Shown piece by piece: positions 1 to 64,000 of a stretch of DNA of 64,000 nt. Position 1 is the first letter of the stretch; each line of letters starts with the position of its first letter. Location of the stretch: NCBI GenBank assembly GCA_012965045.1, contig DTSZ01000001.1, positions 591,629 to 655,628 of the forward strand. Direction: 5' to 3'. The DNA comes from Candidatus Saccharimonadota bacterium. Its GTDB lineage: Bacteria; Patescibacteriota; Saccharimonadia; Saccharimonadales; DTSZ01. A program made the translations under genes and the position numbers. The notes below the pieces were generated by a model. The model was given only the letters and a program-made list of their open reading frames with translations. It made no database searches and was not told the DNA's origin.

Positions 1-195
1 TGGTTGAGCTGCTTCCGGTGTAGTTGAACTCGGCTGCACTGGCTGGCCTGGCGCCGGCTGAGTAGTTTGCTGTTCAGGCTGTGCTGGCTGAACTGGTTGT
101 GCCGCTTGTACTGGCTGTGTCTCTGGTGGCGTAGCTGGTTCTGGGCTTGGCGATGCGTCCGTCGGCGGATTAGTTTGTGGTTGATTGTCGTCCAT
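1..195 (-). CDS. 5' part of a CDS that runs off the left edge. The N-terminus is Pro/Gln/Thr-rich and low-complexity (MDDNQPQTNPPTDASPSPEPATPPETQP...).
   Basis: ATG at 195-193 on the minus strand, with the frame open to position 1 by hand translation. No motif recognised. Confidence 0.4.
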   Translation of the reverse strand, partial: MDDNQPQTNPPTDASPSPEPATPPETQPVQAAQPVQPAQPEQQTTQPAPGQPVQPSSTTPEAAQP

Positions 196-260
196 AAGGG
201 TACTTTCTGTTTATGTAATTTAGTCTAACTATACCGCACAAGCTAAAAATCAATAAAAAA

Positions 261-2165
261 TTAGTCTAACATCGCCCACAGAGCACTCTTATGACCAGCA
301 AAATTTGCCGATGAGTAGCTTGTTAATTCAACGATCATGCTTGGTATGCCTTTGTTGTCGACCGTCCACTCCTCGAAACTTCCGGTAACGTTGTAGTTAA
401 AAGTAGACTGCGAGCTTTGACCAGTGGTGTTTCTGTAACCAGCTAGTTTAGCGTAGGTAGCGGCATAGGTTTCAGAAATATTCCCGACGTCGCCAATTAC
501 GACCCCGCCAACCGCGTGGAATGACAACAATAACCGTGGATTCATCTTTTCTACATAACTAGCTAATGCTTGTGCAGCTGGCTCGCTTAGCGGCTCTGTG
601 CCGCCAGCGCCTTTCAGTATGCCGTTTTTACTTTCGGTGTCCGCCTGCCAATCTGCAGTCGGGAAATTACGGTTGAGGTCAACATTTGCCGAGTTATTGC
701 GCGTGCCCGCAGCAAGGCCGTCTGCGTTTACATTAGGCACAATAACTACTCTTTTACCGCTATATCGACTTGGGTTAGCCTCTAGTTCATTCACCCACAA
801 ATCAAGTATTTTTCTAGAGCTACTTTCGTTACCATGCAGTCCGCCCACAAACATAGTTACGGGACCAGAGTTGCCAAAGCTATACGACAAAATAGAGCGG
901 CCTTGTCGAGTGCTGCCGATCGTACTGACACTGTGGCAGGTCGTGCGGCCTGTAAAACTCCAGTCTTCAGTAGCTGCTATACCGTATTTGCTCACTATTC
1001 CCGGCTTTACTGTAATGGTAAATTGCTGACATTTTGGTAGGCTACGCAACTTCACGGTGGCTTGAGTGGCGTTCTTTTTATTAATAGTAGCAGTGCCACC
1101 ACTAAACGAAATAAGGTCGCTTAACGCTACGTCATCACTAAGCTCTTGGTCAAATGTAAGGATAATAGTTTCATTAGAACCGACCTTAATGGTGCTGGCG
1201 CTAACACTCGCTACCGCAGGACCGCCAGACAACGTAAACCGTACTTGATATGGTTCTGCTAACGAACTGCCGTCCAAAGATTCTGCTTCAACAAGCCTAA
1301 TAATGTAGTCGCTGTTACGTGTTAATTCTTCGCTGGGGGTAATAATAGCTTTGGTGTCTTTGTAGGTTAGGCTGCCTTTTACGGCCGTCTCTTCGTCGCC
1401 ATCGACTTGCATTAAATAGGCCTCAGCTGCATGCAGCTCTTTATCAGTTTCAACTGTAAAGTTAGCTGGTTTATCATAAATTATTTGACCTTCGGAAACT
1501 GACGAACCGATAACTGCTATGGCTGGTAGGGTTTCGAGCTCGCCTTCGCTGACTCTTACTTTTTGCCCCGAAAAACCACGCAGTAATTTGTAGTCATATT
1601 CCGCGCCTTGATCGAGGCTAAGCGTTGAGACATCACACACCACAGCTGACGACGTTGGCGTACATTCAGTTGCTTTGTCATCGACCACGATTTCATATTC
1701 ATGCAAGTTGTCGGTTTGGCTAAGCGGTATTTTTATAGTCTTTTTGGTTGGAATTGGTTTTTTAAAAACAGACAAATTTGCCTGTGGTAGCCCAGGCACT
1801 TCAACTGCGAAGTTTTTTTGCGCAAAAAAGCCGCCCCACGGAGCACTCGCCACTGTGCTCGTACCAGGTTTTGGTGCTTGTTTAGGGCTTACGCATGTTT
1901 CGCTTGAAAAAATCGGGATACTTCCCAGCTGCTTATATTCACCATGGGTTACTTCAAAATAATCATCGTCAACTGTTTCATGGATAGTCGGAAAAAGCGT
2001 AAACTTTTCAATACAGTTACCGCCTGCATAGCTAAAATCAATTGTTTTTGCAGGTAAAAATATAACTAAATAGATACTCACAGCACATACTGCTGCAAAC
2101 ACTACGTACACCAACATAGGCAAGTCGGCAGCCCAAAAATAGGCGTCCTTTATTTTTTGTCTCAC
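261..2165 (-). CDS. Membrane-anchored M14-family zinc carboxypeptidase with Ig-like repeat region.
   Basis: 634-aa ORF with an N-terminal TM helix. C-terminal M14 motifs are LHGNES (HxxE), NVNADG, DLNRNFP and SFHAVGG. Confidence 0.75.
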   Translation of the reverse strand: MRQKIKDAYFWAADLPMLVYVVFAAVCAVSIYLVIFLPAKTIDFSYAGGNCIEKFTLFPTIHETVDDDYFEVTHGEYKQLGSIPIFSSETCVSPKQAPKPGTSTVASAPWGGFFAQKNFAVEVPGLPQANLSVFKKPIPTKKTIKIPLSQTDNLHEYEIVVDDKATECTPTSSAVVCDVSTLSLDQGAEYDYKLLRGFSGQKVRVSEGELETLPAIAVIGSSVSEGQIIYDKPANFTVETDKELHAAEAYLMQVDGDEETAVKGSLTYKDTKAIITPSEELTRNSDYIIRLVEAESLDGSSLAEPYQVRFTLSGGPAVASVSASTIKVGSNETIILTFDQELSDDVALSDLISFSGGTATINKKNATQATVKLRSLPKCQQFTITVKPGIVSKYGIAATEDWSFTGRTTCHSVSTIGSTRQGRSILSYSFGNSGPVTMFVGGLHGNESSSRKILDLWVNELEANPSRYSGKRVVIVPNVNADGLAAGTRNNSANVDLNRNFPTADWQADTESKNGILKGAGGTEPLSEPAAQALASYVEKMNPRLLLSFHAVGGVVIGDVGNISETYAATYAKLAGYRNTTGQSSQSTFNYNVTGSFEEWTVDNKGIPSMIVELTSYSSANFAGHKSALWAMLD

Positions 2166-2249
2166 AACGTTTTCGTTTTTAAGTGTTAAACATTAGTATT
2201 TTAGCATTATCAATGTTTTGTAGCAAAATGATAAAAATTCATAATTGAG

Positions 2250-2307
2250 CCGGGGGTGAGAGCCTGCCTGCCGCAGGTAGGGACTTGGTCGGGGTGAGAG
2301 GACTTGG
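2250..2307 (-). repeat. Two extra copies of the tRNA-Pro 3' end. Copy 2286-2306 is an exact 21-nt match. Copy 2250-2286 is degenerate and split by a 19-nt GC-rich palindrome at 2263-2281.
   Basis: Direct comparison with tRNA-Pro 2475-2495 (tggtcggggtgagaggacttg). Confidence 0.85.
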
Positions 2308-2442
2308 TCACGTTCCGCGACCCCGAAACTTCACGTTTAAAAACTAGTTTTTAACGGAAGGTTTCCTTGCGAAATGACATTTAGTCATTTCTCACCTCCG
2401 ACTCACTCCGTGAGTTAGGAGTCACAAGTCTTCTCAAGCATT
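2308..2442 (-). ncRNA. Copy A of a tRNA-linked structured repeat family of unknown function.
   Basis: Shares CCCGAAACT, GTTTCCTTGC and TTYTCACCYCCGAC blocks at identical spacing with copy C (28277-28412). Three hairpins covary between the copies. Helix 2306-2322 has an A-C mismatch on the plus strand that becomes G-U on the minus strand. Confidence 0.55.
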
Positions 2443-2472
2443 AAAAAAACTGCCCAAATGGACAGTTTTTTT
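2443..2472. terminator. Bidirectional rho-independent terminator between tRNA-Pro and repeat copy A.
   Basis: aaaaaaactgcccaaatggacagttttttt: a GC stem flanked by an A7 run and a T7 run. Confidence 0.7.
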
Positions 2473-2474
2473 AA

Positions 2475-2551
2475 TGGTCGGGGTGAGAGGACTTGAACCT
2501 CCGACCTCACGGTCCCAAACCGCGCGCGCTAGCCAACTGCGCCACACCCCG
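2475..2551 (-). tRNA. tRNA-Pro (anticodon TGG), CCA encoded.
   Basis: Hand-folded cloverleaf: acceptor CGGGGTG/CACCCCG, anticodon loop TTTGGGA, T-loop TTCAAGT, 77 nt. Confidence 0.95.
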
Positions 2552-2608
2552 ATAAACAGAGGTTATTTTACATTTTAAACGATCATATTACAAGAAAAGC
2601 GTTAAAGA

Positions 2609-3430
2609 CTAGTTTTTTGATCTTTCAATGAGACTTGTTAAACCGCCCATTACAGCTTGCTGCTCTAAGTCTTCGTCTGGTTTTTCGTAGTAGCTTTCTG
2701 CTACTGCCAAACATTGATCAAGTAGGTTTATGAGTTTGTTAAACATATTCTCATCAATGGACTCAATTGGGTAGCGCCTATCAGAACTCAATGCTTCCTG
2801 TGTTTGATCTCCTACAAATTGAAGGCCAATTCCCTCTTCCCAGATTGGAAATAAGCTATATTTACCCGATTTAAGATCCCCTTTGAATATATCTTTAGCC
2901 GTCGGTATTTCAACGAAATCTACATCAAATTCTTCCTCAAGATCCACCGTGCCCTCATTAATAGTGTATCGCTCTAAGCATGCTGTCCAGCCGTCAAATC
3001 TAGAGATTTTTTGTGAACCCTTTTCTTTAGTTTGCTGAAAAAGAGTTATGAAAATCTCCTCATCTGAGTCCGACCAAATAACAACGTCTAGATGAAATTC
3101 TTCATGTCGTAAGGTGTCTGGGTTTGGCACAGGGCTATTAAACTTTTCTATAATGTGCACTACACGAGCGCTTTCAAAATCGAGAGAATCAGAGGCCCAT
3201 AGGGCGGCCTCGCTCGCCACACCAACATCATCGCTTAAAAGGTGAGCAAAATCGTCAAAAAGTGCGCCAATTCGGGCCTTTCTCGCCATCGGCTGAGTGT
3301 CCTCTTCAAATTGCTCCTTGGCATAGCCCTCAGCTAATAGTGCGTTTACCCAGTCGTCTGCAGTACTTTCACTCATTAGGTAGAGTAAATCATCATTTTG
3401 TTCAAATTCTGACCAAGACCGAGGCTGCAT
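2609..3430 (-). CDS. Hypothetical acidic protein (273 aa).
   Basis: Long ORF with a GGGAG RBS just upstream of the ATG. No recognisable motif. Confidence 0.6.
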   Translation of the reverse strand: MQPRSWSEFEQNDDLLYLMSESTADDWVNALLAEGYAKEQFEEDTQPMARKARIGALFDDFAHLLSDDVGVASEAALWASDSLDFESARVVHIIEKFNSPVPNPDTLRHEEFHLDVVIWSDSDEEIFITLFQQTKEKGSQKISRFDGWTACLERYTINEGTVDLEEEFDVDFVEIPTAKDIFKGDLKSGKYSLFPIWEEGIGLQFVGDQTQEALSSDRRYPIESIDENMFNKLINLLDQCLAVAESYYEKPDEDLEQQAVMGGLTSLIERSKN

Positions 3431-3464
3431 TCATCTCCCATGCCCACCGCTTTTACTTTAACTT

Positions 3465-4976
3465 TTACTTCGCGTATTCGATTGCTCGGGTTTCGCGGAT
3501 TACGTTCACCTTGATTGTACCAGGGTAGCTTAAGGTAGATTCGATTTTGTTTGCCACGTCGCGGGCTAGGCGGATTGCGCTTAGGTCGTCGATGCTTTCT
3601 GGGCGGACAAATACTCGAATTTCGCGTCCTGCGCTAATGGCGTAGCTTTTTTGTATACCGTCAAAACTGTTAGCAACGTTTTCAAGCTCTTTCATTCGCT
3701 TCACAAAGTCTTCTGCAGAAATATTGCGCGCGCCTGGTCGAGCGGCTGAGATAGCGTCAACTACCCGAATAATCATTGCTTCTGGTGTCGCGGCCTCAAC
3801 GTCATCGTGGTGAGCGTGAATAGCGTGAACAATTTCTTCTTTCATGCCAGCTTTTTGAGCGAGGTCTGCTCCAATGTGGTGGTGCTTACCTTCAATTTTA
3901 TGAGTAACAGCTTTACCAATGTCATGTAGCAAGGCGGCTGTTTTGGTAATTTGAATATCGGCTCCAATTTCACCAGCTATCATTCCAGCTAAGTGAGACA
4001 TTTCGGTGCTGTGCTTAAGTACATTTTGACCGTAACTAGTGCGGAACTTCAATTCACCAAGTAGACGCTTAATGTCTTTTGGCAAGCTCGGTACACCAAC
4101 TTCACGCATGGCGTCTGTGGCTGCTTGTTCAATTTCTTTATCAAGTTGTTTGCCGGCTTTTTCGACAACTTCTTCGATGCGTCCGGGATGTACTCGCCCA
4201 TCTTTAATCAATGTTTCCATAACAATCCGTCCAACTTGTCGACGGATAGGATCGAAACAACTCAATACGACAACACCAGGGGTTTCGTCAACCATAACGT
4301 CAACACCAGTTAAACGCTGAATGGCTTGAATATTACGGCCTTCTTTGCCAATTATTCGGCCTTTCATGTCGTCAGGAAGTGGTACAGCAACAATTGTTCG
4401 CTCTGCTGTCACATCACTGGCTAGCCGTTCCATGGCGGTTAAAATAGCTTTTTGAGCTGTTTCTTCGGCGTCCTCGACAGCTGTTTCTTTAAGCTTTTCA
4501 GTAAGACTGACTAAGTCGTCTTTAATGGTTTTTTCGGTCATCTTCATTAGCTTTTCAGCAGCGTCAGCTTTTTTAAGCTTCGCTATTTTTTCAAGCTGCT
4601 CTAGTTGTCGGTCTTTAATTTCGTGGATCTTGCCTTTTAAGTCTTCTAGCTCTTCTTCGGTTTTGCGTAACGACTCTTGCCGTTTATCGACTTCTTCTAG
4701 CTTTTTTTCTAGTGATTCTTCGCGTTTTACTACGCGCTTTTCTGTTTCGGCCAACTCGTGGCGTAACTCTTTTTGCTCTTTGCGAGTTTCGTCAGCAATT
4801 TTATTAGCTTCTTCTTTTGCTTTTAACACAATGTCTGCAGCTTCGTTTTTTGCTTTCGAGAGCTTTTCGTCAGCTCTTTTTTCTACGTCACCAATTTTTC
4901 GTTTTGTTAATACACCTGAACCACCAAAGCCAATACCAATACCAGCCAAAGCGGCAATAATTGCAGCTACTTCCAT
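3465..4976 (-). CDS. rny: Ribonuclease Y.
   Basis: N-terminal TM helix plus K/E coiled coil, KH domain (GKEGRNIQAIQRLTGVDV) and HD domain (LLHDIGK). Start moved to ATG 4976, which is preceded by a GGGAGAAG RBS. Confidence 0.95.
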   Translation of the reverse strand: MEVAAIIAALAGIGIGFGGSGVLTKRKIGDVEKRADEKLSKAKNEAADIVLKAKEEANKIADETRKEQKELRHELAETEKRVVKREESLEKKLEEVDKRQESLRKTEEELEDLKGKIHEIKDRQLEQLEKIAKLKKADAAEKLMKMTEKTIKDDLVSLTEKLKETAVEDAEETAQKAILTAMERLASDVTAERTIVAVPLPDDMKGRIIGKEGRNIQAIQRLTGVDVMVDETPGVVVLSCFDPIRRQVGRIVMETLIKDGRVHPGRIEEVVEKAGKQLDKEIEQAATDAMREVGVPSLPKDIKRLLGELKFRTSYGQNVLKHSTEMSHLAGMIAGEIGADIQITKTAALLHDIGKAVTHKIEGKHHHIGADLAQKAGMKEEIVHAIHAHHDDVEAATPEAMIIRVVDAISAARPGARNISAEDFVKRMKELENVANSFDGIQKSYAISAGREIRVFVRPESIDDLSAIRLARDVANKIESTLSYPGTIKVNVIRETRAIEYAK

Positions 4977-5421
4977 AGAAGTACTTCTCCCTTTTTTGTT
5001 GCAGGACCACAATCTAAACTGTTGTAACGTGCTTTACCGCGTGAGGGTTTAAGCAAATACTATCCGGGCCGATTGCTCCCACAACACCTAAATGTTGTTT
5101 TCTCTCAAGGAATAAATCCTTGCAATAATTGTACGCTGATTGTGTTTGAAGGGCAAAGACGATGTTTTTACCTGAATTCAGCAAGCTGCCGTTTGCATTC
5201 ATTTCCACCATTTTGAGTGATCAAAACGGTGGAGCCAAAAGATCACCCTGTTCACATCTCTTGATATACTCACTGCTTGTTTAACAACAGCCTGTGGAAT
5301 GGCTAAAGCCAGTCTGAAAGTTATCTATAAGAGTCTCAGACACGTCCTCGGCTTAATTGTTGTTAAGCCAAGCATTCCTATTCAGGATCTGCTCAAAAGG
5401 GATTGGCGAGCGAAGCTCGCT

Positions 5422-5523
5422 GGGTCTGGGCATAAAAGACAGCTTTTCCTGATTAGATGTTGTAATTCAAATTGTGTGAACCTTAACCTGCCTACCGGCA
5501 GGCAGGCGAGTGAAGTGTGCTTC
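5422..5523 (-). repeat. Truncated copy (X1) of the structured element found complete at 49748-49923.
   Basis: Shares GGGTCTGGGCATAAA..CTTTTCCTGA, TGTTGT..TTCAAA and CGAGTGAAG(T/C)GTGCTTC with X2. Carries a 20-nt GC palindrome insert at 5487-5506. Confidence 0.6.
5487..5506. repeat. GC-rich palindromic mini-element cctgcctaccggcaggcagg, related to 2263-2281 in inverted orientation.
   Basis: About 16 of 19 positions match the reverse complement of 2263-2281. Stem CCTGCC/GGCAGG. Confidence 0.5.
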
Positions 5524-5533
5524 CCAAGAAAAC

Positions 5534-5923
5534 TTATTTTCTAGGTTTGGTAATATTCGCTTCCCCGCCATACACTGGCAAAACTACTTTTTGATTTTCG
5601 CCACTTTTAAGTTTTTCTATTCCCTGAGCAAACCAAATGTCACCTGCGGCTGCGACCACTGGAACGTCGAGCGAATAGCTTAGGGTGTTTGCAAGTGTCA
5701 CGCCAATTCTCAACCCAGTAAAACTACCCGGCCCTTCAAACGCGACTATGCCTTCAATTTGGTCAAACTTACTGTTGGCTGCGTCGAACAATTCATCAAG
5801 CTTATAAAAAATAGTGCTCGATAATTGCTTGTGGCCTTCCCATTCTACTTTTTGTATGTCATCGCCGATTTGTAGCCACAGCTCTGCTTGGGGTTTGTCT
5901 GTGCGAATTCCTAAGATATTCAT
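5534..5923 (-). CDS. tsaB: tRNA t6A biosynthesis protein TsaB, short form.
   Basis: GPGSFTGLRIGV motif. Overlaps the tsaE stop by 4 nt. Confidence 0.8.
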   Translation of the reverse strand: MNILGIRTDKPQAELWLQIGDDIQKVEWEGHKQLSSTIFYKLDELFDAANSKFDQIEGIVAFEGPGSFTGLRIGVTLANTLSYSLDVPVVAAAGDIWFAQGIEKLKSGENQKVVLPVYGGEANITKPRK

Positions 5924-6363
5924 GGTTGTTTATCGAAATTTATAAAATGCAATATTCGATCATTTTCTGATGTGGCGGTAATTTCTATCTTCTTTGTGTT
6001 AGCCGGCAATACCTCTCGTACCGAATCAGCCCATTCTATAAGCACTACATCGCCATCTTGTATGGCTTCGGTAAGTTCGTCTTGCATAATTCCCGCATTG
6101 TCTAGCCGATGAAAATCGTAATGACGAATTAAATAATCAGAGCACTGGTACTGCCTCTCGACAGTAAAGCTTGGGCTTTGTACGTCATCGGTACTGCCAG
6201 CACCAGCCGCAATTCCTCGAACTAGCTGGGTCTTCCCCGCCCCTAGATCGCCAACCAACTCAATAACATCACCAGGAACTAAAACCTTAGCTATCTTTTC
6301 GCCGACCTGAAACGTAATTTCGGGCCCGATGGAACGTACTTGAAATGTCACGCCTGAACTCAT
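5920..6363 (-). CDS. tsaE: tRNA t6A ATPase TsaE.
   Basis: P-loop GDLGAGKT and HYDFHRL. ATG 6363 gives canonical P-loop spacing; ATG 6372 and 6402 are also possible starts. Confidence 0.85.
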   Translation of the reverse strand: MSSGVTFQVRSIGPEITFQVGEKIAKVLVPGDVIELVGDLGAGKTQLVRGIAAGAGSTDDVQSPSFTVERQYQCSDYLIRHYDFHRLDNAGIMQDELTEAIQDGDVVLIEWADSVREVLPANTKKIEITATSENDRILHFINFDKQP

Positions 6364-8065
6364 ATAAACCATAGAATAACGTGCCAACACCTGCGGCTGC
6401 AACTACTGATAGATTCGCACTCTCAATTGGTATAGCAGCTGGTTGCGCTAGCGGGTTGCTGGAACTAACAGTCAGCCCAGATTCAGAAGACTGATTATTG
6501 GCAGCCTGCTCTTGGGCAATTTTGTCTTGCTTAGTCTGCAATACATTTTTGGCCGCTGGCGTAGGCTTTGCCGTCCACTGCCATTTACTACCTATAAAAG
6601 CCCACGCTAAGCCATCCTCGGCTTTTGAATATTCACCAGCCGTGCTCTTGCTGTCGCCATTTGGATCGAGCAACTGTGCCTGACCGCCGCTATTGCCAAG
6701 GCTCATTTTGCTGTCAGCAGAAAAAATAGCTACGTACTGGCCAGGTTGCAAAATAATGTCATCAAGCGTTTGTGTTGTGGCCAAAGATTTACCGGTTTTT
6801 AACTTGTAGTCTTTAACGTTTACAGCAAATGTATTTGGGTTATACAGTTCTACAAATTCATCGTTTTTGTCTAGCAGCGGACTGGCAGGGTTTGGCAGCA
6901 GCTCGGTAATTACCACTTTGGCATAGCTGCGTTTTTTCGGTGTTTGCGAAGAAGATGATGCACTGGCGACGCTGGCTGTGTCTTCATGTGGCGATAAGTT
7001 CTGCTGGCCAGGTGTTACCCGGTTCGTAAAAACATAGGTAGTGCCAATTTTCGACCAACTTTCACCAATGGGAGCTTTTTCGTACGCAACCAACTCTGAA
7101 ACTATTGAACCGTCGGGTGCCAGCACTTGAGCTTTGCCACCAGAGTTAGCGAGCACCAAACCACTGTCGCGTGATTCAAACGCAATATAGCTTTTAGCCG
7201 GCAAAACTATGTCGGTAATTTCAAATCTGTACTGTAATTTCGACCCTGTTTGAATTACATAGCCATCTAAATCAATTTCAAGAGCGCTAGGATTATACAA
7301 TTCCACAAATTCATCGTCGGCATCTGTTTGCGGGCTTTTGGGATCGATAAATAATTCTGAAATTTCTACACTCAAATAGTCTTGATCGTTGCCTGTTCCC
7401 TCGTCGGGCAATGGCTGTTCTTCTGGGTCTGGTTCTTCGACTGGCTCAGCCTCTTCTACACTGGGAGTACGAGTAGGCGTCGGGTCGTCCGACACTTCAA
7501 AATCAAGGGAGTTGTCATTAGTGTCTATAAACAGCCCGTCTTCATCAACGATTCGCTTTAAACTTTGGCCAGCTGCTGGCTCGGTTGCTGGCACAGTCTC
7601 TGGGCTGTCAGCTGCAACACCGTAGCCAAGTACATCATGAACCTTTTCTTCTTCGCTCAGTTCCCCGGTGTCGGTGTCTTCAACTTCAACAAGCTGAATA
7701 AGTCGTATGTGTCCGGCGCTCGCTGCCAGGCCACTATTAAATTCAAAATCAAATTCTTCTGGCTCAAGATTTAGTTCTTCGGTCGCCAATAACACAAATC
7801 CTCGGGGCTGTGCTTCAAATTCATCAAATGTCAATTTGGTCTGCCATTGTTCGCCAGTAGCAGACTTATACTGGACCTTCCAGTCGGTTAGGTCTATTGG
7901 ATAGTCGTTAGGATTATAAAGTTCTATAAATTCTGCTTTAGAGTCATCGGTGCTGGCGGAGAAAATTTCAGTTATGAGTAGATTTTTTTGTTCATCTACG
8001 GCACTCAAAGGCACACCCACCAGCAAAACGCACAATATGGTTACTACCCTCCACGTAATACGCAC
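6287..8065 (-). CDS. Surface protein with three lamin-tail-domain (LTD) repeats, an N-terminal signal/TM segment and a C-terminal TM anchor.
   Basis: Three repeats carry EF(I/V)ELYNP...(I/V)DL.(D/G)(W/Y). Acidic P/E linkers separate them. The C-terminus is LSVVAAAGVGTLFYGLYEFRR. Confidence 0.8.
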   Translation of the reverse strand: MRITWRVVTILCVLLVGVPLSAVDEQKNLLITEIFSASTDDSKAEFIELYNPNDYPIDLTDWKVQYKSATGEQWQTKLTFDEFEAQPRGFVLLATEELNLEPEEFDFEFNSGLAASAGHIRLIQLVEVEDTDTGELSEEEKVHDVLGYGVAADSPETVPATEPAAGQSLKRIVDEDGLFIDTNDNSLDFEVSDDPTPTRTPSVEEAEPVEEPDPEEQPLPDEGTGNDQDYLSVEISELFIDPKSPQTDADDEFVELYNPSALEIDLDGYVIQTGSKLQYRFEITDIVLPAKSYIAFESRDSGLVLANSGGKAQVLAPDGSIVSELVAYEKAPIGESWSKIGTTYVFTNRVTPGQQNLSPHEDTASVASASSSSQTPKKRSYAKVVITELLPNPASPLLDKNDEFVELYNPNTFAVNVKDYKLKTGKSLATTQTLDDIILQPGQYVAIFSADSKMSLGNSGGQAQLLDPNGDSKSTAGEYSKAEDGLAWAFIGSKWQWTAKPTPAAKNVLQTKQDKIAQEQAANNQSSESGLTVSSSNPLAQPAAIPIESANLSVVAAAGVGTLFYGLYEFRRDISSTFHRARNYVSGRRKDS

Positions 8066-8140
8066 TAAATCTATATAATCACGACGCTGTTAACTTCCAA
8101 AGCATGAGCAAAATATTTTGTTGTTCGCTACACTGTTAGT

Positions 8141-8668
8141 ATGCTGATTTTAAATACACAACTTTTGCCACGGAGCATTATTAGTATTCATGCAAGTTCG
8201 CCCGTAGCATTTGCCAAACACGTCGTTATTAATCCCCATAACTTAACAATATCGGGCTTTTTTGTGGACTACGCCCGCCTTGCTGGGCAACACCCGGTTT
8301 TAATTAGCCAAGATATTCGACAAATTACTCCAAAGTCGTTTGTGATTAACCATGAAGAAGACATAACGCCCGTGGAAGAACTTATACGGTTTTCAAAGGT
8401 GGCAGAACTTAACTACGAACTACTGGGTAAAGAAGTCCGAACAGAGTCAAAAAAGAAAGTCGGCAGCGTAGACGAGTACGTTATTCAAGCTGATGGCATG
8501 GTCATTTACAACCTGCACGTTAACAAGCCTGTCTGGAAAAGCCTCACTGGTGGTGCTCGTATTATTAACCGTAGTCAAATAGTCGAAGTAACTGACAGCA
8601 CTATTATTGTTAAAGACGCTGTCATAACTGAAAAACAAGTTGCGCCACAAGCTATTCCTGCGAGCTAG
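8141..8668 (+). CDS. Hypothetical protein, possibly a tandem PRC-barrel protein.
   Basis: 175-aa ORF. Only weak pattern resemblance to PRC-barrel/YlmC-type proteins. Its 3' end overlaps the recX stop by 17 nt in convergent orientation. Confidence 0.5.
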   Translation: MLILNTQLLPRSIISIHASSPVAFAKHVVINPHNLTISGFFVDYARLAGQHPVLISQDIRQITPKSFVINHEEDITPVEELIRFSKVAELNYELLGKEVRTESKKKVGSVDEYVIQADGMVIYNLHVNKPVWKSLTGGARIINRSQIVEVTDSTIIVKDAVITEKQVAPQAIPAS

Positions 8669-9260
8669 CATCCTCCAGCGCCTTTTTAACATCGCCGTAA
8701 CTAAAACCATTCCGACACAAATATGCAATTAGCTTTGTGTCGTCTTGATAGCGTTTTTGTTTACGTTTGCTGATAATAATTCGTTTTAAACTAGTTGATT
8801 CTTGGTTAAGTTCGTCTAAAACTCGCTCAATAACAGAACCTTCAATGCCTTTTTGTTTCAGTTCAAAAAACAACTTACGTCGCGAAGTTGGCTTAAAGTC
8901 ATTGCGGTCAACCACCCACGATCGGGCAAAATCTTCGTCATTTAAATATTTCAAGTCCAGAAGTTTGCGGATAATCAGCTCACTATCTTCTGCTGCGGCG
9001 TCCTTGCGCATTAAATAGTCACGCATTTCTTTTATGCTGCGTTTTCGTCGCGCTAAGTAATCGAGAGCTTTGGCATACAGTTTGCCATAATCGGATTGTT
9101 TTTTAAGCTCGTCGATACGCTGAGGGCTGATCGTGTCGCCAATTTTTAAGTTGCTGTCCTGCCACTGCGATATCGTTAACGAAAAAGAATAGCTGCCGTC
9201 TATAAAAAATGAAGCCCGATTTTTGTCTTTTTGTTGTTGCTTGATATTTGTAATCTTCAC
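8652..9260 (-). CDS. recX: RecX regulatory protein.
   Basis: Repeated three-helix RecX pattern (ALDYLARRKRSIKEMRDYLMRK..., LKYLNDEDFARSWV). GTG start. Lies downstream of recA. Confidence 0.85.
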   Translation of the reverse strand: MKITNIKQQQKDKNRASFFIDGSYSFSLTISQWQDSNLKIGDTISPQRIDELKKQSDYGKLYAKALDYLARRKRSIKEMRDYLMRKDAAAEDSELIIRKLLDLKYLNDEDFARSWVVDRNDFKPTSRRKLFFELKQKGIEGSVIERVLDELNQESTSLKRIIISKRKQKRYQDDTKLIAYLCRNGFSYGDVKKALEDASSQE

Positions 9261-9276
9261 ATTTATATACTACAGT

Positions 9277-9516
9277 ATGAAATCTATGAATTTAGCAGAT
9301 GAAAAAGCAGACAAAGCCGGCTGTTTAAGGCACGAAGAAGAATTATGCTTATTAGACGCTGAAGCAGCTGAATGGTGTGGTGAGGCAGAACTAGTTTGGT
9401 GTGGCAAGGATAAGCAACAAAGCCCCGGAGCATTTTTGACTGAGATTATAGTCGATAAAGACGAAGAGCTGAGAGCAAAGGGCTGGCACCACACCGACAT
9501 CGCTGACCTACTTTAG
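9277..9516 (+). CDS. Candidate 79-aa acidic four-Cys protein, antisense between recA and recX. Possibly leaderless.
   Basis: TTGATA (9241-9246), 17-nt spacer, TATATA (9264-9269), 7 nt, then ATG 9277. The sequence is protein-like, with pattern C-x7-C-x9-C-x7-C. No SD. Confidence 0.4.
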
Positions 9517-10523
9517 GCAGTGCTAGCTTCGCGAATTTTCTTTTCGATTGTAGCCATATCTTTAGGGTGATCAGCCAGCCACTGTTTCGCAGCTTCCTTG
9601 CCCTGGCCAATCTTTTGATCGTTGTAGTCAAACCATGCACCAGCTTTCCCAATAATGTCGCATTTGACACCTAAATCCACTATATCGCCAGTTTTTGAAA
9701 TGCCTTGGTTATACATTATGTCGAATTCAGCAATTTTAAACGGTGGGGCAATTTTATTTTTTACCACTTTAACTTTTGTTCGATTTCCTATTACTTCATC
9801 GCCAGATTTAATTTGGCCAATACGCCTGATATCTAGCCGGACAGAGCTATAAAATTTTAGTGCGTTGCCGCCGGTTGTGGTTTCTGGATTACCGAACATG
9901 ACGCCGATTTTCATTCGTATTTGGTTAATGAATATAACCGTACAATTTGTGCGATTAATTACACCTGTTAATTTACGCAGCGCTTGGCTCATAAGACGAG
10001 CTTGCAAGCCCATGTGACTGTCACCCATTTCGCCTTCAATTTCTGCTCGTGGCACTAATGCGGCAACAGAGTCGATCACCACAAGGTCAACGGCATTAGA
10101 CCGCACTAATGTCTCGGCGATTTCCAAAGCTTGTTCGCCAGTATCAGGTTGCGAAATAAGTAAATTGTCGAGGTCAACGCCAATTTTTTTAGCGTATTCA
10201 GGGTCAAGGGCGTGTTCGGCGTCAACAAATGCAGCTGTGCCACCTTGTTTTTGAATTTCGGCAACAGCGTGCAAGGTTAGTGTGGTTTTACCAGAACTTT
10301 CTGGGCCGTAAATTTCGATAATCCTCCCCCGTGGCAAGCCACTGCCAAGTGCAAGGTCAATGCTTAAACTGCCACTTGAAAACGTTTCAACATTTTTAGC
10401 AGTATTTTCACCTAAATTCATAATAGAACCACTGCCAAATTGCTTTTCGATCTGCTCCATCGCCAGCTTTAGTGCTTGTTTTTTACCGTCGTTTGATCCA
10501 CCCTTGTCAGCCTTTGCCGCCAT
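9513..10523 (-). CDS. recA: Recombinase RecA.
   Basis: GPESSGKTT Walker [10 protein letters not shown], and full-length collinearity with the RecA pattern. Confidence 0.98.
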
Positions 10524-10598
10524 GTACCCCTCGCTTTCTTGATTACTCTAGTATACAAACAAATATTGACTAAATAAAATACAGATTATCTAAAGTGA

Positions 10599-10610
10599 TT
10601 ATGCTTATAG
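10599..10610 (+). promoter_or_regulatory. pil-box copy 1 (TTATGCTTATAG), about 60-70 nt upstream of the pilB start.
   Basis: The exact 10-mer TTATGCTTAT is shared with 13890-13899 and 14461-14470. Confidence 0.45.
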
Positions 10611-10667
10611 GTAGAAAAACTAAAGATGGAAAGCTATAATACAGCTAATGATTAAAAATAGACATGG

Positions 10668-12635
10668 GTGGCGCAGCGAATGAGAATCCCTGATGCAATG
10701 GTGCAGCAGCTACTGCTGGAGGCCAAAAAAACCACAACCGACCAGATTGACGAGCTGGCTAAGCTTGGCAAACAACAAAATAAACCACTGCAAGATATGG
10801 TTATCGAAAAGCAGGTCATTAATGAAGCTGAGCTGGCTCAGCTCTACTCCAAAGAAATCGACGTATCCTTTATTGACCTGAGCGAACTAAAAATCGACAA
10901 AGAAATTTTAAAGCAAATTCCAGAACGAATTGCTAAAGAGTACCGAGCTGTTTTATTTGAAGTAAAAGGCGACACAAAAAAACTAGCCCTCGCCGATCCA
11001 GACGACTTACAAGCAATCGATTTTTTAACCAAACAACTTGGTGGCAATATCGAAATTTATCTTGCGACCAACAAAGACGTGTCGGTCGCGCTCGATGACT
11101 ACAAAGGCAGTCTTTCCAGCGAATTAAGCTCTGTTGTTACTGGTGAAGGTGACGAAGAAGAGGCAGTAAAAGAAGCTGTTAAAGAAGAAGATTTAGCCGA
11201 AGACTCGCCAATAGCCCAAACCGTAAACTTAATTATTGAATACGCTATTAAAGCCAAGGCCTCCGACATTCATATTGAACCACGCGAGCAATTTGTGCAG
11301 GTGCGCTATCGGGTCGACGGCGTTTTGCGTGAGGCCAATAAGCTGCCGCGTAAAGTAATGGCCGCATTAGTGTCACGTATAAAAATCCTGGCTAACTTAA
11401 AGATCGACGAACACCGTGCTCCCCAAGACGGCCGATTTAAAATTTCACTTGGTGAAGCCATTTATGCAATGCGGGTGTCTACCCTGCCAGTAGTTGACGG
11501 CGAAAAAGTTGTTATGCGTATTTTAGACGAAACCACACAGGCTCTTAGCCTTGAAGAGCTCGGCTTTTGGGGTGTGAGCCTAAAAAACATTCACGATGCA
11601 ATAAGCCAACCACATGGCATTATGCTAGTGACCGGCCCGACTGGATCTGGTAAGTCGACTACTTTGTTCTCGGTACTAAACCTGCTTAATAACCCTGGTG
11701 TTAATATTTCTACCATCGAAGACCCAGTTGAATACCGCATTCCGGGTGTTAACCAAACTCAAGTAAACGTAAAAGCTGGCATGACTTTCGCAGGTGGTTT
11801 GCGGGCGCTACTGCGACAAGACCCAAACGTTATCATGATCGGTGAGATCCGTGATGGCGAAACAGCTGATCTAGCTATACAAGCTGCTCTAACTGGCCAC
11901 TTAGTGTTTGCCACTCTGCACACCAACAACGCTGCAACGGCTATCCCGCGGCTTCTGGACATGGGTGCAGAGCCATTTTTGATAGCTTCTACCGTACGAG
12001 CGGTGATTGGTCAGCGACTTGTACGTCGCCTTAGTCCCGAAGCACGCGAAAGCTATCACCCAACTCAAGCCGAATTAAAAGACATAAAAGATAATTTTGA
12101 AATTAAAGAGGCGATCGCTCAAGTTAAACAAGCCGAAAAGATTAAAATCGACAAAGAGGAGCTTGAAAAAGAGTCCAAAAAAGTCATAAAACCCGTTAAT
12201 GCTGACGTTAAAGACAAAAGTATCATGGATAAAATTAAAGAAGATCCGAATATACTAGATCGGTCTGCGGCTGAAGCCGTGGCTGAAAAAGCTGTTAAAG
12301 AGGCGGTTAAAAAGCAAGAAGAAAAAGAGTCCAAGCCGAACGACACAAAAGATGACGATGAGGCTGAAAAAATTCAAACTTCTGAAAGCAAGCTAACGCT
12401 GTGGCGAGTTAAAGAAGGTGCTGAAGGCACTGGCTATAAAGGTCGAGTAGGAATTTATGAAGTTCTATCAATTTCCCAAAAAGTTCAACAGTTGATTTCT
12501 GCTCGAGCAACCGCCGACGAAATTCAAGACCAGGCTATTAAAGAAGGCATGATGACCATGCAGCAAGACGGATTTGTTAAAGCTATGCAAGGTCGAACCA
12601 CTGTCGAAGAAATCCTAAGAGTGACACGAGAATAA
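10668..12635 (+). CDS. pilB: Type IV pilus assembly ATPase PilB/GspE family, with a K/E-rich insert replacing the tetracysteine region.
   Basis: T2SSE N-domain, Walker A GPTGSGKST, IGEIRD, TGHLVFATLHTN. GTG 10668 or ATG 10680 as start. Confidence 0.9.
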   Translation: MAQRMRIPDAMVQQLLLEAKKTTTDQIDELAKLGKQQNKPLQDMVIEKQVINEAELAQLYSKEIDVSFIDLSELKIDKEILKQIPERIAKEYRAVLFEVKGDTKKLALADPDDLQAIDFLTKQLGGNIEIYLATNKDVSVALDDYKGSLSSELSSVVTGEGDEEEAVKEAVKEEDLAEDSPIAQTVNLIIEYAIKAKASDIHIEPREQFVQVRYRVDGVLREANKLPRKVMAALVSRIKILANLKIDEHRAPQDGRFKISLGEAIYAMRVSTLPVVDGEKVVMRILDETTQALSLEELGFWGVSLKNIHDAISQPHGIMLVTGPTGSGKSTTLFSVLNLLNNPGVNISTIEDPVEYRIPGVNQTQVNVKAGMTFAGGLRALLRQDPNVIMIGEIRDGETADLAIQAALTGHLVFATLHTNNAATAIPRLLDMGAEPFLIASTVRAVIGQRLVRRLSPEARESYHPTQAELKDIKDNFEIKEAIAQVKQAEKIKIDKEELEKESKKVIKPVNADVKDKSIMDKIKEDPNILDRSAAEAVAEKAVKEAVKKQEEKESKPNDTKDDDEAEKIQTSESKLTLWRVKEGAEGTGYKGRVGIYEVLSISQKVQQLISARATADEIQDQAIKEGMMTMQQDGFVKAMQGRTTVEEILRVTRE

Positions 12636-12636
12636 T

Positions 12637-13869
12637 ATGGCTAAGTTTGAATACACCGCAAAATCAGCCGAAGGCCAAGTTAGTAAGGGTGTTATTGAGG
12701 CCAGCGACCGAGCGGCCGCCCAAAAGGTATTAGTAGACCGTAAGCTTGAAATGCTGCTTTTAAAAGAAGCTGAGAAACAATCTGCGCTTAACAAGTTTTT
12801 AAACTTCAATCTGTCTGACCCAAAAGTAAAACTTCAAGATAAAGTCGTCTTTACCCGGCAACTTGCTACCATGATAAACGCTGGAGTGCCACTTGCACGT
12901 TCTCTGTCTACGCTGTCGGCTCAAACTGACTCCAAAGCCCTAAAAATCTACCTGCCAAATATCGTCAAAGACGTCGAAGGCGGGTCAACCTTTGCCGACG
13001 CGTTGGCTAAATATCCTAAAGTGTTTAATGACATCTACGTAAACATGGTCCGTGCTGGTGAAGCTGGTGGTATTTTAGATTCTATTTTGGAGCGATTGGC
13101 AGAACAGCAAGAAAAAGACGCTGAGATCAAAGGTAAGCTCAAGAGTGCTATGACCTACCCAGGGGTGATATTAAGCATTACTATAATTGCATTTTTATTC
13201 CTAATGACTACTGTTGTACCTAAAATCGGCAATATTATTCAAGACTTAGCTGGTGAGGACTACACCCCGCCTGTCTATACAAAAGTTATGTTAGGCATTA
13301 GTGACTTTTTAGTTAATTACGGCATAAAATCTTTACCGTTTATAGCCATTGGAACAGTCTTACTTATACGCTTTATCCGTAGCCCCAAAGGCAAGCCACT
13401 GTTTCATAAATTTTTACTAAAAATCCCACTGATAAATAAGATTCTTATTAAAGTTGCCTTGGCCCGGTTTGCGCGTATATTTAGTTCGCTAAATGCGGCT
13501 GGCGTGAATATTCTTGAATCGCTCCATACTACTGGTGCGGCGGTTGGAAACTTAGCCATTAAAGAGAAGATCGACGCTGCTGCCGAGGCAGTAAAAAGCG
13601 GTAAACCACTCAGCGAACCGCTTAGTAAAGACCCAATGTTTCCACCAATTCTGGCGCAAATGATAGCTGTTGGCGAAGAATCTGGAGATATCGATACTAT
13701 TTTGCAGAAATTAGCCAGCTTTTACGAACAAGAGGTGGACCAAGTTGCTGACGCCCTTACGTCCATATTGGAGCCGCTAATGATCGTTGTTTTAGGTGGA
13801 ATCATTGGCATGATCGCCTTATCGGTCTTTGGCCCAATTAGCTCAATTACTCAATCAATTGGTGGTTAG
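12637..13869 (+). CDS. pilC: Type IV pilus platform protein PilC.
   Basis: Two GspF repeats (FTRQLATMINAGVPL, FARIFSSLNAAGVNI) and three TM segments. Confidence 0.9.
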   Translation: MAKFEYTAKSAEGQVSKGVIEASDRAAAQKVLVDRKLEMLLLKEAEKQSALNKFLNFNLSDPKVKLQDKVVFTRQLATMINAGVPLARSLSTLSAQTDSKALKIYLPNIVKDVEGGSTFADALAKYPKVFNDIYVNMVRAGEAGGILDSILERLAEQQEKDAEIKGKLKSAMTYPGVILSITIIAFLFLMTTVVPKIGNIIQDLAGEDYTPPVYTKVMLGISDFLVNYGIKSLPFIAIGTVLLIRFIRSPKGKPLFHKFLLKIPLINKILIKVALARFARIFSSLNAAGVNILESLHTTGAAVGNLAIKEKIDAAAEAVKSGKPLSEPLSKDPMFPPILAQMIAVGEESGDIDTILQKLASFYEQEVDQVADALTSILEPLMIVVLGGIIGMIALSVFGPISSITQSIGG

Positions 13870-13873
13870 GTAG

Positions 13874-13902
13874 TTGACCCCTTAACCGCTTATGCTTATA
13901 AT
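13874..13902 (+). promoter_or_regulatory. Near-consensus sigma70-type promoter for the pilin gene. It overlaps pil-box copy 2.
   Basis: TTGACC (13874-13879), 17-nt spacer, TATAAT (13897-13902). GAGGAGGG RBS before ATG 13971. Confidence 0.65.
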
Positions 13903-13970
13903 TCCGTATAGATACGGCAAATAACGTATTCTTTATCAACAAATAAATAAATGAGGAGGGTGGACTCTCA

Positions 13971-14399
13971 ATGAAAGTCTCATCACTACGAAAACAACAA
14001 GGTTTCACAATTATCGAACTTTTGATCGTAATTGTTGTAATCGGTATCCTAGCTGGTCTAGTGCTTAACGCTTTTGGAAATATCCAAGAACGAGCACGTG
14101 ACACAGAACGACAAAATGACATTAACGCGTTGCACACAGCTCTTGAGTTGTACTACGCAGACAACGGGTACTACCCAGCTGCATTGTCTGACTTAAATGT
14201 TAACGCTGAAAGCTTAGAAGGTCCAAACGCAGAAACCTACAACTTTGCAACAACTGCTAGCTGTACAACACTTGCAGGTAACTGTGCAGAGTACACGCTT
14301 AACGCGACTATGGAAACCGACCAAGACGACGACGGTGACGTTGACGCAAGCGACGTGTTTGCTCGCGACAGTCTAAACGGAAACCCAGGCTCTCTATAA
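13971..14399 (+). CDS. Type IV major pilin (prepilin).
   Basis: Leader plus GFTIIELLIVIVVIGILAG class III signal. C-terminal Cys pair (SCTTLAGNC). Confidence 0.9.
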   Translation: MKVSSLRKQQGFTIIELLIVIVVIGILAGLVLNAFGNIQERARDTERQNDINALHTALELYYADNGYYPAALSDLNVNAESLEGPNAETYNFATTASCTTLAGNCAEYTLNATMETDQDDDGDVDASDVFARDSLNGNPGSL

Positions 14400-14420
14400 C
14401 ATAGAGTTGTCTGAGTCAGT

Positions 14421-14452
14421 AAAAAACCTCCTCTAAACCAGGAGGTTTTTTT
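14421..14452 (+). terminator. Rho-independent terminator after the pilin gene.
   Basis: aacctcc-tctaaacca-ggaggtt followed by a T-run. Confidence 0.75.
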
Positions 14453-14460
14453 AATTTAAC

Positions 14461-14473
14461 TTATGCTTATGAT
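14461..14473 (+). promoter_or_regulatory. pil-box copy 3 (TTATGCTTATGAT) upstream of pilM.
   Basis: Exact 10-mer shared with the pilB and pilin upstream regions. A TATGAT -10-like hexamer is present. Confidence 0.45.
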
Positions 14474-14517
14474 ACTGATATAATTCATGTATAACTTGCG
14501 TGGGCAAAAAATAAAAA

Positions 14518-15639
14518 ATGAATACACCGTTATTTTATAAAAATAAACCAATCTTTGGCATGGATATTGGGCATAGTACGCTCAAAGTCGTTCAATTAAC
14601 TAAAAATTCAGATTCATCTTTGCTGGTTCAAGGTTATGGATTTAATAATTTTTCTGGTTCGGCGATCGAGAATGGCATTATTACCGACCCAAGCGAAGTT
14701 GCTCAGGCAGCGTACAGCTTACTTACAGAGAAAGTCGTGGGTGGCATTACCACGAACCGTGTGGTCTCAGCTATACCGGTGTCAAAAACCTTTACGCGAG
14801 TACTTACTTTGCCGGCTGCTAGCGAAGACCAACTTGATGAAGCTGTAAAACTTGAAGTTGAACAATACGTCCCAGTACCAATTGACGACTTATATATCGA
14901 CTACAAAATTACCTACCGAGACACGTCCAAAAAAGACGAAGAGCTTGAAATACTTATGGTAGCCGCACCAAAATTAATTGTAGACAGCTATATGGACTTA
15001 TATGAAATGTTGGGATTGGAAGTCGCAGCCATCGAAACCAGCCTTATATCTTCGGTCCGTGGAGTAAAAAATTCGTTCAATAAAAAACCCGATCCAAAAA
15101 AAGGTAAATCAAAGTCTAAAAAAACCAAAACTCAAGCAACTTTACTAATCGACTTTGGAGCAAAATCCAGTGACTTGAGCATATTCGACAATACCATCCG
15201 AGTTACAGGCACTATACAAAAAGGCGGTGACGATATAACAAAAGCTATTGCCGACACCCTGAAACTTACCGAACGACAGGCTCATACTCTAAAAAGTCGA
15301 CATGGCTTAAGTGATAGCAAGCATCAAAAGAAAATAAATGACGCCGCTAAGCCAGTATTGGCAGAGCTTGGCCGTGAAATTCGTAAGATGAAGCGTTATT
15401 ACGAAGGACGCGCAACTGACGAAGGAGAGATTTCCCAATTAATTATTCTTGGTGGTGGCGCCAATCTACCAGGTTTGCCAGAATTTCTAAATAAAGAAAC
15501 AGGGATAGAAACTAGCGTTTGTAACACCTGGAACAATGCTGATTTTGGCCGACTCCAAGAGCCGCATCGGCTCGAAACAACTATGTACACCACAGCCTTT
15601 GGGTTGGCGTTGGCCCAAATTAAGGGAGAATTGCGATGA
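14518..15639 (+). CDS. pilM: Type IV pilus assembly protein PilM (actin-like ATPase).
   Basis: MDIGHSTLKVVQL start motif, ILGGGANLPGL, and position ahead of pilN. Confidence 0.85.
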   Translation: MNTPLFYKNKPIFGMDIGHSTLKVVQLTKNSDSSLLVQGYGFNNFSGSAIENGIITDPSEVAQAAYSLLTEKVVGGITTNRVVSAIPVSKTFTRVLTLPAASEDQLDEAVKLEVEQYVPVPIDDLYIDYKITYRDTSKKDEELEILMVAAPKLIVDSYMDLYEMLGLEVAAIETSLISSVRGVKNSFNKKPDPKKGKSKSKKTKTQATLLIDFGAKSSDLSIFDNTIRVTGTIQKGGDDITKAIADTLKLTERQAHTLKSRHGLSDSKHQKKINDAAKPVLAELGREIRKMKRYYEGRATDEGEISQLIILGGGANLPGLPEFLNKETGIETSVCNTWNNADFGRLQEPHRLETTMYTTAFGLALAQIKGELR

Positions 15640-16229
15640 TAAATTTGCTCCCTCCAGATTACAAAGAACAAATAAAATATAGTCGCTATAACATTACTAT
15701 GGTCGGATATGTAGTATTGGTGTTCTTAGTAGGTTTGGCTATGTCGGCAATATTATTTGGCTCTAGCCTTATCGCACAAAAACAACTAAATGACCTCGAT
15801 GCCCAAATTACTGATCAACAGCAGCTTATAAACAACTTCGACGCTGTCCTGCAAGAAGCCAAAGAACTCGATGCTAAAATCGAAAAAGCCGGTGAAGTCA
15901 TTGCTAACGAGAGTAATTTTATTGGCTTCTTAGAAGAACTGGAGGGTGTTATCCCTGACTTTGCTCGTATTGCTTCGATTAGCTTAAGCCATGCGTCTCA
16001 AACAACCGGACCGGATGCACCTGAAGAAGATTTATTGCAGTTGACTATGGCTGTGTCTAGCCGAGACCAAGTAGCTACCTTGCAAAAGACACTCGAAACT
16101 ATGCAGCGCGTTGAGTCGATTGACGTTCAAGCCGTGCGACAAGACGAAAATGACACATCACAGTTCACAGTTGATATGTTATTAAAGCTAACGTCTCGTC
16201 CAGGTGAAAGACTGGAGGTAGCTGAATGA
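15636..16229 (+). CDS. pilN: PilN-like pilus assembly protein.
   Basis: INLLP motif, single TM, coiled coil. Overlaps the pilM stop by 4 nt. Confidence 0.7.
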   Translation: MINLLPPDYKEQIKYSRYNITMVGYVVLVFLVGLAMSAILFGSSLIAQKQLNDLDAQITDQQQLINNFDAVLQEAKELDAKIEKAGEVIANESNFIGFLEELEGVIPDFARIASISLSHASQTTGPDAPEEDLLQLTMAVSSRDQVATLQKTLETMQRVESIDVQAVRQDENDTSQFTVDMLLKLTSRPGERLEVAE

Positions 16230-16867
16230 GACCTAAGGCACTTTTCGTAATCCTTTGTTTCGCACTGGTCGCTAGCACGCTTGCTGCCGGTAGCATTTAT
16301 TACTTTGTTCAAAATGATCTCGAGTCTAACCTTGAGCTAATCCGAGAAAAAACCGCCGAGCTCGACACAATTGATGAAAAAGCTCGACTTCTAAATGACA
16401 CAAAAATTGAACTGCAAACCCTTAAAGATCAGAATATAGATCAAAAAATTTCAACCATACTTCCTGATGTAAAGAATCAACCTCAGGCAATTCAAAATTT
16501 ATATTCTATATTCGATCAAAACAAAATTGAGCTTACAGGAATTACGTTTGAAAGCACCGAAGATGAGCCAAACAATACCTCCCAGTCGACTGCGACCGAT
16601 GTTACCGGTGTTCTCTCGCTGCCAGTTGAACTAACCTTCAATCCAGAAATGTCATATTCAAAAGCTAAAAATCTTATAAAAGATCTCCAGCAGTCGAGCC
16701 GACATTTGAGCATTTCGGAAATGCAGCTTACGCCAAATTTGGATTCTGGTAATGTACTGGTATCGATTAGTGTCGACATCCACTTCGAAGCCGAAGTAGC
16801 AGGAGCAACATCAGAATTGTCGCGCGAAGAAGTCCTTAAGCAGATTGAAGAAGGCAACCAACAATAA
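16226..16867 (+). CDS. pilO: PilO-like pilus assembly protein.
   Basis: N-terminal TM plus coiled coil. Operon position and 4-nt overlap with pilN. Confidence 0.6.
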   Translation: MRPKALFVILCFALVASTLAAGSIYYFVQNDLESNLELIREKTAELDTIDEKARLLNDTKIELQTLKDQNIDQKISTILPDVKNQPQAIQNLYSIFDQNKIELTGITFESTEDEPNNTSQSTATDVTGVLSLPVELTFNPEMSYSKAKNLIKDLQQSSRHLSISEMQLTPNLDSGNVLVSISVDIHFEAEVAGATSELSREEVLKQIEEGNQQ

Positions 16868-17163
16868 TGAAAAAATATCTCGAAAAACTTTTACCACTCC
16901 TCCAAGCTTTATTGAAACTGAAGGTCATTATCCTTAGCTTAATTGTGTTTATTATACTTAGCTTAACGATTACGCAGGCCCAAAAAGTTGGTGATAGCAT
17001 GCTTGACCGTGAATTAATCGACAAGAAGAGACTTGAAATTCAAGCCAATAAAGTAGAGTTCGATCAGGAAACGATTGATATCATCTACCAGCGCGTTAAA
17101 GAAGCTAATTTAGAAGCTCAGCCTGTAGACGATTCAACAAGCAACCCATTCTTTTACAACTAA
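16867..17163 (+). CDS. Small membrane protein at the end of the pilMNO operon.
   Basis: 98-aa ORF that starts on the pilO stop. One TM segment. Confidence 0.5.
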   Translation: MKKYLEKLLPLLQALLKLKVIILSLIVFIILSLTITQAQKVGDSMLDRELIDKKRLEIQANKVEFDQETIDIIYQRVKEANLEAQPVDDSTSNPFFYN

Positions 17164-17705
17164 ATAACGTCGATGCCGTATTTTTTAATGAATTTTTCGT
17201 GCGCCTCGTTAATTTGTTTGGCTGCTACAACTGGGTCTTTAGCCAGGCGAAAAGCAAAATTTGCGGTTTCTCCAGCTGTTTCAACTTGAATCGTTCCAAA
17301 GTTAAATACTGACGCAAAAAAGCCCCGCTTAATTGCGGTTACATCTTGAACTTTTTCTAAACTTAATTGCGATACTGCTGAGCTAAACAAGCTGGTTTGC
17401 AATATTTGCACCAAGTTTTCTGACGTGACTATTAATTCGTTTGTCCGATATATTCTTGCGGCAATGTAGGTGCCAATTGCTACTAACACTGACACAGCAA
17501 AGACAACCATTAAAAACATAGCCCCTTTAAAAAAATCCGGGAAATCAGCACCAAGACCACTGCTGCGTGCAAGCAATGCAATTCCAATTAAAAGAGCTAT
17601 GATAAATACCCCTGATCCATAAATTGGTATAAGACCAACTGGGTGACGCCGAACTTCAAAGTCAACTGTTTCGCTTGGGTCAATATTTAATATTGTGGAT
17701 CTCAT
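17160..17705 (-). CDS. Membrane protein with a bacterial PH-like (YdbS/YdbT-type) domain.
   Basis: Two TM helices followed by a roughly 80-aa soluble domain. The pattern resembles the bPH_2 family. Confidence 0.55.
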   Translation of the reverse strand: MRSTILNIDPSETVDFEVRRHPVGLIPIYGSGVFIIALLIGIALLARSSGLGADFPDFFKGAMFLMVVFAVSVLVAIGTYIAARIYRTNELIVTSENLVQILQTSLFSSAVSQLSLEKVQDVTAIKRGFFASVFNFGTIQVETAGETANFAFRLAKDPVVAAKQINEAHEKFIKKYGIDVI

Positions 17706-17760
17706 AATGGTAGTGCTTACTAGTAGTTTTAGTTATACTCTAATTAGTATACACATTATT

Positions 17761-18159
17761 ATGCTTAAAGATGACAACGGCTTCACCCTAACTGAACTTA
17801 TAGTTGCAATCGTGGTTGCGGTTATTTTGCTGACTGTTGCTAGTAATGCAATTATCAATCTAAATCGACTTAGCGCCCGATCAAGAGCCTTAGCGATTGC
17901 AAATGCTGCTGCCGAAAACAAGACCGAGGAAATTCGGAGTATTGGCTATTTGAATCTGGATAGCGCTGGGGACGGCACTTTCAGTATAGACACCAGTGAC
18001 CTCCCTGATGAGTTAATAAATCCAGTGGCAAGCTACACGGTGTCCACACCTGAGACCGGCCTGAAACAAGTCGAGATTAACCTTGCATATGATGTAAATG
18101 GCGACACAGAAAACCTCAACTACACCACGTACATATCGGAGCTTGGCGTTGGACAATAA
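17761..18159 (+). CDS. Minor (pseudo)pilin.
   Basis: MLKDDNGFTLTELIVAIVVAVILL prepilin signal. Start set at ATG 17761. Confidence 0.8.
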   Translation: MLKDDNGFTLTELIVAIVVAVILLTVASNAIINLNRLSARSRALAIANAAAENKTEEIRSIGYLNLDSAGDGTFSIDTSDLPDELINPVASYTVSTPETGLKQVEINLAYDVNGDTENLNYTTYISELGVGQ

Positions 18160-18835
18160 CGACAGCACTCACCAAGCTGGCTTTACTATTTCAGAGCTAC
18201 TGGTAGCTCTGGTGGTGACGAGTGTAGTGATCGTAGCGATATTTCAGCTTTTTACGAGTTATTTTGGCGCAACCTTAAACAATGGTGCTCAGGTTAATCT
18301 AACTAATGAATCGCAAACTATTCTTAGAAAAATCGTTGAAGAAATACGGACAGGTTCAGCCATCCGTCAACAAAATTTAGTCCCTGACAGTAATGCACCA
18401 GGAGGCAATTGGCAAACATCTGAATCAGATGTAGTAATCATAATTGCTACCCCGACAATGAATGCCGATGGTGATTTTATAATCGACCCAAACACCGGCT
18501 CACCATACCAAACAGAGTATGTGTATTTTGTAGAAGACACCACGCTTTTCAGAAGAACGTTAGTGCCAGGCGGTGCATCCAGCAGCTCTCCTGCCGAAGA
18601 AACAAGCTGCCCTGAAGCTGTTAGTTCACCAAGTTGTCCGCCCGATCAAGTCATTACGTCCCATTATGCAGCAATGAATTTCGACTTCTTTGACCAGAAC
18701 AACGACGAGACGCCATCTCCGAGCTTAGCTCGTTCGTTAGTAATCAATATTACTCTACAAAGAAGCGGATTTGGTGAACCACGAACGGCCGAAAACCAAA
18801 TACGAATGACATTAAGAAACAACGAGGATTTTTGA
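18098..18835 (+). CDS. Minor (pseudo)pilin.
   Basis: AGFTISELLVALVVTSVVIVAIF prepilin signal. The true start is probably in-frame TTG 18143 or 18149, which would give a short leader. Confidence 0.75.
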   Translation: MATQKTSTTPRTYRSLALDNNDSTHQAGFTISELLVALVVTSVVIVAIFQLFTSYFGATLNNGAQVNLTNESQTILRKIVEEIRTGSAIRQQNLVPDSNAPGGNWQTSESDVVIIIATPTMNADGDFIIDPNTGSPYQTEYVYFVEDTTLFRRTLVPGGASSSSPAEETSCPEAVSSPSCPPDQVITSHYAAMNFDFFDQNNDETPSPSLARSLVINITLQRSGFGEPRTAENQIRMTLRNNEDF

Positions 18836-20223
18836 TGCCACACACCCTACATAACACGACCGAAAAAGGCTTTATTCTTCCGAGTATTGTCGTTCTTATT
18901 ACGTTCTTAATTGTGGTGGCTGCATCGTTTTTGCAGCTTGCTTCAAGTAGTTATTCTACTGCTATTGCTGATAAAACCATCGTCCTCGCCCAATTAGCAG
19001 CAGACGGAGGCATTGACTATTCAATGAACAAAATCAGCCAAGACCCAACCTGGCTTGGAACCGATGGTTTGGATGCAGATACCGATCCTGACGAAATAGA
19101 GCTCCACAATGACGGAACGTTTAGAACCACCTTCACTTCGCAAGTGTACAACCCTGCAGTTGATGAAAAATACTTTGAAATTACCGGCCGTTCCTACCGG
19201 CTAAGCGACAATAGCTTGCAAGCTACTCGCAGTTTTAGGGTTGACCTAAGCCCCGTTGTCTTCGGTGATGCCTCTATCATTACTGGCAATGGTGGCTTGG
19301 TTATGGACAACAGCTCAAAAGTAGTTGCTGGAAGTGTATTTATTAACGGCACCTTAACCATGAACAATAGTTCGCAAATTGGGCTTAGCGTTAATCCTGT
19401 CAGTGTAGAAGTAGCTCATTTCTCATGCCCAAACCCACCCGATGCAACATACCCACAACAATGTGCAGATGGTGAAAACGGTGAACCCATTACTATGAAT
19501 AACTCAGCCCATATATACGGTGATGTCCGGGCCACAAACCAAACAGACGGATCTGGCATGAGTGATGGCGGCCTGGTTCCAAACCAGACAGTCGCAGACA
19601 GAGAGTTACCGCCCCACGAGCGAGATACCCAAATAGCGGCTATTACTACCGAGCGCTCTGGCAACGATGCCTCGTGCACCAGTAACAACGGAGTGGAAAT
19701 CTGGGAAGCTAATACAAAAATCAATGGCAATGTTACTGTTTCAAAAAAATGCACAGTAATTATCGAGGGCGATATTTGGATAACAGGCGATTTCACGATG
19801 CGTAATCAAGGGAAAATTATTGTTGACGATCTAGTATCAACTACTCCCTACATCATGATCGATGGTGACGACATAGATTTTATGAATAGCACAGAAATTA
19901 TAGCCAACAACTTCGATGTAGGAGCTAATATCATTGGCTACTACAGTACTGCTCCTTGTTCACCAGACTGTAGTAACGTCACTGGCCCAGATTTTGAATC
20001 CTCTAAAGACCTCGAAACTATTACGATCAATAATTCTCTGAGCGCGCCAAATACCTTGTTTTATGCTCGATGGACAAAACTTACTGTTTTTAACAGTGGG
20101 TCAATTGGCGCACTAGTTGGACAGACAATTCATCTTAGAAACTCAGCTGCTGTCACTTTTGGTACAGACATAAGTGGTACTGGTACTCAAATATGGGTAA
20201 TCCGGACCTATAAGCGTATTTAA
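18832..20223 (+). CDS. Large pilus-associated protein with a PilX_N-like hydrophobic N-terminus and beta-helix-like repeats.
   Basis: [22 protein letters not shown]-terminus. Operon position after the minor pilins. Repetitive N/G/S-rich segments. Confidence 0.55.
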
Positions 20224-21290
20224 AGTAAAGAATTTTGCCCGTCATCAGATTGATCTGATTGCTGTTGTCCGCTTAAGCTATCTATAATTGGTCGGTTTAG
20301 GTGCTTATATGCCTTGTGAGTGACTTGTCTTCCTCGGGGTGTTCGCTGCAGCATACCGATTTGCATTAAAAATGGCTCATAAAAGTCTTCAATTGTTGAA
20401 CGCTCGTCGGCGGTCAGCGCAGCAATCGTGTCGAGTCCAACAGGCTTCATGCCGTAGTTATCAATAATTGCTTCCAACACACGCCGATCGGCTGGGTCTA
20501 AGCCAAGCTCATCAACTTCAAGCAGGTTTAAACCATCGACGGCAACCTGATGGGTTATAATTCCCTGCCCTTCAACCTGAGCATAGTCGCGCGTTCGTTT
20601 AAGCAGCCTATTCGCGATTCTCGGCGTTAGGCGAGCTCGTTGAGCTAAAATTACTGCTGCTTCTCTAGCCAGCTCCACCTCTAAAATTCCGGCCGCTCGT
20701 TGAATGATTTGTACCATTTCCGCAATTTCGTAAAATTCTAAGCGGTGCACTATGCCAAACCTATCACGGAGCGGTGCGCTAAGCGCTCCGGCACGGGTCG
20801 TTGCTCCAATTACCGTAAACTTAGGCAGATCTAATCGCAAACTTCGAGCTGACGGCCCCTTACCGAGCATAATGTCCAATTTAAAATCTTCCATTGCCGA
20901 ATATAAAACTTCTTCCACGGTACGATTTAGCCGATGTATTTCATCTATAAACAGGATGTCGTTTTCCTGTAGATTCGTCAGCATACTAGCCAAATCACCA
21001 GCTCGTTCAATGGCCGGACCGCTGGTTGCTTTTAGCTGAACACCCATTTCGTTAGCTATCACCCAAGCCATGGTCGTCTTGCCTAGACCCGGTGGGCCAA
21101 ACAACAAAACATGGTCAACGGCATCACCACGTTGCTTAGCAGCTTTTATAGCCAGTTGAAGGTTTTTCTTTAGTCGTTCTTGGCCAATATAGCTCGCAAA
21201 ATCTTGCGGCCGCAGACTGTTTTCTACAGCGACTTCTTCGTTGTCTTCTGGTTCGTCGCTGGTGGCATTAACTATTCTGTCGATACTCAT
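20220..21290 (-). CDS. ruvB: Holliday junction helicase RuvB.
   Basis: [15 protein letters not shown] and the full RuvB pattern. Confidence 0.97.
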
Positions 21291-21856
21291 GCTAGCTCCT
21301 TCAAAGCCGCTCGTATTCGGGCCTCGGTACCTTCAGCGTCAACATTAGCTAGGGCTTGCAAGGCCTGCTGAGAACTATAGCCAAGTGCGATCAACGCTTG
21401 CAGCGCTTCGTCGTTTCCTTGCGAGTTCCCCATTGTAGCTTTTTCGTACAAGACATCTTGGCCTAATTTATCGCGCAACTCTACAACAACACGCTCGGCG
21501 GTTTTTTTGCCAACTCCGCTGGCGCCAGAAATGTAGGCATTATTACCGCTCGCAATAGCTTGCTTGATTGAGGCAACAGGACCTAAGTCAAGGATAGCTA
21601 ACCCTGCTTTTGGGCCAATTCCGTTAATACTAATTAAATCTTCGAACAAATTAAGGGCATCGGTGCTGCTAAACCCATATAAATCATGCGCTTTTTCTTG
21701 TATATGCTCGTAAATAAACACCTCAAGTGATTGGGCAAGTTTAATGTGATCAAGGTCTTCTCGGCTGACATGCACGCCGTAACCAACCCCATTAACATTA
21801 ATGGTAACTTTTGATTTTCCAACAAAAACAACAGAGCCTGAAAGATACGAAATCAT
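21287..21856 (-). CDS. ruvA: Holliday junction DNA-binding protein RuvA.
   Basis: MISYLSG start, HhH motifs ([24 protein letters not shown]). Start set at ATG 21856. Confidence 0.9.
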
Positions 21857-21883
21857 GCCCAAAGTATAACAAATATACACTTT

Positions 21884-21909
21884 TTAACGATCGTAAAAAT
21901 TTGTATACT
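21884..21909. repeat. 26-bp direct repeat R1 (TTAACGATCGTAAAAATTTGTATACT) in the ruvA/PaaX-like divergent region.
   Basis: 24 of 26 positions identical to R2 at 22476-22501. Contains the ACGATCGT palindrome. Confidence 0.7.
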
Positions 21910-21915
21910 CTAATC

Positions 21916-22464
21916 ATGTCAACGCGAGCAGCAGACCAAGCCAGTGCTCAAATCCTAAAAACATGCCTTCAGCTATTAAAAGATGCTGGTGGCTTAAGCC
22001 GAGACACGTTAAAAAACACCCTCACAAAACTCGATTTTGACCTATCTAACCGTCTCGTTAATTTACGCGTAAATTCTGTAATTTTGCGGGCTCGATCATC
22101 GCAGTTTATCGAAGAAGAAAATGGTCAATTAACGGTAACCTCTGCCGGTGTACTGCAGCTACAAAAACTAATACGGATCACTGACTTTAAGTTTCTTAAA
22201 AGCCAGCCATGGGACAATAAATGGAGGCTACTAAGTTACGATGTTCCAGAAACCGAACGTCAACTTCGCAATGAACTACGTGCCCTTATTAAGCAAGCGG
22301 ACTTTACTTTATTGCAGCGAAGTCTATGGATTACGCCGTACGCCTGCGAAAAACTCTTAGAAGATTTACTAGACAACTACCCAGATTACGTACAGCTATT
22401 TATCGTCAGCTCCATTAAGGGCGACATGAATTTTAGCGCAAATTTCAAAAACTACATCGACTAA
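21916..22464 (+). CDS. PaaX-like transcriptional regulator.
   Basis: The C-terminal pattern WDNKWRLLSYDVPETERQLRNELRALIKQADFTLLQRSLWITPY matches the PaaX C-domain signature. Confidence 0.6.
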   Translation: MSTRAADQASAQILKTCLQLLKDAGGLSRDTLKNTLTKLDFDLSNRLVNLRVNSVILRARSSQFIEEENGQLTVTSAGVLQLQKLIRITDFKFLKSQPWDNKWRLLSYDVPETERQLRNELRALIKQADFTLLQRSLWITPYACEKLLEDLLDNYPDYVQLFIVSSIKGDMNFSANFKNYID

Positions 22465-22475
22465 CTATACAAAAA

Positions 22476-22501
22476 TTAACGATCGTAAAATTTTGTATAG
22501 T
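22476..22501. repeat. 26-bp direct repeat R2, embedded in a roughly 36-bp palindrome after the PaaX-like gene.
   Basis: ctatacaaaaattaacgatcgtaaaattttgtatag. Confidence 0.7.
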
Positions 22502-22543
22502 CCGAGCGCTGCACCGGTATTGATAATTCAGCGACTGGTTAAT

Positions 22544-23011
22544 TTAGATTGTAAATCCGTGAGTTAGGGCTACGGCTAGGCCATCGGCTGCGTCGTCGGG
22601 TCGAGGAATGTCTTTTAGTTTCAACAGAGTTTTTACCATTTCTTGAACTTGAATTTTTTCCGCCTTACCATAACCGGTCATAGCCTGTTTAATCTGCAGC
22701 GGTGTGTACTCTGCTATCTGTAAATTCGCTTTGGCAGCGGCAAGTAAAACAACTCCACGGGCTTCGCTTACTGTCATTGCTGTCGTTATATTTGTGTTAA
22801 AAAATAGCTTTTCGATCGCCAGGGTGCTTGGTGTATGCTCTTGAATTAATTCCGTTACACAATCAAAAATAATTTGCAGTCGCTCGCCTTGGGGCTGATG
22901 GGCTTTGGTTCGAATCACTCCTGCATCAAGCATTTTTGGCTTAGCTTTAATAACTTCGATCACGCCAAAACCAGTTATACCGGTGCCTGGATCTATGCCG
23001 AGGATTTTCAT
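22544..23011 (-). CDS. ruvC: Holliday junction resolvase RuvC.
   Basis: MKILGIDPGTGITGFGVIE, and a C-terminal DAADGLAVA. Confidence 0.93.
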   Translation of the reverse strand: MKILGIDPGTGITGFGVIEVIKAKPKMLDAGVIRTKAHQPQGERLQIIFDCVTELIQEHTPSTLAIEKLFFNTNITTAMTVSEARGVVLLAAAKANLQIAEYTPLQIKQAMTGYGKAEKIQVQEMVKTLLKLKDIPRPDDAADGLAVALTHGFTI

Positions 23012-23472
23012 TAAATTACGTATTTTCGCCAGTCAACACTACTAGCAATTCTTATGTTGTTCAAATCTTTTAGATTCACCCATTCCGGAAATTTAGCATA
23101 TTCCTTTTCGTCCTCATCAAAACCATCAACTGAAAGTTCACCACCGACGTAATTGCATTTGCAATAAATCATTAACGAATGAAATGGAGGGCTGCCTGGT
23201 TTATGAGGTTTATAGAAACTAGTTTCAAAACCAACAAAACTCTGAAACGTGGCCTCTATACCGGTTTCTTCTTTTACTTCTCGCTCTACAGCTTGAATGT
23301 GGGTTTCGCCAAGCTCAATCCCGCCGCCTGGCAAGTCGTAACCTTCAAATTGAGGCGAAAGCAAAATCTTTCCCTCATGAATTACAATGCCATAAATTGA
23401 CGGCCTAAACTCTAGGTCTGTTGAATCTACTTTATGCTGTTTGCCGTTGACGTCCTTAGCGATTACTTTCAT
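23011..23472 (-). CDS. Nudix hydrolase.
   Basis: Nudix box GGGIELGETHIQAVEREVKEETGI. Confidence 0.85.
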   Translation of the reverse strand: MKVIAKDVNGKQHKVDSTDLEFRPSIYGIVIHEGKILLSPQFEGYDLPGGGIELGETHIQAVEREVKEETGIEATFQSFVGFETSFYKPHKPGSPPFHSLMIYCKCNYVGGELSVDGFDEDEKEYAKFPEWVNLKDLNNIRIASSVDWRKYVI

Positions 23473-24194
23473 TAGGCTATGTCAAAATTAGTATAAGTCT
23501 CGACAACATCATCAAGCTCATCAAGTGCGTCCATAAGCTTCATCACTTTTTGTTGTTTTTCTTCGTCGTCAATTAGCATTGTTGCTTTTGGTTCGTAGCT
23601 GGCAGTGGCATCGGTCACGGTAAAGCCTTCGGATTTTAGAGTGTCTCGCACTTTGCCAAGATCTTGGAGCTCGGTGTACACAATCCATGAGTCGTCAGAG
23701 TCAGCAATGTCGCTTGCGCCTGCTTCAATTGCCGTTAATTGGTCGCTGTCGTCATCGCCAGTCTTTTTGATTGTTATTACACCTTTTCTGTCGAATAAAT
23801 AGCTAACGGCGCCACTTTCGGCCAAATTACCGCCGTTTTTGGTAAAGGCAGTTTTTACAAATGTAAGTGTACGGTTAGTGTTATCGGTTGCGCATTCGAT
23901 CAACACAGCCACACCTGCGGGGCCGTAGCCTTCATACATTACTTCTTCTACTTGGGCTCCGCCAAGTTCGCCGGCACCACGTTTAATAGCCCGCTCAATA
24001 TTAGCGTTTGGCATATTTGATTGTTTGGCTTTTTCAATTGCAAGCGCCAGTGTCGGGTTCATGTCGGGGTCTTTGCCGCCAGACTTAACAGCAATTGCTA
24101 TGCCGTTACCGAGCTTAGTAAATATAGCGCCGCGCTTAGCGTCGTTAGCGCCTTTGTCTCGTTTGATTTTTGCCCATTTAGAATGTCCAGCCAT
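23472..24194 (-). CDS. YebC/PmpR-family transcriptional regulator.
   Basis: MAGHSKWAKIKRDKG start and full family collinearity. Confidence 0.93.
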   Translation of the reverse strand: MAGHSKWAKIKRDKGANDAKRGAIFTKLGNGIAIAVKSGGKDPDMNPTLALAIEKAKQSNMPNANIERAIKRGAGELGGAQVEEVMYEGYGPAGVAVLIECATDNTNRTLTFVKTAFTKNGGNLAESGAVSYLFDRKGVITIKKTGDDDSDQLTAIEAGASDIADSDDSWIVYTELQDLGKVRDTLKSEGFTVTDATASYEPKATMLIDDEEKQQKVMKLMDALDELDDVVETYTNFDIA

Positions 24195-24206
24195 GCAAAT
24201 TAGTAT

Positions 24207-24233
24207 AAAGGTGAAAGGTCAAAGGTGAAAGGC
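24207..24233. repeat. Tandem heptamer (AAAGGTN) x about 3.9 in the comEC-yebC spacer.
   Basis: aaaggtg aaaggtc aaaggtg aaaggc. On the mRNA strand it reads CCUUUCA/CCUUUGA. Confidence 0.8.
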
Positions 24234-24237
24234 TTAC

Positions 24238-25683
24238 CTACTCAATCACTTCGCTGGCGTTTAGTTGGCTACCAGATTTTTTATAAAGAATTAAAATGAC
24301 ACCCAGGATTGATGCATAAACACCAATCATGCCAACTGTCGATAAATTAATGGTTACCAGCGCATAAGGAATTTGCGCTAACAATGTCACCAGCGAAGTT
24401 ATGAGTTCTAAAATAAATCGAGCTGGCCAAGCAAACCAACCAGCGAGTGGGGTTATGAGCCAACCGCTAAGACCGGCAATAAATGTCAAAAGCATGGCCA
24501 ACGGAATTAACGGCAAAATAATCGCATTGGCCAAAATTGCAATTAACGAAAATTCTCCAAAAATAGCGCCAATTAGCGGCATAGTTAATAACTGGGCGCA
24601 TGATGTTTCAAGCACTATTTGCATAATTGTGTTTGGTTTTTTGTCGCCGTACAGGCGTTTTGTAACCAGTGGCGCCAATATAAGCACGCCAATAAATGCC
24701 AGAAACGACAGCCACCAACCAAGATCACTCCATAAAAATTGCGGATTTAACCCAGCTGTGATTGCGCCGGACAATAACAGCAGCATAGTCGGGCTGACTT
24801 TTCGCCCCCAATACCACGCCAGCAAGGCCAGACTGGTCACCACCCCAGCACGAGCAATTGACGGACTTATACCTGTTATGGCGATAAAACTAATAATTAA
24901 CGCAAAAGAGCCACTGACAGCCCAGTACTTAGAAAATTTTGCCAAGCTACGCCGCATCAAACGCACTAAAATAGTAAGGTTGTAACCACTAACCGCAACA
25001 ATATGAGTTAGCCCCGTAACACTAAGTGCACTCAATAAATCATCTGGCAGCAAGGTTCTGCCACCAACTAAAAAACCGAGGCCTAAACTGCTCTCGGGTT
25101 CTGGTAATGAGCTGTACGTGCCGGCAAAAAAGTTCTTACGAACTGAGTTTATTGGGCTGTCTGTTCTGGCTAGAACATCTACTTGTGCAAACGAAATATC
25201 AGCATTATCGCTTCCATAGCCCGATTTAATCGTGCCGCGCACCTGCACCCTGTCGCCGCGCTGTAGACTCGTTATACCAAAACCAGAAACTTCTACCCTA
25301 CCCGGCAACTTATTTTCTTCGAACACAACCTGCCCTATGTGAAATTCTCTTTGAAAAAATCTATTGTAGACAGGATCATCTTCGACCACTCCCTCTATAA
25401 TCACCGATTGTCCCACTAGTTTTTCGTATACGTTAGTGGCACTAATTTCCTGTTGTCCGCGAATAAAACCAAGGCTCAATCCCAGTAACAGCGCTGCTAC
25501 TATTGCTGGCAATTTCTTTGTAAAAACTAAAGGCCCGCTCACTATTCCAAGTAATAGGATCGTTGCCGAAATAGTCGGCCAGTGCGCCGCCCACCACAGT
25601 CCAAGCAAAAATGTTAATAAAAATATCTGAATTTTTGTAGTTCGCCGAAAGCGAACTTGACCCAGGCGTAACAGATAAGGCAT
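24238..25683 (-). CDS. comEC: ComEC/Rec2 DNA-uptake channel, with the OB-like N-domain and competence domain but no metallo-beta-lactamase domain.
   Basis: 481 aa and multi-TM. LTGLTHIVAVSGYNLTIL competence-domain motif. Confidence 0.85.
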   Translation of the reverse strand: MPYLLRLGQVRFRRTTKIQIFLLTFLLGLWWAAHWPTISATILLLGIVSGPLVFTKKLPAIVAALLLGLSLGFIRGQQEISATNVYEKLVGQSVIIEGVVEDDPVYNRFFQREFHIGQVVFEENKLPGRVEVSGFGITSLQRGDRVQVRGTIKSGYGSDNADISFAQVDVLARTDSPINSVRKNFFAGTYSSLPEPESSLGLGFLVGGRTLLPDDLLSALSVTGLTHIVAVSGYNLTILVRLMRRSLAKFSKYWAVSGSFALIISFIAITGISPSIARAGVVTSLALLAWYWGRKVSPTMLLLLSGAITAGLNPQFLWSDLGWWLSFLAFIGVLILAPLVTKRLYGDKKPNTIMQIVLETSCAQLLTMPLIGAIFGEFSLIAILANAIILPLIPLAMLLTFIAGLSGWLITPLAGWFAWPARFILELITSLVTLLAQIPYALVTINLSTVGMIGVYASILGVILILYKKSGSQLNASEVIE

Positions 25684-25726
25684 AGTAATGGCAGGTTAGC
25701 AAAATAAAAAACACAAGCCCAAACAA

Positions 25727-27406
25727 ATGCATCACGATCTATTTACAGAACTTAGTTTAATTCTCGTTGTAGCGGGAACTGTTTCTGCTGTCATGAAGTT
25801 ACTGAAGCAACCATTAATTATCGGTCATATTTTTACCGGACTACTGCTAGGACCTTATTTACTTAACGCTATAAACTCACCAGACCAAATTAATGAATTA
25901 TCGTCGTTTGGCATTACCTTGCTGCTGTTTATTATTGGCCTGGGCCTAAACCCAAGAGTTATACGCGAAATCGGTAAAGCCGCAATAATTATTGGTCTTG
26001 GGCAGGTAATTTTTACGGCCCTTTTTGGATATGCGATTAGCAATCTACTTGGCTTTACCCCCAAAGAAAGCTTTTATATTGCTATCGCCTTGACCATGAG
26101 CAGCACCATTATTGCGCTTAAAATAATTTCTGACAAACGCGACACCCCCCAGTTATACGCCAAAATAACCACTGGTATTTTGTTAGTTCAAGACCTTGTG
26201 GCAACCATGTTATTAATCGCAGTTGCTGGTATGGGTTCCGGCTCGCTGCCGCTACCTGAGCTTTCAAGAACACTAGGCTGGGCAATTCTGCTTGGTGTTG
26301 GTGTGTACTGTGCTGGGACCTATTTGCTGCCGCGAATTGAAAAATTTATTAGCGATAGTCAAGAATATTTATTTATTTTCTCTGTGGCTTGGGGTTTTGG
26401 TATCGCCAGCTTGTTTTCAATGGCTGGGCTATCAATTGAAGTCGGTGCCTTGTTTGCCGGCGTAGCCCTTGCCGCTCAGCCATATGCCCAGCAAATGAGC
26501 TCTCGCCTCAAGCCACTCCGTGACTTCTTTATTATTATTTTCTTTATTGTTCTTGGCGCTCGACTAGAATTTACAAACCCTGGTGCATTACTTCTTCCGG
26601 GGGTATCGCTTGCGCTATTCGTTCTGTTTGGCAACCCGCTAATTATCATGATAATCATGGGCTTTTTGGGCTACACCAAGAAAACCAGTTTTCGAGCTGG
26701 CCTGAACTTAGCTCAAATCAGCGAGTTTTCATTAGTCCTAATACTTTTGGCACTCGAATATAACCAAATCAGTCAAGAAATTGTTTCAGTTGTAACCATT
26801 GTAGGCCTTATTACAATTGCTGGCAGCACATACATGATGCTCTACGACAACAAACTCTATAGCGTGCTAGAAAAACGTCTTAGCATGTTTGAGCGCAAAA
26901 AAGTACCACTCAAGCAAAAAGAACTTGGCAAATCTCCAGAAATTATATTATTTGGCTATGCGCGTGGCGGGCATGAATTCGTCCGTGGATTTAAAAAGCT
27001 CAAGAAAGACTTTTTAGTTGTTGACTACGACCCAGAAGCGGCCGATGCGCTAAAGAATGCTGGCCTACCACACGCCTACGGCGATGCGTCTGACGCAGAA
27101 TTTTTAGAAGAAATCGATATAGCCCACGCAAAATTAGTTATTTCAACGGTTTTGGACTTTCAAACAAACTTGTTTTTGACCGAATATACTCATAGCCAGA
27201 ACAAACAGGCTATTATTATTGCCCGCAGCGAAAACCCCGAAGAAGCCGCAGAGCTATACGAAATGGGAGCAACGTATGTGATGATGCCGCACTACATCGG
27301 CAGCGAACGAGTCAGCAAAATGATTAGCCGCAATGGTCTGCGAAAAGGAGACTTTACCCCAGCCCGTGAAAAGCACTTACGATATGTGCAACGGCATTTA
27401 GTCTAG
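25727..27406 (+). CDS. CPA2 (Kef-type) cation:proton antiporter with a C-terminal RCK/TrkA-N domain.
   Basis: Roughly 12 TM segments with an Na_H exchanger pattern. IILFGYARGGHEF Rossmann start. Confidence 0.85.
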   Translation: MHHDLFTELSLILVVAGTVSAVMKLLKQPLIIGHIFTGLLLGPYLLNAINSPDQINELSSFGITLLLFIIGLGLNPRVIREIGKAAIIIGLGQVIFTALFGYAISNLLGFTPKESFYIAIALTMSSTIIALKIISDKRDTPQLYAKITTGILLVQDLVATMLLIAVAGMGSGSLPLPELSRTLGWAILLGVGVYCAGTYLLPRIEKFISDSQEYLFIFSVAWGFGIASLFSMAGLSIEVGALFAGVALAAQPYAQQMSSRLKPLRDFFIIIFFIVLGARLEFTNPGALLLPGVSLALFVLFGNPLIIMIIMGFLGYTKKTSFRAGLNLAQISEFSLVLILLALEYNQISQEIVSVVTIVGLITIAGSTYMMLYDNKLYSVLEKRLSMFERKKVPLKQKELGKSPEIILFGYARGGHEFVRGFKKLKKDFLVVDYDPEAADALKNAGLPHAYGDASDAEFLEEIDIAHAKLVISTVLDFQTNLFLTEYTHSQNKQAIIIARSENPEEAAELYEMGATYVMMPHYIGSERVSKMISRNGLRKGDFTPAREKHLRYVQRHLV

Positions 27407-27426
27407 GAAGTTAAAACTATAGGATA

Positions 27427-27608
27427 AGGGGTGTGGTGGGACTCGCCAAAAGTATTTTTCTGGTGAAAAATCTTTTCGATCGTACTCTAGCGCCGGCGCA
27501 CTCCGGTCTTGCGAGAAGCAGACATGCATTTCTCACCCAACTGGGTTCGAGTCATTAAAACTGTCCAATTTAAAACCCGCCAAAAGGCGGGCGTTAAATT
27601 GGAGGGAC
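27427..27608 (-). repeat. Copy B (degenerate, orphan) of the tRNA-linked structured repeat, including its terminator hairpin and a tggaggga tRNA-Lys end fragment.
   Basis: Shares gtgggactcgcc, TCTTGCGA..hairpin..TTTCTCACCC, TAAAACTGTCCAATTTAAAACCCGCC...GGCGGG and AAATTGGAGGG with copy C. No tRNA is adjacent. Confidence 0.6.
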
Positions 27609-27644
27609 GTATGTATCGTTATTGCAACTAAAATAAATCTGCAA

Positions 27645-28151
27645 CTACTCAACGTTAAAAGTTAGAATGTTCGATTCGAAACCTTGCCATTGGAGTTTTG
27701 CTTGATGTTCGCCCGGTGGCAATTTTAATTCGTCACTAAATCCGATGTAATCACTGCTTATATCGTGAGAAAAGTCATCTACCAGCGTAAAAGGGTATTC
27801 ATACGTGATGGTTTTGTTTGAGCCGATATTTATATCTGTAAGCGCATCACCACAGGCATAGTACAGACCAATTGGTTGTTCATTTATATAAAACGTACCC
27901 TCGGTACATGTGGAAGAAAACGTATATGTTTTTGCACTTGTTGTTGGGTTGTTAATGAATGACTTGAAGGTAATTGATTCACCTATTGAATAGATGCTTT
28001 TGTGTAATCCTAGTTGTATATTCAACTCCCCATTCGTAGGTTCAGATACATTCTCATGTTTGACAAGCTTAGTCATTACTAAAAATAAACCAACTCCAGC
28101 TACTATTGCAATCAATAAAGCAATGATAGTAATTTTAACTTTTTTACTCAT
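27645..28151 (-). CDS. Small N-terminally anchored secreted protein (168 aa) lying between repeat copies B and C.
   Basis: N-terminal TM (ITIIALLIAIVAGVGLFLVM). The beta-rich body has weak resemblance to BsuPI-type inhibitor folds, at low certainty. Confidence 0.6.
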   Translation of the reverse strand: MSKKVKITIIALLIAIVAGVGLFLVMTKLVKHENVSEPTNGELNIQLGLHKSIYSIGESITFKSFINNPTTSAKTYTFSSTCTEGTFYINEQPIGLYYACGDALTDINIGSNKTITYEYPFTLVDDFSHDISSDYIGFSDELKLPPGEHQAKLQWQGFESNILTFNVE

Positions 28152-28222
28152 GACTTAACTATAACAAAAATGCTACAACATTAGTTGCGGCATTCTCATT
28201 TGAGTTATGATTTTGACCATAT

Positions 28223-28252
28223 AAAAACACCTACGGCGAGATAGGTGTTTTT
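28223..28252. terminator. Bidirectional terminator hairpin.
   Basis: aaaaacaccta-cggcgaga-taggtgttttt. Confidence 0.65.
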
Positions 28253-28255
28253 ATA

Positions 28256-28441
28256 TGGAGGGTCCAGTGGGACTCGCCCACATTCTGCGGGCCCGAAACT
28301 ACGTCTTTCAAAACAAGTTTTGAAGAGTAAGTTTCCTTGCAAACTGCTCCCAGCAGTTTTCACCCCCGACACTACGTGTCGTGGCTTCGACCCAGTAAAA
28401 CTCTCCAATTTAAAAACCCGCCATTCGGCGGATTCATAAAT
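28256..28441 (-). ncRNA. Copy C of the tRNA-linked structured repeat. It starts behind the tRNA-Lys terminator and ends in an exact 21-nt copy of the tRNA-Lys 3' end (28256-28276).
   Basis: See copy A. Helix 28276-28292 again has an A-C mismatch on plus that becomes G-U on minus. Terminator hairpin ccgcc-attc-ggcgg at 28418-28431. Confidence 0.55.
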
Positions 28442-28518
28442 TGGAGGGTCCAGTGGGACTCGAACCCACGACACCCTGCTTAAAAGGCAGGTGCTCTAAC
28501 CAGCTGAGCTATGGACCC
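28442..28518 (-). tRNA. tRNA-Lys (anticodon TTT), CCA encoded.
   Basis: Hand fold: acceptor GGGTCCA/TGGACCC, anticodon loop CTTTTAA, T-arm GTGGG-TTCGAGT-CCCAC, 77 nt. Confidence 0.95.
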
Positions 28519-28602
28519 TCGTATGTAAAAAGCTACGAGAATAAGAGAATGTAACTTTTACTCACAAAATGCTAGCATGCCACCTCTGTTTTTTCAACTC
28601 TA

Positions 28603-29118
28603 TTATTTTTTTGCTCTTGATCGACGACGACTCTTTCGTGCTCGTAGTAGTCCTGGGTTTGTTTGACTCATCACCTCAAAGAAGGCAACACCAAACGACA
28701 TAAGAGTCACTAAACCACTGAATCTATTAAGTTGGTTCGCAAAATAAGAGTTTCTAAACGGATCTTCAAAGCCGGCAAGTATAAACGTATTAGTGGTCGC
28801 CACAATCAACATAAACGCAAAGAAGGCCGATACAATTATGCGCTCCACTGGATTAAATCGACCCCCGCCACGAAAATGCCAGTATGCATAAAAGGTCGGC
28901 CCAAAAACTAACAGGCTATACACCAGCAACTTAGCATTGTCTGTCTCAAAGATAGATGCTTGAGAAGATAAAAAATTCAATAAATCTGGTCCAAAACTGA
29001 TACCGAGTAACATGCTGCTCAGCAACACCAGTAGAACTGTTTGGACCGATACGCGTTTTATTATTGAAACGCCTGTAAAAAATAAAACTACAAATAGTGA
29101 TAAAAAATCAGATGACAT
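28603..29118 (-). CDS. Integral membrane protein (171 aa) with a basic C-terminal tail.
   Basis: 4-5 predicted TM segments. No motif recognised. Confidence 0.55.
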   Translation of the reverse strand: MSSDFLSLFVVLFFTGVSIIKRVSVQTVLLVLLSSMLLGISFGPDLLNFLSSQASIFETDNAKLLVYSLLVFGPTFYAYWHFRGGGRFNPVERIIVSAFFAFMLIVATTNTFILAGFEDPFRNSYFANQLNRFSGLVTLMSFGVAFFEVMSQTNPGLLRARKSRRRSRAKK

Positions 29119-29140
29119 ATCTAAGCATCAGTATAAACGA

Positions 29141-30451
29141 TTATGCTTTTTTAGTTTTCACTGGAGTGACTTCGATTTTTACGGCCTGTTCAAGCCGGCG
29201 AATATCTGCCAGTAGATCCGATCGTGATTTATTGTGCAACGTAATGTTAAAGACGCTCTTGCCGCCGTTTTTAGCAAATTTACACATGTCACCCTTGGTT
29301 TTATTTATTTTTAAATTATAAAACGAGGTTAAAGCACGTGCTTTGTTCATTCCATTAATCTTTTCAAGTCGGCCCTCTTTGTTTGAGAAAAACTTCATGC
29401 TAGCTGTATAGCCTTGTCGTTTCTTTTTAATTATTGGCTTTCGACCAGTCCGAACCAAAAGGTCGTTATAGGCATGGTCAAATCCGTATGATAATTGATA
29501 CAGGTTCTGACGAAATCCACCCATCCGGCACGCTATTTCGACTATTTTAAAGCCCGTTAGTTCAGTCTTTATTACCTCAACATGAACTATTGTGTTGCGT
29601 AGTCCTAAAGCGTGAACGCCTTTTGCAGCCACCTGTTCCATGTCTTTAATTTTACGCGCCAGCAACTTAACTGGGGTCATTTGCTTGTAGCCAAAGAAAT
29701 CATCAAAACCAATCGCCCGGCCTGTCTTTATGTGTACCGGCGGCACAAAATCTACACGACCAGTATTATCAACGTAGCCATCTATTGAATACATAGTGCC
29801 TTCTAGAAACTGTTCGATTAGTACTTTTGGTTCACCACGCCCAGCATATGACTTATGTGCTGCCTTAACCTGTCGTAGGGTACGTTTTAAATTAGATACT
29901 AACTCTTCTTCGTGGTAGCAAATACTCACCAATACACTGGCGGCTAACCCGCTTGGCTTAATTACCAGCGGAAAACCAACTTTTCGTTTGATTTTTGAAA
30001 TAGTCTTGTCGCTAATGTCGGTAGCAATGGTATAAGCCGGTGTAATTTTTTTATCGTATTCGGTAAAACGTCGACGCATCAGTAATTTGTCGGTCGACCA
30101 GTTAATCGACGTTTCAGTCGGCGTTAATGTATATGGGACATGGGGTATAACCCGCTTAAAATTCTCCAACAAGTCCTCTGACCGACAAGTGATAGCAATT
30201 ACGCGGTGTAAGTATGGTAGAAGTGCTTCATGAATTTGTTTTGGTGATTTAAGATTTATTTCAATTTTTGTAAAATCTTTTTGAAAAACACTCTTATTAG
30301 CTTTTTGTGACTTATCAATAAGCCAAACACGTTGCAAAGGACGGCGGAGTTTTTTTTCAAGCTTATCAATGGCAATACTTAATGAATCACCCACATCTTT
30401 GCTGTCGGTGGCTAGTACAATGACGGTGTCTCTCGAAAATTGCTTCTCCAT
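29141..30451 (-). CDS. ATP-grasp domain ligase with an N-terminal extension.
   Basis: GFPLVIKPSGLAAS, LIEQFLEG..YSIDGYV and EIACRMGG are typical ATP-grasp blocks. Confidence 0.7.
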   Translation of the reverse strand: MEKQFSRDTVIVLATDSKDVGDSLSIAIDKLEKKLRRPLQRVWLIDKSQKANKSVFQKDFTKIEINLKSPKQIHEALLPYLHRVIAITCRSEDLLENFKRVIPHVPYTLTPTETSINWSTDKLLMRRRFTEYDKKITPAYTIATDISDKTISKIKRKVGFPLVIKPSGLAASVLVSICYHEEELVSNLKRTLRQVKAAHKSYAGRGEPKVLIEQFLEGTMYSIDGYVDNTGRVDFVPPVHIKTGRAIGFDDFFGYKQMTPVKLLARKIKDMEQVAAKGVHALGLRNTIVHVEVIKTELTGFKIVEIACRMGGFRQNLYQLSYGFDHAYNDLLVRTGRKPIIKKKRQGYTASMKFFSNKEGRLEKINGMNKARALTSFYNLKINKTKGDMCKFAKNGGKSVFNITLHNKSRSDLLADIRRLEQAVKIEVTPVKTKKA

Positions 30452-30633
30452 ATCTTGCTCAACATAGGCGTCTTTATCTGTTATGTCAAGTATTGTTTAT
30501 CCTAAAAACTGCAAAAAATCATCATATTTAATGCAATCATTTTTATATTCTGTAAAAGGTTATTTATTTTACAACGATTAACAGTTTAAAAAGCAGCTGA
30601 TTTTGTTACGCTTAAGGTAACTAAAGGTCAAAC

Positions 30634-32508
30634 ATGCGCTTACCAAAAAATGTAATATCACCACTTGGGTTGTCTCGTTACCAAGAACATGCCGCTCTGG
30701 TATATTCGTCAAAGCGCCGAGGCCACGGAAAATTAGGTCTAGCTCTCAGTGAAGACGGTCTTCATTTTAACGAGTCCGTTGATGCTCCGGTAATATTCAC
30801 CGGTCAAAACAAAACGGAATCAATTGCTGACACCAGCGACTACCGTTTTGCAAAAGTGGCTCACGACCACCTGCTTACCTACACCAAAAATGGCCGCTTA
30901 GTCATTGCACGAGAAGAAGAATCCGGCGACCTCTGGGACTTAGCAATCTGGAAAACACTACGAACAGGTAACCCACGTGCTACTAACGGCATGTTTGTGC
31001 CAGAGTATAAATACAACAATCAATACGTCTTGTTCTACAACACCAGCAGCATTAACTTTGCAGTCACAAAAGACTTTAAAGACTGGCACTCGCCATACCG
31101 CCCAGTTTTAGAGCCACGCCGACATAACTTTGATAACAAGTCTCTAAAAATAGTTTCAGTTGCAAACATTAGTAGTGGAATTGCTGTGTTGTACGAGTCG
31201 CAGTCAATGCGTAAGCGACAGCAAACTATTCATGTTGGGTTTGCTGTATTTTCGCGCCAAAACCCTGGTAAGTTAATCTGGCGCAGCGAAGGGCCGTTAT
31301 GGGCTGCCACAAACGCCGGTAGGTCAAAAATTGAACTCCTTGGTGCAGACATACAAAACGATTCTATTCGTTTATACGGTAGCTCTGTCTCCAACGGTCT
31401 ATTTACCGTCGACCTCCAACAACCGCTTAAGCTAGACGAAGTTAGCCGACCAAAATTCGAACTAGAGCGTCATCATAAAAACCCGTTGCTTAGCCCAGAA
31501 GGTGGCGAACACTGGGAGTCGTCAGGGGTATTTAACCCAAGCGTCGTCCACCACGAAGGCAAGGTGCATATTTTGTACCGTGCTGTTGACCCGTACGGCG
31601 TTAGTCATGTCGGTTATGCCAGCACAACCGACGGGTCAGAAATAGACTATCGGCACAACGAACCTTGCTACTGGCCACGCGCATGGTTTGAAGCTGGTAG
31701 AGGCAAACGGCCATATAAAGAATGGAATAAAGCCTTTGGTTCCGGCGGCGGCTGGGGCGGTTGCGAAGACCCTAAGGCAACACTTATGGATGACAAAGTC
31801 TACATGACCTATGTTGCCCACGACGGCAGCCCCTATTTGCGTTTATGTATAACATCAATTGATATAGATGATTTTGTAAATCATCGGTGGGATAAATGGG
31901 CATGGCCAAAAGTAATTAGTAACCCTCAATTTGGCCCACACGTTAATCCACCATTTGGAGTTCGTGTTATAAAAAGTGGAATAATCTTGCCAGAGAAAAT
32001 TAACGATAAATATGTGATTTTCTTCAAAGAACCGCCACATGTTGGCATTCATTATATTGACGATATCGAACGACTTGGTATTGATGAAGAGCTCGAAGCT
32101 CATGACTTCATATACACTCGCCCCGGTCATTGGGACAGTCAAAAACTCTCGATGGGATCGACTCCGATTTTAGTAAATGAAGGTTGGCTGGTTATATACC
32201 ACGCCGTCGATAAACGCGAAGGTCACAAATATAAAATTGGCGCTATGTTACTTGATAAGAACGATCCAAGTAAGGTATTGCGGCGCACCAATACCCCAAT
32301 TCTTGAACCTGATGCTGACTATGAAAACAACTGGAAACCTGGCGTTGCCTACCCATCTGGTGCGGCTATCATCGGTGATCAACTTCATGTGTATTACGGC
32401 GGTGGAGACCGACACGTCTGCGTTGCAACAACTCCCCTGCAAGAGTTCATGGACCATCTAATGAACGAAGAAGAAATTCACCTAACTGCAGAAGTCACGG
32501 TTAGTTAG
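30634..32508 (+). CDS. Two-module GH130-like glycoside phosphorylase/hydrolase. The N-terminal module is degenerate.
   Basis: GVFNPSVVHHEGKVHILYRAVD and GGCEDPKATLMDDKVYMTYVAHDG, the GH130/DUF377 signature. Confidence 0.75.
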   Translation: MRLPKNVISPLGLSRYQEHAALVYSSKRRGHGKLGLALSEDGLHFNESVDAPVIFTGQNKTESIADTSDYRFAKVAHDHLLTYTKNGRLVIAREEESGDLWDLAIWKTLRTGNPRATNGMFVPEYKYNNQYVLFYNTSSINFAVTKDFKDWHSPYRPVLEPRRHNFDNKSLKIVSVANISSGIAVLYESQSMRKRQQTIHVGFAVFSRQNPGKLIWRSEGPLWAATNAGRSKIELLGADIQNDSIRLYGSSVSNGLFTVDLQQPLKLDEVSRPKFELERHHKNPLLSPEGGEHWESSGVFNPSVVHHEGKVHILYRAVDPYGVSHVGYASTTDGSEIDYRHNEPCYWPRAWFEAGRGKRPYKEWNKAFGSGGGWGGCEDPKATLMDDKVYMTYVAHDGSPYLRLCITSIDIDDFVNHRWDKWAWPKVISNPQFGPHVNPPFGVRVIKSGIILPEKINDKYVIFFKEPPHVGIHYIDDIERLGIDEELEAHDFIYTRPGHWDSQKLSMGSTPILVNEGWLVIYHAVDKREGHKYKIGAMLLDKNDPSKVLRRTNTPILEPDADYENNWKPGVAYPSGAAIIGDQLHVYYGGGDRHVCVATTPLQEFMDHLMNEEEIHLTAEVTVS

Positions 32509-33721
32509 CCGGTTGTATTGTCTTCCATAGTTTTACTTGCAACCAATACGTTGCTAGTCCTCCAAAAGTTACAATCGCCCACACAGTACGCAAAAATAGC
32601 TCACTGTTGTCTAAGATATGAATAAGCCCAATAAAGAAGCCTAAGCCAACTAGTCGTGTAGAAAACTTAATCACCTCAAGAAGATAATTAAGTTGAAGTG
32701 TATTTCTTTGAACATCACTACCAAGCACAGCCTCGCGTAAGCTAATGTCTAAATCGTCATCTATGGGCTTCTCTATTGTCTGTGCGCCTTTTTCAATAAC
32801 AGCTCTGCCAATCAGGGCAGGCGCTTGCCAGGACGCCACTAAACCAAGTGTTGCTGCCACCCTAATTGAATGTAAGTAATACCCAAGCCGCAAGTTACCT
32901 TTTAGCTCCACATGGCGCCGTACATAGACAACTATCGCTGCAATTAAGGCAACTCCACTTACAAAAACACCGTAGCCAAAAATGCTACCTAGTATTAAAA
33001 ACGGAGCAATCTTCCAAAAATGACTTTGTAATTCATCCTGTAATGTATCAATGAAATAAATTCGCAAAAAGCGTTTCCATTCTGGGTGATTTTTTAGGCT
33101 ATTGAGGAAGGATTTTGATAAAAGCGGCGCTTTTGGTGGAATAGTATTGTTTTGATACGTCTTAAATAGACTCAGGAAGCTTAACAGGGCGGCAACAATC
33201 AAGAACGCTCGGTAGCCCACGACAAAATCCAGCAAAAACCCAATTATCAGTGGCAAAAATACACTCATGATTGTTTCGTAGCTTCCAGAAACTTGAAATA
33301 TATAGCTGCGCTGTTTGCTTTTCATTTCTTTTACAGCAACATAGTGTGAGCTTGTGTGATAAAAACCTGAGTCTATTCCTCGCATCACAGACAGCACCCA
33401 AAACCATGTAAACGGGTCTTGCTCAAGTAGTGGCCAGATTAAAATAGAAATAAATATAAGTACTGTTCGAAGATACCGCCCGTATACCCAAACGACACCA
33501 TAGCCTTTTTTGCGAAGTAGAACATTGGCAACAGTAATGCCTACCATGGTTGCACACGCTATAACTAATTTGTCTAAAAATACTAAAGTTAAAGAACCGC
33601 TCAAGACAAATAGAACAACACTGTAGAGTTCTCCCAAAATACCCCATATAAACAAGGCTGTCATTCTGTTATAAAAAAATTGCCGAACGACGTCGGCTTG
33701 AGACTTTAGCTCTAAAAACAT
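32501..33721 (-). CDS. Polytopic membrane protein, transporter-like (406 aa).
   Basis: Roughly 10-12 TM segments. Sits between the two GH130 genes. No specific motif. Confidence 0.6.
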   Translation of the reverse strand: MFLELKSQADVVRQFFYNRMTALFIWGILGELYSVVLFVLSGSLTLVFLDKLVIACATMVGITVANVLLRKKGYGVVWVYGRYLRTVLIFISILIWPLLEQDPFTWFWVLSVMRGIDSGFYHTSSHYVAVKEMKSKQRSYIFQVSGSYETIMSVFLPLIIGFLLDFVVGYRAFLIVAALLSFLSLFKTYQNNTIPPKAPLLSKSFLNSLKNHPEWKRFLRIYFIDTLQDELQSHFWKIAPFLILGSIFGYGVFVSGVALIAAIVVYVRRHVELKGNLRLGYYLHSIRVAATLGLVASWQAPALIGRAVIEKGAQTIEKPIDDDLDISLREAVLGSDVQRNTLQLNYLLEVIKFSTRLVGLGFFIGLIHILDNSELFLRTVWAIVTFGGLATYWLQVKLWKTIQPAN

Positions 33722-33764
33722 GACATTAGCATAGCAGCATCACATCATAGAAGCTGCTACAATA

Positions 33765-35687
33765 GTGTTTATGTTTACAGTAACCAGAAATAAAAAGAAT
33801 CCAATCATAAAAAGTAATAACGACGAGCCGTGGCGTGCGTTGGCAGCGTTTAACTGTTCGCCGGCTAAAGTAGGCGACTCGCTTCATTTAGTATTTCGGG
33901 CAATGACCGACGAAGCCCTGTACAAGGGTCACAACGTCGAGCTATCGACCATAGGACATGTAATGGTTGACCCTCAGACACACCATTCCATCGGAGAATA
34001 CAAAGTCCTTATACAGCCCGAAGAAGACTGGGAGATGTATGGCTGCGAAGACCCGCGGGTAACTAAAATTGATGACACATACTATATTTTCTACACCGCT
34101 CTGAGTGGTTTTCCATATTCGGCTGAAAATATTAAATGTGCCGTGGCGACCACCAAAGACTTTAAGACAATCGACAGCCGGCAACTGGTAACACCGTTTA
34201 ATGCTAAGGCCATGGCGCTTTTTCCAGAAAAAGTCGACGGTAAATGGACTGTTATTTTGACTGCAGATAGCGACAAGCCACCTTCTAAAATGGCTATAGC
34301 TCAAAGTGACAATTTTGATGATTTTTTAAATCATGACTGGTGGGCAAATTGGTATGAAGAAGTTGAACACCATAATATTGACCTGCGCCGCGTGGATACT
34401 GACCACTGCGAAGTTGGCGCACCTCCAATAAAAACTGATGCGGGCTGGCTCCTTATCTACAGCCACATCCAAGATTACTTTACCGACGACAAGGTTTTTG
34501 GAATCGAAGCTGTTTTATTAGACAAAGACAACCCACGAAAAATTATCGGCCGTACTCGCTACCCATTTATGGTGCCAGAAGAAAGCTACGAACAATATGG
34601 ACAACTGCCAGACATCGTTTTTCCAAGCGGAGCTATGTTGGATGGCGACATCCTAACAGTTTTTTATGGAGCTGCCGACACAACTTGCGCCTCTGCTAAA
34701 TTGCGGCTGTCACACCTGCTTGAATCTATGCAGATGGAAGGAAAAAGTTACGCGAAACGCTACAGTGGCAATCCGATTCTACTCGCTAAAGAAGAAAATT
34801 ACTGGGAAAGCAGCTATGTCCTAAATCCTTCAGCAATAGAAATTGACGGCGAAATAAATATTCTTTACCGAGCGCTTGGGCCTGACAACACATCTGTTTG
34901 CGGCCTAGCAATTACAAAAGATGGCTACACAATTGACGAGCGTCTTGATGAGCCAATCTACATACCGCGGGCTAAATTTGAGTCAAAGCTTAAACCACCA
35001 GACGGCATATCTGGCTGCGAAGACTTGCGGGCCCAAATTATCGGTGATCGAATTTTTGTAACCTACACAGGCTACAATGGCGTTGACCCTCCGGCTGTCG
35101 CAGCAAGTTCGATTTCTATTGAAGAATTTAAAAACCGCAAGTTTCAATCTTGGACCGAGCCTCACCTAATTAGTCCGGTTGGCATCGACGACAAAGATGC
35201 TGCAATTTTTAGTGAAAAAATAAACGATCAGTACCTTGTATTTCATAGAATTGACCACCATATATGCGCCGACACCCTACCAGAACTAGATTTTGAAAAG
35301 CATCAGCTTGACCGCTGTATCCAGGTTATGGGACCGCGTAAAGGCATGTGGGACAGTCTAAAAATTGGAATCAATGGTCCGCCGATAAAAACCGAAAAGG
35401 GTTGGTTGCAGTTCTACCACGGCATTAACGAGCATCACCACTACCTTATGGGGGCCGCGTTGCTAGATCTTAAAGATCCAACAAAAATCATTGGGCGATC
35501 TGCTATGCCAATAATGGAACCTGAAACCCAGTGGGAACTTGAAGGTTGGATAGACAATGTTATTTTTAGTTGCGGTCAAGTTGTTCGCGACGACACAATT
35601 TTTATTTATTATGGTGGCGCTGACACAGTTGTGGCTGTGGCAACATTAAGCTTGTCGGAGCTTTTGAGCCAACTCAACGAGGCTTAG
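33765..35687 (+). CDS. Tandem-GH130 protein with two complete modules.
   Basis: YGCEDPRVTKIDDTYYIFYTA and SGCEDLRAQIIGDRIFVTYTGYNG. Two FPSG/YYGGAD C-terminal blocks. Confidence 0.8.
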   Translation: MFMFTVTRNKKNPIIKSNNDEPWRALAAFNCSPAKVGDSLHLVFRAMTDEALYKGHNVELSTIGHVMVDPQTHHSIGEYKVLIQPEEDWEMYGCEDPRVTKIDDTYYIFYTALSGFPYSAENIKCAVATTKDFKTIDSRQLVTPFNAKAMALFPEKVDGKWTVILTADSDKPPSKMAIAQSDNFDDFLNHDWWANWYEEVEHHNIDLRRVDTDHCEVGAPPIKTDAGWLLIYSHIQDYFTDDKVFGIEAVLLDKDNPRKIIGRTRYPFMVPEESYEQYGQLPDIVFPSGAMLDGDILTVFYGAADTTCASAKLRLSHLLESMQMEGKSYAKRYSGNPILLAKEENYWESSYVLNPSAIEIDGEINILYRALGPDNTSVCGLAITKDGYTIDERLDEPIYIPRAKFESKLKPPDGISGCEDLRAQIIGDRIFVTYTGYNGVDPPAVAASSISIEEFKNRKFQSWTEPHLISPVGIDDKDAAIFSEKINDQYLVFHRIDHHICADTLPELDFEKHQLDRCIQVMGPRKGMWDSLKIGINGPPIKTEKGWLQFYHGINEHHHYLMGAALLDLKDPTKIIGRSAMPIMEPETQWELEGWIDNVIFSCGQVVRDDTIFIYYGGADTVVAVATLSLSELLSQLNEA

Positions 35688-35690
35688 ACC

Positions 35691-37046
35691 GTGCCACGGG
35701 CAAAGAAAAAACAACCAACATCGACGACCACTACGAAAACAATTGAACAAGCTAAAAAAGTCTTAGACATAAATTTTAAAGATGGCTACACTATGCCATC
35801 AAAAGTACTCTACCCGCACCAATGGTTATGGGATTCGTGTTTTCATGCAATTGGCCTACGGCACCACCGTCCAGATCGTGCACTGGAAGAAATCAAACTG
35901 TTACTACGGGGCCAATGGCCAAATGGTATGGTGCCGCATATGATTTTTAGTGGCGCCAAGCACGGACATCAACGCTACAATATTTGGAAGTCACATGTCT
36001 GTGACGACTGTGTTGTCGGCCTGAGGACCAGTGCAATCACGCAACCGCCTGTCATTGCTTGGGCGTTCGAAAAGGTAGTAAATAGCCTGCCCAAAAAAGA
36101 TCAAAAAGCAGCTATCGAAAAATACCTGCCGCAGATAATTCGCTATCATCAGTGGCTGTATGCAGACCGTGACCCTGACCAAACAGGTCGCATTGTAATT
36201 ATTCACCCGTGGGAAAGTGGCCTCGACAACAACCCAGCACTAATGGCAGCACTGCGTGAATGTTTCCCTGTGAATACCAGTGAAAAAATATTTTTGACCA
36301 ACCCTTTTGTACGCGGTGTATACCACAAGCTTCGTAAAGACATTCAAGTCACGAGCGCTGCCGAGCGAAGTCGAACTGTTGAAAACTGGATGTTTGCACG
36401 ACTTATTGCCCGGTATCGTCGCAAGCTCTATAAAACCGAAGCCATCTTATATGATAAAAATAGCTTCGTTGTTGAGGATGTTAGCTTTAACGCAATATTT
36501 ATTCGGTCTAATGCCGCTATAAAAACTCTGGCGAAAAAAATAAAACTCACACTGCCAGACGACTTAACTCAAGCAATGGACCGTAGCGACGCAGCGTTTG
36601 CTGATTTCTGGAACGACGACAAACAAGCATATTTATCGCGCAACTGGCACACCAAACAATCAATTCCAATTGAAACGATCGAAGAATTACTGCCACTCAT
36701 AACTTCTATTATCCCCAAATCAAATGCTAAAAAAATTGTCACAAAACTTGAATCAAATAACTTTTTCACACCTAAGCCGGTATCCACAAACAACACAGCG
36801 CGCGACGACTACGACCCTATTCGTTATTGGCAAGGCCCAGTATGGGTAAATATGAACTGGATGATTATCGAAGGACTAAAGAACTACGGCTATACCAAAA
36901 AAGCTAAAGACCTCGCCAATTCAACAATTAAATTAGTCGAAGAAAATGGCATATGGGAGTACTACAATTCGCAGACTGGCATGGGCCACGGAATCAGCAG
37001 TTTTTCCTGGACCGCAGCTTTGTATTTAGACTTAATTAATTCCTAA
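35691..37046 (+). CDS. GH63-like (alpha/alpha)6 glycoside hydrolase of the mannosylglycerate/glucosylglycerate hydrolase type.
   Basis: LYPHQWLWDSCFHAIGL, IIHPWESGLDNNP and YWQGPVWVNMNWMIIEGL. GTG start. Confidence 0.7.
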   Translation: MPRAKKKQPTSTTTTKTIEQAKKVLDINFKDGYTMPSKVLYPHQWLWDSCFHAIGLRHHRPDRALEEIKLLLRGQWPNGMVPHMIFSGAKHGHQRYNIWKSHVCDDCVVGLRTSAITQPPVIAWAFEKVVNSLPKKDQKAAIEKYLPQIIRYHQWLYADRDPDQTGRIVIIHPWESGLDNNPALMAALRECFPVNTSEKIFLTNPFVRGVYHKLRKDIQVTSAAERSRTVENWMFARLIARYRRKLYKTEAILYDKNSFVVEDVSFNAIFIRSNAAIKTLAKKIKLTLPDDLTQAMDRSDAAFADFWNDDKQAYLSRNWHTKQSIPIETIEELLPLITSIIPKSNAKKIVTKLESNNFFTPKPVSTNNTARDDYDPIRYWQGPVWVNMNWMIIEGLKNYGYTKKAKDLANSTIKLVEENGIWEYYNSQTGMGHGISSFSWTAALYLDLINS

Positions 37047-37379
37047 CTCAACTTCTTCCGCTCTAAATTCTACAAGTTCTCGGATGCGATCATCAACATA
37101 CTGACTTCTTTCAAGAAAGTTCATTCCGCCTAAAATTTGGTCACGTTCACTGACATCGCCAGTCAACCCAGCAGCAATGTCGTCCCTAATTGCAGATTCT
37201 CTACAAGCCTTGCGCACTAATACTGGGCAAGTGTCGCATATAGCCTTTGCTATTTCTTCCCTGCTTCGACGTGCATTTATGCCTTCAGGTCTCAAATCGT
37301 CAGGAGGAAAAAATAAGTCACCCTCTCCGACACATGGTTTTGCTGTTAATGACATCTTTTTATCTAAATCTACAAACAC
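37032..37379 (-). CDS. WhiB-like (Wbl) Fe-S transcription factor candidate with a C-terminal extension.
   Basis: KPCVGEGDLFFP ... AKAICDTCPVLVRKAC gives four Cys, the FFP motif and a CxxC-PV pattern. AAGGAG RBS 7 nt before GTG 37379. Confidence 0.55.
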   Translation of the reverse strand: MFVDLDKKMSLTAKPCVGEGDLFFPPDDLRPEGINARRSREEIAKAICDTCPVLVRKACRESAIRDDIAAGLTGDVSERDQILGGMNFLERSQYVDDRIRELVEFRAEEVELGIN

Positions 37380-37475
37380 TGCCTTGCTCCTTTTATATAA
37401 AAACTACTCTTTGCTTTTGTAATCTGTCAAGTTCGTTGTTTATTTAAGTGGCACGAAAATGGACATAGTAGTGTT

Positions 37476-38102
37476 CTATGTATCGTTTATCAACAAGTTA
37501 ATCTGACTACTGTCTGCTGGCATATCCCATCTACTCCACTCATCACGGTATCTCTGAAACTCTTCGTCGGGAACCTTATGTAAATGTTTTGGATTAAAGA
37601 CTCGTTGGAACCAACGGATTCCATTCAAGTGATCGACTTCATGCTGTACGATCCGTGCAACAAATCCACTGAATTTATTTATGACAACTTCACCGTATTC
37701 ATTGTGCCAACGAACCTCTACCGCCTCAGAACGTTTAACAACACCGCCATAGCCTGGTAACGAAAAACACCCTTCTCGATCTTCTGCTTGATTGCTACTA
37801 GCCCAAGTTATTACAGGATTTATCATAAAAATATTATTTGGCGTCGGATTAACAGCTTTTGGGTCTGCATCAATATCAACTAAAATCACCCGAGCGTTCC
37901 AACCAATTTGCGGGGCAGCCAGTCCGACCATAGTTTTTGTGCCGGGTGTTGGGTCTTGTATAACTCCAGCAATTTTTTGCATTTGCAGGAGCGCATTTTT
38001 AAATGCAATCGACTTATAATCAATGATCTCTGCAGTTACTTTTTTCAATAGGGGATTGCTTGGTTCTAAGATACTAAATTTATCTTTTTCCCCATCTTCC
38101 AT
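37476..38102 (-). CDS. def: Peptide deformylase.
   Basis: GLAAPQIG, EGCFSLPG and HEVDHLNG. Confidence 0.92.
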   Translation of the reverse strand: MEDGEKDKFSILEPSNPLLKKVTAEIIDYKSIAFKNALLQMQKIAGVIQDPTPGTKTMVGLAAPQIGWNARVILVDIDADPKAVNPTPNNIFMINPVITWASSNQAEDREGCFSLPGYGGVVKRSEAVEVRWHNEYGEVVINKFSGFVARIVQHEVDHLNGIRWFQRVFNPKHLHKVPDEEFQRYRDEWSRWDMPADSSQINLLINDT

Positions 38103-38125
38103 CTTCTAACTACCAGCTTCTAAAT

Positions 38126-39253
38126 CTACAGCCATTTCTTGCCTTTTTTGGTTCTAAATTCTTCGAGTATTTTCTTTTGTTTTTTGCTCAGTTTGGTTGG
38201 CGTGTCTACAAGTACGCGTACAATGTGGTCGCCACGTGATTTACCGCGTAAACTCGGCACACCTTTGTTGGCAATTTTAAAATCTGTACCACTTTGGGTC
38301 CCAGCAGGAATTTTTAGCTTTTCTTTCCCATCAACGGTTTCTAGTTCAATTTCTGTTCCTAGCGCTGCGTCTACCATTGGCACGTGTTCGTCGCTTAAGA
38401 TTAAATTACCTTCTCTCGTGAAGTGCTTATGTGCTTTAACGCGCACATTTACATATAAGTCGCCAGCGTTTCCGTTTGAGGCAACTTCACCGCGGCCAGT
38501 AAGCCGAATCGTAGCTCCATCATAAATACCAGCAGGGACTTTAAGCGTAGTTTTTTTACTCTGTCGAGTAACACCACTGCCACCACATACGCTACATTTT
38601 TTCTCTGGAATTTTCCCTTCACCCTTACATGTCCGACAGGTTCTGGCTTGCTGAAAATTACCAAGCGGCGTTTGCATTACTTGTACTTCTTGACCGCTCC
38701 CTTTGCAGGTGTCACATGTTTTTACATCGTGACCAGGCTCTGCTTTTGTCCCTTTACAATGCTCACATACATCTAGAAGGCTTAGTTCAACTTCTTTTTC
38801 GGTACCAAAAATTGATTCTTCAAATGTTAACTGGACGTTTGTCTCAACATCGCGGCCACGTTCGGTTTGTGTCCTAGTTCGCCGGCCACCACCGCCGCCA
38901 CCAAAAAATCCTTCAAAAATATCACCAAGTCCAAGGTCGCCTAAGTCAACATGTACTCGCTGGCCAGACCCGCCACCAAACCCACCAAAAATGTCTTCAA
39001 AACCACTAAAACCAGCTCCGCCGCCACCGCTCGCTCCGCCAACACCAGCATGTCCGAACTGGTCGTAGCGTTGGCGCTTGCTTTCATCTTTTAATACTTC
39101 ATAGGCTTCAGAGGCTTCTTTAAATTTAGCCTCGTCACCGCCTTCTTTATCTGGGTGATGCTTAATAGCCAATTTTCTAAAAGCCTTTTTTATCTCGTCT
39201 GCGCTGGCGGATTTACTAACTCCTAAAATTTCGTAGTAATCTCGTTTAGCCAT
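38126..39253 (-). CDS. dnaJ: Chaperone DnaJ.
   Basis: J-domain HPD, G/F region and four CxxCxGxG zinc motifs. Confidence 0.97.
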
Positions 39254-40081
39254 TTAATTTGCCTTTTTGAATGCCTTTATAATCAAATCACTCGGTATTA
39301 ACCGCGTTTCGCTGGCGCTACCTGTCATTACATCGTTAACGCGCTCTTCGTGCGTAAGGTAAATTACCTTTGCGCCATTTTTTTCCGCTGCAAGCATGGC
39401 TGGTTTTAGGTCTTGGTCACTACTCCACAGTACAACAGTATCTACGTTATTGGTTGCTGCCGCTTCCGTCATATCTACCGCTAAGCTAACATCTACACCT
39501 TTTTCGTTAAACGACAGCTCATCCTTTTTAGTAATTGGATTAATACTTGGTCGAATAACTAATTTACCAGCTGCAACAAACTCAACTCCACTATTTGATA
39601 AATAGCCTATCCAGCGTCGTTTATGATCTATCATCTTTAGCGTGCGTTTTTTAAGCTCTGGGTCATCATGTTCTTCGTGTAATTTTGCGCCGTAATACCT
39701 GTCTTCGCGCGGGCCTAGGTCGCCCAACATGTGATTCAGTAACATTTCCATGTCAAACTTCACTAAATCGTCGCGGAATTTTATCAGCTTGGCTTTTCGA
39801 AGCTCGTCAAACAGTTGAAAAAACGTATTTTCACCGTCAATATACACAACTGTTCGGCCACTTTCTGCCTTGGCCGGTGGTGTTGATTGCGCCTTAGTTT
39901 GGGGTTTACGCCTACTCGTAGAATCGTTCTTTTTTGATGCTGGATTTTTTGCGTTATTGCCGCCTGAATTTGATCGGCTAGACGGTTTTTTGCCCGCCTT
40001 GTCTTCTGCCTCATACACATCGTCCAATGCACTCAGCAAGTCTTGTTCTTTTCGTTCTTTAAAACTTAATTTTTTCTTCAT
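39254..40081 (-). CDS. NYN/LabA-like (PIN-like) domain protein with a basic disordered N-terminus.
   Basis: VVYIDGENTF and VDTVVLWSSDQDLKPAMLAAEKNGAKVIYL. Its stop abuts the dnaJ start. Confidence 0.7.
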   Translation of the reverse strand: MKKKLSFKERKEQDLLSALDDVYEAEDKAGKKPSSRSNSGGNNAKNPASKKNDSTSRRKPQTKAQSTPPAKAESGRTVVYIDGENTFFQLFDELRKAKLIKFRDDLVKFDMEMLLNHMLGDLGPREDRYYGAKLHEEHDDPELKKRTLKMIDHKRRWIGYLSNSGVEFVAAGKLVIRPSINPITKKDELSFNEKGVDVSLAVDMTEAAATNNVDTVVLWSSDQDLKPAMLAAEKNGAKVIYLTHEERVNDVMTGSASETRLIPSDLIIKAFKKAN

Positions 40082-40096
40082 TAGCTACAGTCTATC

Positions 40097-40213
40097 TTAC
40101 TTATCGGTAATTTTTTGCTTAATTTCTTCAACATCACTAGCAATTTTCTCTAAATTTGCGTTCATTTTACTTAGTGCTGCTTGTAAATCTTCAACTAATT
40201 CACGTGGGTTCAT
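40097..40213 (-). CDS. Candidate 38-aa coiled-coil peptide (MNPRELVEDLQAALSKMNANLEKIASDVEEIKQKITDK).
   Basis: Hand-found ORF that starts 5 nt after the upstream stop, with AAGGG 10 nt upstream. Below the ORF-track length cutoff. Confidence 0.4.
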   Translation of the reverse strand: MNPRELVEDLQAALSKMNANLEKIASDVEEIKQKITDK

Positions 40214-40218
40214 TGTCT

Positions 40219-40563
40219 CTAACCCTTATCAAAATCTGCTTTGCAGAGTTGGCAATATGATTTCAGTGATCCATACTTAATGAGAGGTGATCTAACTTGG
40301 TCTTTGTCATAACAGGCGATACAAAACCTCAGATTTCCAAAATTTAAATTACCAGTCGCTACTAGCCAAGCCCTGCCGCTGGAGTCAACCTGTAGTTTAC
40401 CTTTTGATGTAATCTTATCAATTTCGTCTTTTAGTTTCTTATTTTCGAGCTGCAAATCAAAGATTTTTTGCTGCGCTTCAAGAATCATATTAAATTCGTC
40501 AATTTTATCTGCAGCGCGTAACGTAGCGCCTGCTTGTTTTAGCCCTTCTAAAACACTAACCAT
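40219..40563 (-). CDS. Coiled-coil protein with a C-terminal CxxC...CxxC zinc ribbon (114 aa).
   Basis: FCIACYDKD...YCQLCKADF. The ATG lies 2 nt after the dnaK stop. Confidence 0.6.
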   Translation of the reverse strand: MVSVLEGLKQAGATLRAADKIDEFNMILEAQQKIFDLQLENKKLKDEIDKITSKGKLQVDSSGRAWLVATGNLNFGNLRFCIACYDKDQVRSPLIKYGSLKSYCQLCKADFDKG

Positions 40564-40565
40564 TG

Positions 40566-42485
40566 CTACTTGTCTTCTCTCTTCTCATTCACAACTTCAC
40601 CCTCTACAGGTTCATCAGACTCTTTGTCGTCTTTCTTGTCGTCGTCACTAGACTCACTACTCTCTTCTCCGTCCTCTGAAGCTGTTTTAGCTGCTTCTTT
40701 ATACATCTTCGCACCAATCGGAGATACCTTATCAAGTAGTGTCTTAGCAGCTTCTTCGAGCTTCTCTTTATCCGTTTCTTCTTGAGATTTCTTAGCTTCC
40801 TCAATTGCTTCTTCAACTGTCTTCTTATCTTCGTCGGACAATTTGTCGCCGTTTTCGTCGATCAGTTTCTGGCCAGTATATATAGCGTTTTCTAATGCGT
40901 TTTTAGCTTCTACTGCTTCGCGTTTTTTCTTGTCTTCTTCAGCGTGAGCTTCGGCATCTTTTTGAGCTTTTTCAATCTCGTCTTTATCTAAGTTGCCGCT
41001 GTCTTTAATAGTAATCGACTGTTCTTTGCCAGTACCTTTGTCTTTGGCCGTAACATTCAAAATTCCGTTAGCGTCAAGATTAAAAGTTACTTCAACTTGC
41101 GGAACACCGCGTGGCGCTGGGGCGATGCCGTCTAAAACAAATCTACCGAGTGATTTGTTATCGGCTACCATTTCTCGTTCACCTTGAACAACATGAACTT
41201 CAACACTTGGCTGGTTGTCTGCTGCTGTTGAAAAAATTTCGCTCTTACTAGTCGGGATAGTAGTGTTTCGTTCAATCAACTTGGTTGTAACGCCACCTAA
41301 GGTTTCTATACCAAGGCTTAGTGGAGTGACGTCTAGAAGCAGCACGTCTTTAACGTCACCTGCTAGTACGCCACCTTGAATCGCAGCACCTACAGCTACA
41401 ACTTCGTCAGGGTTTACACCTTTAAGCGGTTCTTTGCCAAAGATCTCCTTAACTTTAGCTTGCACTGCTGGCATTCGGGTCATACCACCAACCAAAATGA
41501 CTTCGTCGATTTCGCTGGCTTTAAGCTTGGCGTCTTTTAACGCGTCGAGACACGGCTTAGCAGTTTTTTCGATGAGCTTACTTACTAGCTGCTCAAGCTT
41601 GCTACGAGTAAGTTCGTATTCGAAGTTAAGTGGTCCTTCTGCTAAGAACGGTAAGTTAATTTCACTGCTTTGTGCACTCGAAAGCTCAATTTTAGCTTTT
41701 TCAGCAGCCTCTTTAAGCCGCTGCATTGCTTGTGCGTCACCTTTAAGGTCTTTGTCGTGGTCTTTTTTAATTACGTCAAGTAAGTGATTAACAATGACAA
41801 GGTCGAAGTCTTCACCACCAAGGTGAGTATCGCCGTTGGTAGACTTAACTTCAAACACGCCGTCACCTAGCTCCAAGATTGATACGTCAAATGTTCCACC
41901 GCCAAGGTCAAACACGGCAATTTTTTCATCTTTTTGCTTATCAAGACCGTAGGCTAAGGCTGCTGCGGTTGGTTCGTTAATGATTCGCTTAACTTCCAAG
42001 CCAGCAATTTTACCAGCGTCTTTTGTTGCCTGACGCTGGCTGTCGTCAAAGTACGCTGGAACCGTAATTACAGCTTGAGTAACTTTGTCACCTAAATATG
42101 CCTCTGCGTCAGCCTTGAGCTTGCTCAAAATCATTGCTGAAATTTCTTCTGGACTTTGTTCTTTGCCGTCGAGCATTACTCTAGGTTGGTCGTTTTTACC
42201 CTTAACAATCTTATACGGCATAATGTCGATGTCGCGTTGCACTTCTTCGTCTTTAAACTTACGACCAATAAGTCGCTTAACACCAAAAACAGTGTTTTCT
42301 GGGTTGGTGACCCGTTGTCGGTAAGCAACCTTACCAACTAAGCGATTTTTATCTTTACCAATAGCTACAACGCTTGGTGTAGTTCTATCACCTTCGCTGT
42401 TAGCGATAATTTGCGGGCTACCGCCTTCCATAACAGCCATAGCGCTGTTGGTTGTTCCTAAATCTATTCCAATTATCTTTGACAC
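40566..42485 (-). CDS. dnaK: Chaperone DnaK (Hsp70).
   Basis: [18 protein letters not shown] and full-length Hsp70 collinearity. Confidence 0.98.
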
Positions 42486-42791
42486 TTTTTCCTCCTAAGT
42501 TTTGCAACGTAGCTCTCTGCCCGCGAACAAATTTCGCTGCTCCAGAGCTACTTAAAGCGCATTACTTCGTCAAAACCTACATCACTCGTTCGAAGTACTA
42601 TTTGTACATCTCACTCGTTTTTTGGCTTTTCCTTGTACTGCATCTTTATGCAAAGCTTAGGAGCTAAAAAGCTAGTTACCTGAAAATCTTCTTGCTTGAA
42701 TTTATTAAATTACTTTTTACGAATCACTAGTTACCAAATACGAACTACTGATTCCTAGCAGTTACCTGCCACCAGTGCTAGTTTAGCAGAA

Positions 42792-42818
42792 TTAGCACTC
42801 ACGGTGCAAGAGTGCTAG
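42792..42818. promoter_or_regulatory. CIRCE operator (TTAGCACTC-N9-GAGTGCTAG) upstream of dnaK.
   Basis: Matches the HrcA operator consensus TTAGCACTC-N9-GAGTGCTAA at 17 of 18 positions. Confidence 0.85.
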
Positions 42819-42828
42819 TGCCTAAAAA

Positions 42829-43599
42829 TCACCGCTCTAAGTAACCTTCCATGACATGTGACCTGCCTATACTTAGTTCAATTCCATCCAGACATTTATT
42901 CAGCTCTTCCGCTTGGTCAGCTACGGACGGATTGCCAAGCACATGCAGTTTATACGCCTCCTCAAGCACTTTTAATGATTCTGTGTACTTTTTACGCAAA
43001 TATGCTCGTTTTGTTTTTGATTTCACGGAGTGTAGCCGCTTAGTGTTTTTATATGTATCGATTATTTTAAGGGCTACGGCTTTACCAAACAGCTCTGGGT
43101 CATACTCTTGCTCTGACACATCACCTATAAATTTTTGCCGCAAATTATCAGCATAAAACCGTATTTTATTTTCTTCTGTTGGTTCAATGTCATCTGGAAA
43201 CGGTCTATTGCTTACCATTTGCACAAACAATGCAACTTTTTCAGATTTAGTTATTTTTTCTAGGGCTTCAGTTACGCTCACATCGCCGCTGCCGTTACCC
43301 GACCCTACAAATTGCAATAGTTGTTCAGGGACATCTTCAAACGAATCATGATATAAGCCAGCGATTATAAGGTCAGCATGCTGGTCTGACGCAAATCCCA
43401 CGTGCACCAGTCCTTCTGCTACTTCAAGCAAGTGCAGGTCATAGCTAACGCTGGCATACAGCTTGTCTCTGTGCAGGTCAGAAGCGATATTATGAGCGGA
43501 TCTTATGCGCTCCGCTTCATCAGCACTAAAACTATTCTCAATAATTCCAAAAAACTGGTCTTTTAAATCTTCTACTTCAGGATAGTGCATGTTTTCCAT
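42829..43599 (-). CDS. HD-domain protein with a SpoT/Mesh1-like (p)ppGpp-hydrolase-type motif.
   Basis: HLLEVAEGL...AGLYHDSFEDVPE fits the H...HD..ED pattern of the RelA/SpoT hydrolase domain. Confidence 0.5.
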   Translation of the reverse strand: MENMHYPEVEDLKDQFFGIIENSFSADEAERIRSAHNIASDLHRDKLYASVSYDLHLLEVAEGLVHVGFASDQHADLIIAGLYHDSFEDVPEQLLQFVGSGNGSGDVSVTEALEKITKSEKVALFVQMVSNRPFPDDIEPTEENKIRFYADNLRQKFIGDVSEQEYDPELFGKAVALKIIDTYKNTKRLHSVKSKTKRAYLRKKYTESLKVLEEAYKLHVLGNPSVADQAEELNKCLDGIELSIGRSHVMEGYLER

Positions 43600-43642
43600 G
43601 TCTTATTATGGCATGAAAAAGCAATAACTACGAAGACGGCTG

Positions 43643-44137
43643 TTATTTGTTAATTACTTTAACCATGGCATGGCGAACCACTTCACCATTTAACGAATAG
43701 CCAGTTTGCAGCACCTCTTTAACAAACTCCGTCTCACCATCACCTTCAACGGCCACGGCTTCGTGGTATTCAGGATTGAACAGCTCGTCTTCTACCCCAA
43801 TTTTTTCGACTCCTAAGTTTTGGAGTTCTTTTTCTAGTTGTTGTGCAACCTTCGAAACACCTTGGGCCCAGTCATTATTTTGTAAATCCTCGGGTAAATG
43901 AGCCAGCGCACGGTGAACATTATCCAGTGTTGGCAATAAACTCAGTAAAATCTGTTTTGCTCCAAATGCAATTGAACTAGCGCGGTCTTCTTCGGCGCGT
44001 CGCTTAAAGTTTACAAAGTCAGCTTGGGTGCGCTTTAAGTCACCGGTCAGTGTCTCTACTTCTTGCTCCAAATCGGCAATTTTCTGATCTTTTTTGTTTG
44101 GTTTTTTAGCATTTGAATCTTCTGATTTATTCTTCAT
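43643..44137 (-). CDS. grpE: Nucleotide exchange factor GrpE.
   Basis: The coiled-coil N-terminus and C-terminal pattern (FNPEYHEAV...G..VRHAMV) match GrpE. Confidence 0.9.
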   Translation of the reverse strand: MKNKSEDSNAKKPNKKDQKIADLEQEVETLTGDLKRTQADFVNFKRRAEEDRASSIAFGAKQILLSLLPTLDNVHRALAHLPEDLQNNDWAQGVSKVAQQLEKELQNLGVEKIGVEDELFNPEYHEAVAVEGDGETEFVKEVLQTGYSLNGEVVRHAMVKVINK

Positions 44138-44164
44138 GTTTACCCTTTCAACATTTAGCTGTAT

Positions 44165-44875
44165 TTACAGCACACCTTCCAGTGCTCTGCCTGCGTGGCT
44201 AACGAGCGCCATAGTTTCTTTGTAACTTTGTCTGGTTGGACCCAACACCCCTATGTAGCTATTGTCTGAATACGGCGACCTGAACCTGCTAATGACCAGC
44301 GTACATTCGCTGTTTTTGCCAATTGGGTTCTCTTGGCCAATAAACACACTGAGTGGTTTATTTGGGGCGGCTTCACGTAGCCATGGCTCTAAATTGTCGA
44401 GTAGCTGCGCTACTTGTCGAACACCGCCATGAGCAAACTCAGGCTGTCCAAATAGTTGGCTTAAGCCGCTCATGTACAACGTGCCACCGATTGTTGCTAG
44501 GCCCAGATTATCTGTCATTTCAACCAAGCTGTCTACAGCAGATTTTATAGCTTGCTTTGGTTCGCCAGCATGTTCAACACGCCGATCTAAAACTTGGGTA
44601 CTGCGTGTACTAGCAGCTTGCTCCAGCTTGCCGTGACTGCGAAGATCTTGTAGCTCATTAACATACAGTCTGTAGCCCTTGTCGGTTGGAATTCTGCCGG
44701 CACTGGTGTGGGGGTGTGTAATAAAACCGAGTTTTTCTAGCACTGCCATATCAGCGCGAATTGTCGCAGAACTAACACCAAACACTTTCGCTAAGGTAAC
44801 CGACCCAACAGGTGAAGCTACTTCAGCATACTGCTCTACAATTGCTTCCAATATCTTTTTTTGTCGGGGTGTCAT
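44165..44875 (-). CDS. hrcA: Heat-inducible repressor HrcA, short form.
   Basis: [50 protein letters not shown]. Start set at ATG 44875 so that the CIRCE lies upstream. Confidence 0.85.
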
Positions 44876-44895
44876 AGTAGCTAAATTATAGATTT

Positions 44896-44922
44896 TTAGC
44901 ACTCAAATGTCCAGAGTGCTAA
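44896..44922. promoter_or_regulatory. Perfect CIRCE operator (TTAGCACTC-N9-GAGTGCTAA) upstream of hrcA.
   Basis: 18 of 18 match to the consensus. Confidence 0.9.
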
Positions 44923-44950
44923 ATTACTACGTAACCAGCGCTTTTAGCGG

Positions 44951-45679
44951 CTATGCAGTGCGATTATTCAGGTGTGCTTTTAAGTCGTTCAGTAACCGTT
45001 CGGCCTTTTTCTGGCTCCGTTCTTTTCGTTCATCTGGGTCAAGTTTGCCAGTTATTATGTCATCTACGTATCGGGCTGTGTCGGCTAGGTCATCGTTAAC
45101 CACAAAAATATACCCGCCACTGGTTAAAACATGTTCTATTTCCTCGACAGCAGTCTGTAGGCGATCCATTGTTTCGTCTTCACTTAAGTCTCCGCGCCGT
45201 TGCATGCGTTGCTGCCAGGTGTCAAAGTCGGGCGGTAAGACAAAAAAGCACAATAGCTCGGGGTAGAAAGCTCTGATCGCTTCCACACCTTGAACATCAA
45301 TTTCATTAATCGGTTTTTTATTAGATCGAATAGCTCGCTCTAATTCGTCGACGCTAACGCCAGACACTTGCCGGTTATGTATGACTTTTGCTTCCAGCAT
45401 TTCACCGCGGTCGAGCTTGTTAACCATTTCTGCTTCCTTCACAAACCAATATTCGCGCCCGTCCTGCTCCATAACACCATTATTGGCGCGTGGCTGTCGT
45501 GTTGTGTGTGACACCACAGACATATAGTTGCCGGTATTAATCAGTTCAGTTATTAAGGTGTTTTTACCGGCGGCAGTTATACCTACCATAACTACAAAAC
45601 CAGACGATCGCACGGTGTCTTGTGCGCTTTTTGGCATTGTGTAGTTAGTTACAGCTGTCTTTAGCTCGGTAGAAATCAT
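44951..45679 (-). CDS. Guanylate-kinase-like P-loop kinase.
   Basis: GITAAGKNTL P-loop and SHTTRQPR...GREYWFV...EMLEAKV, which fit the GMP kinase pattern. Confidence 0.6.
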   Translation of the reverse strand: MISTELKTAVTNYTMPKSAQDTVRSSGFVVMVGITAAGKNTLITELINTGNYMSVVSHTTRQPRANNGVMEQDGREYWFVKEAEMVNKLDRGEMLEAKVIHNRQVSGVSVDELERAIRSNKKPINEIDVQGVEAIRAFYPELLCFFVLPPDFDTWQQRMQRRGDLSEDETMDRLQTAVEEIEHVLTSGGYIFVVNDDLADTARYVDDIITGKLDPDERKERSQKKAERLLNDLKAHLNNRTA

Positions 45680-45970
45680 TTAATTTAATCTATCATATAA
45701 CGAGCCAGTTAGTATTAAGGCGCCGAGTCCGACTCCAAGTAGTATTAGCGGGTTGTCTCTAAAAAGGTCCACCTTATCAATCAGACCTTCAAAACCGTAC
45801 AGCGTTGCAACAAGACCAAACACCCCAAGTAACGTAAAGACTATCGGGAATCGATCAAAGGCTGATTCTTTTGTGCCTTTTATTTTTTCGGAAACAGCTT
45901 TTTCGGTGTCTAATAGCGCTTTTAAAAATCTACTTACTCTTTTAATCATAGTTTTAGTAGTATATACCAC
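45680..45970 (-). CDS. Small two-TM membrane protein, paralog of 46572-46838.
   Basis: Aligns with the 88-aa paralog (F(D/E)R(F/Y)P(I/L)(V/L)FT, ATLYG/ATFYG, TGSLYDRL/TGKLYEKL). Confidence 0.55.
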   Translation of the reverse strand: MVYTTKTMIKRVSRFLKALLDTEKAVSEKIKGTKESAFDRFPIVFTLLGVFGLVATLYGFEGLIDKVDLFRDNPLILLGVGLGALILTGSLYDRLN

Positions 45971-45977
45971 TAAAACA

Positions 45978-46451
45978 CTAGGCGACTCTGTCTTCTGGGC
46001 TGTTTTCTACTAATCGTTTTAATTGAATAAGGTTTTTCTTAACGAATCGTCTAATCGTTAAAGACAGTACCGGCATCAAGAAGAACCCCACTAGATTAGC
46101 TGGTTCAATATTTTGGGTAAAAGTCAGTCGCGTAGTGTTCGGGGTTTTCCCTTCCTGGAGTTCGTAATGGCCCTTGCCAGTTATTGGGCCTTTTGAAGGT
46201 GCAGTAATCCACGATACTTTAGTAGGGGCAGTGTAGGTTATTTCGCTTACGATTTCGTCTTTGAAAAATAAAAAACGCATTAATGTTCGGTACGTGGCTT
46301 TTGCGTTATTGTTTTCGTTGTCTTCAAGTTTAACTATTTCACGAATCCATTTGTTTCTCTTTTGCTGCAAATTATCGTCACTAGTAACAACTCGCCAGAC
46401 TTCTTCGAGTGGCCGGGTTACTGTAACAGATGTTTTTACAGTGCGTGGCAT
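45978..46451 (-). CDS. SRPBCC/START-like protein.
   Basis: The N-terminal pattern (V..S..V.RPLEEVWRVV) is typical of the polyketide_cyc2/SRPBCC fold. Weak call. Confidence 0.5.
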   Translation of the reverse strand: MPRTVKTSVTVTRPLEEVWRVVTSDDNLQQKRNKWIREIVKLEDNENNNAKATYRTLMRFLFFKDEIVSEITYTAPTKVSWITAPSKGPITGKGHYELQEGKTPNTTRLTFTQNIEPANLVGFFLMPVLSLTIRRFVKKNLIQLKRLVENSPEDRVA

Positions 46452-46571
46452 GTTTATATTCTGATTTAAACCTGGCTCATAAGCAATATGTTATTTACTC
46501 GTTTGCTTCATAAAACTGTGTGATGCAGTAACAGTCGACTACGTGCCGAGCGGGCGGTCGCAAACGCTATA

Positions 46572-46838
46572 CTATTTTAATTTTTCGTACAGCTTACCTG
46601 TAAACCACAGCGTAGAAATACCTAAGAACAAAATTAGTGTTGGATGGTCGGCCAAAATGTCTACACTGCTAATAATTTCTTGCAATCCGTAAAATGTTGC
46701 CACTGCCCCAAAGCTAACTAAAAATGTGAACAGCAACGGATAGCGCTCAAACACCGTGCGTCGGTGCTTTTCGATCCGTTCGTTCATGGCTCGCTCAGCC
46801 TCTTTTGCAGTTTGAGAAACTTTTTTAAGTATTTTCAT
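46572..46838 (-). CDS. Small two-TM membrane protein, paralog of 45680-45970.
   Basis: See the paralog entry. Confidence 0.55.
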   Translation of the reverse strand: MKILKKVSQTAKEAERAMNERIEKHRRTVFERYPLLFTFLVSFGAVATFYGLQEIISSVDILADHPTLILFLGISTLWFTGKLYEKLK

Positions 46839-46860
46839 TATTCTTTAGTAGTATATCAGC

Positions 46861-47292
46861 CTATTCTTCTTCATCTCTTTGATATTTATGCAAAACTCTT
46901 TGTGCACCCTTAAGCCTTAGCATAAGTAAGCTAACCATTCGATCACCGCTCGGGCTGGCGTCAGGGCTGATAGCTATGTGTTCGTGCTGCTCAATACTCA
47001 TTTGAACTTTCTGTGCTTCCTCTTCAATGTAGGCTTGCATTACAGCCGACCGTGGTTCGTGTGGATTATCGTGCACAGCCATATTTGCCCGAATCATATA
47101 ATCTATTGATGTCAGATCAACATATCGTTTTTCTAAAAATTGTTTTAAACCAATGGCTTTATGAAGCAATCCACCATCAGATATTCTAGCCAGCGCATGC
47201 TCGATATCTGCCATATTTTCGGTAATCGAAAGCAGCACGCCACGTTCGACTCTTTCTACTTGGTCGAGTGGGTCGGCGCTAGATTCGGTCAT
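46861..47292 (-). CDS. Hypothetical protein (143 aa).
   Basis: ORF directly downstream of lepA on the same strand. No motif. Confidence 0.5.
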   Translation of the reverse strand: MTESSADPLDQVERVERGVLLSITENMADIEHALARISDGGLLHKAIGLKQFLEKRYVDLTSIDYMIRANMAVHDNPHEPRSAVMQAYIEEEAQKVQMSIEQHEHIAISPDASPSGDRMVSLLMLRLKGAQRVLHKYQRDEEE

Positions 47293-47295
47293 CGC

Positions 47296-49116
47296 TTAGT
47301 CCTTTTTAAGTAACACTGTGAAAGCTTCGGGCGGTATTTCTACTTTACCGAATTTTTTCATTCGTTGTTTACCAGCTTTTTGCTTGGCCCATAATTTCTT
47401 TTTACGAGACACGTCGCCGCCGTATAAATGACCGGTAACATTTTTGCCCAAGGCTTTAATATCTTCACGAGCGAGTATTTTACTGCCAACCGCTGCTTGC
47501 AAAGCAACTTCAAATAGCTGACGCGGAATAACGTCTTTGAGTTTTTCCAACATTTTACGGCCGGTACTTTCTGCTTCTGATTTATGAGTCATAATACTTA
47601 AACTGTCCATGCGCTCACCACCTACTAAAATATCTAAACGTACTAAATCCTGGGCTCTATAATCAGCAATTTCATAGCTTAGTGTGCCGTAGCCGCTGGT
47701 AGTGCTTTTTAGTTGGTCATAAAAATCTGTTAGCACATTTGCCAGTGGTGCCTCAAAGCTTACTGTGGCTAAATGCTCGTCGACATAGCTAATATTTTTC
47801 TGGTGGCCCCGAGTTGAAACAATTAACTGCACAACATTCCCAACATAATCTACGGGTACAATAATTTCACCGCGAATCCACGGCTCACGAATTTCTGCGA
47901 TATGCGTCGGATCAGGCAGGTTGCTGGCCGAACGAATGGTTTGCTCTTCGCCACTGGCCATTACAACGTGGTAGTCGGTCGACGGATTAGTCACAATCAC
48001 CTCAACCCCTTGGTGGCGCTCAATTCGTTCTTGCACAATTTCAAGATGCAACAGACCTAAAAACCCAACCCTAAACCCAAAGCCAAGAATTTGTGAATTT
48101 TCTGGTTCATACACTAAAGCTGCATCATTTAAACTAACTTTTTCTAGTGCGTCTTTGAGGTTTGGGTAGTCGTCGGCGCTAGCTGGAAACACTCCAGCAT
48201 ACACAAATGGTATAGCTTGTTTATAGCCAGGCAAAGCCTCTGCAGTGGTTCCGTGTAATACAACTGTGTCGCCAACGCGAGCGTCGGCAACTGTTTTAAA
48301 GTTGGTAACAATATAGCCAATTTCGCCCGCCTTGAGGCTTGGTGTTGGCACTTGTTTCGGACTAAAAAAGCCAGTAATTAACGCCCGTCCGTCAGCTTTT
48401 GTGCCCAGCATGGTTATGTCGGCGTTCTTTTTAATCTCGCCAGCCACGACTTTTACATACAGCACTACACCTTGATATTCATCCAAAAACGAATCAAAAA
48501 CCAATGCTTTGGCGGTTTCGTCTTTTAGTGGTTGTGGCGGCGGAACGCGCTCAACAACAGCCTTTAAAACGGCCTCAACATTTTGGCCAGTCTTTGCGCT
48601 AATTTCTATAATTTCTTCCCGCTTGCATCCCAGTAAACTAATAACTTCTTTACTAACGCGGTCAACATCGGCCGCAGGCAAGTCTACTTTGTTTAGTACC
48701 GGAATAATCTCTAGATCTTGTTCAAGCGCTAAATACACATTCGCCAGTGTCTGAGCCTGTATACCTTGACTCGCGTCTACGACAAGGATTGCACCTTCCA
48801 CAGCTGCCAAGCTACGACTAACTTCGTAACTAAAGTCGACATGGCCGGGAGTGTCAATCAAGTTGAGTTGATACTCAATTTGATTGACGCCATCTTCCAT
48901 CTTCTTTCTTCCATCTTCCGAATGACGGTACGTCATTCTAACCGGCTGCAATTTTATGGTAATACCTTTTTCCCGCTCCAGATCCATCTGGTCAAGTAGC
49001 TGTTCTTTCATTTCACGCTTGGTAACCGTCCCAGTAATTTCCATAAGCCGATCCGCCAAGGTCGACTTACCGTGGTCAATGTGGGCAATAATGCAGAAAT
49101 TTCTAATATTTTCCAT
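47296..49116 (-). CDS. lepA: Elongation factor 4 (LepA).
   Basis: IRNFCIIAHIDHGKSTLADRL, DTPGHVDF, NKVDL and the LepA C-terminal domain. Start set at ATG 49116. Confidence 0.97.
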   Translation of the reverse strand: MENIRNFCIIAHIDHGKSTLADRLMEITGTVTKREMKEQLLDQMDLEREKGITIKLQPVRMTYRHSEDGRKKMEDGVNQIEYQLNLIDTPGHVDFSYEVSRSLAAVEGAILVVDASQGIQAQTLANVYLALEQDLEIIPVLNKVDLPAADVDRVSKEVISLLGCKREEIIEISAKTGQNVEAVLKAVVERVPPPQPLKDETAKALVFDSFLDEYQGVVLYVKVVAGEIKKNADITMLGTKADGRALITGFFSPKQVPTPSLKAGEIGYIVTNFKTVADARVGDTVVLHGTTAEALPGYKQAIPFVYAGVFPASADDYPNLKDALEKVSLNDAALVYEPENSQILGFGFRVGFLGLLHLEIVQERIERHQGVEVIVTNPSTDYHVVMASGEEQTIRSASNLPDPTHIAEIREPWIRGEIIVPVDYVGNVVQLIVSTRGHQKNISYVDEHLATVSFEAPLANVLTDFYDQLKSTTSGYGTLSYEIADYRAQDLVRLDILVGGERMDSLSIMTHKSEAESTGRKMLEKLKDVIPRQLFEVALQAAVGSKILAREDIKALGKNVTGHLYGGDVSRKKKLWAKQKAGKQRMKKFGKVEIPPEAFTVLLKKD

Positions 49117-49169
49117 GACTAGTAGTGTAACAGAGGTCATTAAATATTACTTTATAGTAGAATAAGTTC

Positions 49170-49739
49170 ATGAACAAAGATGTCGCCTTAGATTCACTAG
49201 AAGTTGTAATTGATAATTCAATAGTGAATCGAATAACTGAAAGTGAAGCCATAAAAGAACTCCCACAAATTCAGTTAGTTTTGGCTAGCTACAGAGTTTT
49301 GTCATCTTATCGCGACAAAAGATTATTAGAAAAGATTTTGGTATTACTCAATAAAACTAGCTCGCACCAAAAGGAACTTTTTGAAATTTTTGCAAAAACT
49401 CATAACCAAAACCTGTTGCTGGATTATCTCGATCAAGCTGAGGATGAATACAAAGTAAAAGTCACTGGTTCTATATTTAATAATTGGGTAACAGAAAAGC
49501 ATGATCAAAATATACTTATGAGATGCCTTGAGATTTTGCAGAATTTATCCCCAGTGGAAATACGTCAAATAATTAGTAATGATACTTTCGGAAGGTACTT
49601 AGGCGAGAAATTATGTTTGCTTGGTATTTGTACCAGAAATTCAAGAGTTGGACAGTGGGACGGCGGAGATCAAGTAGACTTTCCATTAACAAATTTTGGG
49701 AAAACATTTATCAATTTATCTAAAAATTATACTGAATAA
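49170..49739 (+). CDS. Hypothetical protein (189 aa), an AT-rich orphan.
   Basis: ORF with no motif. A hand count of the first 100 nt gives about 33% G+C, which looks lower than its neighbours by eye. Confidence 0.5.
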   Translation: MNKDVALDSLEVVIDNSIVNRITESEAIKELPQIQLVLASYRVLSSYRDKRLLEKILVLLNKTSSHQKELFEIFAKTHNQNLLLDYLDQAEDEYKVKVTGSIFNNWVTEKHDQNILMRCLEILQNLSPVEIRQIISNDTFGRYLGEKLCLLGICTRNSRVGQWDGGDQVDFPLTNFGKTFINLSKNYTE

Positions 49740-49747
49740 ATAAACTT

Positions 49748-49923
49748 GGGTCTGGGCATAAAGTGCACTTTTCCTGAGAAGGCTGTTGTTCAAAAAGATG
49801 TGGGTACCACACCGAGTGAAGCGTGCTTCATAAAGCTGCTGGGTGCAGCTTTATAGAATGCACTCTGAGCGAGAACATCTTTTTAACAACTGATTCTAAA
49901 GAAAAGTACACCCCGCCCAGTGG
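49748..49923 (-). ncRNA. Candidate roughly 175-nt rod-shaped structured RNA (X2) of unknown identity.
   Basis: Nested long-range helices are ctgggc/gcccag, gtgcacttttc/gaaaagtacac and gttgttcaaaaagatgt/acatctttttaacaac, with apical hairpin ataaagctgc-tgggt-gcagctttat. One mismatch is C-A on plus but G-U on minus. Confidence 0.45.
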
Positions 49924-49955
49924 TTTTGGCTACTTTTGGCAGCAAAAGTAGCGAC

Positions 49956-51557
49956 TTATGGTTGGTGAATCTTCAACGGCTTATAAAGCAGCTTCAAGAA
50001 TCCCTTAACAACTGGCTGGGATTCTTTAATTTTTAATAGATGACTAAAGAATACGTAACTGGCAAGAGTAACAACCACAATCACTCCAAATTTAGGTGCA
50101 AGGGCGAAAAAGCCAACATCGCCAGCTTTAAGCGGGAAAATGTAGCGAACAAAAACATAATTAACGACTGACATTCCAAACACTGCAACAAGCATTTTAG
50201 AGGTAGAAATAAAGCTTTCTTTTGTAAAAACGGTGCCGATTCGTTTGGTTAACACGATAACTAAAAACAATACCTCAAAAATGGCGACTGCAGTTTGCGC
50301 CATCGCTAGTCCAACAACGTCATACAGATTTACAAAAACGACTGCTAAACCAATGTTAAGAAGAATTGAGTACACCGAAATTTTTAAGGGGGTAGAAGTG
50401 TCTTGCTGAGCGTAAAAAGCCCGGGTAGCGGCCTGAAACAACGCACGGAAAATTATTGACAGTGTAAACCAGCCTAAAATAGAAACTATTAAGGTGTTTC
50501 CTTGGCCGACCAAAAACCGCACCAAATAACCACGCATAAAGAACGCAATGGCAGCCGCGGGGATCGACAGCCATAGCAAGACATTAAAAACTGACTCAAT
50601 GTCTTTTCTAAACAAATCGGTTCGTTTACTGGCAGCGCGGGCGCTAATTTTAGGAAAAGCCGCGGTTGAAATTGCCACGCCGATAAGCGTAATGGGCACG
50701 CTGCGCAAAACGTAGGCTGTGTTGTAAGCAGCTATCGACCCAACGACCAAAAACGACGCCAAAAAACGCTCAACAATTGAATTTAAATAGTCGATACTTT
50801 GGTCTAACGACCGTGCCGGCAATAGCTTGAGCACTTTTCTAAAGCCACGATTTCGCCAAAATATTTTGCGATCATATTTAAATCCAAGGCCGGCCAAACC
50901 AATAGTTTGAATAATAAGTTGCAATATTGCACCCAATCCCACACCAAGAGCAACACCAACAATCGCCGGATTGTCTTGCGTGCCAATTGCAGGGGCGAAC
51001 CAAACAATTCCAGTAATTATGCCGATGTTGTAAACAACGGGGGCCAGCGAGTTAAAAAAGAACCGACCAAAAGCCTGCTGCATGCTGGCAAGCACACTAC
51101 TAATAGAAAACAGGAACGGATTAACGGCAATTATTCGCATTAAGTTTGCAGCTGTGTCTTGAACCTCTTTAGGCGAGCCAGCAGCAATGAGTTTTACCAG
51201 TGGTGGTGCAAAAATAAAAATAACTATACTGGTAATTGCCGTACCAATAGCAAACAGATTCATCAAACTTGCAGAAATTTGCCAAGCAGACTCTTTGTTA
51301 CCAGTCTGCAAGCGTTGAGACAATACCGGTATCAGGGTAACGCTGAGCGCCCCAGACACCAATAAATAAAACATAAAGTCTGGTATAGAAAAGGCAATAA
51401 TGTAGGCATCGAGTGTCGGGCCCAGACCAAATTTGGCAATTAAAAGCTTTTCGCGCAACAGACCAAGTACCGCACTAACTGCAAAGCTTCCTGACAAAAT
51501 CCAGGCAGCTTTACCAACTGTTAGGGAACTATTCGCTCTGCTGATTATGTTTTTCAT
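49956..51557 (-). CDS. murJ: Lipid II flippase MurJ.
   Basis: LGLLREKLLIAKFGLGPTLDAYIIAFSIPDF and about 14 TM segments. Start set at ATG 51557. Confidence 0.85.
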   Translation of the reverse strand: MKNIISRANSSLTVGKAAWILSGSFAVSAVLGLLREKLLIAKFGLGPTLDAYIIAFSIPDFMFYLLVSGALSVTLIPVLSQRLQTGNKESAWQISASLMNLFAIGTAITSIVIFIFAPPLVKLIAAGSPKEVQDTAANLMRIIAVNPFLFSISSVLASMQQAFGRFFFNSLAPVVYNIGIITGIVWFAPAIGTQDNPAIVGVALGVGLGAILQLIIQTIGLAGLGFKYDRKIFWRNRGFRKVLKLLPARSLDQSIDYLNSIVERFLASFLVVGSIAAYNTAYVLRSVPITLIGVAISTAAFPKISARAASKRTDLFRKDIESVFNVLLWLSIPAAAIAFFMRGYLVRFLVGQGNTLIVSILGWFTLSIIFRALFQAATRAFYAQQDTSTPLKISVYSILLNIGLAVVFVNLYDVVGLAMAQTAVAIFEVLFLVIVLTKRIGTVFTKESFISTSKMLVAVFGMSVVNYVFVRYIFPLKAGDVGFFALAPKFGVIVVVTLASYVFFSHLLKIKESQPVVKGFLKLLYKPLKIHQP

Positions 51558-51698
51558 CGTTACTACTAGTATCGCACCCCAAATCAAATCAAACCAGTCA
51601 AAAACCGCCAAACGCATATGCACACGAACAAACAGCAAACATGCTCTATAGCCCGCCACACAGCCAAAATTATTTTAAAACTATTTTTTATCTATTTT

Positions 51699-51720
51699 AA
51701 AATTATTTTAAAATAATTTT
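51699..51720. promoter_or_regulatory. Perfect 22-bp AT palindrome in the murJ upstream region, with a half-site repeat at 51666-51680.
   Basis: aaaattattttaaaataatttt equals its own reverse complement. Confidence 0.4.
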
Positions 51721-51774
51721 TTCATAATAGGGCAGTAGAGCACTTTACTGCCGTATTAGTCCTAAGCTCTAAGC

Positions 51775-53139
51775 CTACTCGTTGCTATTGGTGGGTTCTG
51801 TTTTGCTGCCGTGTTTTAGAATCGAATCTTTGTGGTGCCACCAATACCACGCTATGTACCCCATCCCTGCCAATCCAATAACACTACTACCAATGATAAG
51901 AGCTTTGTTTAATCCATCGTCAGAACTGTTCTGGGTGTCTACTTGTTGAGCCCCATCCTCTTCTACTACTGTATTTTCATCAACACTAAACTGCGCTACA
52001 ACAGCTGGTTCACTTTCTTGACCGGTTTCAGTATCTACTACTGCAACTTCAACATGATGATCGCCTGGCTCTAGATTTGTTATGGTGTACTCCCAGTAGC
52101 CTTCTTCATCTGTTTGTACGGTTGCCTCTTGCGGTTCCGAGAAAATATATAGTTTTATTGTTGTATTTGGGTCTGCTTGGCCAGAAATTTTTACAGGTTG
52201 ATCTTTTGCAAATTTCGGCTTTGCATCGGCGACGGTAGTATCGTGTTCTTCGTCGTTAAGCTTCACTGACTCAAATACAGTTTCTTTCTCGTCTCCACTG
52301 CTGTCTTCGTCTTCTTGGGTATTGGTTTCTTGCGCTGTGTCAGCTGATGTATCAGTAGCAGACGTTGTGGATGAGGATGCAGAAGAAGTCTTATTGTCGG
52401 GGGTTGTACTGGTTGTAGGTTTTGTATCAAAATATGCTACTGCTACAACGCTACCAACTGCAGAATTTACGTAGGCATTTGAGCAAGTTGAACTTGTAAG
52501 CCTTCCAGAAGACGCACCTTTGCCGCCTCCAGACAAACATGTTCCCCCGCCTTCTGACTGCGTACCCCAGCCTGCGAATACCGAATTAGAACTTGGCGTG
52601 GCTGTTAGTTTATAATTTGTTGATGTCGGGATAACTTCCGAACAATCACTCGGGCAATTAATGCCCGCAGGAGTGCTTTTAACTGTTCCCGATCCAGAAC
52701 CTTTTATTACTGTGCTCAACGGGCCATGAGTGTAGCCAAAATACATTGAAATATCTGCTCCTGCAGCTAATCGGGAGTCGGCCAAATCAACAGTACAGGA
52801 ACTACTATAGTTGCCTTCTATACACGAAATAATAGATGTGTCATCTGCTGGGCTAACAGTCCATTTGCCTACATCCCTATGTGTAGATGGTGCTGCAGTT
52901 AATACAACTTGAGTATTCTCTGGAAACTGAGCGGTACATGCACCAGGGCAATTAATACCAGCTGGTGAACTGGAAATAGCCCCACCCTCTCCGCCTTTGT
53001 CAATCACAATCTCTATTGTTTGTGTGCCAGTAGCCGTCACGTCAAGCGCGCTTGTAAAAAGATAGCCTAATGATAAAAATACTGCAGCGAAAGATATGAA
53101 AAATCCTGCATGCTTTATATGGTGTTTTTGTAACCTCAT
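51775..53139 (-). CDS. Surface protein with two divergent InlB-B-repeat-like modules, an S/T-rich linker, an Ig-like domain and a C-terminal TM anchor.
   Basis: SSPAGINCPGACTAQF and STPAGINCPSDCSEVIP repeats. ALIIGSSVIGLAGMGYIAWYWW anchor. The start is uncertain: 53139, 53169 or 53181. Confidence 0.65.
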   Translation of the reverse strand: MRLQKHHIKHAGFFISFAAVFLSLGYLFTSALDVTATGTQTIEIVIDKGGEGGAISSSPAGINCPGACTAQFPENTQVVLTAAPSTHRDVGKWTVSPADDTSIISCIEGNYSSSCTVDLADSRLAAGADISMYFGYTHGPLSTVIKGSGSGTVKSTPAGINCPSDCSEVIPTSTNYKLTATPSSNSVFAGWGTQSEGGGTCLSGGGKGASSGRLTSSTCSNAYVNSAVGSVVAVAYFDTKPTTSTTPDNKTSSASSSTTSATDTSADTAQETNTQEDEDSSGDEKETVFESVKLNDEEHDTTVADAKPKFAKDQPVKISGQADPNTTIKLYIFSEPQEATVQTDEEGYWEYTITNLEPGDHHVEVAVVDTETGQESEPAVVAQFSVDENTVVEEDGAQQVDTQNSSDDGLNKALIIGSSVIGLAGMGYIAWYWWHHKDSILKHGSKTEPTNSNE

Positions 53140-53266
53140 GTTTGTGTCCTGTTTATGCTTACTTTGCATTATATAACACAACTAACACAAACCATCACCA
53201 ACACCCCAATGAGGTAAATTCCAACTTGATATTAAACACCCTTATGCAAAATCACCGTTCTAGTTT

Positions 53267-53596
53267 TCAACCCCCCTTACGAGGAAAGCGGTCAATGTCG
53301 CGGTGCATCATTTTAGCTATGCCCTGCTCAATTCCTTTACTTAAGTCAATATTTTGTGAGTTTGCTAAACAAATAAGGGCAATTAAAATATCTCCTAATT
53401 CCTCTTGTAGATGAGAAATATCCTCACCGGGTTTTGGTGGCTTTGGGCCAAATTCTCTATTTAATATCCGGCCGACCTCTCCAAGCTCTTCAATTAAACG
53501 AGCAAGGTTTTCGTGTGGTGACCAGTATTTTGGTTCGTATTGTTGTTCTTCTAAAAAAGTATCAATTATCGACTGGTAGTCGCTTAAAGTTTTCAT
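53267..53596 (-). CDS. MazG-like nucleotide pyrophosphohydrolase.
   Basis: LIEELGEVGR...LQEELGDILIALICLAN, the paired EExxE/D motifs. Confidence 0.8.
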   Translation of the reverse strand: MKTLSDYQSIIDTFLEEQQYEPKYWSPHENLARLIEELGEVGRILNREFGPKPPKPGEDISHLQEELGDILIALICLANSQNIDLSKGIEQGIAKMMHRDIDRFPRKGG

Positions 53597-53613
53597 GGTG
53601 TCTCCTTATTTTA

Positions 53614-54087
53614 TTATGTATGGGTAAATAGTTGACGCTTTTCATCTTCGCTTAGGTAGGTTTTACCGCCGTTAAAATAGCAGTGCAGCCCAACTTTACT
53701 CGGTTCAAAATGTGGTTCTGGTACTTCGTGCCATGGCAACCACCAGTAACCTTCGTTTTTATCTGGTTCACGGTTTTGCAGGGTGCCGTTAAAGTGTATT
53801 GTGTGAAGAATTATCGAGATCGTATGTATTCCGGCCGCTTCAACTAGACTCAAGTTATTCACCACGCCCATAACGCGCCAAGCTTTTTCGTCTACCCTTA
53901 GACCGGCTTCTTCATACAATTCTCTGCTGGCAGCTTTTTCAAACTCTTCGCCATAATCAAGCTTGCCGCCCGGTATTGAATACTGGCCGGCAGCATGGCT
54001 GCCTATTCTACGACCTATTAAAACGGCGTCGTCGTCAATACTTTCAACAATCAAGCCCACCCCAACAATTGGAGGGGTTTCGCTCAT
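53614..54087 (-). CDS. Nudix hydrolase.
   Basis: Nudix box GGKLDYGEEFEKAASRELYEEAGL. Confidence 0.85.
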   Translation of the reverse strand: MSETPPIVGVGLIVESIDDDAVLIGRRIGSHAAGQYSIPGGKLDYGEEFEKAASRELYEEAGLRVDEKAWRVMGVVNNLSLVEAAGIHTISIILHTIHFNGTLQNREPDKNEGYWWLPWHEVPEPHFEPSKVGLHCYFNGGKTYLSEDEKRQLFTHT

Positions 54088-54090
54088 ACG

Positions 54091-55968
54091 CTAAATCGCA
54101 GCAGTTTTCGGCATCTTTGTGCCTTCAAAGACTTCTTCTACCTGTTTTTCGTCAACAGTTTCGATATCGAGCAGTTTGTCGGCTAAGGCTTTAAGGTACT
54201 TTTTATTGGCTTTAATTACTTCCTCGGCACGGTGAGCAGCTTCGGCAATAAGACCTTCTACCTGGAAGTCGATTTCTCTAGCAGTTTCTTCACTATACGG
54301 ACGGTCATGCACCATGCGGTCAAACATCATGCCGCTCTGTTGGTCGGCGGTAAAGACCATGTTACGCAGTTTCTTAGTTCCCATTCCCTGCTCGATCACC
54401 ATTTCACGAGCTAGTTCTGCAGCCTTTTTAAGGTCGCTGCCAGCACCAGTCGTAACGTTGTCGACGCCGTAAATGATCTTTTCTGCAATACGTCCGCCCA
54501 GTATTCGAGCCAGTACATCTTTGTATTCATTGATTGAATGGTAAGACTTGTCTTCTGGTGGGATAGCCCATGTAACACCACCTGTACCACCACGAGGAAT
54601 AATAGTCACCTTGTGAATAGGGTCGCTCAGCGGCAGTACGTGGCCGACCAAAGCGTGCCCCGCTTCGTGATAGGCAGTTAGTTCTTTGTCTTTTTCGTTC
54701 ATAATTTTGTTTTTGCGCTCTGGACCAATTGCTACACGCTCAAAAGCATTAGTTACGTCATCATTACTAATTGTTTTGCTGTTACGACGGGCAGCTAAAA
54801 TAGCTGACTCGTTAGCAATGTTCATCAGATCAGCTCCAGATGAACCAGCTGTTTTAGCAGCAAGAGCATCAAGATTTACTGATTTGTCGGTTGGCTTCTT
54901 TTTAAAGTGAACGTTTAGAATTGCTTCGCGGTCTTTTCTATCTGGTAGTGGTATGGTTACTCGTCGGTCAAAACGGCCCGGTCGCAATAGAGCTGGGTCA
55001 AGAACGTCAGGACGGTTAGTAGCAGCGATAACAATTACATTCGTGCCTTGTTCAAAGCCATCCATTTCTACAAGAATCTGGTTGAGGGTTTGCTCTCGTT
55101 CGTCATGTCCACCACCCATTCCAGAGCCTCGTCGACGACCGACTGCATCAATTTCGTCAATAAAGATAATGCAGGGGCTATTCTTCTTAGCCTTAGCAAA
55201 CAAGTCACGTACTCGGCTGGCGCCTACACCAACAAACATTTCTACAAATTCTGAGCCACTGATACTAAAGAACGGCACGCCTGCCTCACCAGCTACGGCT
55301 CGAGCCATTAAGGTTTTACCAGTACCCGGGCTACCAACCAGCAATACTCCTTTAGGAATTTTTGCGCCAACTTCGCGGAACTTTTTAGGGAATTTTAAAA
55401 ACTCTACGACTTCTTGCAGCTCTTCTTTAGACTCTTCGTTACCTGCAACTTCACTAAAAGTAACTTTTTCTTTGGTGTCACCAAAAACTTTTGCACGTGA
55501 CTTACCAAAGTTCATAGCTTGGTTGCCTTGGCCCTGAGCTTGTTTCATGAAATAGAACAAAATAAACACAAATAGTACCAGCGGACCGAAGGCAAACAGT
55601 ACTTGCGTCCACACCTGGCCAGAATCATTTACGTCTTCGCTTTTTACCGAAACAGTTCCTTCTTCGATACCACGTTCACGTAGTTCGGTAGAAACTGACA
55701 AGCCATCCTCTTTTTGAGAAACAAAATCCGGCTCTACACTTCCATCTACATCGGCGACTTCTTCGTCGTATAGCTCTAGGTCGTTACCTTTAACGATAAT
55801 GGTATTTACTTCGTTGTTGCGGACTTTATTAACAACCTCGGTAAATGATATTTCAGGAATATTAGACGGTTGATTAAATACGGCCACCACCAGTAAACCG
55901 ATTACTATCAGTAGTGCTGCGAAGCCGAAATTCTTCTGCTGTTTTTTGTTATTCTTCATTTTATCCAT
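54091..55968 (-). CDS. ftsH: ATP-dependent zinc metalloprotease FtsH.
   Basis: [20 protein letters not shown], the SRH, and HEAGHAL zinc site. Confidence 0.98.
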
Positions 55969-55999
55969 AATATGGTTTGTTCCTCTCTGTAGTGTCTCA

Positions 56000-57031
56000 C
56001 TATTTTAGCACTTCCATACGTGGAGTGCTAATCCGCACAATTGATGAAATTTGCTTCTGGTGCTTGAGCTCTATTCTACTGCCAAGTTCGGTAATTTTAC
56101 TAGGTAAAGACGCATTAATCGAGTCTGCTCCCCTCGTAATTTGCTCTGTATTGAGCTCGGCATCGCTATTTAATCGCAACACCAAAAACCTCAGTAGCTC
56201 ATGTTGTATTTTTTGATCGAGACTTGAAAAAGCCTGCCTGTCGACGTTAATGCGTGCACCCTGTTTATCAGAAACCGCTTTTTCGATACCACCTAACAAC
56301 TCGTCGATTTCTGCATTAATTGTAAGCATGCGGCTGTATATTTTTTGTAGTTTTTTAGACGTATTTTGAGCCCGCCCCAGCTTTGCTCGAATTGCATTAC
56401 GGGTATAGGTGTTGTCTTTGTTGGTTGAATCCTCGACAAACTCTATATTATGCGCAACACAGTACTCATAAATTTGATTTTTAGTTACGTTTAATAACGG
56501 CCGTTTTATATGCAGCGTTTCTTTTAGTGACGTCAACCCACTCCGCCCCGTTCCCCGTTGAAGGTTAATAAGAATTGTTTCCGCAATATCGTCGGCATGG
56601 TGGGCGGTAATAATTGCAGTGGCATCATGCTTTACGCGAAGGTCGTGCAAAAACTCCCACCGACCGGCACGGGCAGCTGCTTCACTTTTTTTAGGCAGTG
56701 TGAGTTTAGTTGATACGTAGTTGAGCTTATATTTTTGCGCAAGTTCGCGCACAAAGCGCTCATCGTCGCTGCTGTCGGTACGCCAACCATGGTCAACATG
56801 CGCTACGATAAGTTCGTATCTATTTTTTATTTTTCTTTTTTCACCTTTCATTGATTTTTCATTATTCGGTTGATCATTGGTAGATTCTAAATTATTCCGA
56901 ACCAGCCTGTCTGTGGGCAAGACTGCGAACTGCGAACTGCGAACTGCTAGCCTGTGCAGCAGCACAACCGAATCTACCCCACCAGACACTGCCACAATGT
57001 ACTTCCCTGGTTTCGGCCATAAAATTTCCAT
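56000..57031 (-). CDS. tilS: tRNA(Ile)-lysidine synthase TilS, with a roughly 40-aa insert after the PP-loop.
   Basis: VAVSGGVDSVVLLH PP-loop, AHVDHGWR, TAHHADD. Start set at ATG 57031. Confidence 0.85.
   Translation of the reverse strand: MEILWPKPGKYIVAVSGGVDSVVLLHRLAVRSSQFAVLPTDRLVRNNLESTNDQPNNEKSMKGEKRKIKNRYELIVAHVDHGWRTDSSDDERFVRELAQKYKLNYVSTKLTLPKKSEAAARAGRWEFLHDLRVKHDATAIITAHHADDIAETILINLQRGTGRSGLTSLKETLHIKRPLLNVTKNQIYEYCVAHNIEFVEDSTNKDNTYTRNAIRAKLGRAQNTSKKLQKIYSRMLTINAEIDELLGGIEKAVSDKQGARINVDRQAFSSLDQKIQHELLRFLVLRLNSDAELNTEQITRGADSINASLPSKITELGSRIELKHQKQISSIVRISTPRMEVLK
56005..56031. promoter_or_regulatory. CIRCE-like operator (TTAGCACTT-N9-GAGTGCTAA) 37-63 nt upstream of ftsH, overlapping the last codons of tilS.
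   Basis: 17 of 18 match to the CIRCE consensus. Confidence 0.75.
56923..56947. repeat. Tandem heptamer (CTGCGAA) x 3.6 inside tilS.
   Basis: ctgcgaactgcgaactgcgaactgc, which encodes AVRSSQFAV on the minus strand. Confidence 0.9.
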
Positions 57032-57037
57032 GCCATA

Positions 57038-57688
57038 ATGATAACAATGAATGAACATGACCTGTTAGATAAACTAGACCACGTATTCAAAGAGCTGATT
57101 TACCCTTTTCATGTGTTGGAACGTGATATACCTTTTCAGTTAAACGGCCAAAGTAACTACAGAAACGAAACCGATACCGAACATTCGTTTACTCTGGCAC
57201 TTGTGTCGATTTTACTCGCACCACACATTGATCCCGCATTAGATATTGGCAAGTGCTGCCAGCTAAGCATAGTGCATGACTTAATCGAGGTTTACGCAGG
57301 CGATACGTCGTTTTGGGCCAACAAAGATTTGCAAGATTCTAAAAAAGAACGTGAAGCGGAAGCTGTTGGTATCATCAAGTCTAAGTTTGGGTCTAGTTTC
57401 CCTAATTTACCTGAACTCATAGATGAATATGAACTAAAAAGCACTAAAGAGGCTCAGTTTATAAGCGCGTTAGATAAGTTTTTAGCTTTAGCTGTACTGC
57501 AAACAAGCAAAAGTAACTATTTTAAAAAGAATAAACTCACTAAAACACAGGTAGAAAAGGAGGTTCTGCTTCGTCACCGTGGTAGAGGCTTAGCCTATGA
57601 GCCTTTTAATTCAGTCTACTTGGCGCAGTTAGAGCGATTTATGAAACAAACTGACTATTTTCATGATGACGAAGCCTCGTCCTCATGA
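57038..57688 (+). CDS. HD-domain phosphohydrolase of the YfbR-like 5'-nucleotidase type.
   Basis: ETDTEHSF...SIVHDLIEVYAGDT, fitting the H..HD..E..D pattern. Confidence 0.7.
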   Translation: MITMNEHDLLDKLDHVFKELIYPFHVLERDIPFQLNGQSNYRNETDTEHSFTLALVSILLAPHIDPALDIGKCCQLSIVHDLIEVYAGDTSFWANKDLQDSKKEREAEAVGIIKSKFGSSFPNLPELIDEYELKSTKEAQFISALDKFLALAVLQTSKSNYFKKNKLTKTQVEKEVLLRHRGRGLAYEPFNSVYLAQLERFMKQTDYFHDDEASSS

Positions 57689-57701
57689 AATACTAGTTAC
57701 T

Positions 57702-58283
57702 ATGGCTTTACCGAATATAAAGAAACTCATTGAACTCCAAGCATTTATTCAGCAACTTAGAGCCGTAAAACGAACGGCGTATATTCCGGGAACTGACGAG
57801 AAAGAAAACGATGTTGATCATAGCTTTAGCCTAGCTGTTACCGCATGGTATATAGCGTCCGGATCTGACAATAACTATGATACCGAGAAAATTCTTCAGT
57901 ATGCGCTGGTGCATGACATGGTAGAAGTTCATGCTGGTGATACCTACTTTTTGGCAGACATATCGACTTTAAACGCCAAAAAAGAAAAAGAAGCAGCTGC
58001 TCTGCGTCAACTAGAGGCGGATTGGCGAGACCAGTTCCCTGAAATGATTCAACGAATTAAGGAATATGAAAATAAACAAACTAAAGAAGCTCGATTTGTA
58101 TATGCGGTTGATAAAATAATGCCCTTAACCATACACGCTAATGACAACTGGCGAACGTGGCGAGAAATGGATGTTGACCCGCACGCAGCGTTTAAAATTA
58201 AGAAAGAAAAACTACCAGTTTCAGAAGAAATTGCTAAATATTTAACTGAAATCGAAGAGCTAATGATGAGCTACGAGAAATAA
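57702..58283 (+). CDS. HD-domain phosphohydrolase, paralog of the preceding gene.
   Basis: ENDVDHSF...ALVHDMVEVHAGDT. Start set at ATG 57702. Confidence 0.7.
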   Translation: MALPNIKKLIELQAFIQQLRAVKRTAYIPGTDEKENDVDHSFSLAVTAWYIASGSDNNYDTEKILQYALVHDMVEVHAGDTYFLADISTLNAKKEKEAAALRQLEADWRDQFPEMIQRIKEYENKQTKEARFVYAVDKIMPLTIHANDNWRTWREMDVDPHAAFKIKKEKLPVSEEIAKYLTEIEELMMSYEK

Positions 58284-58298
58284 CATCCTAAGCCTTGT

Positions 58299-58772
58299 TT
58301 AAAATGGCTTAGGTAAAACCCCGACACTAAACTGATCTGGCTCTGCTTTTAAGCAGGTGACAGCTACCTGATCGTGCAATGTCACTAAGTCGACTACGCC
58401 TTCGGCCCCAGGTAAATACAGATCGTCGTGAGTTTTTGGATGTTGAATCTCAATTACTGATTTTTCTGGATCAACAACCGTTATTTTTGAGCTACAAACG
58501 TACAAACCTTCATCGATTGGATTAATACCAAAGTGTTGCGTGAAATAGTTTATGATTTTTTCAGTTCTAAATCGTTCATTAAAAGTAACAATTACAGGTC
58601 GTGTCTCGCCAGCTTCAAGCTGGCCGTCAAGTAGTCGCAGAGCCTTCACCGTTCTTTGTCCTCTATTTTCACGCCACTGTTGTTCTCGGGCAGAGCGATT
58701 AGTGCCTAAAAAAATACCGCCTTCGCGGCGGTTTTGGGGTTCGATAACTGGTGGGTCTAGTATATCACTCAT
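58299..58772 (-). CDS. Hypothetical protein (157 aa).
   Basis: ORF only; no motif. Confidence 0.5.
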   Translation of the reverse strand: MSDILDPPVIEPQNRREGGIFLGTNRSAREQQWRENRGQRTVKALRLLDGQLEAGETRPVIVTFNERFRTEKIINYFTQHFGINPIDEGLYVCSSKITVVDPEKSVIEIQHPKTHDDLYLPGAEGVVDLVTLHDQVAVTCLKAEPDQFSVGVLPKPF

Positions 58773-58807
58773 ACTAGGCTTTAATTATATATTAAACGGT
58801 TCGAAAT

Positions 58808-58884
58808 TGGTAGCGGCAGGTGGAATTGAACCACCGACCTCAGGCTTATGAGTCCTGCGCTCTAACCATCTGAGCTATGCCGCC
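58808..58884 (-). tRNA. tRNA with a CAT anticodon, either elongator Met or lysidine-modified Ile2. CCA encoded.
   Basis: Hand fold: acceptor GGCGGCA/TGCCGCT, anticodon loop CTCATAA, T-arm GGTGG-TTCAATT-CCACC. It lacks the initiator features (no C1-A72 mismatch, no GGG/CCC anticodon stem). Confidence 0.9.
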
Positions 58885-58942
58885 GCAAAAAATTTTATAC
58901 AGAATAATCTGCTGAGATACAACTATACCAGATGTCTATCTT

Positions 58943-58958
58943 ATTGATAAGAATCAAT
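58943..58958. promoter_or_regulatory. 6-4-6 inverted repeat ATTGAT-AAGA-ATCAAT upstream of the His-rich protein operon. Candidate metalloregulator operator.
   Basis: The palindrome is seen directly. The TGATAA core loosely resembles Fur-family boxes. Confidence 0.3.
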
Positions 58959-59005
58959 TTAACGACTAACCTAATAGCATAAGGTATATAAAAAAGGACG
59001 AGGTT

Positions 59006-59581
59006 ATGAGCAACAATACACAAGAGACGCAAAATATTAATGTGGTTTTGGGGGTAGTGATTGCCTTGTTGCTAGCTTTTCCGCTTGGCTATGTAGCTGG
59101 TAATGCTCAATCAAATAATGCTGATACTACTACCGTAATGGACGAAGCTCATAGCGAAACAGAATCAGATGAACATACTCACGACCACGTACTGTTTGAT
59201 GTAGACGCAGCCGACGCCCCAATGGTTATGAACGTACGCGTCACACCAGATGCAATGGCTGGCTGGAACATTAGCTTTGATACCGAAAACTTTACGTTCG
59301 CCCCAGAGAACGCCAGTAGCAGCCATGTTGCTGGCCAAGGCCACGCCCACTTATATATTGACGGCGAAAAAATTACGCGACTATACGCCAACAACTACTA
59401 CATTAGTGAACTCGGCGATGTTGGTGAACATGAAATAGAAGTAACACTAAATACCAACGACCATCAAACATACAGTGTTAACGGCGAAGAAATTGCGGCA
59501 CTCACTACTGTTACCGTTACAGAAGAATCAAGTCATTCACACGATGAAACCGACCACGGTTCTGATATGGAAATGAACTAA
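59006..59581 (+). CDS. Membrane-anchored His-rich protein, probably metal-binding.
   Basis: HSETESDEHTHDH, GQGHAHLYIDG and SSHSHDETDHGSDMEMN. N-terminal TM segment. Confidence 0.6.
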   Translation: MSNNTQETQNINVVLGVVIALLLAFPLGYVAGNAQSNNADTTTVMDEAHSETESDEHTHDHVLFDVDAADAPMVMNVRVTPDAMAGWNISFDTENFTFAPENASSSHVAGQGHAHLYIDGEKITRLYANNYYISELGDVGEHEIEVTLNTNDHQTYSVNGEEIAALTTVTVTEESSHSHDETDHGSDMEMN

Positions 59582-59582
59582 C

Positions 59583-59888
59583 GTGTTCCAGCTTTTCGCA
59601 CACGGCGGTGAAGACCATAGCGACTCAGCTGAAGCCGCTCAACATGTACTAGCGCTTAATCCGTTTATTGCCACAATGTTCGTAGTTGGTTTTGTCATAC
59701 TTTCGACCACACTTATTTACAAAGTTACTAAATCTTCAACCGCAGCTTCATACTCTTTGCTTGCTCAACTACTGGGGCTTGGCGTGTTTAGTTACTCTGT
59801 TCTGCCTCTTTTAAGTGGTTTGTGCATTGTTGTCGGTTTTGCTTTGTCGATGCTACTGGCTTTTGGGGGCCTTCATGACACGAAATAA
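59583..59888 (+). CDS. Small membrane protein with a His-containing N-terminus.
   Basis: GTG start 1 nt after the upstream stop. FAHGGEDHSD followed by 2-3 TM segments. Confidence 0.5.
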   Translation: MFQLFAHGGEDHSDSAEAAQHVLALNPFIATMFVVGFVILSTTLIYKVTKSSTAASYSLLAQLLGLGVFSYSVLPLLSGLCIVVGFALSMLLAFGGLHDTK

Positions 59889-60468
59889 TCTCAAAAAAGT
59901 ATTCCCTTTTATCCTCGTTATTGGCGGGCTGATTGGGTTAGTAGCCTCCGGTGTATTGGTGATCGAAAAACTTAATATAGCTGCCAATCCTGACTATGTA
60001 CCAAGCTGCAGCCTAAACCCAATTCTAGCCTGTGGCTCTGTGATGGAAACTGATCAAGCAGAAGCCTTTGGTTTTCCTAATATGTTGATTGGTGTTGCCA
60101 GTTTTAGCGTACTTATTACCGTTGGTATGGCCTTGTTTGCTGGCGCACGATTTAAAAAATGGTTTTGGCAGGGACTACTAGCTGGTTCAATTTTTGGCGC
60201 TGGATTCATAACATGGCTGTTCTACCACAGCGTGTATGTTATTGGGGCATTATGTTTGTATTGCATTATCGTTTGGGCGGCAGTTATCCCTATTTTTATC
60301 TTTACATTGCAACAATACGCAGAACGATATGCTGCAAAGTCCAAACTAACTAAGTTCTTCACCTACGTTAAACCTTATCAATTGGTCGTTGTCTGGTACC
60401 TGCTAATCGCTGTAGCGATATTGATTGAATTTTGGTTCTACTGGAAAACAACGAGTTTATTCAGCTAA
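59875..60468 (+). CDS. Vitamin K epoxide reductase (VKOR) family protein.
   Basis: CSLNPILACGSV loop cysteines and a LCLYC CxxC in a TM helix. Start set at ATG 59875. Confidence 0.8.
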   Translation: MTRNNLKKVFPFILVIGGLIGLVASGVLVIEKLNIAANPDYVPSCSLNPILACGSVMETDQAEAFGFPNMLIGVASFSVLITVGMALFAGARFKKWFWQGLLAGSIFGAGFITWLFYHSVYVIGALCLYCIIVWAAVIPIFIFTLQQYAERYAAKSKLTKFFTYVKPYQLVVVWYLLIAVAILIEFWFYWKTTSLFS

Positions 60469-60470
60469 AT

Positions 60471-60499
60471 TTGACTAAAGTTTTATACTATTCTATAGT
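60471..60499 (+). promoter_or_regulatory. Near-consensus promoter for a small transcription unit.
   Basis: TTGACT (60471-60476), 17-nt spacer, TATAGT (60494-60499). Confidence 0.6.
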
Positions 60500-60508
60500 A
60501 GTGTAATT

Positions 60509-60610
60509 ATGTGTAACGATAAGCATAACAACCGATCACAGATTCTACCAACAACTGCAATGTTTGCAGGTGTCTATCCTGCTGTGGCTTATCGCGGAAC
60601 AAACTTTTAG
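60509..60610 (+). CDS. Candidate 33-aa peptide (MCNDKHNNRSQILPTTAMFAGVYPAVAYRGTNF), or the body of an sRNA.
   Basis: The ATG lies 9 nt after the -10 hexamer. A terminator follows at 60642-60668. No SD. Confidence 0.35.
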   Translation: MCNDKHNNRSQILPTTAMFAGVYPAVAYRGTNF

Positions 60611-60641
60611 AAAATTAATACATTTCACTAGGATCCAGATA

Positions 60642-60668
60642 AGCCCTCAAGCAAAAGAGGGCTTTTTA
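60642..60668 (+). terminator. Rho-independent terminator.
   Basis: agccctc-aagcaaaa-gagggct followed by ttttaattt. Confidence 0.75.
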
Positions 60669-60764
60669 ATTTGCAACAACAACTCTTTTAAAAACAATGC
60701 TTGAGAGCTGATTTGGTCTTAGGGGGATCTAAGATTAGCACCTAATTAGATAAGGAGATACATT

Positions 60765-61952
60765 ATGAACAGTAAACTAGAACAAAAAATGAAGCGAAAC
60801 CTGAAACTGCTGTATATTTTGCGAGCCATACGGTCATTTGGTGTGTTTGCTCCTGTAATTGTTCTGTTCTTTCAAGAAAACGGGCTTAGCCAGACCGAAG
60901 TGTTTGCGCTGCAGTCTATCTTTGCAGCAGCGATCGTACTGCTAGAGGTGCCGAGCGGCTACTTCGCAGATGTCTTTGGGCGCCGAATAAGCGTGGTGCT
61001 TGGAGGACTGTTTACTGCACTTGGTTTTGGAGGTTACGCGCTAGCGAGTGGCTTTGCGCAATTTTTGCCGATGGAAATACTTATCGGAATTGGCCTCAGT
61101 TTCCTAAGTGGAGCAGACCAAGCACTAGCCAGAGATAGTTTGATCGCTTTGAGCCGCGAGAGCTACTACCGCAAGTTTGAATCCAGAGCGCACGAGCTGA
61201 GTAGCTGGTCATCTGCTCTAGCAGCACTTACCGGCGGCTTTATTGCTCTTATTAGCCTGCAATCGGTTATTGTTGCTCAAGCAATTGTTACAGCTTTGTT
61301 AGTTCCGTTTAGTCTACTCATTATCGAGCCTCCTCGGACAAAGCCAACCGGCAAGAATCCGTGGAAGCAAGTCAAAAAGATAGTTCGATATAGTCTGCGC
61401 GAGCACCAACAGCTGAAGTGGCTCATCGCCTATGGAGCGGTGGTTACTACACTCACACACACTATGTTTTGGCTTACTCAGCCACTGTTTGAGCAAGTCG
61501 GAGTACCCCTTGGCTGGTTTGGAGCGCTGACAGCCTTGTTGTTTGTTAGCCAAGGCCTCTCTGCCAAAGTAAGCATTTGGTATGAACAAAAGCTTGGCAA
61601 ACGACGGGCCCTGAAGAGCTTTGTACTTATAGGCACAGTTAGCTACGTGCTGATTGGAGCGTTCACTCTAGTGTGGATGCTGCCTGTACTACTGGGCTTT
61701 CAGTTCATACGTGGCGCTGCCATGCCAGTCATGAGCGACTATGTTCATGAACATGTTGAGTCTGATATTCGAGCTACGGTGATGAGTGTTAATAGCTTAG
61801 CTAGTAAGCTTTTCTATACCTTCGCCGGCCCTGTTGTTGGTTTGGTTGTAGACAACTACTCGCTCAGTGCCGGTTTATGGTTTTCCGCTTTACTTTACGG
61901 TACCCTTGGTTGGTTCGTGTTGTCACGAATGAACCGCAATGGTGACCTTTGA
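60765..61952 (+). CDS. MFS transporter.
   Basis: 12 TM segments and a G.FADVFGRR motif in loop 2-3. AAGGAG RBS. Confidence 0.85.
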   Translation: MNSKLEQKMKRNLKLLYILRAIRSFGVFAPVIVLFFQENGLSQTEVFALQSIFAAAIVLLEVPSGYFADVFGRRISVVLGGLFTALGFGGYALASGFAQFLPMEILIGIGLSFLSGADQALARDSLIALSRESYYRKFESRAHELSSWSSALAALTGGFIALISLQSVIVAQAIVTALLVPFSLLIIEPPRTKPTGKNPWKQVKKIVRYSLREHQQLKWLIAYGAVVTTLTHTMFWLTQPLFEQVGVPLGWFGALTALLFVSQGLSAKVSIWYEQKLGKRRALKSFVLIGTVSYVLIGAFTLVWMLPVLLGFQFIRGAAMPVMSDYVHEHVESDIRATVMSVNSLASKLFYTFAGPVVGLVVDNYSLSAGLWFSALLYGTLGWFVLSRMNRNGDL

Positions 61953-61975
61953 AGTTCTTCTTATCAAAATAAGCA

Positions 61976-62014
61976 AGACCAGCTCTAGGGAACGTCCCTA
62001 CGATGAGCTGGTCT
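61976..62014. terminator. Long bidirectional hairpin between the MFS gene and the Nudix gene.
   Basis: agaccagctc-tagggaacgtcccta...gagctggtct followed by a T-run. Confidence 0.7.
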
Positions 62015-62028
62015 TTAAATTTTTACGT

Positions 62029-62553
62029 TTAAGATAACCTAATGCGATCCCAAGACTGATACGCGTCATTCAATACAAATGAAACAAGCTCTTTCGTTGC
62101 TGGTGACAGATCAACACTATTACTGCTAATTTCATCAATACTAAACAAGCCAACTGTTCCGGACTCCCCTTGTTGCGGGGATAATTGTGGTTTTTGATCA
62201 GTAACGAAGCCGTATGCTAGGTCAGTGTGAAAATGTTTGGTATCGCCTATTTGGTGAGTATTTACCGCAAGCGGCTGGGGATGCCACGCAACACCCTTAC
62301 TTTGTGGAACAAAGCGCTGTGGCGGCTGCAGCAACTGAAGCTGACTCATCTTGTAACCGGATTCTTCTAGAACTTCATGTGTTAATGCCTGCCACGGATT
62401 TTCATTTAATTCCACGTGTCCACCAAATTGTAGCCACATTTTTAGTTTTTTGTGCATGTGCAGCATTACTTTAGGTGCGTTCGTTTCAATTTTGACGATG
62501 TAGGCACTAACCGTCAGGTCATGCTCGTCATCATTAGTGTGTATGTGTGCCAT
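62029..62553 (-). CDS. Nudix hydrolase.
   Basis: Nudix box GGHVELNENPWQALTHEVLEESGY. Confidence 0.85.
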   Translation of the reverse strand: MAHIHTNDDEHDLTVSAYIVKIETNAPKVMLHMHKKLKMWLQFGGHVELNENPWQALTHEVLEESGYKMSQLQLLQPPQRFVPQSKGVAWHPQPLAVNTHQIGDTKHFHTDLAYGFVTDQKPQLSPQQGESGTVGLFSIDEISSNSVDLSPATKELVSFVLNDAYQSWDRIRLS

Positions 62554-62572
62554 TTATAAGTCCAATCATAAC

Positions 62573-62599
62573 AAAAGCCCCTGCTTTAGAGGGGCTTTT
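62573..62599 (-). terminator. Terminator after the 47-aa ORF unit.
   Basis: agcccct-gctttag-aggggct flanked by A and T runs. Confidence 0.7.
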
Positions 62600-62620
62600 A
62601 TCTACGCGTTCCGTTTATTT

Positions 62621-62764
62621 TTAGCAGAAGGCGCAATCTTCAGAGTCGCTTTTTTCTTTAGCGTTTATTTCGTCCAAAACTGCTTGAGCGCTAGCCGCCG
62701 CGTCATCTTGGTCGTCTGCCTTTGAAGACTTTGACTGTTTATCATCGTTTAAACCAAAAACCAT
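62621..62764 (-). CDS. Candidate 47-aa acidic peptide ending in a CxxC (…SEDCAFC).
   Basis: Hand-translated ORF with its own promoter at 62840-62868 and terminator at 62573-62599. The SD is weak. Confidence 0.4.
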   Translation of the reverse strand: MVFGLNDDKQSKSSKADDQDDAAASAQAVLDEINAKEKSDSEDCAFC

Positions 62765-62839
62765 GTTTGTTTTTCTTTCTTGGCCTTTGACGTTATGTTT
62801 TAGCCAAAGGCCTTTTTTGTTTTAGTTGATGATGACTAT

Positions 62840-62868
62840 AATATATACCGCTTTTGCTTATTTGTCAA
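62840..62868 (-). promoter_or_regulatory. Near-consensus promoter on the minus strand.
   Basis: TTGACA (62868-62863), 17-nt spacer, TATATT (62845-62840). Confidence 0.6.
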
Positions 62869-62890
62869 TAACTTTTTGTAGAATATGTTG

Positions 62891-63505
62891 TTATACCTTC
62901 CGACTCCACGAAGTCATCCATGGGTGCTGATGTAAGCCGCACCGTCCGTCGTTTTTTTGTGATTCCTGTTCACGCCCAGAACACGAACCATCAGCAAACG
63001 CTTGATCACGTGTACCTGTTTTGCGTATATAAAAAGCATTTAAAAACTCGTCGCGTTCTTCTTGCGTTTTTGTTGCAAATTGTTCTAAGGCATTGATTCT
63101 TCGTAATGGATCGCCCATAAAATATTCTATTGACCCTTGTTCTCGTTGGCTTACTTCTAAAAACCGCGAATTCTCAGGAGCTATTAGGCCTCTGTCGTGT
63201 CTATCGCTGCGTTGTTGGTGTACGGTTCTGCTCAGTCCGATCCAGCACAACAGTTCAGAATTAATTTCTGGAAGCTGCTCAAGTTCGGTGACCAAAGAAG
63301 TGTTTTCTGGAGCATCGGCAAAATCAATTACTAAGCGTATACCTCTTTTTCGGTTGCCTACCAGATATCTTTCGAGGTGAAATGCACGTGCGACGCGTGA
63401 ATCGTCCGCTCGACCATGTAAGCAATTAAGTGGCACGCCATCGGCGCGTCGTAATGCTGTATCGGCATCTGCGTAAAAATCCACTCCACTATATAATTCG
63501 TTCAT
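62891..63505 (-). CDS. Hypothetical protein (204 aa).
   Basis: ORF only; no motif. Confidence 0.5.
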   Translation of the reverse strand: MNELYSGVDFYADADTALRRADGVPLNCLHGRADDSRVARAFHLERYLVGNRKRGIRLVIDFADAPENTSLVTELEQLPEINSELLCWIGLSRTVHQQRSDRHDRGLIAPENSRFLEVSQREQGSIEYFMGDPLRRINALEQFATKTQEERDEFLNAFYIRKTGTRDQAFADGSCSGREQESQKNDGRCGLHQHPWMTSWSRKV

Positions 63506-63550
63506 TACAAATATTTTATAATGAAACGAGTAAAACTCAAATTACGATGG

Positions 63551-64000
63551 TTACGAGCTGGGCACGTCGGGCATAATCCGGTCTAAAATCGGGTTGGCGA
63601 TTTTCATGGCTGCAAATAATACTACCGAAACAATTCCGATAGCTATCCAGTGCACAGCACCGACTGGTACTAGTCCAAATAAGTCGGCCAGTGGTTGGAC
63701 GTACACAACCGCTGCAAGTAACGCAAAGCTACCCGCAATAGCTACGCTAAGCCACGGGTTAGAAAACCAGCGTATGTTGTAGTCAGTGCGTATATCTATA
63801 AGTCGAACCATTTCATAGACAACCATTCCAATAAAGGCCACCGATTTAGCTAGTGCGTCTGACTGAGGACCATCGAAGACAAATCCGAAATGAATCAACA
63901 AAGCAATCGACATCATGCTGCCAAACAAGAACATCTCTGTCCAGACGCGCTTATTTAAGATTGACCCCTGGAAACGCCATGGCTTAAAGCGCATTATGCC
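63551..64000 (-). CDS. C-terminal part of a P-type cation-transporting ATPase. The CDS continues beyond the right edge.
   Basis: The frame stays open to position 64000. The TM-rich C-terminal domain pattern is typical of P-type ATPase TM7-10. Confidence 0.7.
   Translation of the reverse strand, partial: GIMRFKPWRFQGSILNKRVWTEMFLFGSMMSIALLIHFGFVFDGPQSDALAKSVAFIGMVVYEMVRLIDIRTDYNIRWFSNPWLSVAIAGSFALLAAVVYVQPLADLFGLVPVGAVHWIAIGIVSVVLFAAMKIANPILDRIMPDVPSS

Follow-up and report, generated by a model that had tools for sequence, protein, structure and literature searches.

The window, that is the whole 64,000-nt stretch of DNA analysed, carries on its minus strand an intact tRNA-Pro(TGG) gene (2475..2551; CCA encoded; ARAGORN, Rfam tRNA 63 bits) whose last 21 nt, C56-A76 (2475-2495), had been noted in a preliminary description of this DNA as recurring exactly behind the gene. 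A k-mer search bears this out: CAAGTCCTCTCACCCCGACCA (minus sense) occurs solely at 2475-2495 and at 2286..2306 (minus), the 22-mer is single, and the chance expectation of one given 21-mer in 128 kb amounts arithmetically to about 3e-8 occurrences. The third, degenerate copy reported beyond it holds in substance; read from the sequence, tRNA-Pro positions 56-71 recur at 2250..2287 (minus), sharing CA with the second copy and split by an 18-nt hairpin-forming insert (CTACCTGCGGCAGGCAGG).

Reading along the minus strand from the tRNA towards its exact copy, the first feature encountered is TERM1 (2441..2474), an A-run, hairpin and T-run that are terminator-like and palindromic by sequence and fold; a consensus terminator scan did not call it, and the equivalent segment has a different sequence at each locus of the family, i.e. 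is not conserved. There follow a degenerate inverted copy of tRNA-Pro positions 66 to 50 (2418..2437, minus; UUGAGAAGACUUG + uga + CUCC), predicted by folding to pair with both flanks of the module described below, and hairpin H1 (ACUCAC gga GUGAGU) with a sense stub (2395..2415, minus; sequence, fold), the stub itself, GUCGGAGG (2395-2402, minus), corresponding to the variable loop and T-stem 5' strand of tRNA-Pro. Next comes an 88-nt module, hereafter M (2307..2394, minus; 99 bits and E 1.5e-22 with the covariance model R1), composed on the same strand of UGA, hairpin H2 and GCAAG (2366-2394), H3 (2325-2365), GGG (2322-2324) and H4 with its conserved G.U pair (2307-2321). M takes the place of U54-U55 in the partial tRNA-Pro copy. 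A promoter-like site was found upstream of the tRNA and none between TERM1 and M. The protein of the gene adjoining tRNA-Pro has no homologue except itself, and this gene afforded no synteny comparison.

A second full element (28256..28441, minus; k-mer search, fold, R1 99 bits) lies behind the intact tRNA-Lys(TTT) gene (28442..28518, minus; last 21 nt, 28442-28462; ARAGORN, Rfam, k-mer search). It consists, all on the minus strand, of TERM1 (28408-28441), an inverted tRNA copy (28376-28407), a sense copy of positions 44-53 (28363-28372), M (28277-28362; R1 99 bits) and an exact 21-nt repeat (28256-28276), and is followed by a second terminator (28220-28255, minus). The homology claimed between the two elements extends to the exact 21-nt repeat, present here too at 28442 and 28256, and is confirmed in the cores by 74% identity over 77 nt and by 99 bits for each with the family covariance model. 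The conserved blocks said to be shared were recovered (2322-2330 and 2361-2370; 28292-28300 and 28331-28340), at a spacing of 30 and not 31 nt. The 168-nt and 185-nt repeat-bounded segments are free of genes.

An older and decayed third element belongs to the tRNA-Lys series (27427..27606, minus; repeat family D16; R1 15.7 bits, E 0.039); on the same strand it retains a CCCTCCA remnant (27600-27606), a terminator (27568-27599), an inverted copy with sense stub (27536-27567), a variant module in which H2 and GCAAG are kept and H3 is swapped (27446-27535), and a decayed repeat (27427-27445). This third copy near tRNA-Lys, the inverted tRNA copy and the T-loop setting of M had all been overlooked in the earlier reading.

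Fold, covariation and strand of module M

M is made of three hairpins around a junction of invariant bases, G/UGA...GCAAG-GAAAC...GUUUC-GGG, with a G.U pair in the third hairpin and GGUGAGA as its invariant 5' junction; the invariance of GCAAGGAAAC and AGUUUCGGG is partly imposed by the search pattern, and variants occur at loci L028, L064 and L104. Compensatory changes were seen in 24 of the 34 predicted pairs, pairing held in 96.9% of cells as against 79.8% in shuffles, and the covariation score of 0.460 (0.144 in shuffles) was reached by 0/500, slid controls giving at most 0.072. The Pro and Lys copies of the window fold independently to one architecture (z-scores -6.7 and -4.2). Three hairpins had been put forward as sharing geometry between these two copies: the first and third (H2 and inner H3) covary across 102 homologues, whereas the second (ctcac/gtgag) falls outside the conserved module and arises from pairing between the variable-loop sequence of the tRNA and the inverted copy of that sequence.

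The suggestion of a minus-sense RNA proves general across the family, the conserved H4 pair being G.U in 92/102 copies and G-C in 8/102, and pairing reaching 96.9% on the tRNA strand versus 92.8% on the opposite strand. M shows both the conserved fold with compensatory changes and the strand asymmetry generally expected of a structured RNA. When the window was scanned with Rfam 15 at gathering thresholds, only three tRNAs passed and M was unmatched; scans at permissive E-values returned only weak matches, none covering M or reaching half the gathering score, the best of them being due to the terminator hairpin.

A family tied to tRNA genes in Saccharibacteria

A genome pattern scan returned at least 120 stretches, at least 106 of them from Saccharibacteria-type MAGs; the copies so found (at least 106) are nearly all from Saccharibacteria and their partner tRNAs span more than 30 anticodons. 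Model R1 recognizes 111 copies in 100 of 106 loci. The family is previously uncatalogued and Saccharibacteria-wide, has no counterpart in Rfam, and a literature search gave no description of the element. The earlier proposal of a structured, minus-sense, RNA-like family that is linked to tRNAs and bears the neighbouring tRNA's own 3' end is upheld. The check suggested for it, namely whether homologues stand behind tRNAs and end in that tRNA's own 3' end, came out largely positive: M lies within 260 nt downstream of 59 of the 152 tRNAs at the Saccharibacteria loci (window included), and an exact 20-22-nt copy of the neighbouring tRNA's end terminates about 30 elements. M was found neither by pattern scan of viral contigs nor by blastn of phage and plasmid records, and a phage or plasmid origin was rejected on these results.

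The usual order, seen in 57 loci, is an intact tRNA, a terminator, an inverted copy (positions 76 to 44), a sense stub (44-53), M and a copy of positions 56-76, with a repeat-to-repeat spacing of 174-200 nt across loci. The H1/sense-stub construction, built from each tRNA's own sequence, recurs in these 57 loci; the inverted copy is degenerate, and the 56-76 copy is exact or decayed depending on the locus. Compared with tRNA positions 41-76, the inverted copy matches at 45-96% per position, the acceptor part being the most degenerate, and its mean local score is 12.0 at element-bearing tRNAs, 7.9 at tRNAs without M and 7.0 in controls. A general terminator trait of Saccharibacteria was considered for the inverted copy and rejected, the copy being confined to element-bearing tRNAs.

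M is also met upstream of tRNAs (L073 and about 15 further loci), in pseudo-tRNAs, where it occupies D and anticodon loops, and inside other M copies, the nested ones having identical junctions. In every case M is housed in a truncated copy of a tRNA (positions 44-76 or 1-62) with the intact gene alongside, and its orientation always matches that of the tRNA. The element ends in the neighbouring tRNA's last 21 bases because M replaces the T-loop of such a truncated copy, itself closed as a hairpin. A self-splicing or otherwise spliced tRNA intron was rejected, as no M lies in a complete tRNA gene. The flanks always match the local tRNA, while the sequence of M is decoupled from tRNA identity: the nearest relative of an M stands at a tRNA for the same amino acid in 5/55 cases versus 5.2 by chance, and M at a tRNA-Lys (L094) is identical to M at a tRNA-Thr (L109). 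At least five unrelated modules occur in the identical architecture, which suggests that a process generates it rather than the needs of one RNA.

Repeats, recombinases and mobility

In one reading of the tRNA-end repeats, they are attL/attR cores of a decayed integrative element, the hairpins being terminators or leftovers. The 21-nt direct repeat at both window tRNAs is the kind of boundary that such a site should have, beginning midway along the T-loop and extending to the 3' end, as with T-loop-targeting islands (PMC3146451); at loci L061 and L060, tRNA-Gln is separated from M and a 22-nt repeat by a 4.3-kb island that encodes a large serine recombinase of 569 aa; and cargo lies between repeats in L013, in L034 and near the tRNA-Lys of the window. 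The recombinase family of L061 comprises 7311 homologues, and on each of six further contigs the recombinase converges on the 3' end of a tRNA, but these six islands lack M and have no distal repeat within 10 kb. The recombinase islands are therefore a separate tRNA-targeting element that landed by chance next to M at L061/L060, and the large serine recombinase was rejected as mobilising enzyme or parent island. At the window elements no recombinase lies within or beside the segments, the adjacent ORFs containing neither a recombinase domain nor a TnpB/IscB-type gene, and tblastn of the window with the L061 recombinase gave no match.

The constitution of the family also speaks against such a remnant. 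Twenty-four covarying pairs in an 88-nt module with invariant junction bases, at a constant spacing of 174-200 nt, are not what a decayed remnant would keep; where one attP per lineage would be anticipated, a single core is flanked by each tRNA's own sequence at more than 30 anticodons, with nearest relatives distributed as by chance, which a single attP cannot produce; and the upstream, D-loop and anticodon-loop settings do not fit. The att footprint as first worded accounts for the direct repeats and for L061 but founders on the six islands without M, and we regard a decayed att remnant as largely refuted and very unlikely.

All-against-all clustering of the ORFs of the 106 loci yielded syntenic housekeeping genes only, and on this result a linked protein was rejected; the ten largest families include no recurrent recombinase or transposase and no tnpB, iscB or IS110-type gene. 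This finding bears on a second reading, that of selfish, non-autonomous mobile DNA of the MITE/REP/PATE kind, in which the hairpins would be single-stranded DNA signals for an enzyme encoded elsewhere, M would have no function as RNA, and the partial tRNA copies would be by-products of insertion chemistry at tRNA-gene loops. Nested copies with identical junctions, insertion in three different tRNA loops each time after a G, multiple copies per genome, several unrelated modules in a common architecture and one consensus type of M across species and tRNAs (as in the L094/L109 identity) are all suggestive of such an element, and the covariation and conserved junctions of M are also expected of a selfish element's cis-acting hairpins in single-stranded DNA. 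Against it stand the lack of a recurrent transposase or recombinase among those ten families, the absence from the viral, phage and plasmid collections searched, the fixed tRNA orientation and the conserved G.U pair. The terminal inverted repeats and fixed short target-site duplication of a MITE are missing, and there was no sign of recent copies, as every inverted copy is degenerate and a perfect inverted repeat, the mark of a recent event, was found in none. M is moreover kept at the orthologous tRNA-Lys(TTT) loci of seven species, including where the repeat has decayed, and this in genomes of about 0.9 Mb although direct repeats permit precise loss. On balance we hold selfish DNA to be unlikely, yet a serious contender.

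A comparable pair of sites, empty in L007 and filled in L028, indicates that the element brings its own terminator; this pair could also have arisen without any gain, if recombination between the repeats had removed an element precisely. In L011 the first terminator copies the second (43/43), and the orthologous L015 retains a different first terminator. The repeat measures 21-22 nt and is extended to about 64 nt at some loci. A 21-nt target-site duplication was rejected and gene conversion is preferred, because the first terminator of L028 is new and elsewhere the identity runs through the terminators. We infer that gene conversion between the direct repeats keeps the distal repeat identical to the live tRNA, in which case the exact copy would not be a fresh att site.

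A proposed tRNA-scaffolded RNA and its alternatives

The explanation that we prefer, giving it about an even chance, is a family of non-coding RNAs, scaffolded by tRNA and mobile in origin, in which M has a function of its own. M would be a non-coding RNA with a protein or ligand expected at its junction, and tRNA genes would serve as its expression and processing platform. It would be transcribed from the tRNA promoter, by read-through in the downstream type or as a leader in the upstream type; read-through into M past TERM1, itself like a strong terminator, is an assumption. The tRNA-derived helices and CCA-type end may stabilise M, with the inverted tRNA copy pairing with both flanks to close the structure. 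The family would have spread in the past by inserting behind a G within tRNA-like hairpin loops and would thereby have given rise to the nested copies and to the D-, anticodon- and T-loop sites; the insertions that survived would be only those leaving an intact tRNA copy alongside.

An RNA with such an end might instead act as a tRNA 3'-end mimic, i.e. a minihelix with a free NCCA offered as substrate or decoy to the CCA-adding enzyme, RNase P, synthetases or toxins. An exact T-loop-to-CCA copy closes the element in about 30 loci, and T-stem pairing between the flanks is possible everywhere by construction. The 12-bp acceptor-like helix described earlier can indeed form in the Pro copy (duplex energy -20.5 kcal/mol) but is specific to it and was rejected as a family trait, the family mean being -10.1 against -9.8 kcal/mol for mismatched partners. 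The acceptor part is the most degenerate stretch of the inverted copy, a 3' acceptor strand is wholly missing from upstream-type copies, the distal repeat is decayed beside an intact M in the orthologous L067, L102 and L035, and CCA and acceptor strand are lost with M intact in L027, L056, L067, L102 and L035. The 3' end is therefore not the conserved part, and mimicry as originally phrased, with its helix confined to the Pro copy, is scarcely credible.

The combination of a conserved scaffold with locus-specific segments matching the adjacent tRNA would also suit a guide RNA, comparable to omega-RNA, bridge RNA or snoRNA, in which M is a protein scaffold and the tRNA-derived segments steer an enzyme (nuclease, recombinase or modifier) towards the tRNA in question or the gene for it. 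M followed by a 21-nt 3' segment would resemble a TnpB omega-RNA in geometry. The gene that should adjoin an omega-RNA, tnpB or iscB, is lacking and Rfam gives no match; nor does an IS110-type or other recurrent gene stand beside M among the ten largest families. Being complementary, the sense and antisense segments would anneal to each other in cis. The flank that matches the tRNA follows M (3') in the downstream type and precedes it (5') in the upstream type, and a 3' guide of tRNA sense strand would hit the resident intact gene. We consider a guide RNA extremely improbable.

More speculatively, and rather improbably, M and the modules sharing its architecture may be loop-invading mobile RNAs, or a scaffold with tRNA arms that program a partner enzyme. 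Loop-invading RNAs would, as RNA or at the single-strand level, enter exposed tRNA loops behind a G and return to the genome by fold-back copying, which alone would yield sense, antisense and sense tRNA segments around a module together with an intact tRNA alongside; in the variant, the tRNA-derived arms of the M scaffold would direct the partner enzyme toward one tRNA. Either, if true, would be a kind of element undescribed in bacteria.

Strong covariation, an invariant junction and absence from Rfam make M a candidate for a new RNA class, for instance a protein- or ligand-binding junction or a ribozyme. Several M elements, one per tRNA gene, persist in Saccharibacteria genomes of about 0.9 Mb under strong reduction, which suggests that the element either has a real function or is a parasite of unusual persistence. 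The architecture may throw light on how minimal genomes give rise to small RNAs, and express them, from tRNA units; alternatively, it may reveal a new way of targeting tRNA genes. In practice, the partial tRNA copies can misguide tRNA annotation as well as genomic-island callers that treat tRNA-end repeats as att sites.

Among known systems, the ssrA islands of Dehalococcoides, which have a CcrB-like serine recombinase (DsiB) and a T-loop-targeting 20-bp repeat (PMC3146451), are alike in the span of their repeat (about 20 nt, mid T-loop to 3' end of the RNA gene), in their tandem series and in their small repeat-bounded units without recombinase (cis-mobilisable elements), and L061 has such an island between its repeats. 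They differ in that the present element has no recombinase in or near almost all copies, is a unit of constant size (about 190 nt) comprising a module of three covarying hairpins and a tRNA copy in inverted orientation, joins one core to flanks that are each tRNA's own, at more than 30 anticodons, and is found in D and anticodon loops as well as upstream of tRNAs. With MITEs, REP/BIME, IS200/IS605-derived PATEs and Rickettsia palindromic elements M shares a short, multi-copy, hairpin-rich and non-coding nature, nested insertions and a consensus-like 'master' sequence common to many copies; unlike them, it lacks terminal inverted repeats and a cognate transposase (106 loci, ten largest ORF families), keeps a fixed orientation relative to the tRNA, has as its target a tRNA loop, the target being copied at length in sense and antisense, and resembles a folded RNA in its conserved G.U pair and its invariant junction bases.

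Likewise, tmRNA, YrlA Y-RNA-like RNAs, viral tRNA-like structures and tRNA 3'-trailer sRNAs resemble the element in their tRNA-derived helices, CCA-type end and placement within a tRNA transcription unit, but the Rfam models of the RNAs with tRNA-like parts fail to match M, whose tRNA part is a truncated copy of the neighbouring gene and is dispensable in some orthologues. Group I introns are far larger than the 88 nt of M and no Rfam intron match was obtained; M, always in a truncated copy beside an intact gene, is therefore evidently not spliced out. With the structured RNA insertions in tRNA-gene loops of the same phylum M nevertheless has in common its loop setting and its nature as a structured RNA.

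Anatomy of the tRNA-linked elements

The last 21 nt of tRNA-Pro(TGG) (2475-2551, minus strand), which run from C56 to A76 with the CCA encoded, have an exact second copy at 2286-2306 and no third, and the 22-mer was unique in a k-mer search; this confirms the exact recurrence given in the preliminary description. The same geometry is found at tRNA-Lys(TTT) (28442-28518), whose last 21 nt are repeated 186 nt downstream (28256-28276), and the proposed homology between the interiors of the two elements is borne out at 74% over 77 nt. A third, decayed element (27427-27606) starts with CCCTCCA, a remnant of the tRNA-Lys end, followed by a terminator resembling that of the first Lys element, and retains hairpin H2 and the conserved GCAAG block of the three-hairpin structured module (H2, H3 and H4; 88 nt in the Pro copy) hereafter called M. 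A covariance-model search of the window revealed no comparable element at tRNA-Met (58808-58884).

Side-by-side reading of 57 loci yielded a common layout. The intact tRNA is followed by an A-run/hairpin/T-run terminator whose sequence is unlike in every locus, and then by TGG and a degenerate inverted copy of that tRNA, a reverse complement running from position 76 to about 44. After a 3-8-nt loop come a sense copy of positions 44-53 (the variable loop plus the 5' strand of the T-stem), then M, and then the tRNA sequence from (U55)C56 to A76. M therefore occupies the place of U54-U55 in a truncated copy of the neighbouring tRNA that is closed by a hairpin. In both predicted window folds the inverted copy pairs with the distal repeat to form the long-range closing helix. 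Its match to the local tRNA ranges from 45 to 96% per position, being highest at positions 44-61, where position 53 is a local low, and lowest in the acceptor segment. We considered the inverted copy as a general trait of Saccharibacteria terminators and rejected this, since it is confined to element-bearing ones. Two earlier structural proposals need amending accordingly: the ctcac/gtgag hairpin does pair, its identity being that of variable-loop sequence paired with its own inverted tRNA copy, and the 12-bp acceptor-like helix exists in the Pro copy and is not general in the family.

Several neighbouring features were noted in passing. A 168-aa ORF of unassigned function without Pfam match (27645-28151, minus strand) lies between the two tRNA-Lys elements, bordered on one side by the full tRNA-Lys 3'-end copy and on the other by the 7-nt CCCTCCA remnant; it looks like a small cargo added at the tRNA end. 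The protein adjoining tRNA-Pro (273 aa; 2609-3430, minus strand) has no Pfam domain, and a search of 5.8 billion sequences returned no homologue but itself. Unrelated to the tRNA elements is a pair of 40-nt repeats (21871-21910 and 22463-22502; 83% identity, 592 nt apart), each palindromic around TTAACGATCGTAAAA.

Distribution, fold and strand of module M

A scan for the two conserved blocks, covering a single genome for each species, matched at least 120 stretches, 106 of the matches listed being in Saccharibacteria-type MAGs; 14 matches in unrelated phyla were dismissed as chance, every other feature of the element being missing. The scan gave no match in viral contigs, and M had none in phage and plasmid records. 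The family covariance model, R1, found 111 copies in 100 loci, including extras missed by the block pattern, and gives each window copy 99 bits. Among 152 tRNAs in Saccharibacteria loci, including the window, M lies downstream of 59, upstream of 29 and at none of the other 64, counts that are biased by the way the loci were found. The tRNAs concerned include Lys, Leu, Pro, His, Met, Gly, Gln, Val, Arg, Glu, Ala, Ser, Ile, Phe, Thr and Trp. The preliminary description asked whether hits always follow a tRNA: the core starts about 95-120 nt past one in 57 cases, read on the tRNA strand, and in some 15 loci M instead precedes an intact tRNA by 38-72 nt, within a pseudo-copy of the 5' part of that tRNA. 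It also asked whether they end in that tRNA's own 3' 21 nt: about 30 loci have an exact 20-22-nt copy that starts 15-17 nt past the core, and there the copies of the tRNA end are 174-200 nt apart; the reading of the element as an RNA mimicking the tRNA 3' end is a weak one.

M is structured as a single strand, in the sense of the tRNA. Across an alignment of 102 distinct copies, compensatory double changes occur in 24 of the 34 predicted pairs, paired cells amount to 96.9% (79.8% in shuffles), and the covariation score of 0.460 (0.144 in shuffles) was reached by none of 500 shuffles and at most 0.072 in slid-alignment controls. Pairing falls to 92.8% on the opposite strand, and for one H4 pair 92 copies have G.U and 8 have G-C, which upholds the earlier strand argument from the A-C/G-U asymmetry of this pair. 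Both conserved blocks proposed earlier, GCAAGGAAAC and AGUUUCGGG, are present, at a measured spacing of 30 rather than 31 nt; their invariance reflects ascertainment, the blocks having been the query, and variants such as GGACGGGAAUC occur (L028, L064, L104). The invariant 5' junction G-UGA and the nearly invariant GC...GU of H4 were not demanded by the search pattern. No Rfam 15 family matched this widespread module at any threshold tried.

Putative insertion sites, retention and possible function

Traces of former insertions into the loops of tRNA-like hairpins are visible at these loci. Upstream copies of M sit after the T-stem 5' strand (Gln, Lys, Trp), after CUGGGG of the anticodon loop (Pro-GGG), in the D-arm (Gly-GCC, Pro-TGG) or in the D-loop (Glu; L071, L076). 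At the T-loop sites M is followed by a few bases of the tRNA and then by their reverse complement, and at the D-arm sites the bases of the tRNA that lie 3' of M likewise lead into a hairpin; the upstream topology is the downstream one, permuted. Nesting occurs in five loci, where another M-like module directly follows ...AGUUUCGGG of an outer M and takes the place of the first two bases of the outer H4. Junctions are alike everywhere (G|UGAG on the 5' side; GAC|C or GG|U on the 3' side), with two target bases replaced at the T-loop, D-arm and nested sites compared. None of the loci has M inside a complete tRNA gene. The same layout is used behind other tRNAs by at least four sequence-unrelated modules (M-II to M-V), plus junction variants of M (L038, L063, L112, L045, L032, L089, L117, L111, L040), for instance downstream of tRNA-Pro(TGG) at L038 (3871-3947), tRNA-Ser(GCT) at L063 (429-521) and tRNA-Ser(GGA) at L112 (1035-1126). 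Each of M-II to M-V stands in for the T-loop of a truncated tRNA copy, with terminator, inverted copy and sense copy, their boundaries within the T-loop differing from those of M. Two isolated arrangements were also seen: identical tandem pseudo-tRNA-Gln plus M units (L030:7587-7860; two units, period 182 nt) directly upstream of an intact tRNA-Gln(CTG), and overlapping ARAGORN calls of tRNA-Arg(TCG) on both strands in one place (L040:4834-4924), suggestive of a palindromic tRNA-like sequence.

Similarity among M copies is independent of tRNA identity: the nearest relative was at a same-amino-acid tRNA in 5 of 55 cases (5.2 expected by chance), and L094 (tRNA-Lys) and L109 (tRNA-Thr) have identical copies. 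The flanks match the local tRNA in all cases. M has long been retained at orthologous loci; all seven tRNA-Lys(TTT) loci with an ATP-grasp gene neighbour in common (window, L024, L035, L067, L092, L094, L102) keep it at 95 bits or more in covariance-model searches, the distal repeat having decayed in three. A tRNA-His site is empty in L007 and filled in L028 with a new terminator, inverted copy, variant M and 21-nt repeat ahead of the shared original terminator, which could represent a gain in L028 or, equally, a precise loss through recombination of the two repeats. The first terminator of L011 reproduces the second at 43/43, and the orthologous L015 retains a different first one; we read this as gene conversion between direct repeats, which would explain why the 21 nt are so often exact. 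No copy examined has a perfect inverted repeat, and therefore no very recent event is seen. The simplest, speculative idea for the sense, antisense, sense arrangement is that a fold-back copying step would create it.

We see an even chance that M is a non-coding RNA that depends on tRNA units to be expressed and stabilised, the exact 21 nt serving as the 3' arm of the scaffold and kept identical via gene conversion; the sole promoter-like site near M is that of the tRNA. The main rival, under which the fold is read as the single-stranded DNA of a purely selfish element, we consider rather improbable, the two readings being compatible and not exclusive. A guide-RNA role for M is a weak alternative to that of a tRNA-scaffolded non-coding RNA.

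Recombinase islands and known systems

The preliminary description also entertained an att-type footprint of an integrative element, and at L061 a 4.3-kb island does lie between tRNA-Gln and M with a 22-nt repeat; L060, with the same repeat spacing, probably has one too. In L061 the island carries the gene for a large serine recombinase of 569 aa (1888-3597, minus strand), the 3' end of the gene running antisense through the tRNA. The island also holds two pairs of 100% complementary inverted repeats (1987-2151/3714-3878, 165 nt; 3874-3993/4981-5100, 120 nt), which could be invertible segments or a MAG assembly artefact. The recombinase family counts 7311 homologues, many 74-95% identical, with further members at L083:3601-5208, L038:6135-6833 and L121-L126. 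Throughout the family the gene is convergent on the tRNA in all cases seen (Gln-TTG, Gln-CTG, Leu-TAG, Arg-TCT, Ala-CGC), with its 3' end running antisense through the tRNA, and closely related enzymes sit at different tRNAs. In six further contigs it lies against the 3' end of a tRNA (Gln-TTG, Gln-CTG, Leu-TAG) with neither M nor a distal repeat within 10 kb, and no recombinase or transposase recurs among the ORFs of the 106 loci, as read in the ten largest ORF families. On these grounds we reject M elements as remnants of such islands, hold the att reading to be weak, and conclude that the islands are a separate tRNA-targeting element.

The literature searched held no published description of the element. 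What comes nearest in print are the group I introns found in tRNA genes of Patescibacteria (PMC13011429) and T-loop-targeting islands (PMC3146451), and it fits neither; the L061 recombinase island, for its part, resembles the T-loop-targeting ssrA islands of Dehalococcoides (PMC3146451). The element combines two known kinds, a structured RNA motif and a tRNA-linked repeat element, and there is a modest probability that a new process lies behind it.

What the first reader, a model, noticed from the sequence alone, without database searches (positions are those of the whole stretch)
27427..28276. Orphan third copy plus an intervening secreted-protein gene, suggesting serial accretion at tRNA-Lys
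1. Copy B (27427-27608) keeps the terminator hairpin, the AAATTGGA(G/C)AGTTTTA block, the TTTCTCACCC block and a gtgggactcgcc T-arm remnant.
2. Copy B has lost the middle hairpins, and no tRNA abuts it. Only a tggaggga fragment of the tRNA-Lys end remains, at 27601-27608.
3. Reading the minus strand, the order is: tRNA-Lys, copy C, 21-nt tRNA-end copy, terminator, a 168-aa anchored secreted protein (27645-28151), tRNA-end fragment, copy B.
4. This looks like successive insertions at a regenerating tRNA 3' end, with the small secreted protein as cargo.
Basis: partly seen in the sequence, partly recalled or inferred. Interest (0 to 1): 0.5.

Follow-up and report, generated by a model that had tools for sequence, protein, structure and literature searches.

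The report
tRNA-Lys accretion array with hairpin elements
Downstream of a tRNA-Lys gene in a Saccharibacteria genome lies a small patchwork: one intact and one decayed copy of an apparently undescribed 88-base hairpin element that sits inside partial tRNA copies, bracketing a rare accessory membrane-protein gene.

Summary
Copy B (27427-27599) is homologous to copy C (28256-28441) next to tRNA-Lys, and a third copy A follows tRNA-Pro (2286-2474).

These repeats are not generic island ends. Each unit, read on the minus strand, has this order:
- terminator
- imperfect inverted copy of the cognate tRNA 3' half
- sense copy of tRNA nt ~44-53
- an 88-nt three-hairpin core ("D core")
- sense copy of nt 55/56-76 (exact in A and C)

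A pattern scan found the D core in 94 metagenomic loci. It shows strong compensatory covariation and lies beside tRNAs of 14 identities. It is mostly inserted at the T-loop, sometimes in the D- or anticodon loop, and sometimes nested in another D core. Rfam 15 has no matching family, and seven literature searches found no description.

Copy B keeps the flanks and only the first ~28 nt of the core, so it is a decayed unit.

The 168-aa gene encodes a membrane-anchored BsuPI-like Ig-fold protein. It has low GC, is absent from the closest relative, and ends in a 31-nt block finishing in CCCTCCA. That block also closes unrelated single-gene cassettes in tRNA-Lys arrays of other Saccharibacteria.

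Serial accretion at tRNA-Lys is therefore plausible. No recombinase was found, and the mechanism is inferred.

The parts
28442..28518 (-). tRNA-Lys(UUU), intact. This is the anchor of the array.
   Evidence: ARAGORN; Rfam tRNA at 73.9 bits. The sequence is identical in relative L005.
28412..28441 (-). Intrinsic-terminator hairpin directly after tRNA-Lys (stem CCGCC/GGCGG at 28418-28431). It forms the tip of a long imperfect palindrome made by the tRNA 3' half and its inverted copy.
   Evidence: Minimum-free-energy fold, coordinates, inverted self-match 28474-28380.
28364..28411 (-). Unit C, 5' part. It holds a degenerate inverted copy of tRNA-Lys nt ~44-76 (28378-28407) and a sense copy of nt ~44-53 (GTGTCGGGGG). 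Together these form hairpin H1 (CGACAC-GTA-GTGTCG).
   Evidence: Direct reading of the sequence. The same layout is seen in 35 'up'-type metagenomic loci.
28275..28363 (-). Unit C, D core: an 88-nt element with three hairpins (H2, H3, H4).
   Evidence: Covariance model R1 at 101.4 bits, E = 8.5e-23; alignment A3 and covariation.
28256..28276 (-). Exact 21-nt direct copy of tRNA-Lys C56-A76. It overlaps the last base of H4.
   Evidence: Exact string match to 28442-28462. The same geometry holds in most 'up'-type loci.
28219..28256 (-). Second terminator-like hairpin (AAAAACACCTA...TAGGTGTTTTT). It resembles what directly follows tRNA-Lys in relatives, and L211 has a homologous hairpin in the same position.
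27645..28151 (-). 168-aa gene encoding an N-terminal membrane anchor plus a BsuPI-like Ig beta-sandwich. It is an accessory gene.
   Evidence: ORF. AF2 pLDDT 88.4. Foldseek match to 3ISY with target-normalised TM 0.71. Pfam BsuPI in 14 of 25 family members. 44 clusters in the representative library. GC 35.7%, z = -2.6. Absent from L005 and L211.
27600..27630 (-). 31-nt cassette-end block TAGTTGCAATAACGATACATACGTCCCTCCA. Its end matches the last 7 nt of tRNA-Lys.
   Evidence: Recurs in L219, L003 (twice) and L173 (twice) at the ends of unrelated genes.
27427..27599 (-). Unit B, a decayed paralogue of unit C. It comprises a terminator (27576-27591), an inverted tRNA-Lys 3'-half copy (27542-27567), a remnant of the D-core 5' end (27508-27536, GTGAGAAATGC..TTCTCGCAAG), a diverged middle, and a T-arm/acceptor remnant (27428-27447).
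   Evidence: Alignments, coordinates, covariance model only 6.6 bits. The middle of B has no homologue in any fetched locus.
2286..2474 (-). Unit A downstream of tRNA-Pro. It comprises a terminator (2443-2472), an inverted tRNA-Pro fragment (2418-2435), the D core (2305-2395), and an exact 21-nt copy of tRNA-Pro C56-A76 (2286-2306, equal to 2475-2495).

Best explanation
The segment 27427-28441 is a small variable array attached to the 3' end of tRNA-Lys(UUU) in a Candidatus Saccharibacteria genome.

Order on the minus strand:
1. tRNA-Lys.
2. Unit C, an intact 'tRNA-linked D unit'.
3. A terminator.
4. A one-gene cassette: a membrane-anchored BsuPI-like protein gene closed by a 31-nt block ending in the tRNA terminus CCCTCCA.
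5. Unit B, a decayed D unit.

A D unit is about 185 nt. It consists of a terminator hairpin, an imperfect inverted copy of the neighbouring tRNA's 3' half, a sense copy of nt ~44-53, the 88-nt three-hairpin D core placed exactly where T54/T55 of the T-loop would be, and a sense copy of nt 55/56-76.

Proposed mechanism (inferred): the array grew by repeated recombination at the T-loop-to-3'-end segment of the tRNA gene. Each incoming piece supplies a replacement tRNA 3' end, so the tRNA stays intact. The displaced older 3' end remains as a remnant further out. The factor responsible acts in trans and was not identified.

What the D core is (inferred): most likely a non-autonomous, selfish or semi-domesticated element that inserts into loops of tRNA-like hairpins through a single-stranded DNA or RNA intermediate. 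It survives only in partial tRNA copies beside the functional gene.

Shown here: the anatomy; the family and its covariation; its link to tRNAs; nested and multi-site insertions; variable presence among relatives; and recurrence of the cassette-end block.

Inferred: the order of events, mobility, and the recombination mechanism.
For: Repeat anatomy and significance.

D-core family:
- 94 metagenomic loci matched a 23-base gapped pattern. Three or more look like chance hits.
- The covariance model gives 117 hits at E <= 1e-3 in 541 kb. None falls in the relatives L005, L006, L008 or in L003, L004.
- Structure: 29 base pairs, 15 with compensatory changes. 97.8% of cells are paired against 82.7% in shuffles, and 316 double changes against 96; no shuffle of 500 reached the observed values. 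Slid controls give about 45% paired or less.
- A G:U pair in H4 is kept in 69 of 75 sequences, which fixes the sense strand as the tRNA strand.

tRNA linkage:
- A same-strand tRNA of one of 14 identities lies within 260 nt in 57 of 96 extracts.
- In most of the 35 'up'-type loci, the copy of the tRNA 3' end starts 16 nt after the pattern; about 19 carry an exact 21-22-nt copy reaching A76.
- 'Down'-type loci have tRNA nt 1-53, then D, then nt 55/56 to about 62-67, followed by an intact tRNA.
- D-loop and anticodon-loop insertions, two cores in one pseudo-tRNA, and nested D-in-D occur.
- Insertion into a non-tRNA hairpin loop occurs.

Variable presence.

Cassette-end block and arrays in L219, L173 and L003.

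ORF168 nature and composition.

Taxonomy (Saccharimonadia), and a fourth unit apparently from the same genome (L177).
Against: - No integrase, transposase or reverse transcriptase lies next to the arrays or among 35 window proteins scanned. No protein family recurs near D cores; the maximum is 7 of 94 loci.
- No strict filled-versus-empty allele pair with identical flanks was obtained, so insertion boundaries and mobility are inferred.
- In L146 the sequence after both tRNA-end copies is the same. This fits local duplication as well as it fits integration of foreign DNA.
- Remnant decay is not monotonic with distance from the tRNA: B's T-arm remnant keeps 15 of 21 nt, while the cassette block keeps about 8.
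- B and C are only 75% identical, so the events are old or the two units have different sources.
- The inverted tRNA-half copy is not explained by a simple integrase model.
Confidence: 0.55

Rival explanations
1. Resident ncRNA genes. D units would be functional small RNA genes, for example a structured RNA stabilised by or processed through its tRNA-like flanks, or one acting on the cognate tRNA. They would be inherited with tRNA loci and occasionally duplicated. Copy B would be a pseudogene and ORF168 an unrelated insertion.
For: - Covariation is strong and strand-specific, and the junction nucleotides GCAAGGAAAC / AGUUUCGG(G) are conserved, though the invariance of the GCAAGGAAAC, AAAAC and AGTTTCGG blocks was imposed by the search pattern used to collect the loci.
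- Units are followed by terminator-like hairpins.
- 'Down'-type units lie in the 5' leader of an intact tRNA and would be co-transcribed with it.
- No mobility gene is present in cis.
Against: - Nested D-in-D copies, two cores in one pseudo-tRNA, several insertion sites (T-, D- and anticodon loops, and a non-tRNA hairpin), arrays of three copies, and absence from close relatives are typical of a proliferating element.
- The tRNA-derived flanks are truncated in varied ways.
- Removing D restores a tRNA in only 1 of 96 cases.
Confidence: 0.25
2. Purely local rearrangement. B and C would arise from fold-back and tandem duplication of the tRNA-Lys downstream region, for example by template switching at the terminator hairpin. 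ORF168 would then have inserted between the copies by an unrelated event. No site-specific process at the tRNA end would be involved.
For: - The layout sense / inverted / sense of the tRNA 3' half, with the terminator at the palindrome tip, resembles template-switch products.
- In L146 the duplication extends beyond the tRNA end into the terminator.
- B and C share the CCCTCCA-ATTTA-terminator prefix.
Against: - The same core with the same single-nucleotide junctions occurs at tRNAs of 14 identities in many organisms.
- The cassette-end block recurs with different genes in different genomes.
- Exact 21-22-nt copies end precisely at A76 in about 19 of the 35 'up'-type loci.
Confidence: 0.15
3. 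Decayed remnants of classical integrase-bearing islands or prophages that integrated into the T-loop-to-3'-end att site of tRNA-Lys and tRNA-Pro, later deleted down to their att arms.
For: Direct repeats start in the T-loop and run to the tRNA 3' end, as in T-loop-class att sites (general knowledge: Williams 2002). The repeats are shown.
Against: - Every one of about 100 units has the same about 185-nt size and boundaries, which independent deletions would not produce.
- The cores are homologous although the att cores differ among 14 tRNA identities.
- No integrase remnants were found.
- The viral-contig scan with the core pattern gave no hit.
Confidence: 0.05

Closest known systems
Genomic islands and integrative elements at tRNA genes with T-loop-class att sites, including tandem accretion with integrase-less CIME-like elements (cis-mobilisable elements described in Streptococcus thermophilus). 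Cited from general knowledge, not tested here.
   Same: The insert lies at the tRNA 3' end. The direct repeat runs from the T-loop to A76. The tRNA is kept intact. Inserts are stacked and separated by tRNA-end remnants. Presence varies among relatives.
   Different: No integrase is present anywhere in the locus. The units are only about 185 nt, or a single gene. The same core is associated with 14 different tRNA identities. Each unit adds an inverted copy of the tRNA half and carries a structured core exactly at the junction.
Integron gene cassettes
   Same: Arrays of single, mostly unrelated genes, each closed by a short conserved recombination-site-like block. Folded single strands may be involved.
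   Different: The block is 31 nt, ends in a tRNA terminus, and is not an attC-type imperfect palindrome. No intI or attI was seen. The array is anchored on a tRNA gene.
MITE-like small elements inserted in RNA or protein genes, such as Rickettsia palindromic elements, and IS200/IS605-derived palindrome-associated elements (PATEs)
   Same: Small size, hairpin-rich, non-coding, multi-copy, and nested insertions. Like IS200/IS605 elements, there are no terminal inverted repeats and no short target duplication.
   Different: The element inserts into loops of tRNA-like hairpins. Its last H4 base pair is formed with a target nucleotide. The target is partly duplicated in sense and antisense. No Y1 transposase or TnpB was seen in the proteins scanned.
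Mobile tRNA introns: group I introns in Patescibacteria tRNA genes (PMC13011429) and transposing bulge-helix-bulge (BHB) introns of Thermoproteales (general knowledge)
   Same: A structured element sits at precise positions inside tRNA sequence, including loop positions. It occurs in the same phylum as the group I cases.
   Different: Removing D restores a complete tRNA in only 1 of 96 cases. 88 nt is too small for a group I intron, and there is no Rfam intron hit. The host copies are truncated pseudo-tRNAs beside an intact gene.

Membership tests
Integrase-mediated tRNA-targeted genomic island | Direct repeat of the tRNA 3' segment flanking the insert | tested here: met
   The repeat is 21/21 exact for unit C (28256-28276 against 28442-28462) and for unit A. 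It is degenerate for the ORF168 cassette (CCCTCCA plus a few bases) and for unit B (15 of 21).
Integrase-mediated tRNA-targeted genomic island | Tyrosine or serine recombinase gene within the insert, usually next to the tRNA | tested here: not met
   Pfam found no recombinase in the locus, in 35 window proteins, or in the arrays of L173 and L219. No protein family recurs near D cores.
Integrase-mediated tRNA-targeted genomic island | Variable presence among relatives and deviant composition | tested here: met
   L005 lacks the units and ORF168. L211 has unit C but not ORF168. ORF168 GC has z = -2.6.
MITE (non-autonomous DNA transposon) | Terminal inverted repeats and a short fixed target-site duplication | tested here: not met
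   The D-core ends (GUGAGAA... and ...GUGACC) are not inverted repeats. The junctions show replacement of 1-2 nt with no short duplication.
IS200/IS605-derived palindrome-associated element (PATE) | Subterminal hairpins, insertion 3' of a fixed tetra- or pentanucleotide, and a Y1 transposase in the genome | tested here: inconclusive
   Hairpins are present with strand-specific G:U(T) pairs. The left junction is always ...G|T, but no longer motif is evident. No Y1_Tnp or TnpB was found among the proteins scanned; the rest of the genome could not be examined.
tRNA intron (group I or BHB type) | Removal of the insert yields a complete, foldable tRNA | tested here: not met
   Only 1 of 96 extracts gave a junction-spanning tRNA, across 216 splice variants per extract. 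There is no Rfam Intron_gpI hit.
Any Rfam 15 RNA family | Covariance-model match at or near the gathering score | tested here: not met
   Only tRNA hits were found in the window and in 11 D-bearing loci. E <= 10 hits in 27300-28600 are noise.
Integron cassette array | attC imperfect palindromes with R''/R' core sites, and an adjacent intI/attI | tested here: not met
   The 31-nt block has no attC-like palindrome. The arrays start at tRNA-Lys, and no integrase was found.
BsuPI-like (PF12690) Ig-fold proteins (for ORF168) | Sequence-profile match and beta-sandwich fold like PDB entry 3ISY | tested here: met
   14 of 25 family members match PF12690, although the window protein itself is below threshold. 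The AF2 model has pLDDT 88.4. Foldseek to 3ISY gives E = 1.3e-4 and target-normalised TM 0.71.

The most novel reading that the evidence does not exclude
The 88-nt D core would be a new class of protein-less mobile structured element in Saccharibacteria. It would insert with single-nucleotide precision into loops of folded tRNA-like hairpins (T-, D- and anticodon loops), through an RNA or single-stranded-DNA intermediate. It might use its own fold, by ribozyme-like or guide-like action, or an unrecognised host enzyme. Its insertion or repair products would generate the sense/antisense partial tRNA duplications and seed cassette arrays at tRNA genes.
Probability: 0.3. Interest if true: 0.85.

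Novelty: new variant of a known kind. Interest (0 to 1): 0.68.

Why it matters
Saccharibacteria have tiny genomes (under 1 Mb) and few recognised mobile elements. How they gain accessory genes is poorly understood.

This locus shows a recurrent architecture anchored on tRNA genes, without any integrase in cis. It combines two things:
- single-gene cassettes closed by tRNA-end-like blocks;
- a widespread, strongly structured 88-nt element that lives inside partial tRNA copies.

If the D core is mobile, it would be a new way of targeting tRNA genes while sparing their function, and a source of genome plasticity in candidate-phyla-radiation bacteria. If it is a resident RNA, it is an abundant, conserved RNA family that is not yet catalogued.

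Either way it affects annotation. The units produce spurious small ORFs (for example 28205-28474) and tRNA-fragment hits.

Tried and rejected
- Genome-contig scan with TAAATTGGANAGTTTTA. The pattern was too unspecific: 120 or more chance hits in unrelated phyla, none extending by BLAST.
- tmRNA or tRNA-like RNA with a CCA end. ARAGORN and Rfam found nothing. The apparent T-arm is simply a copy of the neighbouring tRNA's 3' end and changes with the tRNA.
- Guide-RNA idea (omega-RNA or crRNA-like scaffold plus a 21-nt guide). Set aside because 'down'-type units keep only 8-12 nt of tRNA 3' of the core and no TnpB or Cas gene is linked.
- Intron idea. Rejected by the splice test.
- Viral origin. 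No hit in IMG/VR with the core pattern.
- First AF2 model of ORF168 with 3 sequences. pLDDT was 51.9, so it was not used.
- Search for an autonomous version, with core halves split by an ORF. The covariance model gave only full-length hits or hits truncated by a contig end.
- Literature. Seven full-text searches found no description. The nearest paper (PMC13011429) concerns group I introns at position 35/36.
- Search for homologues of B's diverged middle (27446-27510). None found in any fetched locus.
Full report
**Source and setting**

The window comes from a Candidatus Saccharibacteria genome. The 168-aa protein is annotated 'TPA: hypothetical protein EYO12_03175 [Candidatus Saccharibacteria bacterium]', and identical proteins lie on contigs of up to 929,678 bp. 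ARAGORN and Rfam find three tRNAs, all on the minus strand: tRNA-Pro (2475-2551), tRNA-Lys(UUU) (28442-28518) and tRNA-Met (58808-58884).

**Checking the observation**

- The 16-mer TAAAACTSTCCAATTT and the 12-mer GTGGGACTCGCC each occur exactly twice, in copy B and copy C. The shuffle expectations are 0.21 and 0.05.
- B and C align at 75% column identity. BLASTN gives 79% over 67 nt, E = 4e-9.
- The 21-nt copy of the tRNA-Lys end is exact: 28256-28276 equals 28442-28462.
- The 168-aa ORF (27645-28151, minus) has an N-terminal hydrophobic helix.
- 'tggaggga' sits at 27600-27607, one base off the stated position.
- BLASTN also recovered the first copy, A, downstream of tRNA-Pro (72% over 113 nt). 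Copy A carries an exact 21-nt copy of the tRNA-Pro end, not the tRNA-Lys end: 2286-2306 equals 2475-2495.

**Anatomy of a unit**

Read on the minus strand, which is the tRNA strand, A and C have the same order:
1. The tRNA.
2. An intrinsic-terminator hairpin.
3. A degenerate inverted copy of the cognate tRNA's 3' half.
4. A short loop.
5. A sense copy of tRNA nt ~44-53.
6. An 88-nt core with three hairpins.
7. A sense copy of C56-A76.

The inverted and sense pieces follow the identity of the neighbouring tRNA: Pro in A, Lys in B and C. The tRNA 3' half, the terminator and the inverted copy form one long imperfect palindrome. In C, the distal tRNA-end copy is followed by a second terminator-like hairpin (28219-28256). 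This resembles what directly follows tRNA-Lys in relatives and is homologous to the hairpin in L211.

**The core is a large, structured family**

I scanned JGI metagenomes with a gapped pattern taken from positions shared by A and C (GCAAGGAAAC N7-11 AAAAC N12-22 AGTTTCGG). It returned 94 loci. My rough chance estimate was about 2, and three hits indeed look unrelated. IMG/VR gave none.

Seventy-five distinct cores align over 89 positions. RNAalifold predicts three helices with 29 pairs, 15 of them with compensatory double changes. Counted on that structure:

| Measure | Observed | Shuffles / controls |
|---|---|---|
| Cells paired | 97.8% | 82.7% in shuffles; about 45% or less in slid controls |
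| Cells with changes on both sides | 316 | 96 in shuffles |
| Shuffles reaching the observed value | 0 of 500 | for every measure |

A G:U pair in H4 is kept in 69 of 75 sequences, so the folded strand is the tRNA-sense strand. This fits RNA, or single-stranded DNA of that strand. The invariance of GCAAGGAAAC, AAAAC and AGTTTCGG was imposed by the search pattern. The covariation in the stems was not.

Rfam 15 has no matching family. Seven full-text literature searches found no description. The nearest paper reports group I introns at position 35/36 of Patescibacteria tRNAs, which is a different thing.

**Where the core sits**

In 57 of 96 oriented extracts, a same-strand tRNA lies within 260 nt. 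Fourteen amino-acid identities are represented.

- *'Up' type (35 loci, like A and C).* The intact tRNA is about 100 nt upstream. In most of them the copy of the tRNA 3' end starts 16 nt after the pattern, and about 19 carry an exact 21-22-nt copy that begins at T55 or C56 and ends at A76.
- *'Down' type.* The core is embedded in a 5' partial copy: tRNA nt 1-53, then D, then nt 55/56 to about 62-67. Then come a short inverted T-arm piece, a spacer, and the intact tRNA.

Other insertion sites also occur:
- the anticodon loop of tRNA-Pro(GGG) copies (37|39);
- the D-loop of tRNA-Glu and tRNA-Gly copies;
- two cores in one pseudo-tRNA-Leu;
- the loop of a non-tRNA hairpin (L203 and relatives);
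- a core inside H4 of another core (L189, L165, L166, L150).

The left junction is always ...G|UGAGAA. The outermost H4 pair is made with the target's own T55 or C56 (G:U in 30 sequences, G:C in 41). Deleting the core restores a complete tRNA in only 1 of 96 cases, so it is not an ordinary intron.

The covariance model R1 finds 117 copies in 541 kb of D-bearing loci, with up to three per locus. It finds none in the close relatives L005, L006, L008. No protein family recurs nearby (at most 7 of 94 loci).

Named proteins place the loci in Saccharimonadia. One contig is labelled Verrucomicrobiae. L177 appears to be a fourth unit from the same genome as the window.

**Copy B**

B keeps:
- the CCCTCCA-ATTTA-terminator prefix shared with C;
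- the inverted tRNA-Lys half (27542-27567, with 12 of 12 bases GACTCGAACCCA);
- the junction plus the first ~28 nt of the core (27508-27536);
- the T-arm/acceptor remnant (27428-27447).

The rest of its core is unrecognisable: R1 gives 6.6 bits, and its middle has no homologue in any fetched locus. B is therefore a decayed tRNA-Lys-type D unit, now separated from the tRNA.

**The 168-aa gene**

- The word-based search found only two homologues, at 66% and 60% identity.
- A profile search of 1.84 billion representatives found 44 clusters, 22 of them at E <= 1e-10, all about 150-190 aa.
- Pfam BsuPI (intracellular proteinase inhibitor) matches 14 of 25 members.
- An AF2 model built on 25 sequences has pLDDT 88.4: a transmembrane helix followed by a beta-sandwich.
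- The best whole-domain structural match is B. subtilis BsuPI, PDB 3ISY, with target-normalised TM 0.71.
- GC is 35.7% against 42.9 ± 2.8% for 59 window ORFs (z = -2.6; second lowest).
- The gene is absent from the closest relative, whose antiporter is 75% identical and whose tRNA-Lys is identical. That relative has a Mur-ligase gene in its place.
- It is also absent downstream of the orthologous unit C in L211.

**Cassette boundaries**

The 31 nt after ORF168 (TAGTTGCAATAACGATACATACGTCCCTCCA, 27600-27630) recur in three other places:
- In L219, a near-identical block closes an unrelated 159-aa gene. That gene follows a tRNA-Lys-type D unit, within an array that starts at tRNA-Lys(CUU).
- In L003, the block flanks the ORF168 homologue on both sides, the left copy directly after a deaminase gene.
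- In L173, tRNA-Lys(CUU) is followed in turn by a unit with a different T-loop insert ('E2'), an aldo/keto reductase gene, the block, a small reverse ORF, the block again with the same leader, and a methyltransferase-like gene.

Arrays of single-gene cassettes and small T-loop-insert units, separated by tRNA-Lys 3'-end remnants, are therefore a recurrent architecture in this lineage.

**Interpretation**

Three qualifications apply:
1. The repeats are D units, members of a widespread family. They are not island ends.
2. ORF168 is best seen as a separate cassette between two units.
3. No recombinase was found in the locus, in the comparable arrays, or in 35 scanned window proteins. What those scans did find includes RecA, RecX, pilus genes, chaperones and an NYN-domain protein.

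A Campbell-type recombination within the T-loop-to-3'-end segment would reproduce both the 'up' and 'down' layouts and would keep the tRNA intact. Fold-back template switching at the terminator hairpin would equally explain the sense/antisense/sense triplication. I could not discriminate between them, because no strict filled/empty allele pair was obtained.

Nested copies, multiple insertion sites, arrays and patchy distribution argue that the D core proliferates. Its covariation and strand-specific G:U pairs argue that a folded single strand, RNA or DNA, is the active form. A resident-ncRNA role is not excluded and may coexist with mobility.

**Verdict**

- The most interesting outcome is the D-core family, which is absent from Rfam 15 and from the literature searched.
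- Confidence is about 0.55 that the locus is an accretion array built from D units plus a cassette.
- Probability is about 0.3 that the D core represents a new kind of protein-less element that targets tRNA loops.

Noticed in passing
L173:600-2750 (minus strand): A second, unrelated small insert ('E2', core ..GGTCACGCACAGAAGCTTGCTTCGAGCATGACCTGCAGG..) sits in the T-loop of partial tRNA-Lys and tRNA-Arg 3' copies. Its layout matches D units: terminator, antisense piece, insert, tRNA-end copy. More than one family of element may therefore use this niche. Only these two copies were found in the DNA held.
   Followed up: partly
window:2250-2290: Beyond unit A there is a further degenerate tRNA-Pro 3'-end fragment. 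It is interrupted by an H4-like hairpin (GCCTGCC-TGCCGCA-GGTAGG) in the opposite orientation. This may be the footprint of an older or excised core.
   Followed up: no
L189:93-254; L165:536-697; L166:1200-1360; L150:208-367: Nested cores: a second D core is inserted at GG|TC in the 5' arm of H4 of another core, with the same junction rule as in tRNA T-loops.
   Followed up: partly
L203:1380-1580 (also L132, L136, L175): A D core is inserted in the loop of a non-tRNA hairpin (GAGCCTCCAG-AGGGGGTGGGCACCG-CTGGAGGCTC). A partial duplicate of that hairpin lies next to an intact copy.
   Followed up: partly
L171 compared with L163, L198, L149: These loci have near-identical tRNA-Arg(UCU) D units, but in L171 the tRNA-end copy after the core switches after the shared T-stem to the acceptor end of a different tRNA (..CCCTCTTGAGCACCA). 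This suggests recombination between tRNA 3' segments.
   Followed up: no
window:21871-21910 and 22463-22502: Two 40-nt copies (83% identical) of a palindromic sequence (A.TATACA...AACGATCGT...TGTATA) flank the PaaX_M-like regulator ORF at 21811-22464. They look like operator sites.
   Followed up: no
window:49170-49739: A 189-aa ORF with the lowest GC in the window (32.8%) and no Pfam match. It may be another accessory gene.
   Followed up: no
window:28205-28474 and 28245-28439; L001:8433-8682: Spurious ORFs of 89, 64 and 67 aa run across unit C and the tRNA. Public gene calls include one of them, so D units contaminate protein databases.
   Followed up: no
L181: This D-bearing 359-kb contig carries a ThrRS annotated as 'Verrucomicrobiae bacterium' MAG. 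Either the family extends beyond Saccharibacteria or the bin is mislabelled.
   Followed up: no
window:57038-58283: Two adjacent paralogous genes encoding HD-domain (YfbR-like 5'-deoxynucleotidase) proteins lie just downstream of the tRNA-Met region.
   Followed up: no

Follow-up and report, generated by a model that had tools for sequence, protein, structure and literature searches.

What is the sequence behind the tRNA-Lys(UUU) gene (28442-28518, minus strand, called by ARAGORN and Rfam) that ends in an exact copy of the 3' end of this tRNA, and why does an unrelated tRNA carry the same arrangement? The gene lies in a window (the whole stretch of DNA that was analysed) of 64,000 nucleotides from a Candidatus Saccharimonadota bacterium. 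The 21-mer TGGAGGGTCCAGTGGGACTCG, which is the reverse complement of tRNA-Lys positions 56-76 with the CCA included, was found exactly at 28256-28276 and 28442-28462 (186 nt from start to start, 165 nt between the copies) and was absent elsewhere in the window even at 3 or fewer mismatches. This recurrence had been reported in an earlier note on this DNA and was confirmed; the chance expectation of the exact pair was 0.00 with shuffled sequences, and the pair was also recovered by a repeat search of the window. A third occurrence of TCGCAAGGAAAC at 21413, inside ruvA, was taken as chance.

On the minus strand, the order at this locus (copy B) was the tRNA-Lys gene, a palindromic terminator, an inverted copy of tRNA positions 76 to 43, a direct copy of positions 43-53, a module designated S, a direct copy of positions 56-76, and a second terminator. 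The features are as follows.

28442..28518, minus strand: tRNA-Lys(UUU), intact, CCA encoded (ARAGORN; Rfam tRNA, 73.9 bits), identical in sequence in the relative L124
28400..28449, no strand assigned: terminator 1, a palindrome with a GC stem (28417-28432) and A/T-rich flanks; inverted repeat of 23 nt, 83% complementary (arms 28400-28422 and 28427-28449)
28376..28407, minus strand: 5' arm TGGAGAGTTTTACTGGGTCGAAGCCACGACAC, degenerate inverted (antisense) copy of tRNA-Lys 76 to 43
28363..28372, minus strand: direct copy of tRNA-Lys ~44-53 (GTGTCGGGGG versus GTGTCGTGGG in the tRNA), ending in GG before S
28277..28362, minus strand: module S, 86 nt, replacing T54-T55 of the T-loop (covariance-model match, 100.3 bits, E=2.8e-23)
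28338-28362, 28295-28335 and 28276-28292, minus strand: helices P1, P2 and P3 of S, from the structure alignment
28256..28276, minus strand: 3' tail CGAGTCCCACTGGACCCTCCA, exact copy of tRNA-Lys 56-76 (the 21-mer of the earlier note)
28217..28258, no strand assigned: terminator 2, a perfect palindrome (arms 28217-28233 and 28242-28258, 17 nt, 100% complementary) that takes in the CCA/TGG of the tail

The first C of the tail also closes P3 of S. The 5' arm was detected as an inverted repeat of 28376-28390 versus 28460-28474 in the tRNA (15 nt, 93%); it can pair with the flanks of S, and the minimum free energy fold joins it to the 3' tail. The region 28256-28407 is a folded-back partial tRNA-Lys copy (inverted 76 to 43, then direct 43 to 76) and not an independent 186-bp cassette, and in the direct part the 86-nt non-coding S takes the place of T54-T55; judged by sequence, the gene at 28442-28518 is the source of what was copied. 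The exact 21-nt repeat exists because the tRNA copy simply continues 3' of the S insertion point, and unrelated tRNAs show the same 21/22-nt geometry because that point is fixed in tRNA coordinates: S is followed by positions 56-76 (21 nt) where T54/T55 is replaced, and by 55-76 (22 nt) in other copies. Thus, the equal length of 21 nt is not a property of the 186-bp unit named in the earlier note, which had overlooked the direct 43-53 copy, the inverted 76 to 43 copy and a third copy in the window (copy C, see below).

The earlier note had the unit bracketed by terminator hairpins. Both are real inverted repeats, but neither was flagged by a simple consensus terminator scan (only the paralogous hairpin of copy C was flagged), and the proximal one is probably a resident terminator rather than part of an inserted 186-bp cassette, because it is orthologous to the terminator of the element-free L124: its stem CCGCC/GGCGG matches the sole terminator behind tRNA-Lys in L124, as well as the terminator of copy C. 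One side of this palindrome runs into the tRNA 3' end and the other into TGGAG. No promoter-like site was found by the promoter scan between terminator 1 and S at copy B (the sole match, inside S, looks spurious), which fits read-through transcription; processing of such a transcript at the duplicated CCA end is a possible route. The earlier note took the ORFs called across the region for spurious, and the copy B region is indeed not spanned by any ORF of at least 90 aa. Public pipelines place short ORFs over the element (L122, 8044-8293), and a seemingly conserved cluster of antisense ORFs over tRNA and element in 15 loci was rejected as an artefact of the conserved RNA.

With the covariance model, three S copies (A, B, and C) were found in the 64-kb window. 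The features of copies A and C are as follows.

2286..2436, minus strand: copy A, behind tRNA-Pro(UGG); covariance-model match, 100.6 bits; aligns with B over the whole core
2425-2436, 2395-2406, 2368-2394, 2325-2365, 2306-2322 and 2286-2306, minus strand: antisense arm, sense copy, P1, P2, P3 and tail of copy A, by sequence comparison
27436..27610, minus strand: copy C, a paralogue of the B unit with a variant module (covariance-model match at 27482-27537, E=0.026)
27600-27610, 27568-27595, 27542-27567 and 27510-27535, minus strand: tRNA-Lys 3'-end remnant, terminator, antisense arm and P1 of copy C, by sequence comparison and fold
27446-27509 and 27436-27445, minus strand: different 3' domain and tail (tRNA-Lys positions 56-65) of copy C, by sequence comparison and fold

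The tail of copy A equals tRNA-Pro positions 56-76 (tRNA-Pro at 2475-2551), and its predicted fold has z = -3.9. That the same element lies behind tRNA-Lys and tRNA-Pro, as had been proposed, was borne out by the alignment of the two units; the 21-nt copy and the geometry agreed as well (spacing of 189 versus 186 nt), but the tRNA-Pro coordinate given at that time was 1 nt off. Copy C sits 840 nt downstream of copy B and shares with the B unit direct repeats (82-100% identical over 12-37 nt, with ~840-nt spacing) and, as an inverted repeat, a 12-nt exact complement of the tRNA T-arm. Many compensatory changes were found between copies A, B, and C. Older, degenerate pieces of tRNA 3' ends adjoin the elements at 2246-2262 and 27600-27610.

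Across the family, S is a ~88-nt module of three hairpins (P1, P2, and P3) that forms a covarying four-way junction (34 pairs, 23 compensatory, by RNAalifold on the alignment), and 97.6% of the cells were paired, as compared with 80.5% in shuffled controls and 24-44% when the partners were slid. The junction nucleotides U-GA..GCA, AG, and GG are conserved, and the ends are fixed, with RG before UGAR at the 5' junction and, at the 3' junction, a C or U after the end of P3; as the loci were gathered by exact pattern, the search itself accounts for part of the conservation of GCAAGGAAAC and AGTTTCGGG. The helix at 28276-28292, which the earlier note had singled out for a pair that reads G-U on the minus strand and A-C on the plus strand, is P3, and the pair (alignment columns 86-95) was G.U in 86/95 homologues and G-C in 8. 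Since this G.U would be A-C on the opposite strand, its conservation fits the tRNA-sense strand only, and the minus strand was correctly taken as the functional one; a folded single-stranded DNA of this strand would account for the covariation as well. Cognate duplexes of arm and tail were stronger than non-cognate ones (median, -8.7 versus -6.5 kcal/mol; p=0.0016). Rfam 15 gave no match to S, only to tRNAs, with gathering and permissive thresholds (E<=10; window, locus, and five complex loci). The hammerhead, hairpin, hatchet, and twister-sister ribozymes, the K-turn, the T-box, fragments of SRP RNA, RNase P RNA and tmRNA, and a tRNA-like cloverleaf were considered and rejected (no matching core by eye; Rfam silent).

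The earlier note had suggested a covariance-model search, and the core proved to be conserved in >100 Saccharibacteria loci, almost always linked to a tRNA: a pattern scan gave at least 120 loci, almost all from Candidatus Saccharibacteria, and the covariance-model search gave 140 S matches in 100 loci. S is thus a large Saccharibacteria-specific family, previously undescribed; no description was found in the literature searched, PMC13011429 included. At least 16 tRNA families have S next to them, with S adjoining the tRNAs for Lys, Leu, Pro, His, Met, Gln, Ser, Arg, Val, Glu, Ile, Ala, Gly, Thr, and Trp; tRNA-Tyr and tRNA-Asp have diverged modules. In these loci, which were chosen for containing S, 61% of the tRNAs have S within 140 nt. 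Among the 52 copies downstream of a tRNA, the antisense arm spans tRNA positions 43-61 in 35-46, and 36-47 of them have the sense copy of positions 43-53. The majority of the copies have S in the T-loop. S was also located in the D-loop (L078, L106, L110, and L117), in the anticodon loop (L117 and L033), at position 26 (L007, L019, L021, and L115), in terminator-like loops (L093, L097, and L114), inside an antisense tRNA fragment (L066), and nested within other S (L047, L101, L106, and L108), with identical ends across all types of site. Its hosts are always redundant pieces of a tRNA, and no functional tRNA contains it.

The units upstream of tRNAs are mirror images of the others and carry the tRNA 5' part, which degrades in some (L050 and L107); TATAAT promoters of their own were seen in L021, L031, and L089, and the downstream-type units end in terminators. 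Several S subfamilies coexist in one genome, and S units are amplified in tandem in L078 and L031 (period, ~182-186 nt). In the young copy L011, a 65-nt repeat consists of tRNA positions 56-76 and the duplicated terminator, and shortened tails match the tRNA perfectly up to a breakpoint and are unrelated beyond it. Many S copies are truncated or decayed, and diverged, decayed modules occupy the same architecture. A composite pseudo-tRNA-Gln unit with three insertions is common to L006, L081, and L110.

A comparison with relatives, which had also been suggested, gave an empty site: L124, a 70%-identity relative, has the identical tRNA-Lys without S behind it. In the orthologous loci of the trio L011/L016/L002, the identity was 100% for the tRNA, 100% for the tail, 88-92% for S, 58-79% for the arm, and 60-81% for the terminator; the proximal terminator differs between L011 and L016, and the distal terminator is common to both. 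Synteny of Lys(CUU), the element, and folD is kept at 46-68% FolD identity, and S is 60-84% identical there. The S flanks follow T-stem changes of the adjacent tRNA (L013 and L030). This conservation of S and tail in situ and the tracking by the flanks are unexpected for decaying selfish DNA, and they fit host function, gene conversion, or repeated re-insertion alike.

No linked protein family was enriched when 924 neighbouring ORFs were clustered (housekeeping families only; the top cluster was the spurious antisense ORF over the RNA). Pfam detected no recombinase, reverse transcriptase or TnpB among ~58 larger ORFs of the 64-kb window, where RecA, RuvABC, type IV pilus proteins, chaperones, and similar proteins were identified, and neither the window ORFs that were scanned nor the ORFs neighbouring the loci included TnpB, IscB, or TnpA. 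S had no BLAST match in phage and plasmid collections; in IMG/VR only chance pattern matches were obtained, and nhmmer gave nothing credible in 120 viral loci. Small accessory islets are flanked by the elements (ORF168 between B and C; ORF205 in L057). In L013 the islet is a prophage-like remnant that includes the truncated end of a serine recombinase together with a LexA-like repressor; in L125-127, an island with a large serine recombinase abuts tRNA-Lys, and the junction sequence found there recurs after the element tail of L013.

Several known systems resemble S in part. Genomic islands and prophages reportedly integrate in tRNA genes at T-loop-type sites (Williams 2002). As in S loci, an intact tRNA, foreign DNA, and a displaced repeat of the tRNA 3' part (T-loop to CCA) follow one another, and fragment arrays accumulate at one tRNA; here, a direct repeat of the tRNA 3' segment (21 nt, positions 56-76) surrounds the insert. 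Unlike such islands, an S locus has an insert of ~165 nt and an inverted tRNA copy, and the family includes the mirror-image units upstream of tRNAs; no integrase or remnant was detected in the 165-nt insert (no ORF) or among the scanned window ORFs, and none was enriched in >100 loci. The same core lies inside the would-be recombination core at >=16 tRNA families, in place of one or a few tRNA targets per family; one conventional integrase does not explain the element, in agreement with the earlier note. Like IS200/IS605 omegaRNA and PATEs, S is a strand-specific, structured non-coding scaffold that abuts ~20 nt derived from the flank, inserted beside a short motif without terminal inverted repeats or a short target duplication. 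In contrast to these, it has no TnpA/TnpB nearby and no Rfam similarity (no match to the omegaRNA/HEARO covariance models even at E<=10), its flank is duplicated from an adjacent intact gene, its tail pairs with the antisense arm, and the end of P3 varies by covariation and is not a fixed cleavage site. The 21-22 nt derived from the flank follow P3 in the units downstream of tRNAs, not in the upstream units, and this tail is predicted to be paired.

In the archaeal Thermoproteales, tRNA genes have multiple non-canonical introns, for which 'intron transposition' has been described. In tRNA genes of Patescibacteria, group I introns are located at anticodon position 35/36, and the text is without mention of T-loops (PMC13011429). 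S resembles the introns of both groups in that related short structured inserts occur at several tRNA positions (D-, anticodon, and T-loops), with up to three S inserts in one tRNA-like gene (L110 and L117), but its hosts are incomplete tRNA fragments beside an intact, intron-less gene. Reading S as a tRNA intron was rejected: after in-silico removal, ARAGORN (lenient) called a tRNA in 3/103, all three without a true acceptor 3' strand, and no Rfam model of a group I or II intron core matched S. A length of 86 nt is also too small for a group I or group II intron. Rickettsia palindromic elements and Correia/ERIC-type MITEs are small structured repeats that invade RNA and protein genes; like them, S is short, non-coding, multi-copy, and lineage-specific, forms stable hairpins, and is tolerated in genes and RNAs. 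It differs from them in lacking terminal inverted repeats, in having several helices around a junction whose unpaired nucleotides are invariant, and in its almost exclusive tie to tRNA-derived hairpins. A MITE was rejected (the ends of S, UGAGAA... and ...GUGAC, lack complementarity and bear no inverted repeat, and the flanking repeats are 21-65 nt of tRNA).

CTX-phage attP(+) and integron attC are folded single-strand recombination sites, and IS110 has a bridge RNA. As in these, sense and antisense target-like copies in an S unit fold into a duplex mimic of the chromosomal target, on a conserved scaffold with variable target-matching arms. Unlike in these, there is no link to XerCD, IntI, or an IS110-type recombinase, the motifs are unrelated, and the structured part bulges from one strand at the would-be crossover and is not at a hairpin tip. 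Integron attC was rejected because the junction reads GG followed by U, with one or both T missing (versus the GTTRRRY core and the R''/L''-L'/R' boxes), and no integrase was found; a serine-integrase crossover at TT or a TTCGAA restriction-type site was rejected because the dinucleotide is not kept at the junctions and many T-loops read TTCAAGT. For a retron ncRNA, the closing helix of 5' arm and tail is present (predicted), but no reverse transcriptase was found in the scanned window ORFs or the loci.

The explanation that we favour, to which we give an about even chance, is that S is a protein-less, structure-dependent insertion module that colonises tRNA-derived hairpins, whose movement and RNA role we infer. 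S would have entered the loops of such hairpins over evolutionary time, with T-loop 54/55 the commonest site by far, and its insertions would persist solely in redundant fragments, because a hit on a single functional tRNA gene would be lethal. The fragments probably came about at the tRNA terminator and the T-arm, through tandem duplication and through fold-back driven by palindromes or hairpins. The continuous antisense arm would pair with both flanks of S, giving a duplex that mimics tRNA ~43-61 and from whose sense strand S bulges. Transcription of the unit is probably read-through that starts at the tRNA promoter and ends at terminator 2. That the junction is conserved and that S and tail evolve more slowly than arm and terminator implies a use for the folded RNA, which could serve the propagation of the module itself or a tRNA-related host function. 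Against this reading, S has no linked transposase, recombinase, or reverse transcriptase that would supply an enzymatic insertion route; purely host-driven or RNA-catalysed insertion is speculation. It seems unlikely to us that S goes so far as to be an autonomous RNA-level agent (a small ribozyme, or the RNA part of an RNA-guided recombination or insertion system with host factors only) that recognises GG/UU of the T-loop via the sense and antisense arms and inserts or exchanges itself without an element-encoded protein.

The same slow evolution of S and tail (the tail at 100% where the arm is at 58-79%) would also be expected if S were a host-beneficial small-RNA gene family linked to tRNAs and spread by local duplication, not transposition; the covariation of the flanks with the neighbouring T-stem, the class-wide distribution in very streamlined genomes with synteny kept at ~50% FolD identity, the promoters and terminators of the two types of unit, and the shared three-insertion pseudo-tRNA-Gln units point the same way. 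Such an RNA would display the exact T-arm/3'-end sequence of the tRNA and its complement on a conserved scaffold, possibly as a decoy for a T-loop/3'-end enzyme or toxin, a sensor, a chaperone, or a splint for the cognate tRNA. We nevertheless regard this as doubtful: an identical module at many positions, in different orientations, and even within another copy is insertion behaviour and not gene-family divergence, many copies are truncated or decayed, the tRNA 5' parts of upstream units degrade, S is dispensable behind the identical tRNA-Lys of the relative L124, where it is absent, and no partner protein is known. A plain scar, whether a repeat due to chance, a tRNA pseudogene in decay, or an att remnant without a specific element, would be in keeping with the degenerate remnants next to copies A and C, but is already refuted for practical purposes by the chance expectation of the repeat and by a strongly covarying, sequence-conserved core that recurs in >100 genomes.

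The layout of an intact tRNA, inserted DNA, and a displaced tRNA 3' fragment is the classic one of tRNA-targeting integrative elements, in which the tail would be attR, the tRNA with its terminator attL, and the 165-bp unit a cargo-less mini-element or deletion remnant; S and its arms may then act as a recombination site in folded form, akin to CTX-phage attP or integron attC, or as a bridge-like RNA by which a recombinase acting in trans is directed to the tRNA. A conserved scaffold with variable arms matching both target strands is a hallmark of programmable RNA-guided systems, the elements flank accessory islets (including those of L057 and L013), the serine recombinase islands of L125-127 share their junction with L013, and L011 and L016 differ in the proximal terminator but share the distal one. 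This reading is, however, improbable in our view, since one scaffold serves >=16 different tRNA targets without a recombinase in or near >100 loci or among the scanned window ORFs, S splits the would-be core (T-stem 5' side and T-loop) by 86 bp, no common crossover dinucleotide is kept (the junctions lack one T or both), the viral, phage, and plasmid collections do not contain S, and copy B has as its proximal terminator an orthologue of the resident one of the empty site, the opposite of what T-loop integration predicts; the serine recombinase islands can be accounted for by ordinary elements to which the tRNA-like tail offers a secondary site. We consider it very unlikely that S is the guide RNA of a TnpB/Cas12-type effector, with S as scaffold, the 21-22-nt tail as 3' guide, GGT(T) of the T-loop as adjacent motif, and the tRNA gene or attP sites of mobile elements carrying tRNA 3' ends as possible target. 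The scaffold is indeed directly followed by ~21 nt identical to the sequence after GGTT in the tRNA gene, and this tail is fully conserved where the neighbouring sequence diverges; but there is no effector gene in cis or among the scanned window ORFs and no similarity to omegaRNA, HEARO, or other guide scaffolds in Rfam, the upstream units have in place of such a guide just 7 nt and the complement of these 7 nt, the tail is largely sequestered by the 5' arm in predicted folds, and a guide that matches an essential gene alongside perfectly would target its own genome.

If confirmed, S would be a new abundant class of structured RNA in the Candidate Phyla Radiation, with three copies in the 64-kb window here and several in some Saccharibacteria MAGs, in genomes otherwise pared to essentials. 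The folded-back partial copies that host a conserved module at T54/T55 would, if confirmed, represent an undescribed remodelling of tRNA genes. For annotation, S units yield spurious ORF calls and confuse the assignment of tRNA islands (att sites) in Saccharibacteria genomes. The conserved junction invites a search for catalysis or a specific protein partner, and the scaffold with matching arms has the logic of programmable RNA-guided systems, so that a positive result could reveal a new mechanism of mobility or targeting. Should the autonomous-RNA reading be true, these ultra-small CPR bacteria would harbour a mobile RNA element of a new, protein-less class, or else a programmable bridge-like RNA.

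As the earlier note had stated, the last 21 nt of tRNA-Lys (including CCA) recur exactly at 28256-28276; this 21-mer has only two matches in the 64 kb at up to 3 mismatches, with 0.00 expected from shuffles. The tRNA-Pro locus has the matching layout (tRNA, 2475-2551; 21-nt copy, 2286-2306), and the units behind tRNA-Pro (copy A) and tRNA-Lys (copy B) can be aligned along their entire length. The note was right both in seeing one shared element behind the two tRNAs and in doubting a single integrase; it had not noticed that the element sits in a T-loop context, has an inverted arm, occurs a third time and belongs to a family. The parts of copy B are as follows, S being the three-hairpin RNA module (P1, P2 and P3).

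28442-28518, minus strand: tRNA-Lys(UUU) (ARAGORN; Rfam, 73.9 bits)
arms 28400-28422 and 28427-28449: palindromic terminator 1, reaching into CCA/TGG
28376-28407, minus-strand reading: degenerate inverted copy of tRNA positions 76 to 43
28373-28375, minus-strand reading: 3-nt loop
28363-28372, minus-strand reading: direct copy of positions ~44-53, with GG at the end
28277-28362, minus-strand reading: module S (86 nt), in place of T54-T55
28256-28276, minus-strand reading: direct copy of positions 56-76 (the 21-mer)
28217-28258: terminator 2

The inverted copy contains a 15-nt stretch with 93% complementarity to the tRNA T-arm. Given the order of the locus, the 21-mer is thus the 3' portion of a partial copy of the tRNA, which S interrupts in the T-loop. 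The 5' arm pairs with the tail (the tRNA 3' part after S) in the folds of both A (z = -3.9) and B (z = -2.8), and the 21-mer is a portion of a folded-back partial tRNA copy. The hairpins said to bracket the unit are both real inverted repeats, but neither was flagged by a consensus terminator scan, in which the sole flagged hairpin was the paralogous one in copy C. The terminators behind tRNA-like 3' ends (28217-28258, 28400-28449 and 27564-27603) are long palindromes with CCA/TGG and additional bases of the tRNA within their arms, and palindromes of this kind could cause the fold-back duplications. The ORFs called across the region had looked spurious in the earlier note; no ORF of at least 90 aa crosses it. 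Short ORFs were called over the tRNA and the element by gene callers (L122, 8044-8293 and 8821-9016), and the apparent conservation of an antisense ~98-aa "protein family" (15 loci, neighbour clustering) is due solely to the conserved underlying RNA.

A pattern made from copies A and B was run on genome contigs and gave at least 120 loci; among the matches listed, nearly all were from Candidatus Saccharibacteria and about 105 were true homologues. The covariance-model search (model R1) that the earlier note had proposed gave 140 matches in 100 loci, with three copies in the window (A, B and the variant C). In the alignment of 95 copies, P1, P2 and P3 surround invariant junction nucleotides; compensatory changes were found in 23 of the 34 pairs (491 compensatory cells), and 97.6% of the cells were paired, versus 80.5% when shuffled and 24-44% when the partners were slid. 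One pair of P3 is G.U in 86 of the 95 sequences and another in 30; since these would be A-C on the opposite strand, the folding strand is the tRNA-sense strand. The G.U on the minus strand in helix 28276-28292, already pointed out in the earlier note, was confirmed. Rfam contained no family matching S at any threshold, and phages, plasmids and IMG/VR gave no S match beyond chance. S belongs to a large and new family of structured RNAs, covarying and of the tRNA-sense strand, whose ends are fixed and whose insertion contexts are many.

The units come in two mirror-image layouts. Copies A and B and about 55 more are of the downstream type, in which the tRNA is followed by the terminator, then by the antisense arm and the sense copy of 43-53, and finally by S and tRNA 55/56-76; about half of its tails are exact over 20-22 nt, and the rest are perfect until a breakpoint (positions 66-73) and unrelated beyond it. 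The upstream type has about 24 copies. Here the 5' part of the tRNA is copied, in many cases together with its TATAAT promoter, and this copy joins S at position 53; S is followed by positions 55-61 and the complement of these, after which stand the promoter and the intact tRNA. Whichever the layout, the antisense strand is continuous and pairs with sense sequence at either side of S (antisense positions 43-61 covered in 35-46 of 52 copies; sense 43-53 in 36-47 of 52). This yields a mimic of the T-arm-region duplex, and S bulges out of its sense strand between positions 54 and 55. Arm:tail pairing was better for cognate than for non-cognate combinations. Strongly diverged or decayed inserts were missed by the S model at L114 (Asp), L112 (Tyr), L111/L046 (Ser), L091 (His) and L041; they retain only traces (GC(A/G)AGGAAC or a P1-like hairpin), within an unchanged architecture of terminator, antisense arm, insert and tRNA 3' fragment. 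Inserts unrelated to S, yet in loops of partial tRNA copies, were also seen: two hairpins in the D-loop of a tRNA-Lys fragment (L047, ~3330-3445, minus view), and an ACCCC...GCGGGGACCCCA hairpin common to three genomes in the anticodon loop of an upstream pseudo-tRNA-Gln (L006, L081, L110).

In its behaviour S is like an insertion module: its ends are constant across sites (a 5' boundary between RG and UGAR..., and the P3 end + C/U). The site is the T-loop in a large majority; others are the D-loop (L078, L106, L110, L117), the anticodon loop (L117, L033, L009), position 26 (L007, L019, L021, L115), terminator-like hairpin loops without any tRNA (L093, L097, L114), an antisense tRNA-Met fragment (L066) and the place ahead of P3 in another S (L047, L101, L106, L108). 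Further signs of such behaviour are pseudo-tRNAs with three insertions (L110, L117), tandemly amplified units (L031, L078) and young units in which tRNA 56-76 and the terminator are duplicated (L011, 65 nt). Subfamilies also coexist within one genome, and many compensatory changes separate A, B and C from one another. That S is an intron of a functional gene was ruled out, because its in-silico removal rebuilt no credible tRNA in any case and an intact tRNA always lies beside the S-bearing fragment. Not all tRNAs carry S: tRNA-Met(CAU) (58808-58884) has none, and a gene starts 36 nt downstream.

Two further features lie beyond copy B.

27436-27610, minus strand: copy C, a variant third element absent from the earlier list
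27645-28151, minus strand: ORF168, a small membrane-anchored protein without a Pfam match

Copy C has the remnant of a tRNA-Lys 3' end, a terminator that is a paralogue of terminator 1, an antisense T-arm complementing the tRNA exactly over 12 nt, and a P1 of the S type. Behind this P1 come a 3' domain of another kind and a tRNA-Lys tail of 10 nt. In arm and terminator, copies B and C share 82-100% identity. ORF168 is placed cassette-like between B and C, and ORF205 lies likewise between two element copies in L057. Behind copy A (2246-2285), a short hairpin CCTGCGGCAGG directly follows the tRNA-Pro-type tail, and a degenerate older tRNA-Pro 3'-end remnant CTCTCACCCCCGGCTCA follows the hairpin, which suggests successive events at tRNA-Pro.

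The near-identical strains L122 and L123 show the same arrangement. In the closest relative found (L124; ATP-grasp neighbour, 70% identical), the comparison suggested in the earlier note gave an identical tRNA-Lys behind which there are just a terminator and, next, a Mur-ligase gene in convergent orientation, which occupies the place of ORF168; R1 found no S at this locus. Since the L124 terminator stem CCGCC/GGCGG matches terminator 1 and the copy C terminator, the proximal terminator is probably resident and the DNA was probably added beyond it. In L125-L127, a large serine recombinase island adjoins the tRNA-Lys 3' end.

L125 10863-12587 (also in L126 and L127): large serine recombinase, 572 aa

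At L013 (3011-5700), two elements enclose a decayed island, which has the C-terminal fragment of a recombinase and a LexA-like repressor. The island begins directly behind an element tail, with the junction AGTTCCC.TCACC as in L125-L127; element tails are evidently able to act as secondary landing sites. Upstream of tRNA-Lys in L125 (10770-10860), CCGAAACTTTTCAAACTTGTTTGAAAATGG is similar to the reverse complement of the P2 region and may be a decayed S copy on the opposite strand.

Among the three orthologous loci L011, L016 and L002, the tRNA and the tail are each 100% identical, S is 88-92%, the arm 58-79% and the terminator 60-81% identical, and the S substitutions preserve the structure. 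The Lys(CUU)-element-folD arrangement is kept across species (FolD, 46-68%; S, 60-84% identical), and flanks track T-stem changes in the adjacent tRNA (L013, L030). This pattern speaks for a folded RNA that is put to use, or else for evolution in concert or repeated re-insertion. That S is a host small-RNA family linked to tRNAs is a serious candidate among the alternatives, if an unlikely one. That S is an att site in folded form, or a bridge-like RNA, of integrative elements with the recombinase in trans seems less probable still. No protein partner was found in cis: clustering of 924 neighbouring ORFs gave housekeeping families only and no linked protein, and Pfam assigned the larger window ORFs to RecA, RecX, RuvABC, type IV pilus proteins, chaperones, FtsH, ComEC and similar, with no recombinase, transposase, RT or TnpB family. 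An omegaRNA-like guide is very improbable, and the chance of a mere coincidental repeat or scar is close to negligible.

Folded single-strand att sites or bridge RNAs, tRNA-island att sites, omegaRNA/PATEs, archaeal multi-intron tRNAs and RPE/MITE-like repeats all have a similar layout, but at least one defining feature of each was tested and was lacking in S; we therefore rate the S element as outside the known kinds and offer its mechanism as a proposal. S would be a protein-less, structure-dependent insertion module persisting only in redundant tRNA fragments, which would arise at terminators and T-arms through fold-back and tandem duplication driven by palindromes or hairpins; as no promoter-like site was found ahead of S, the unit would be transcribed by read-through. 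To this joint reading we give about an even chance.
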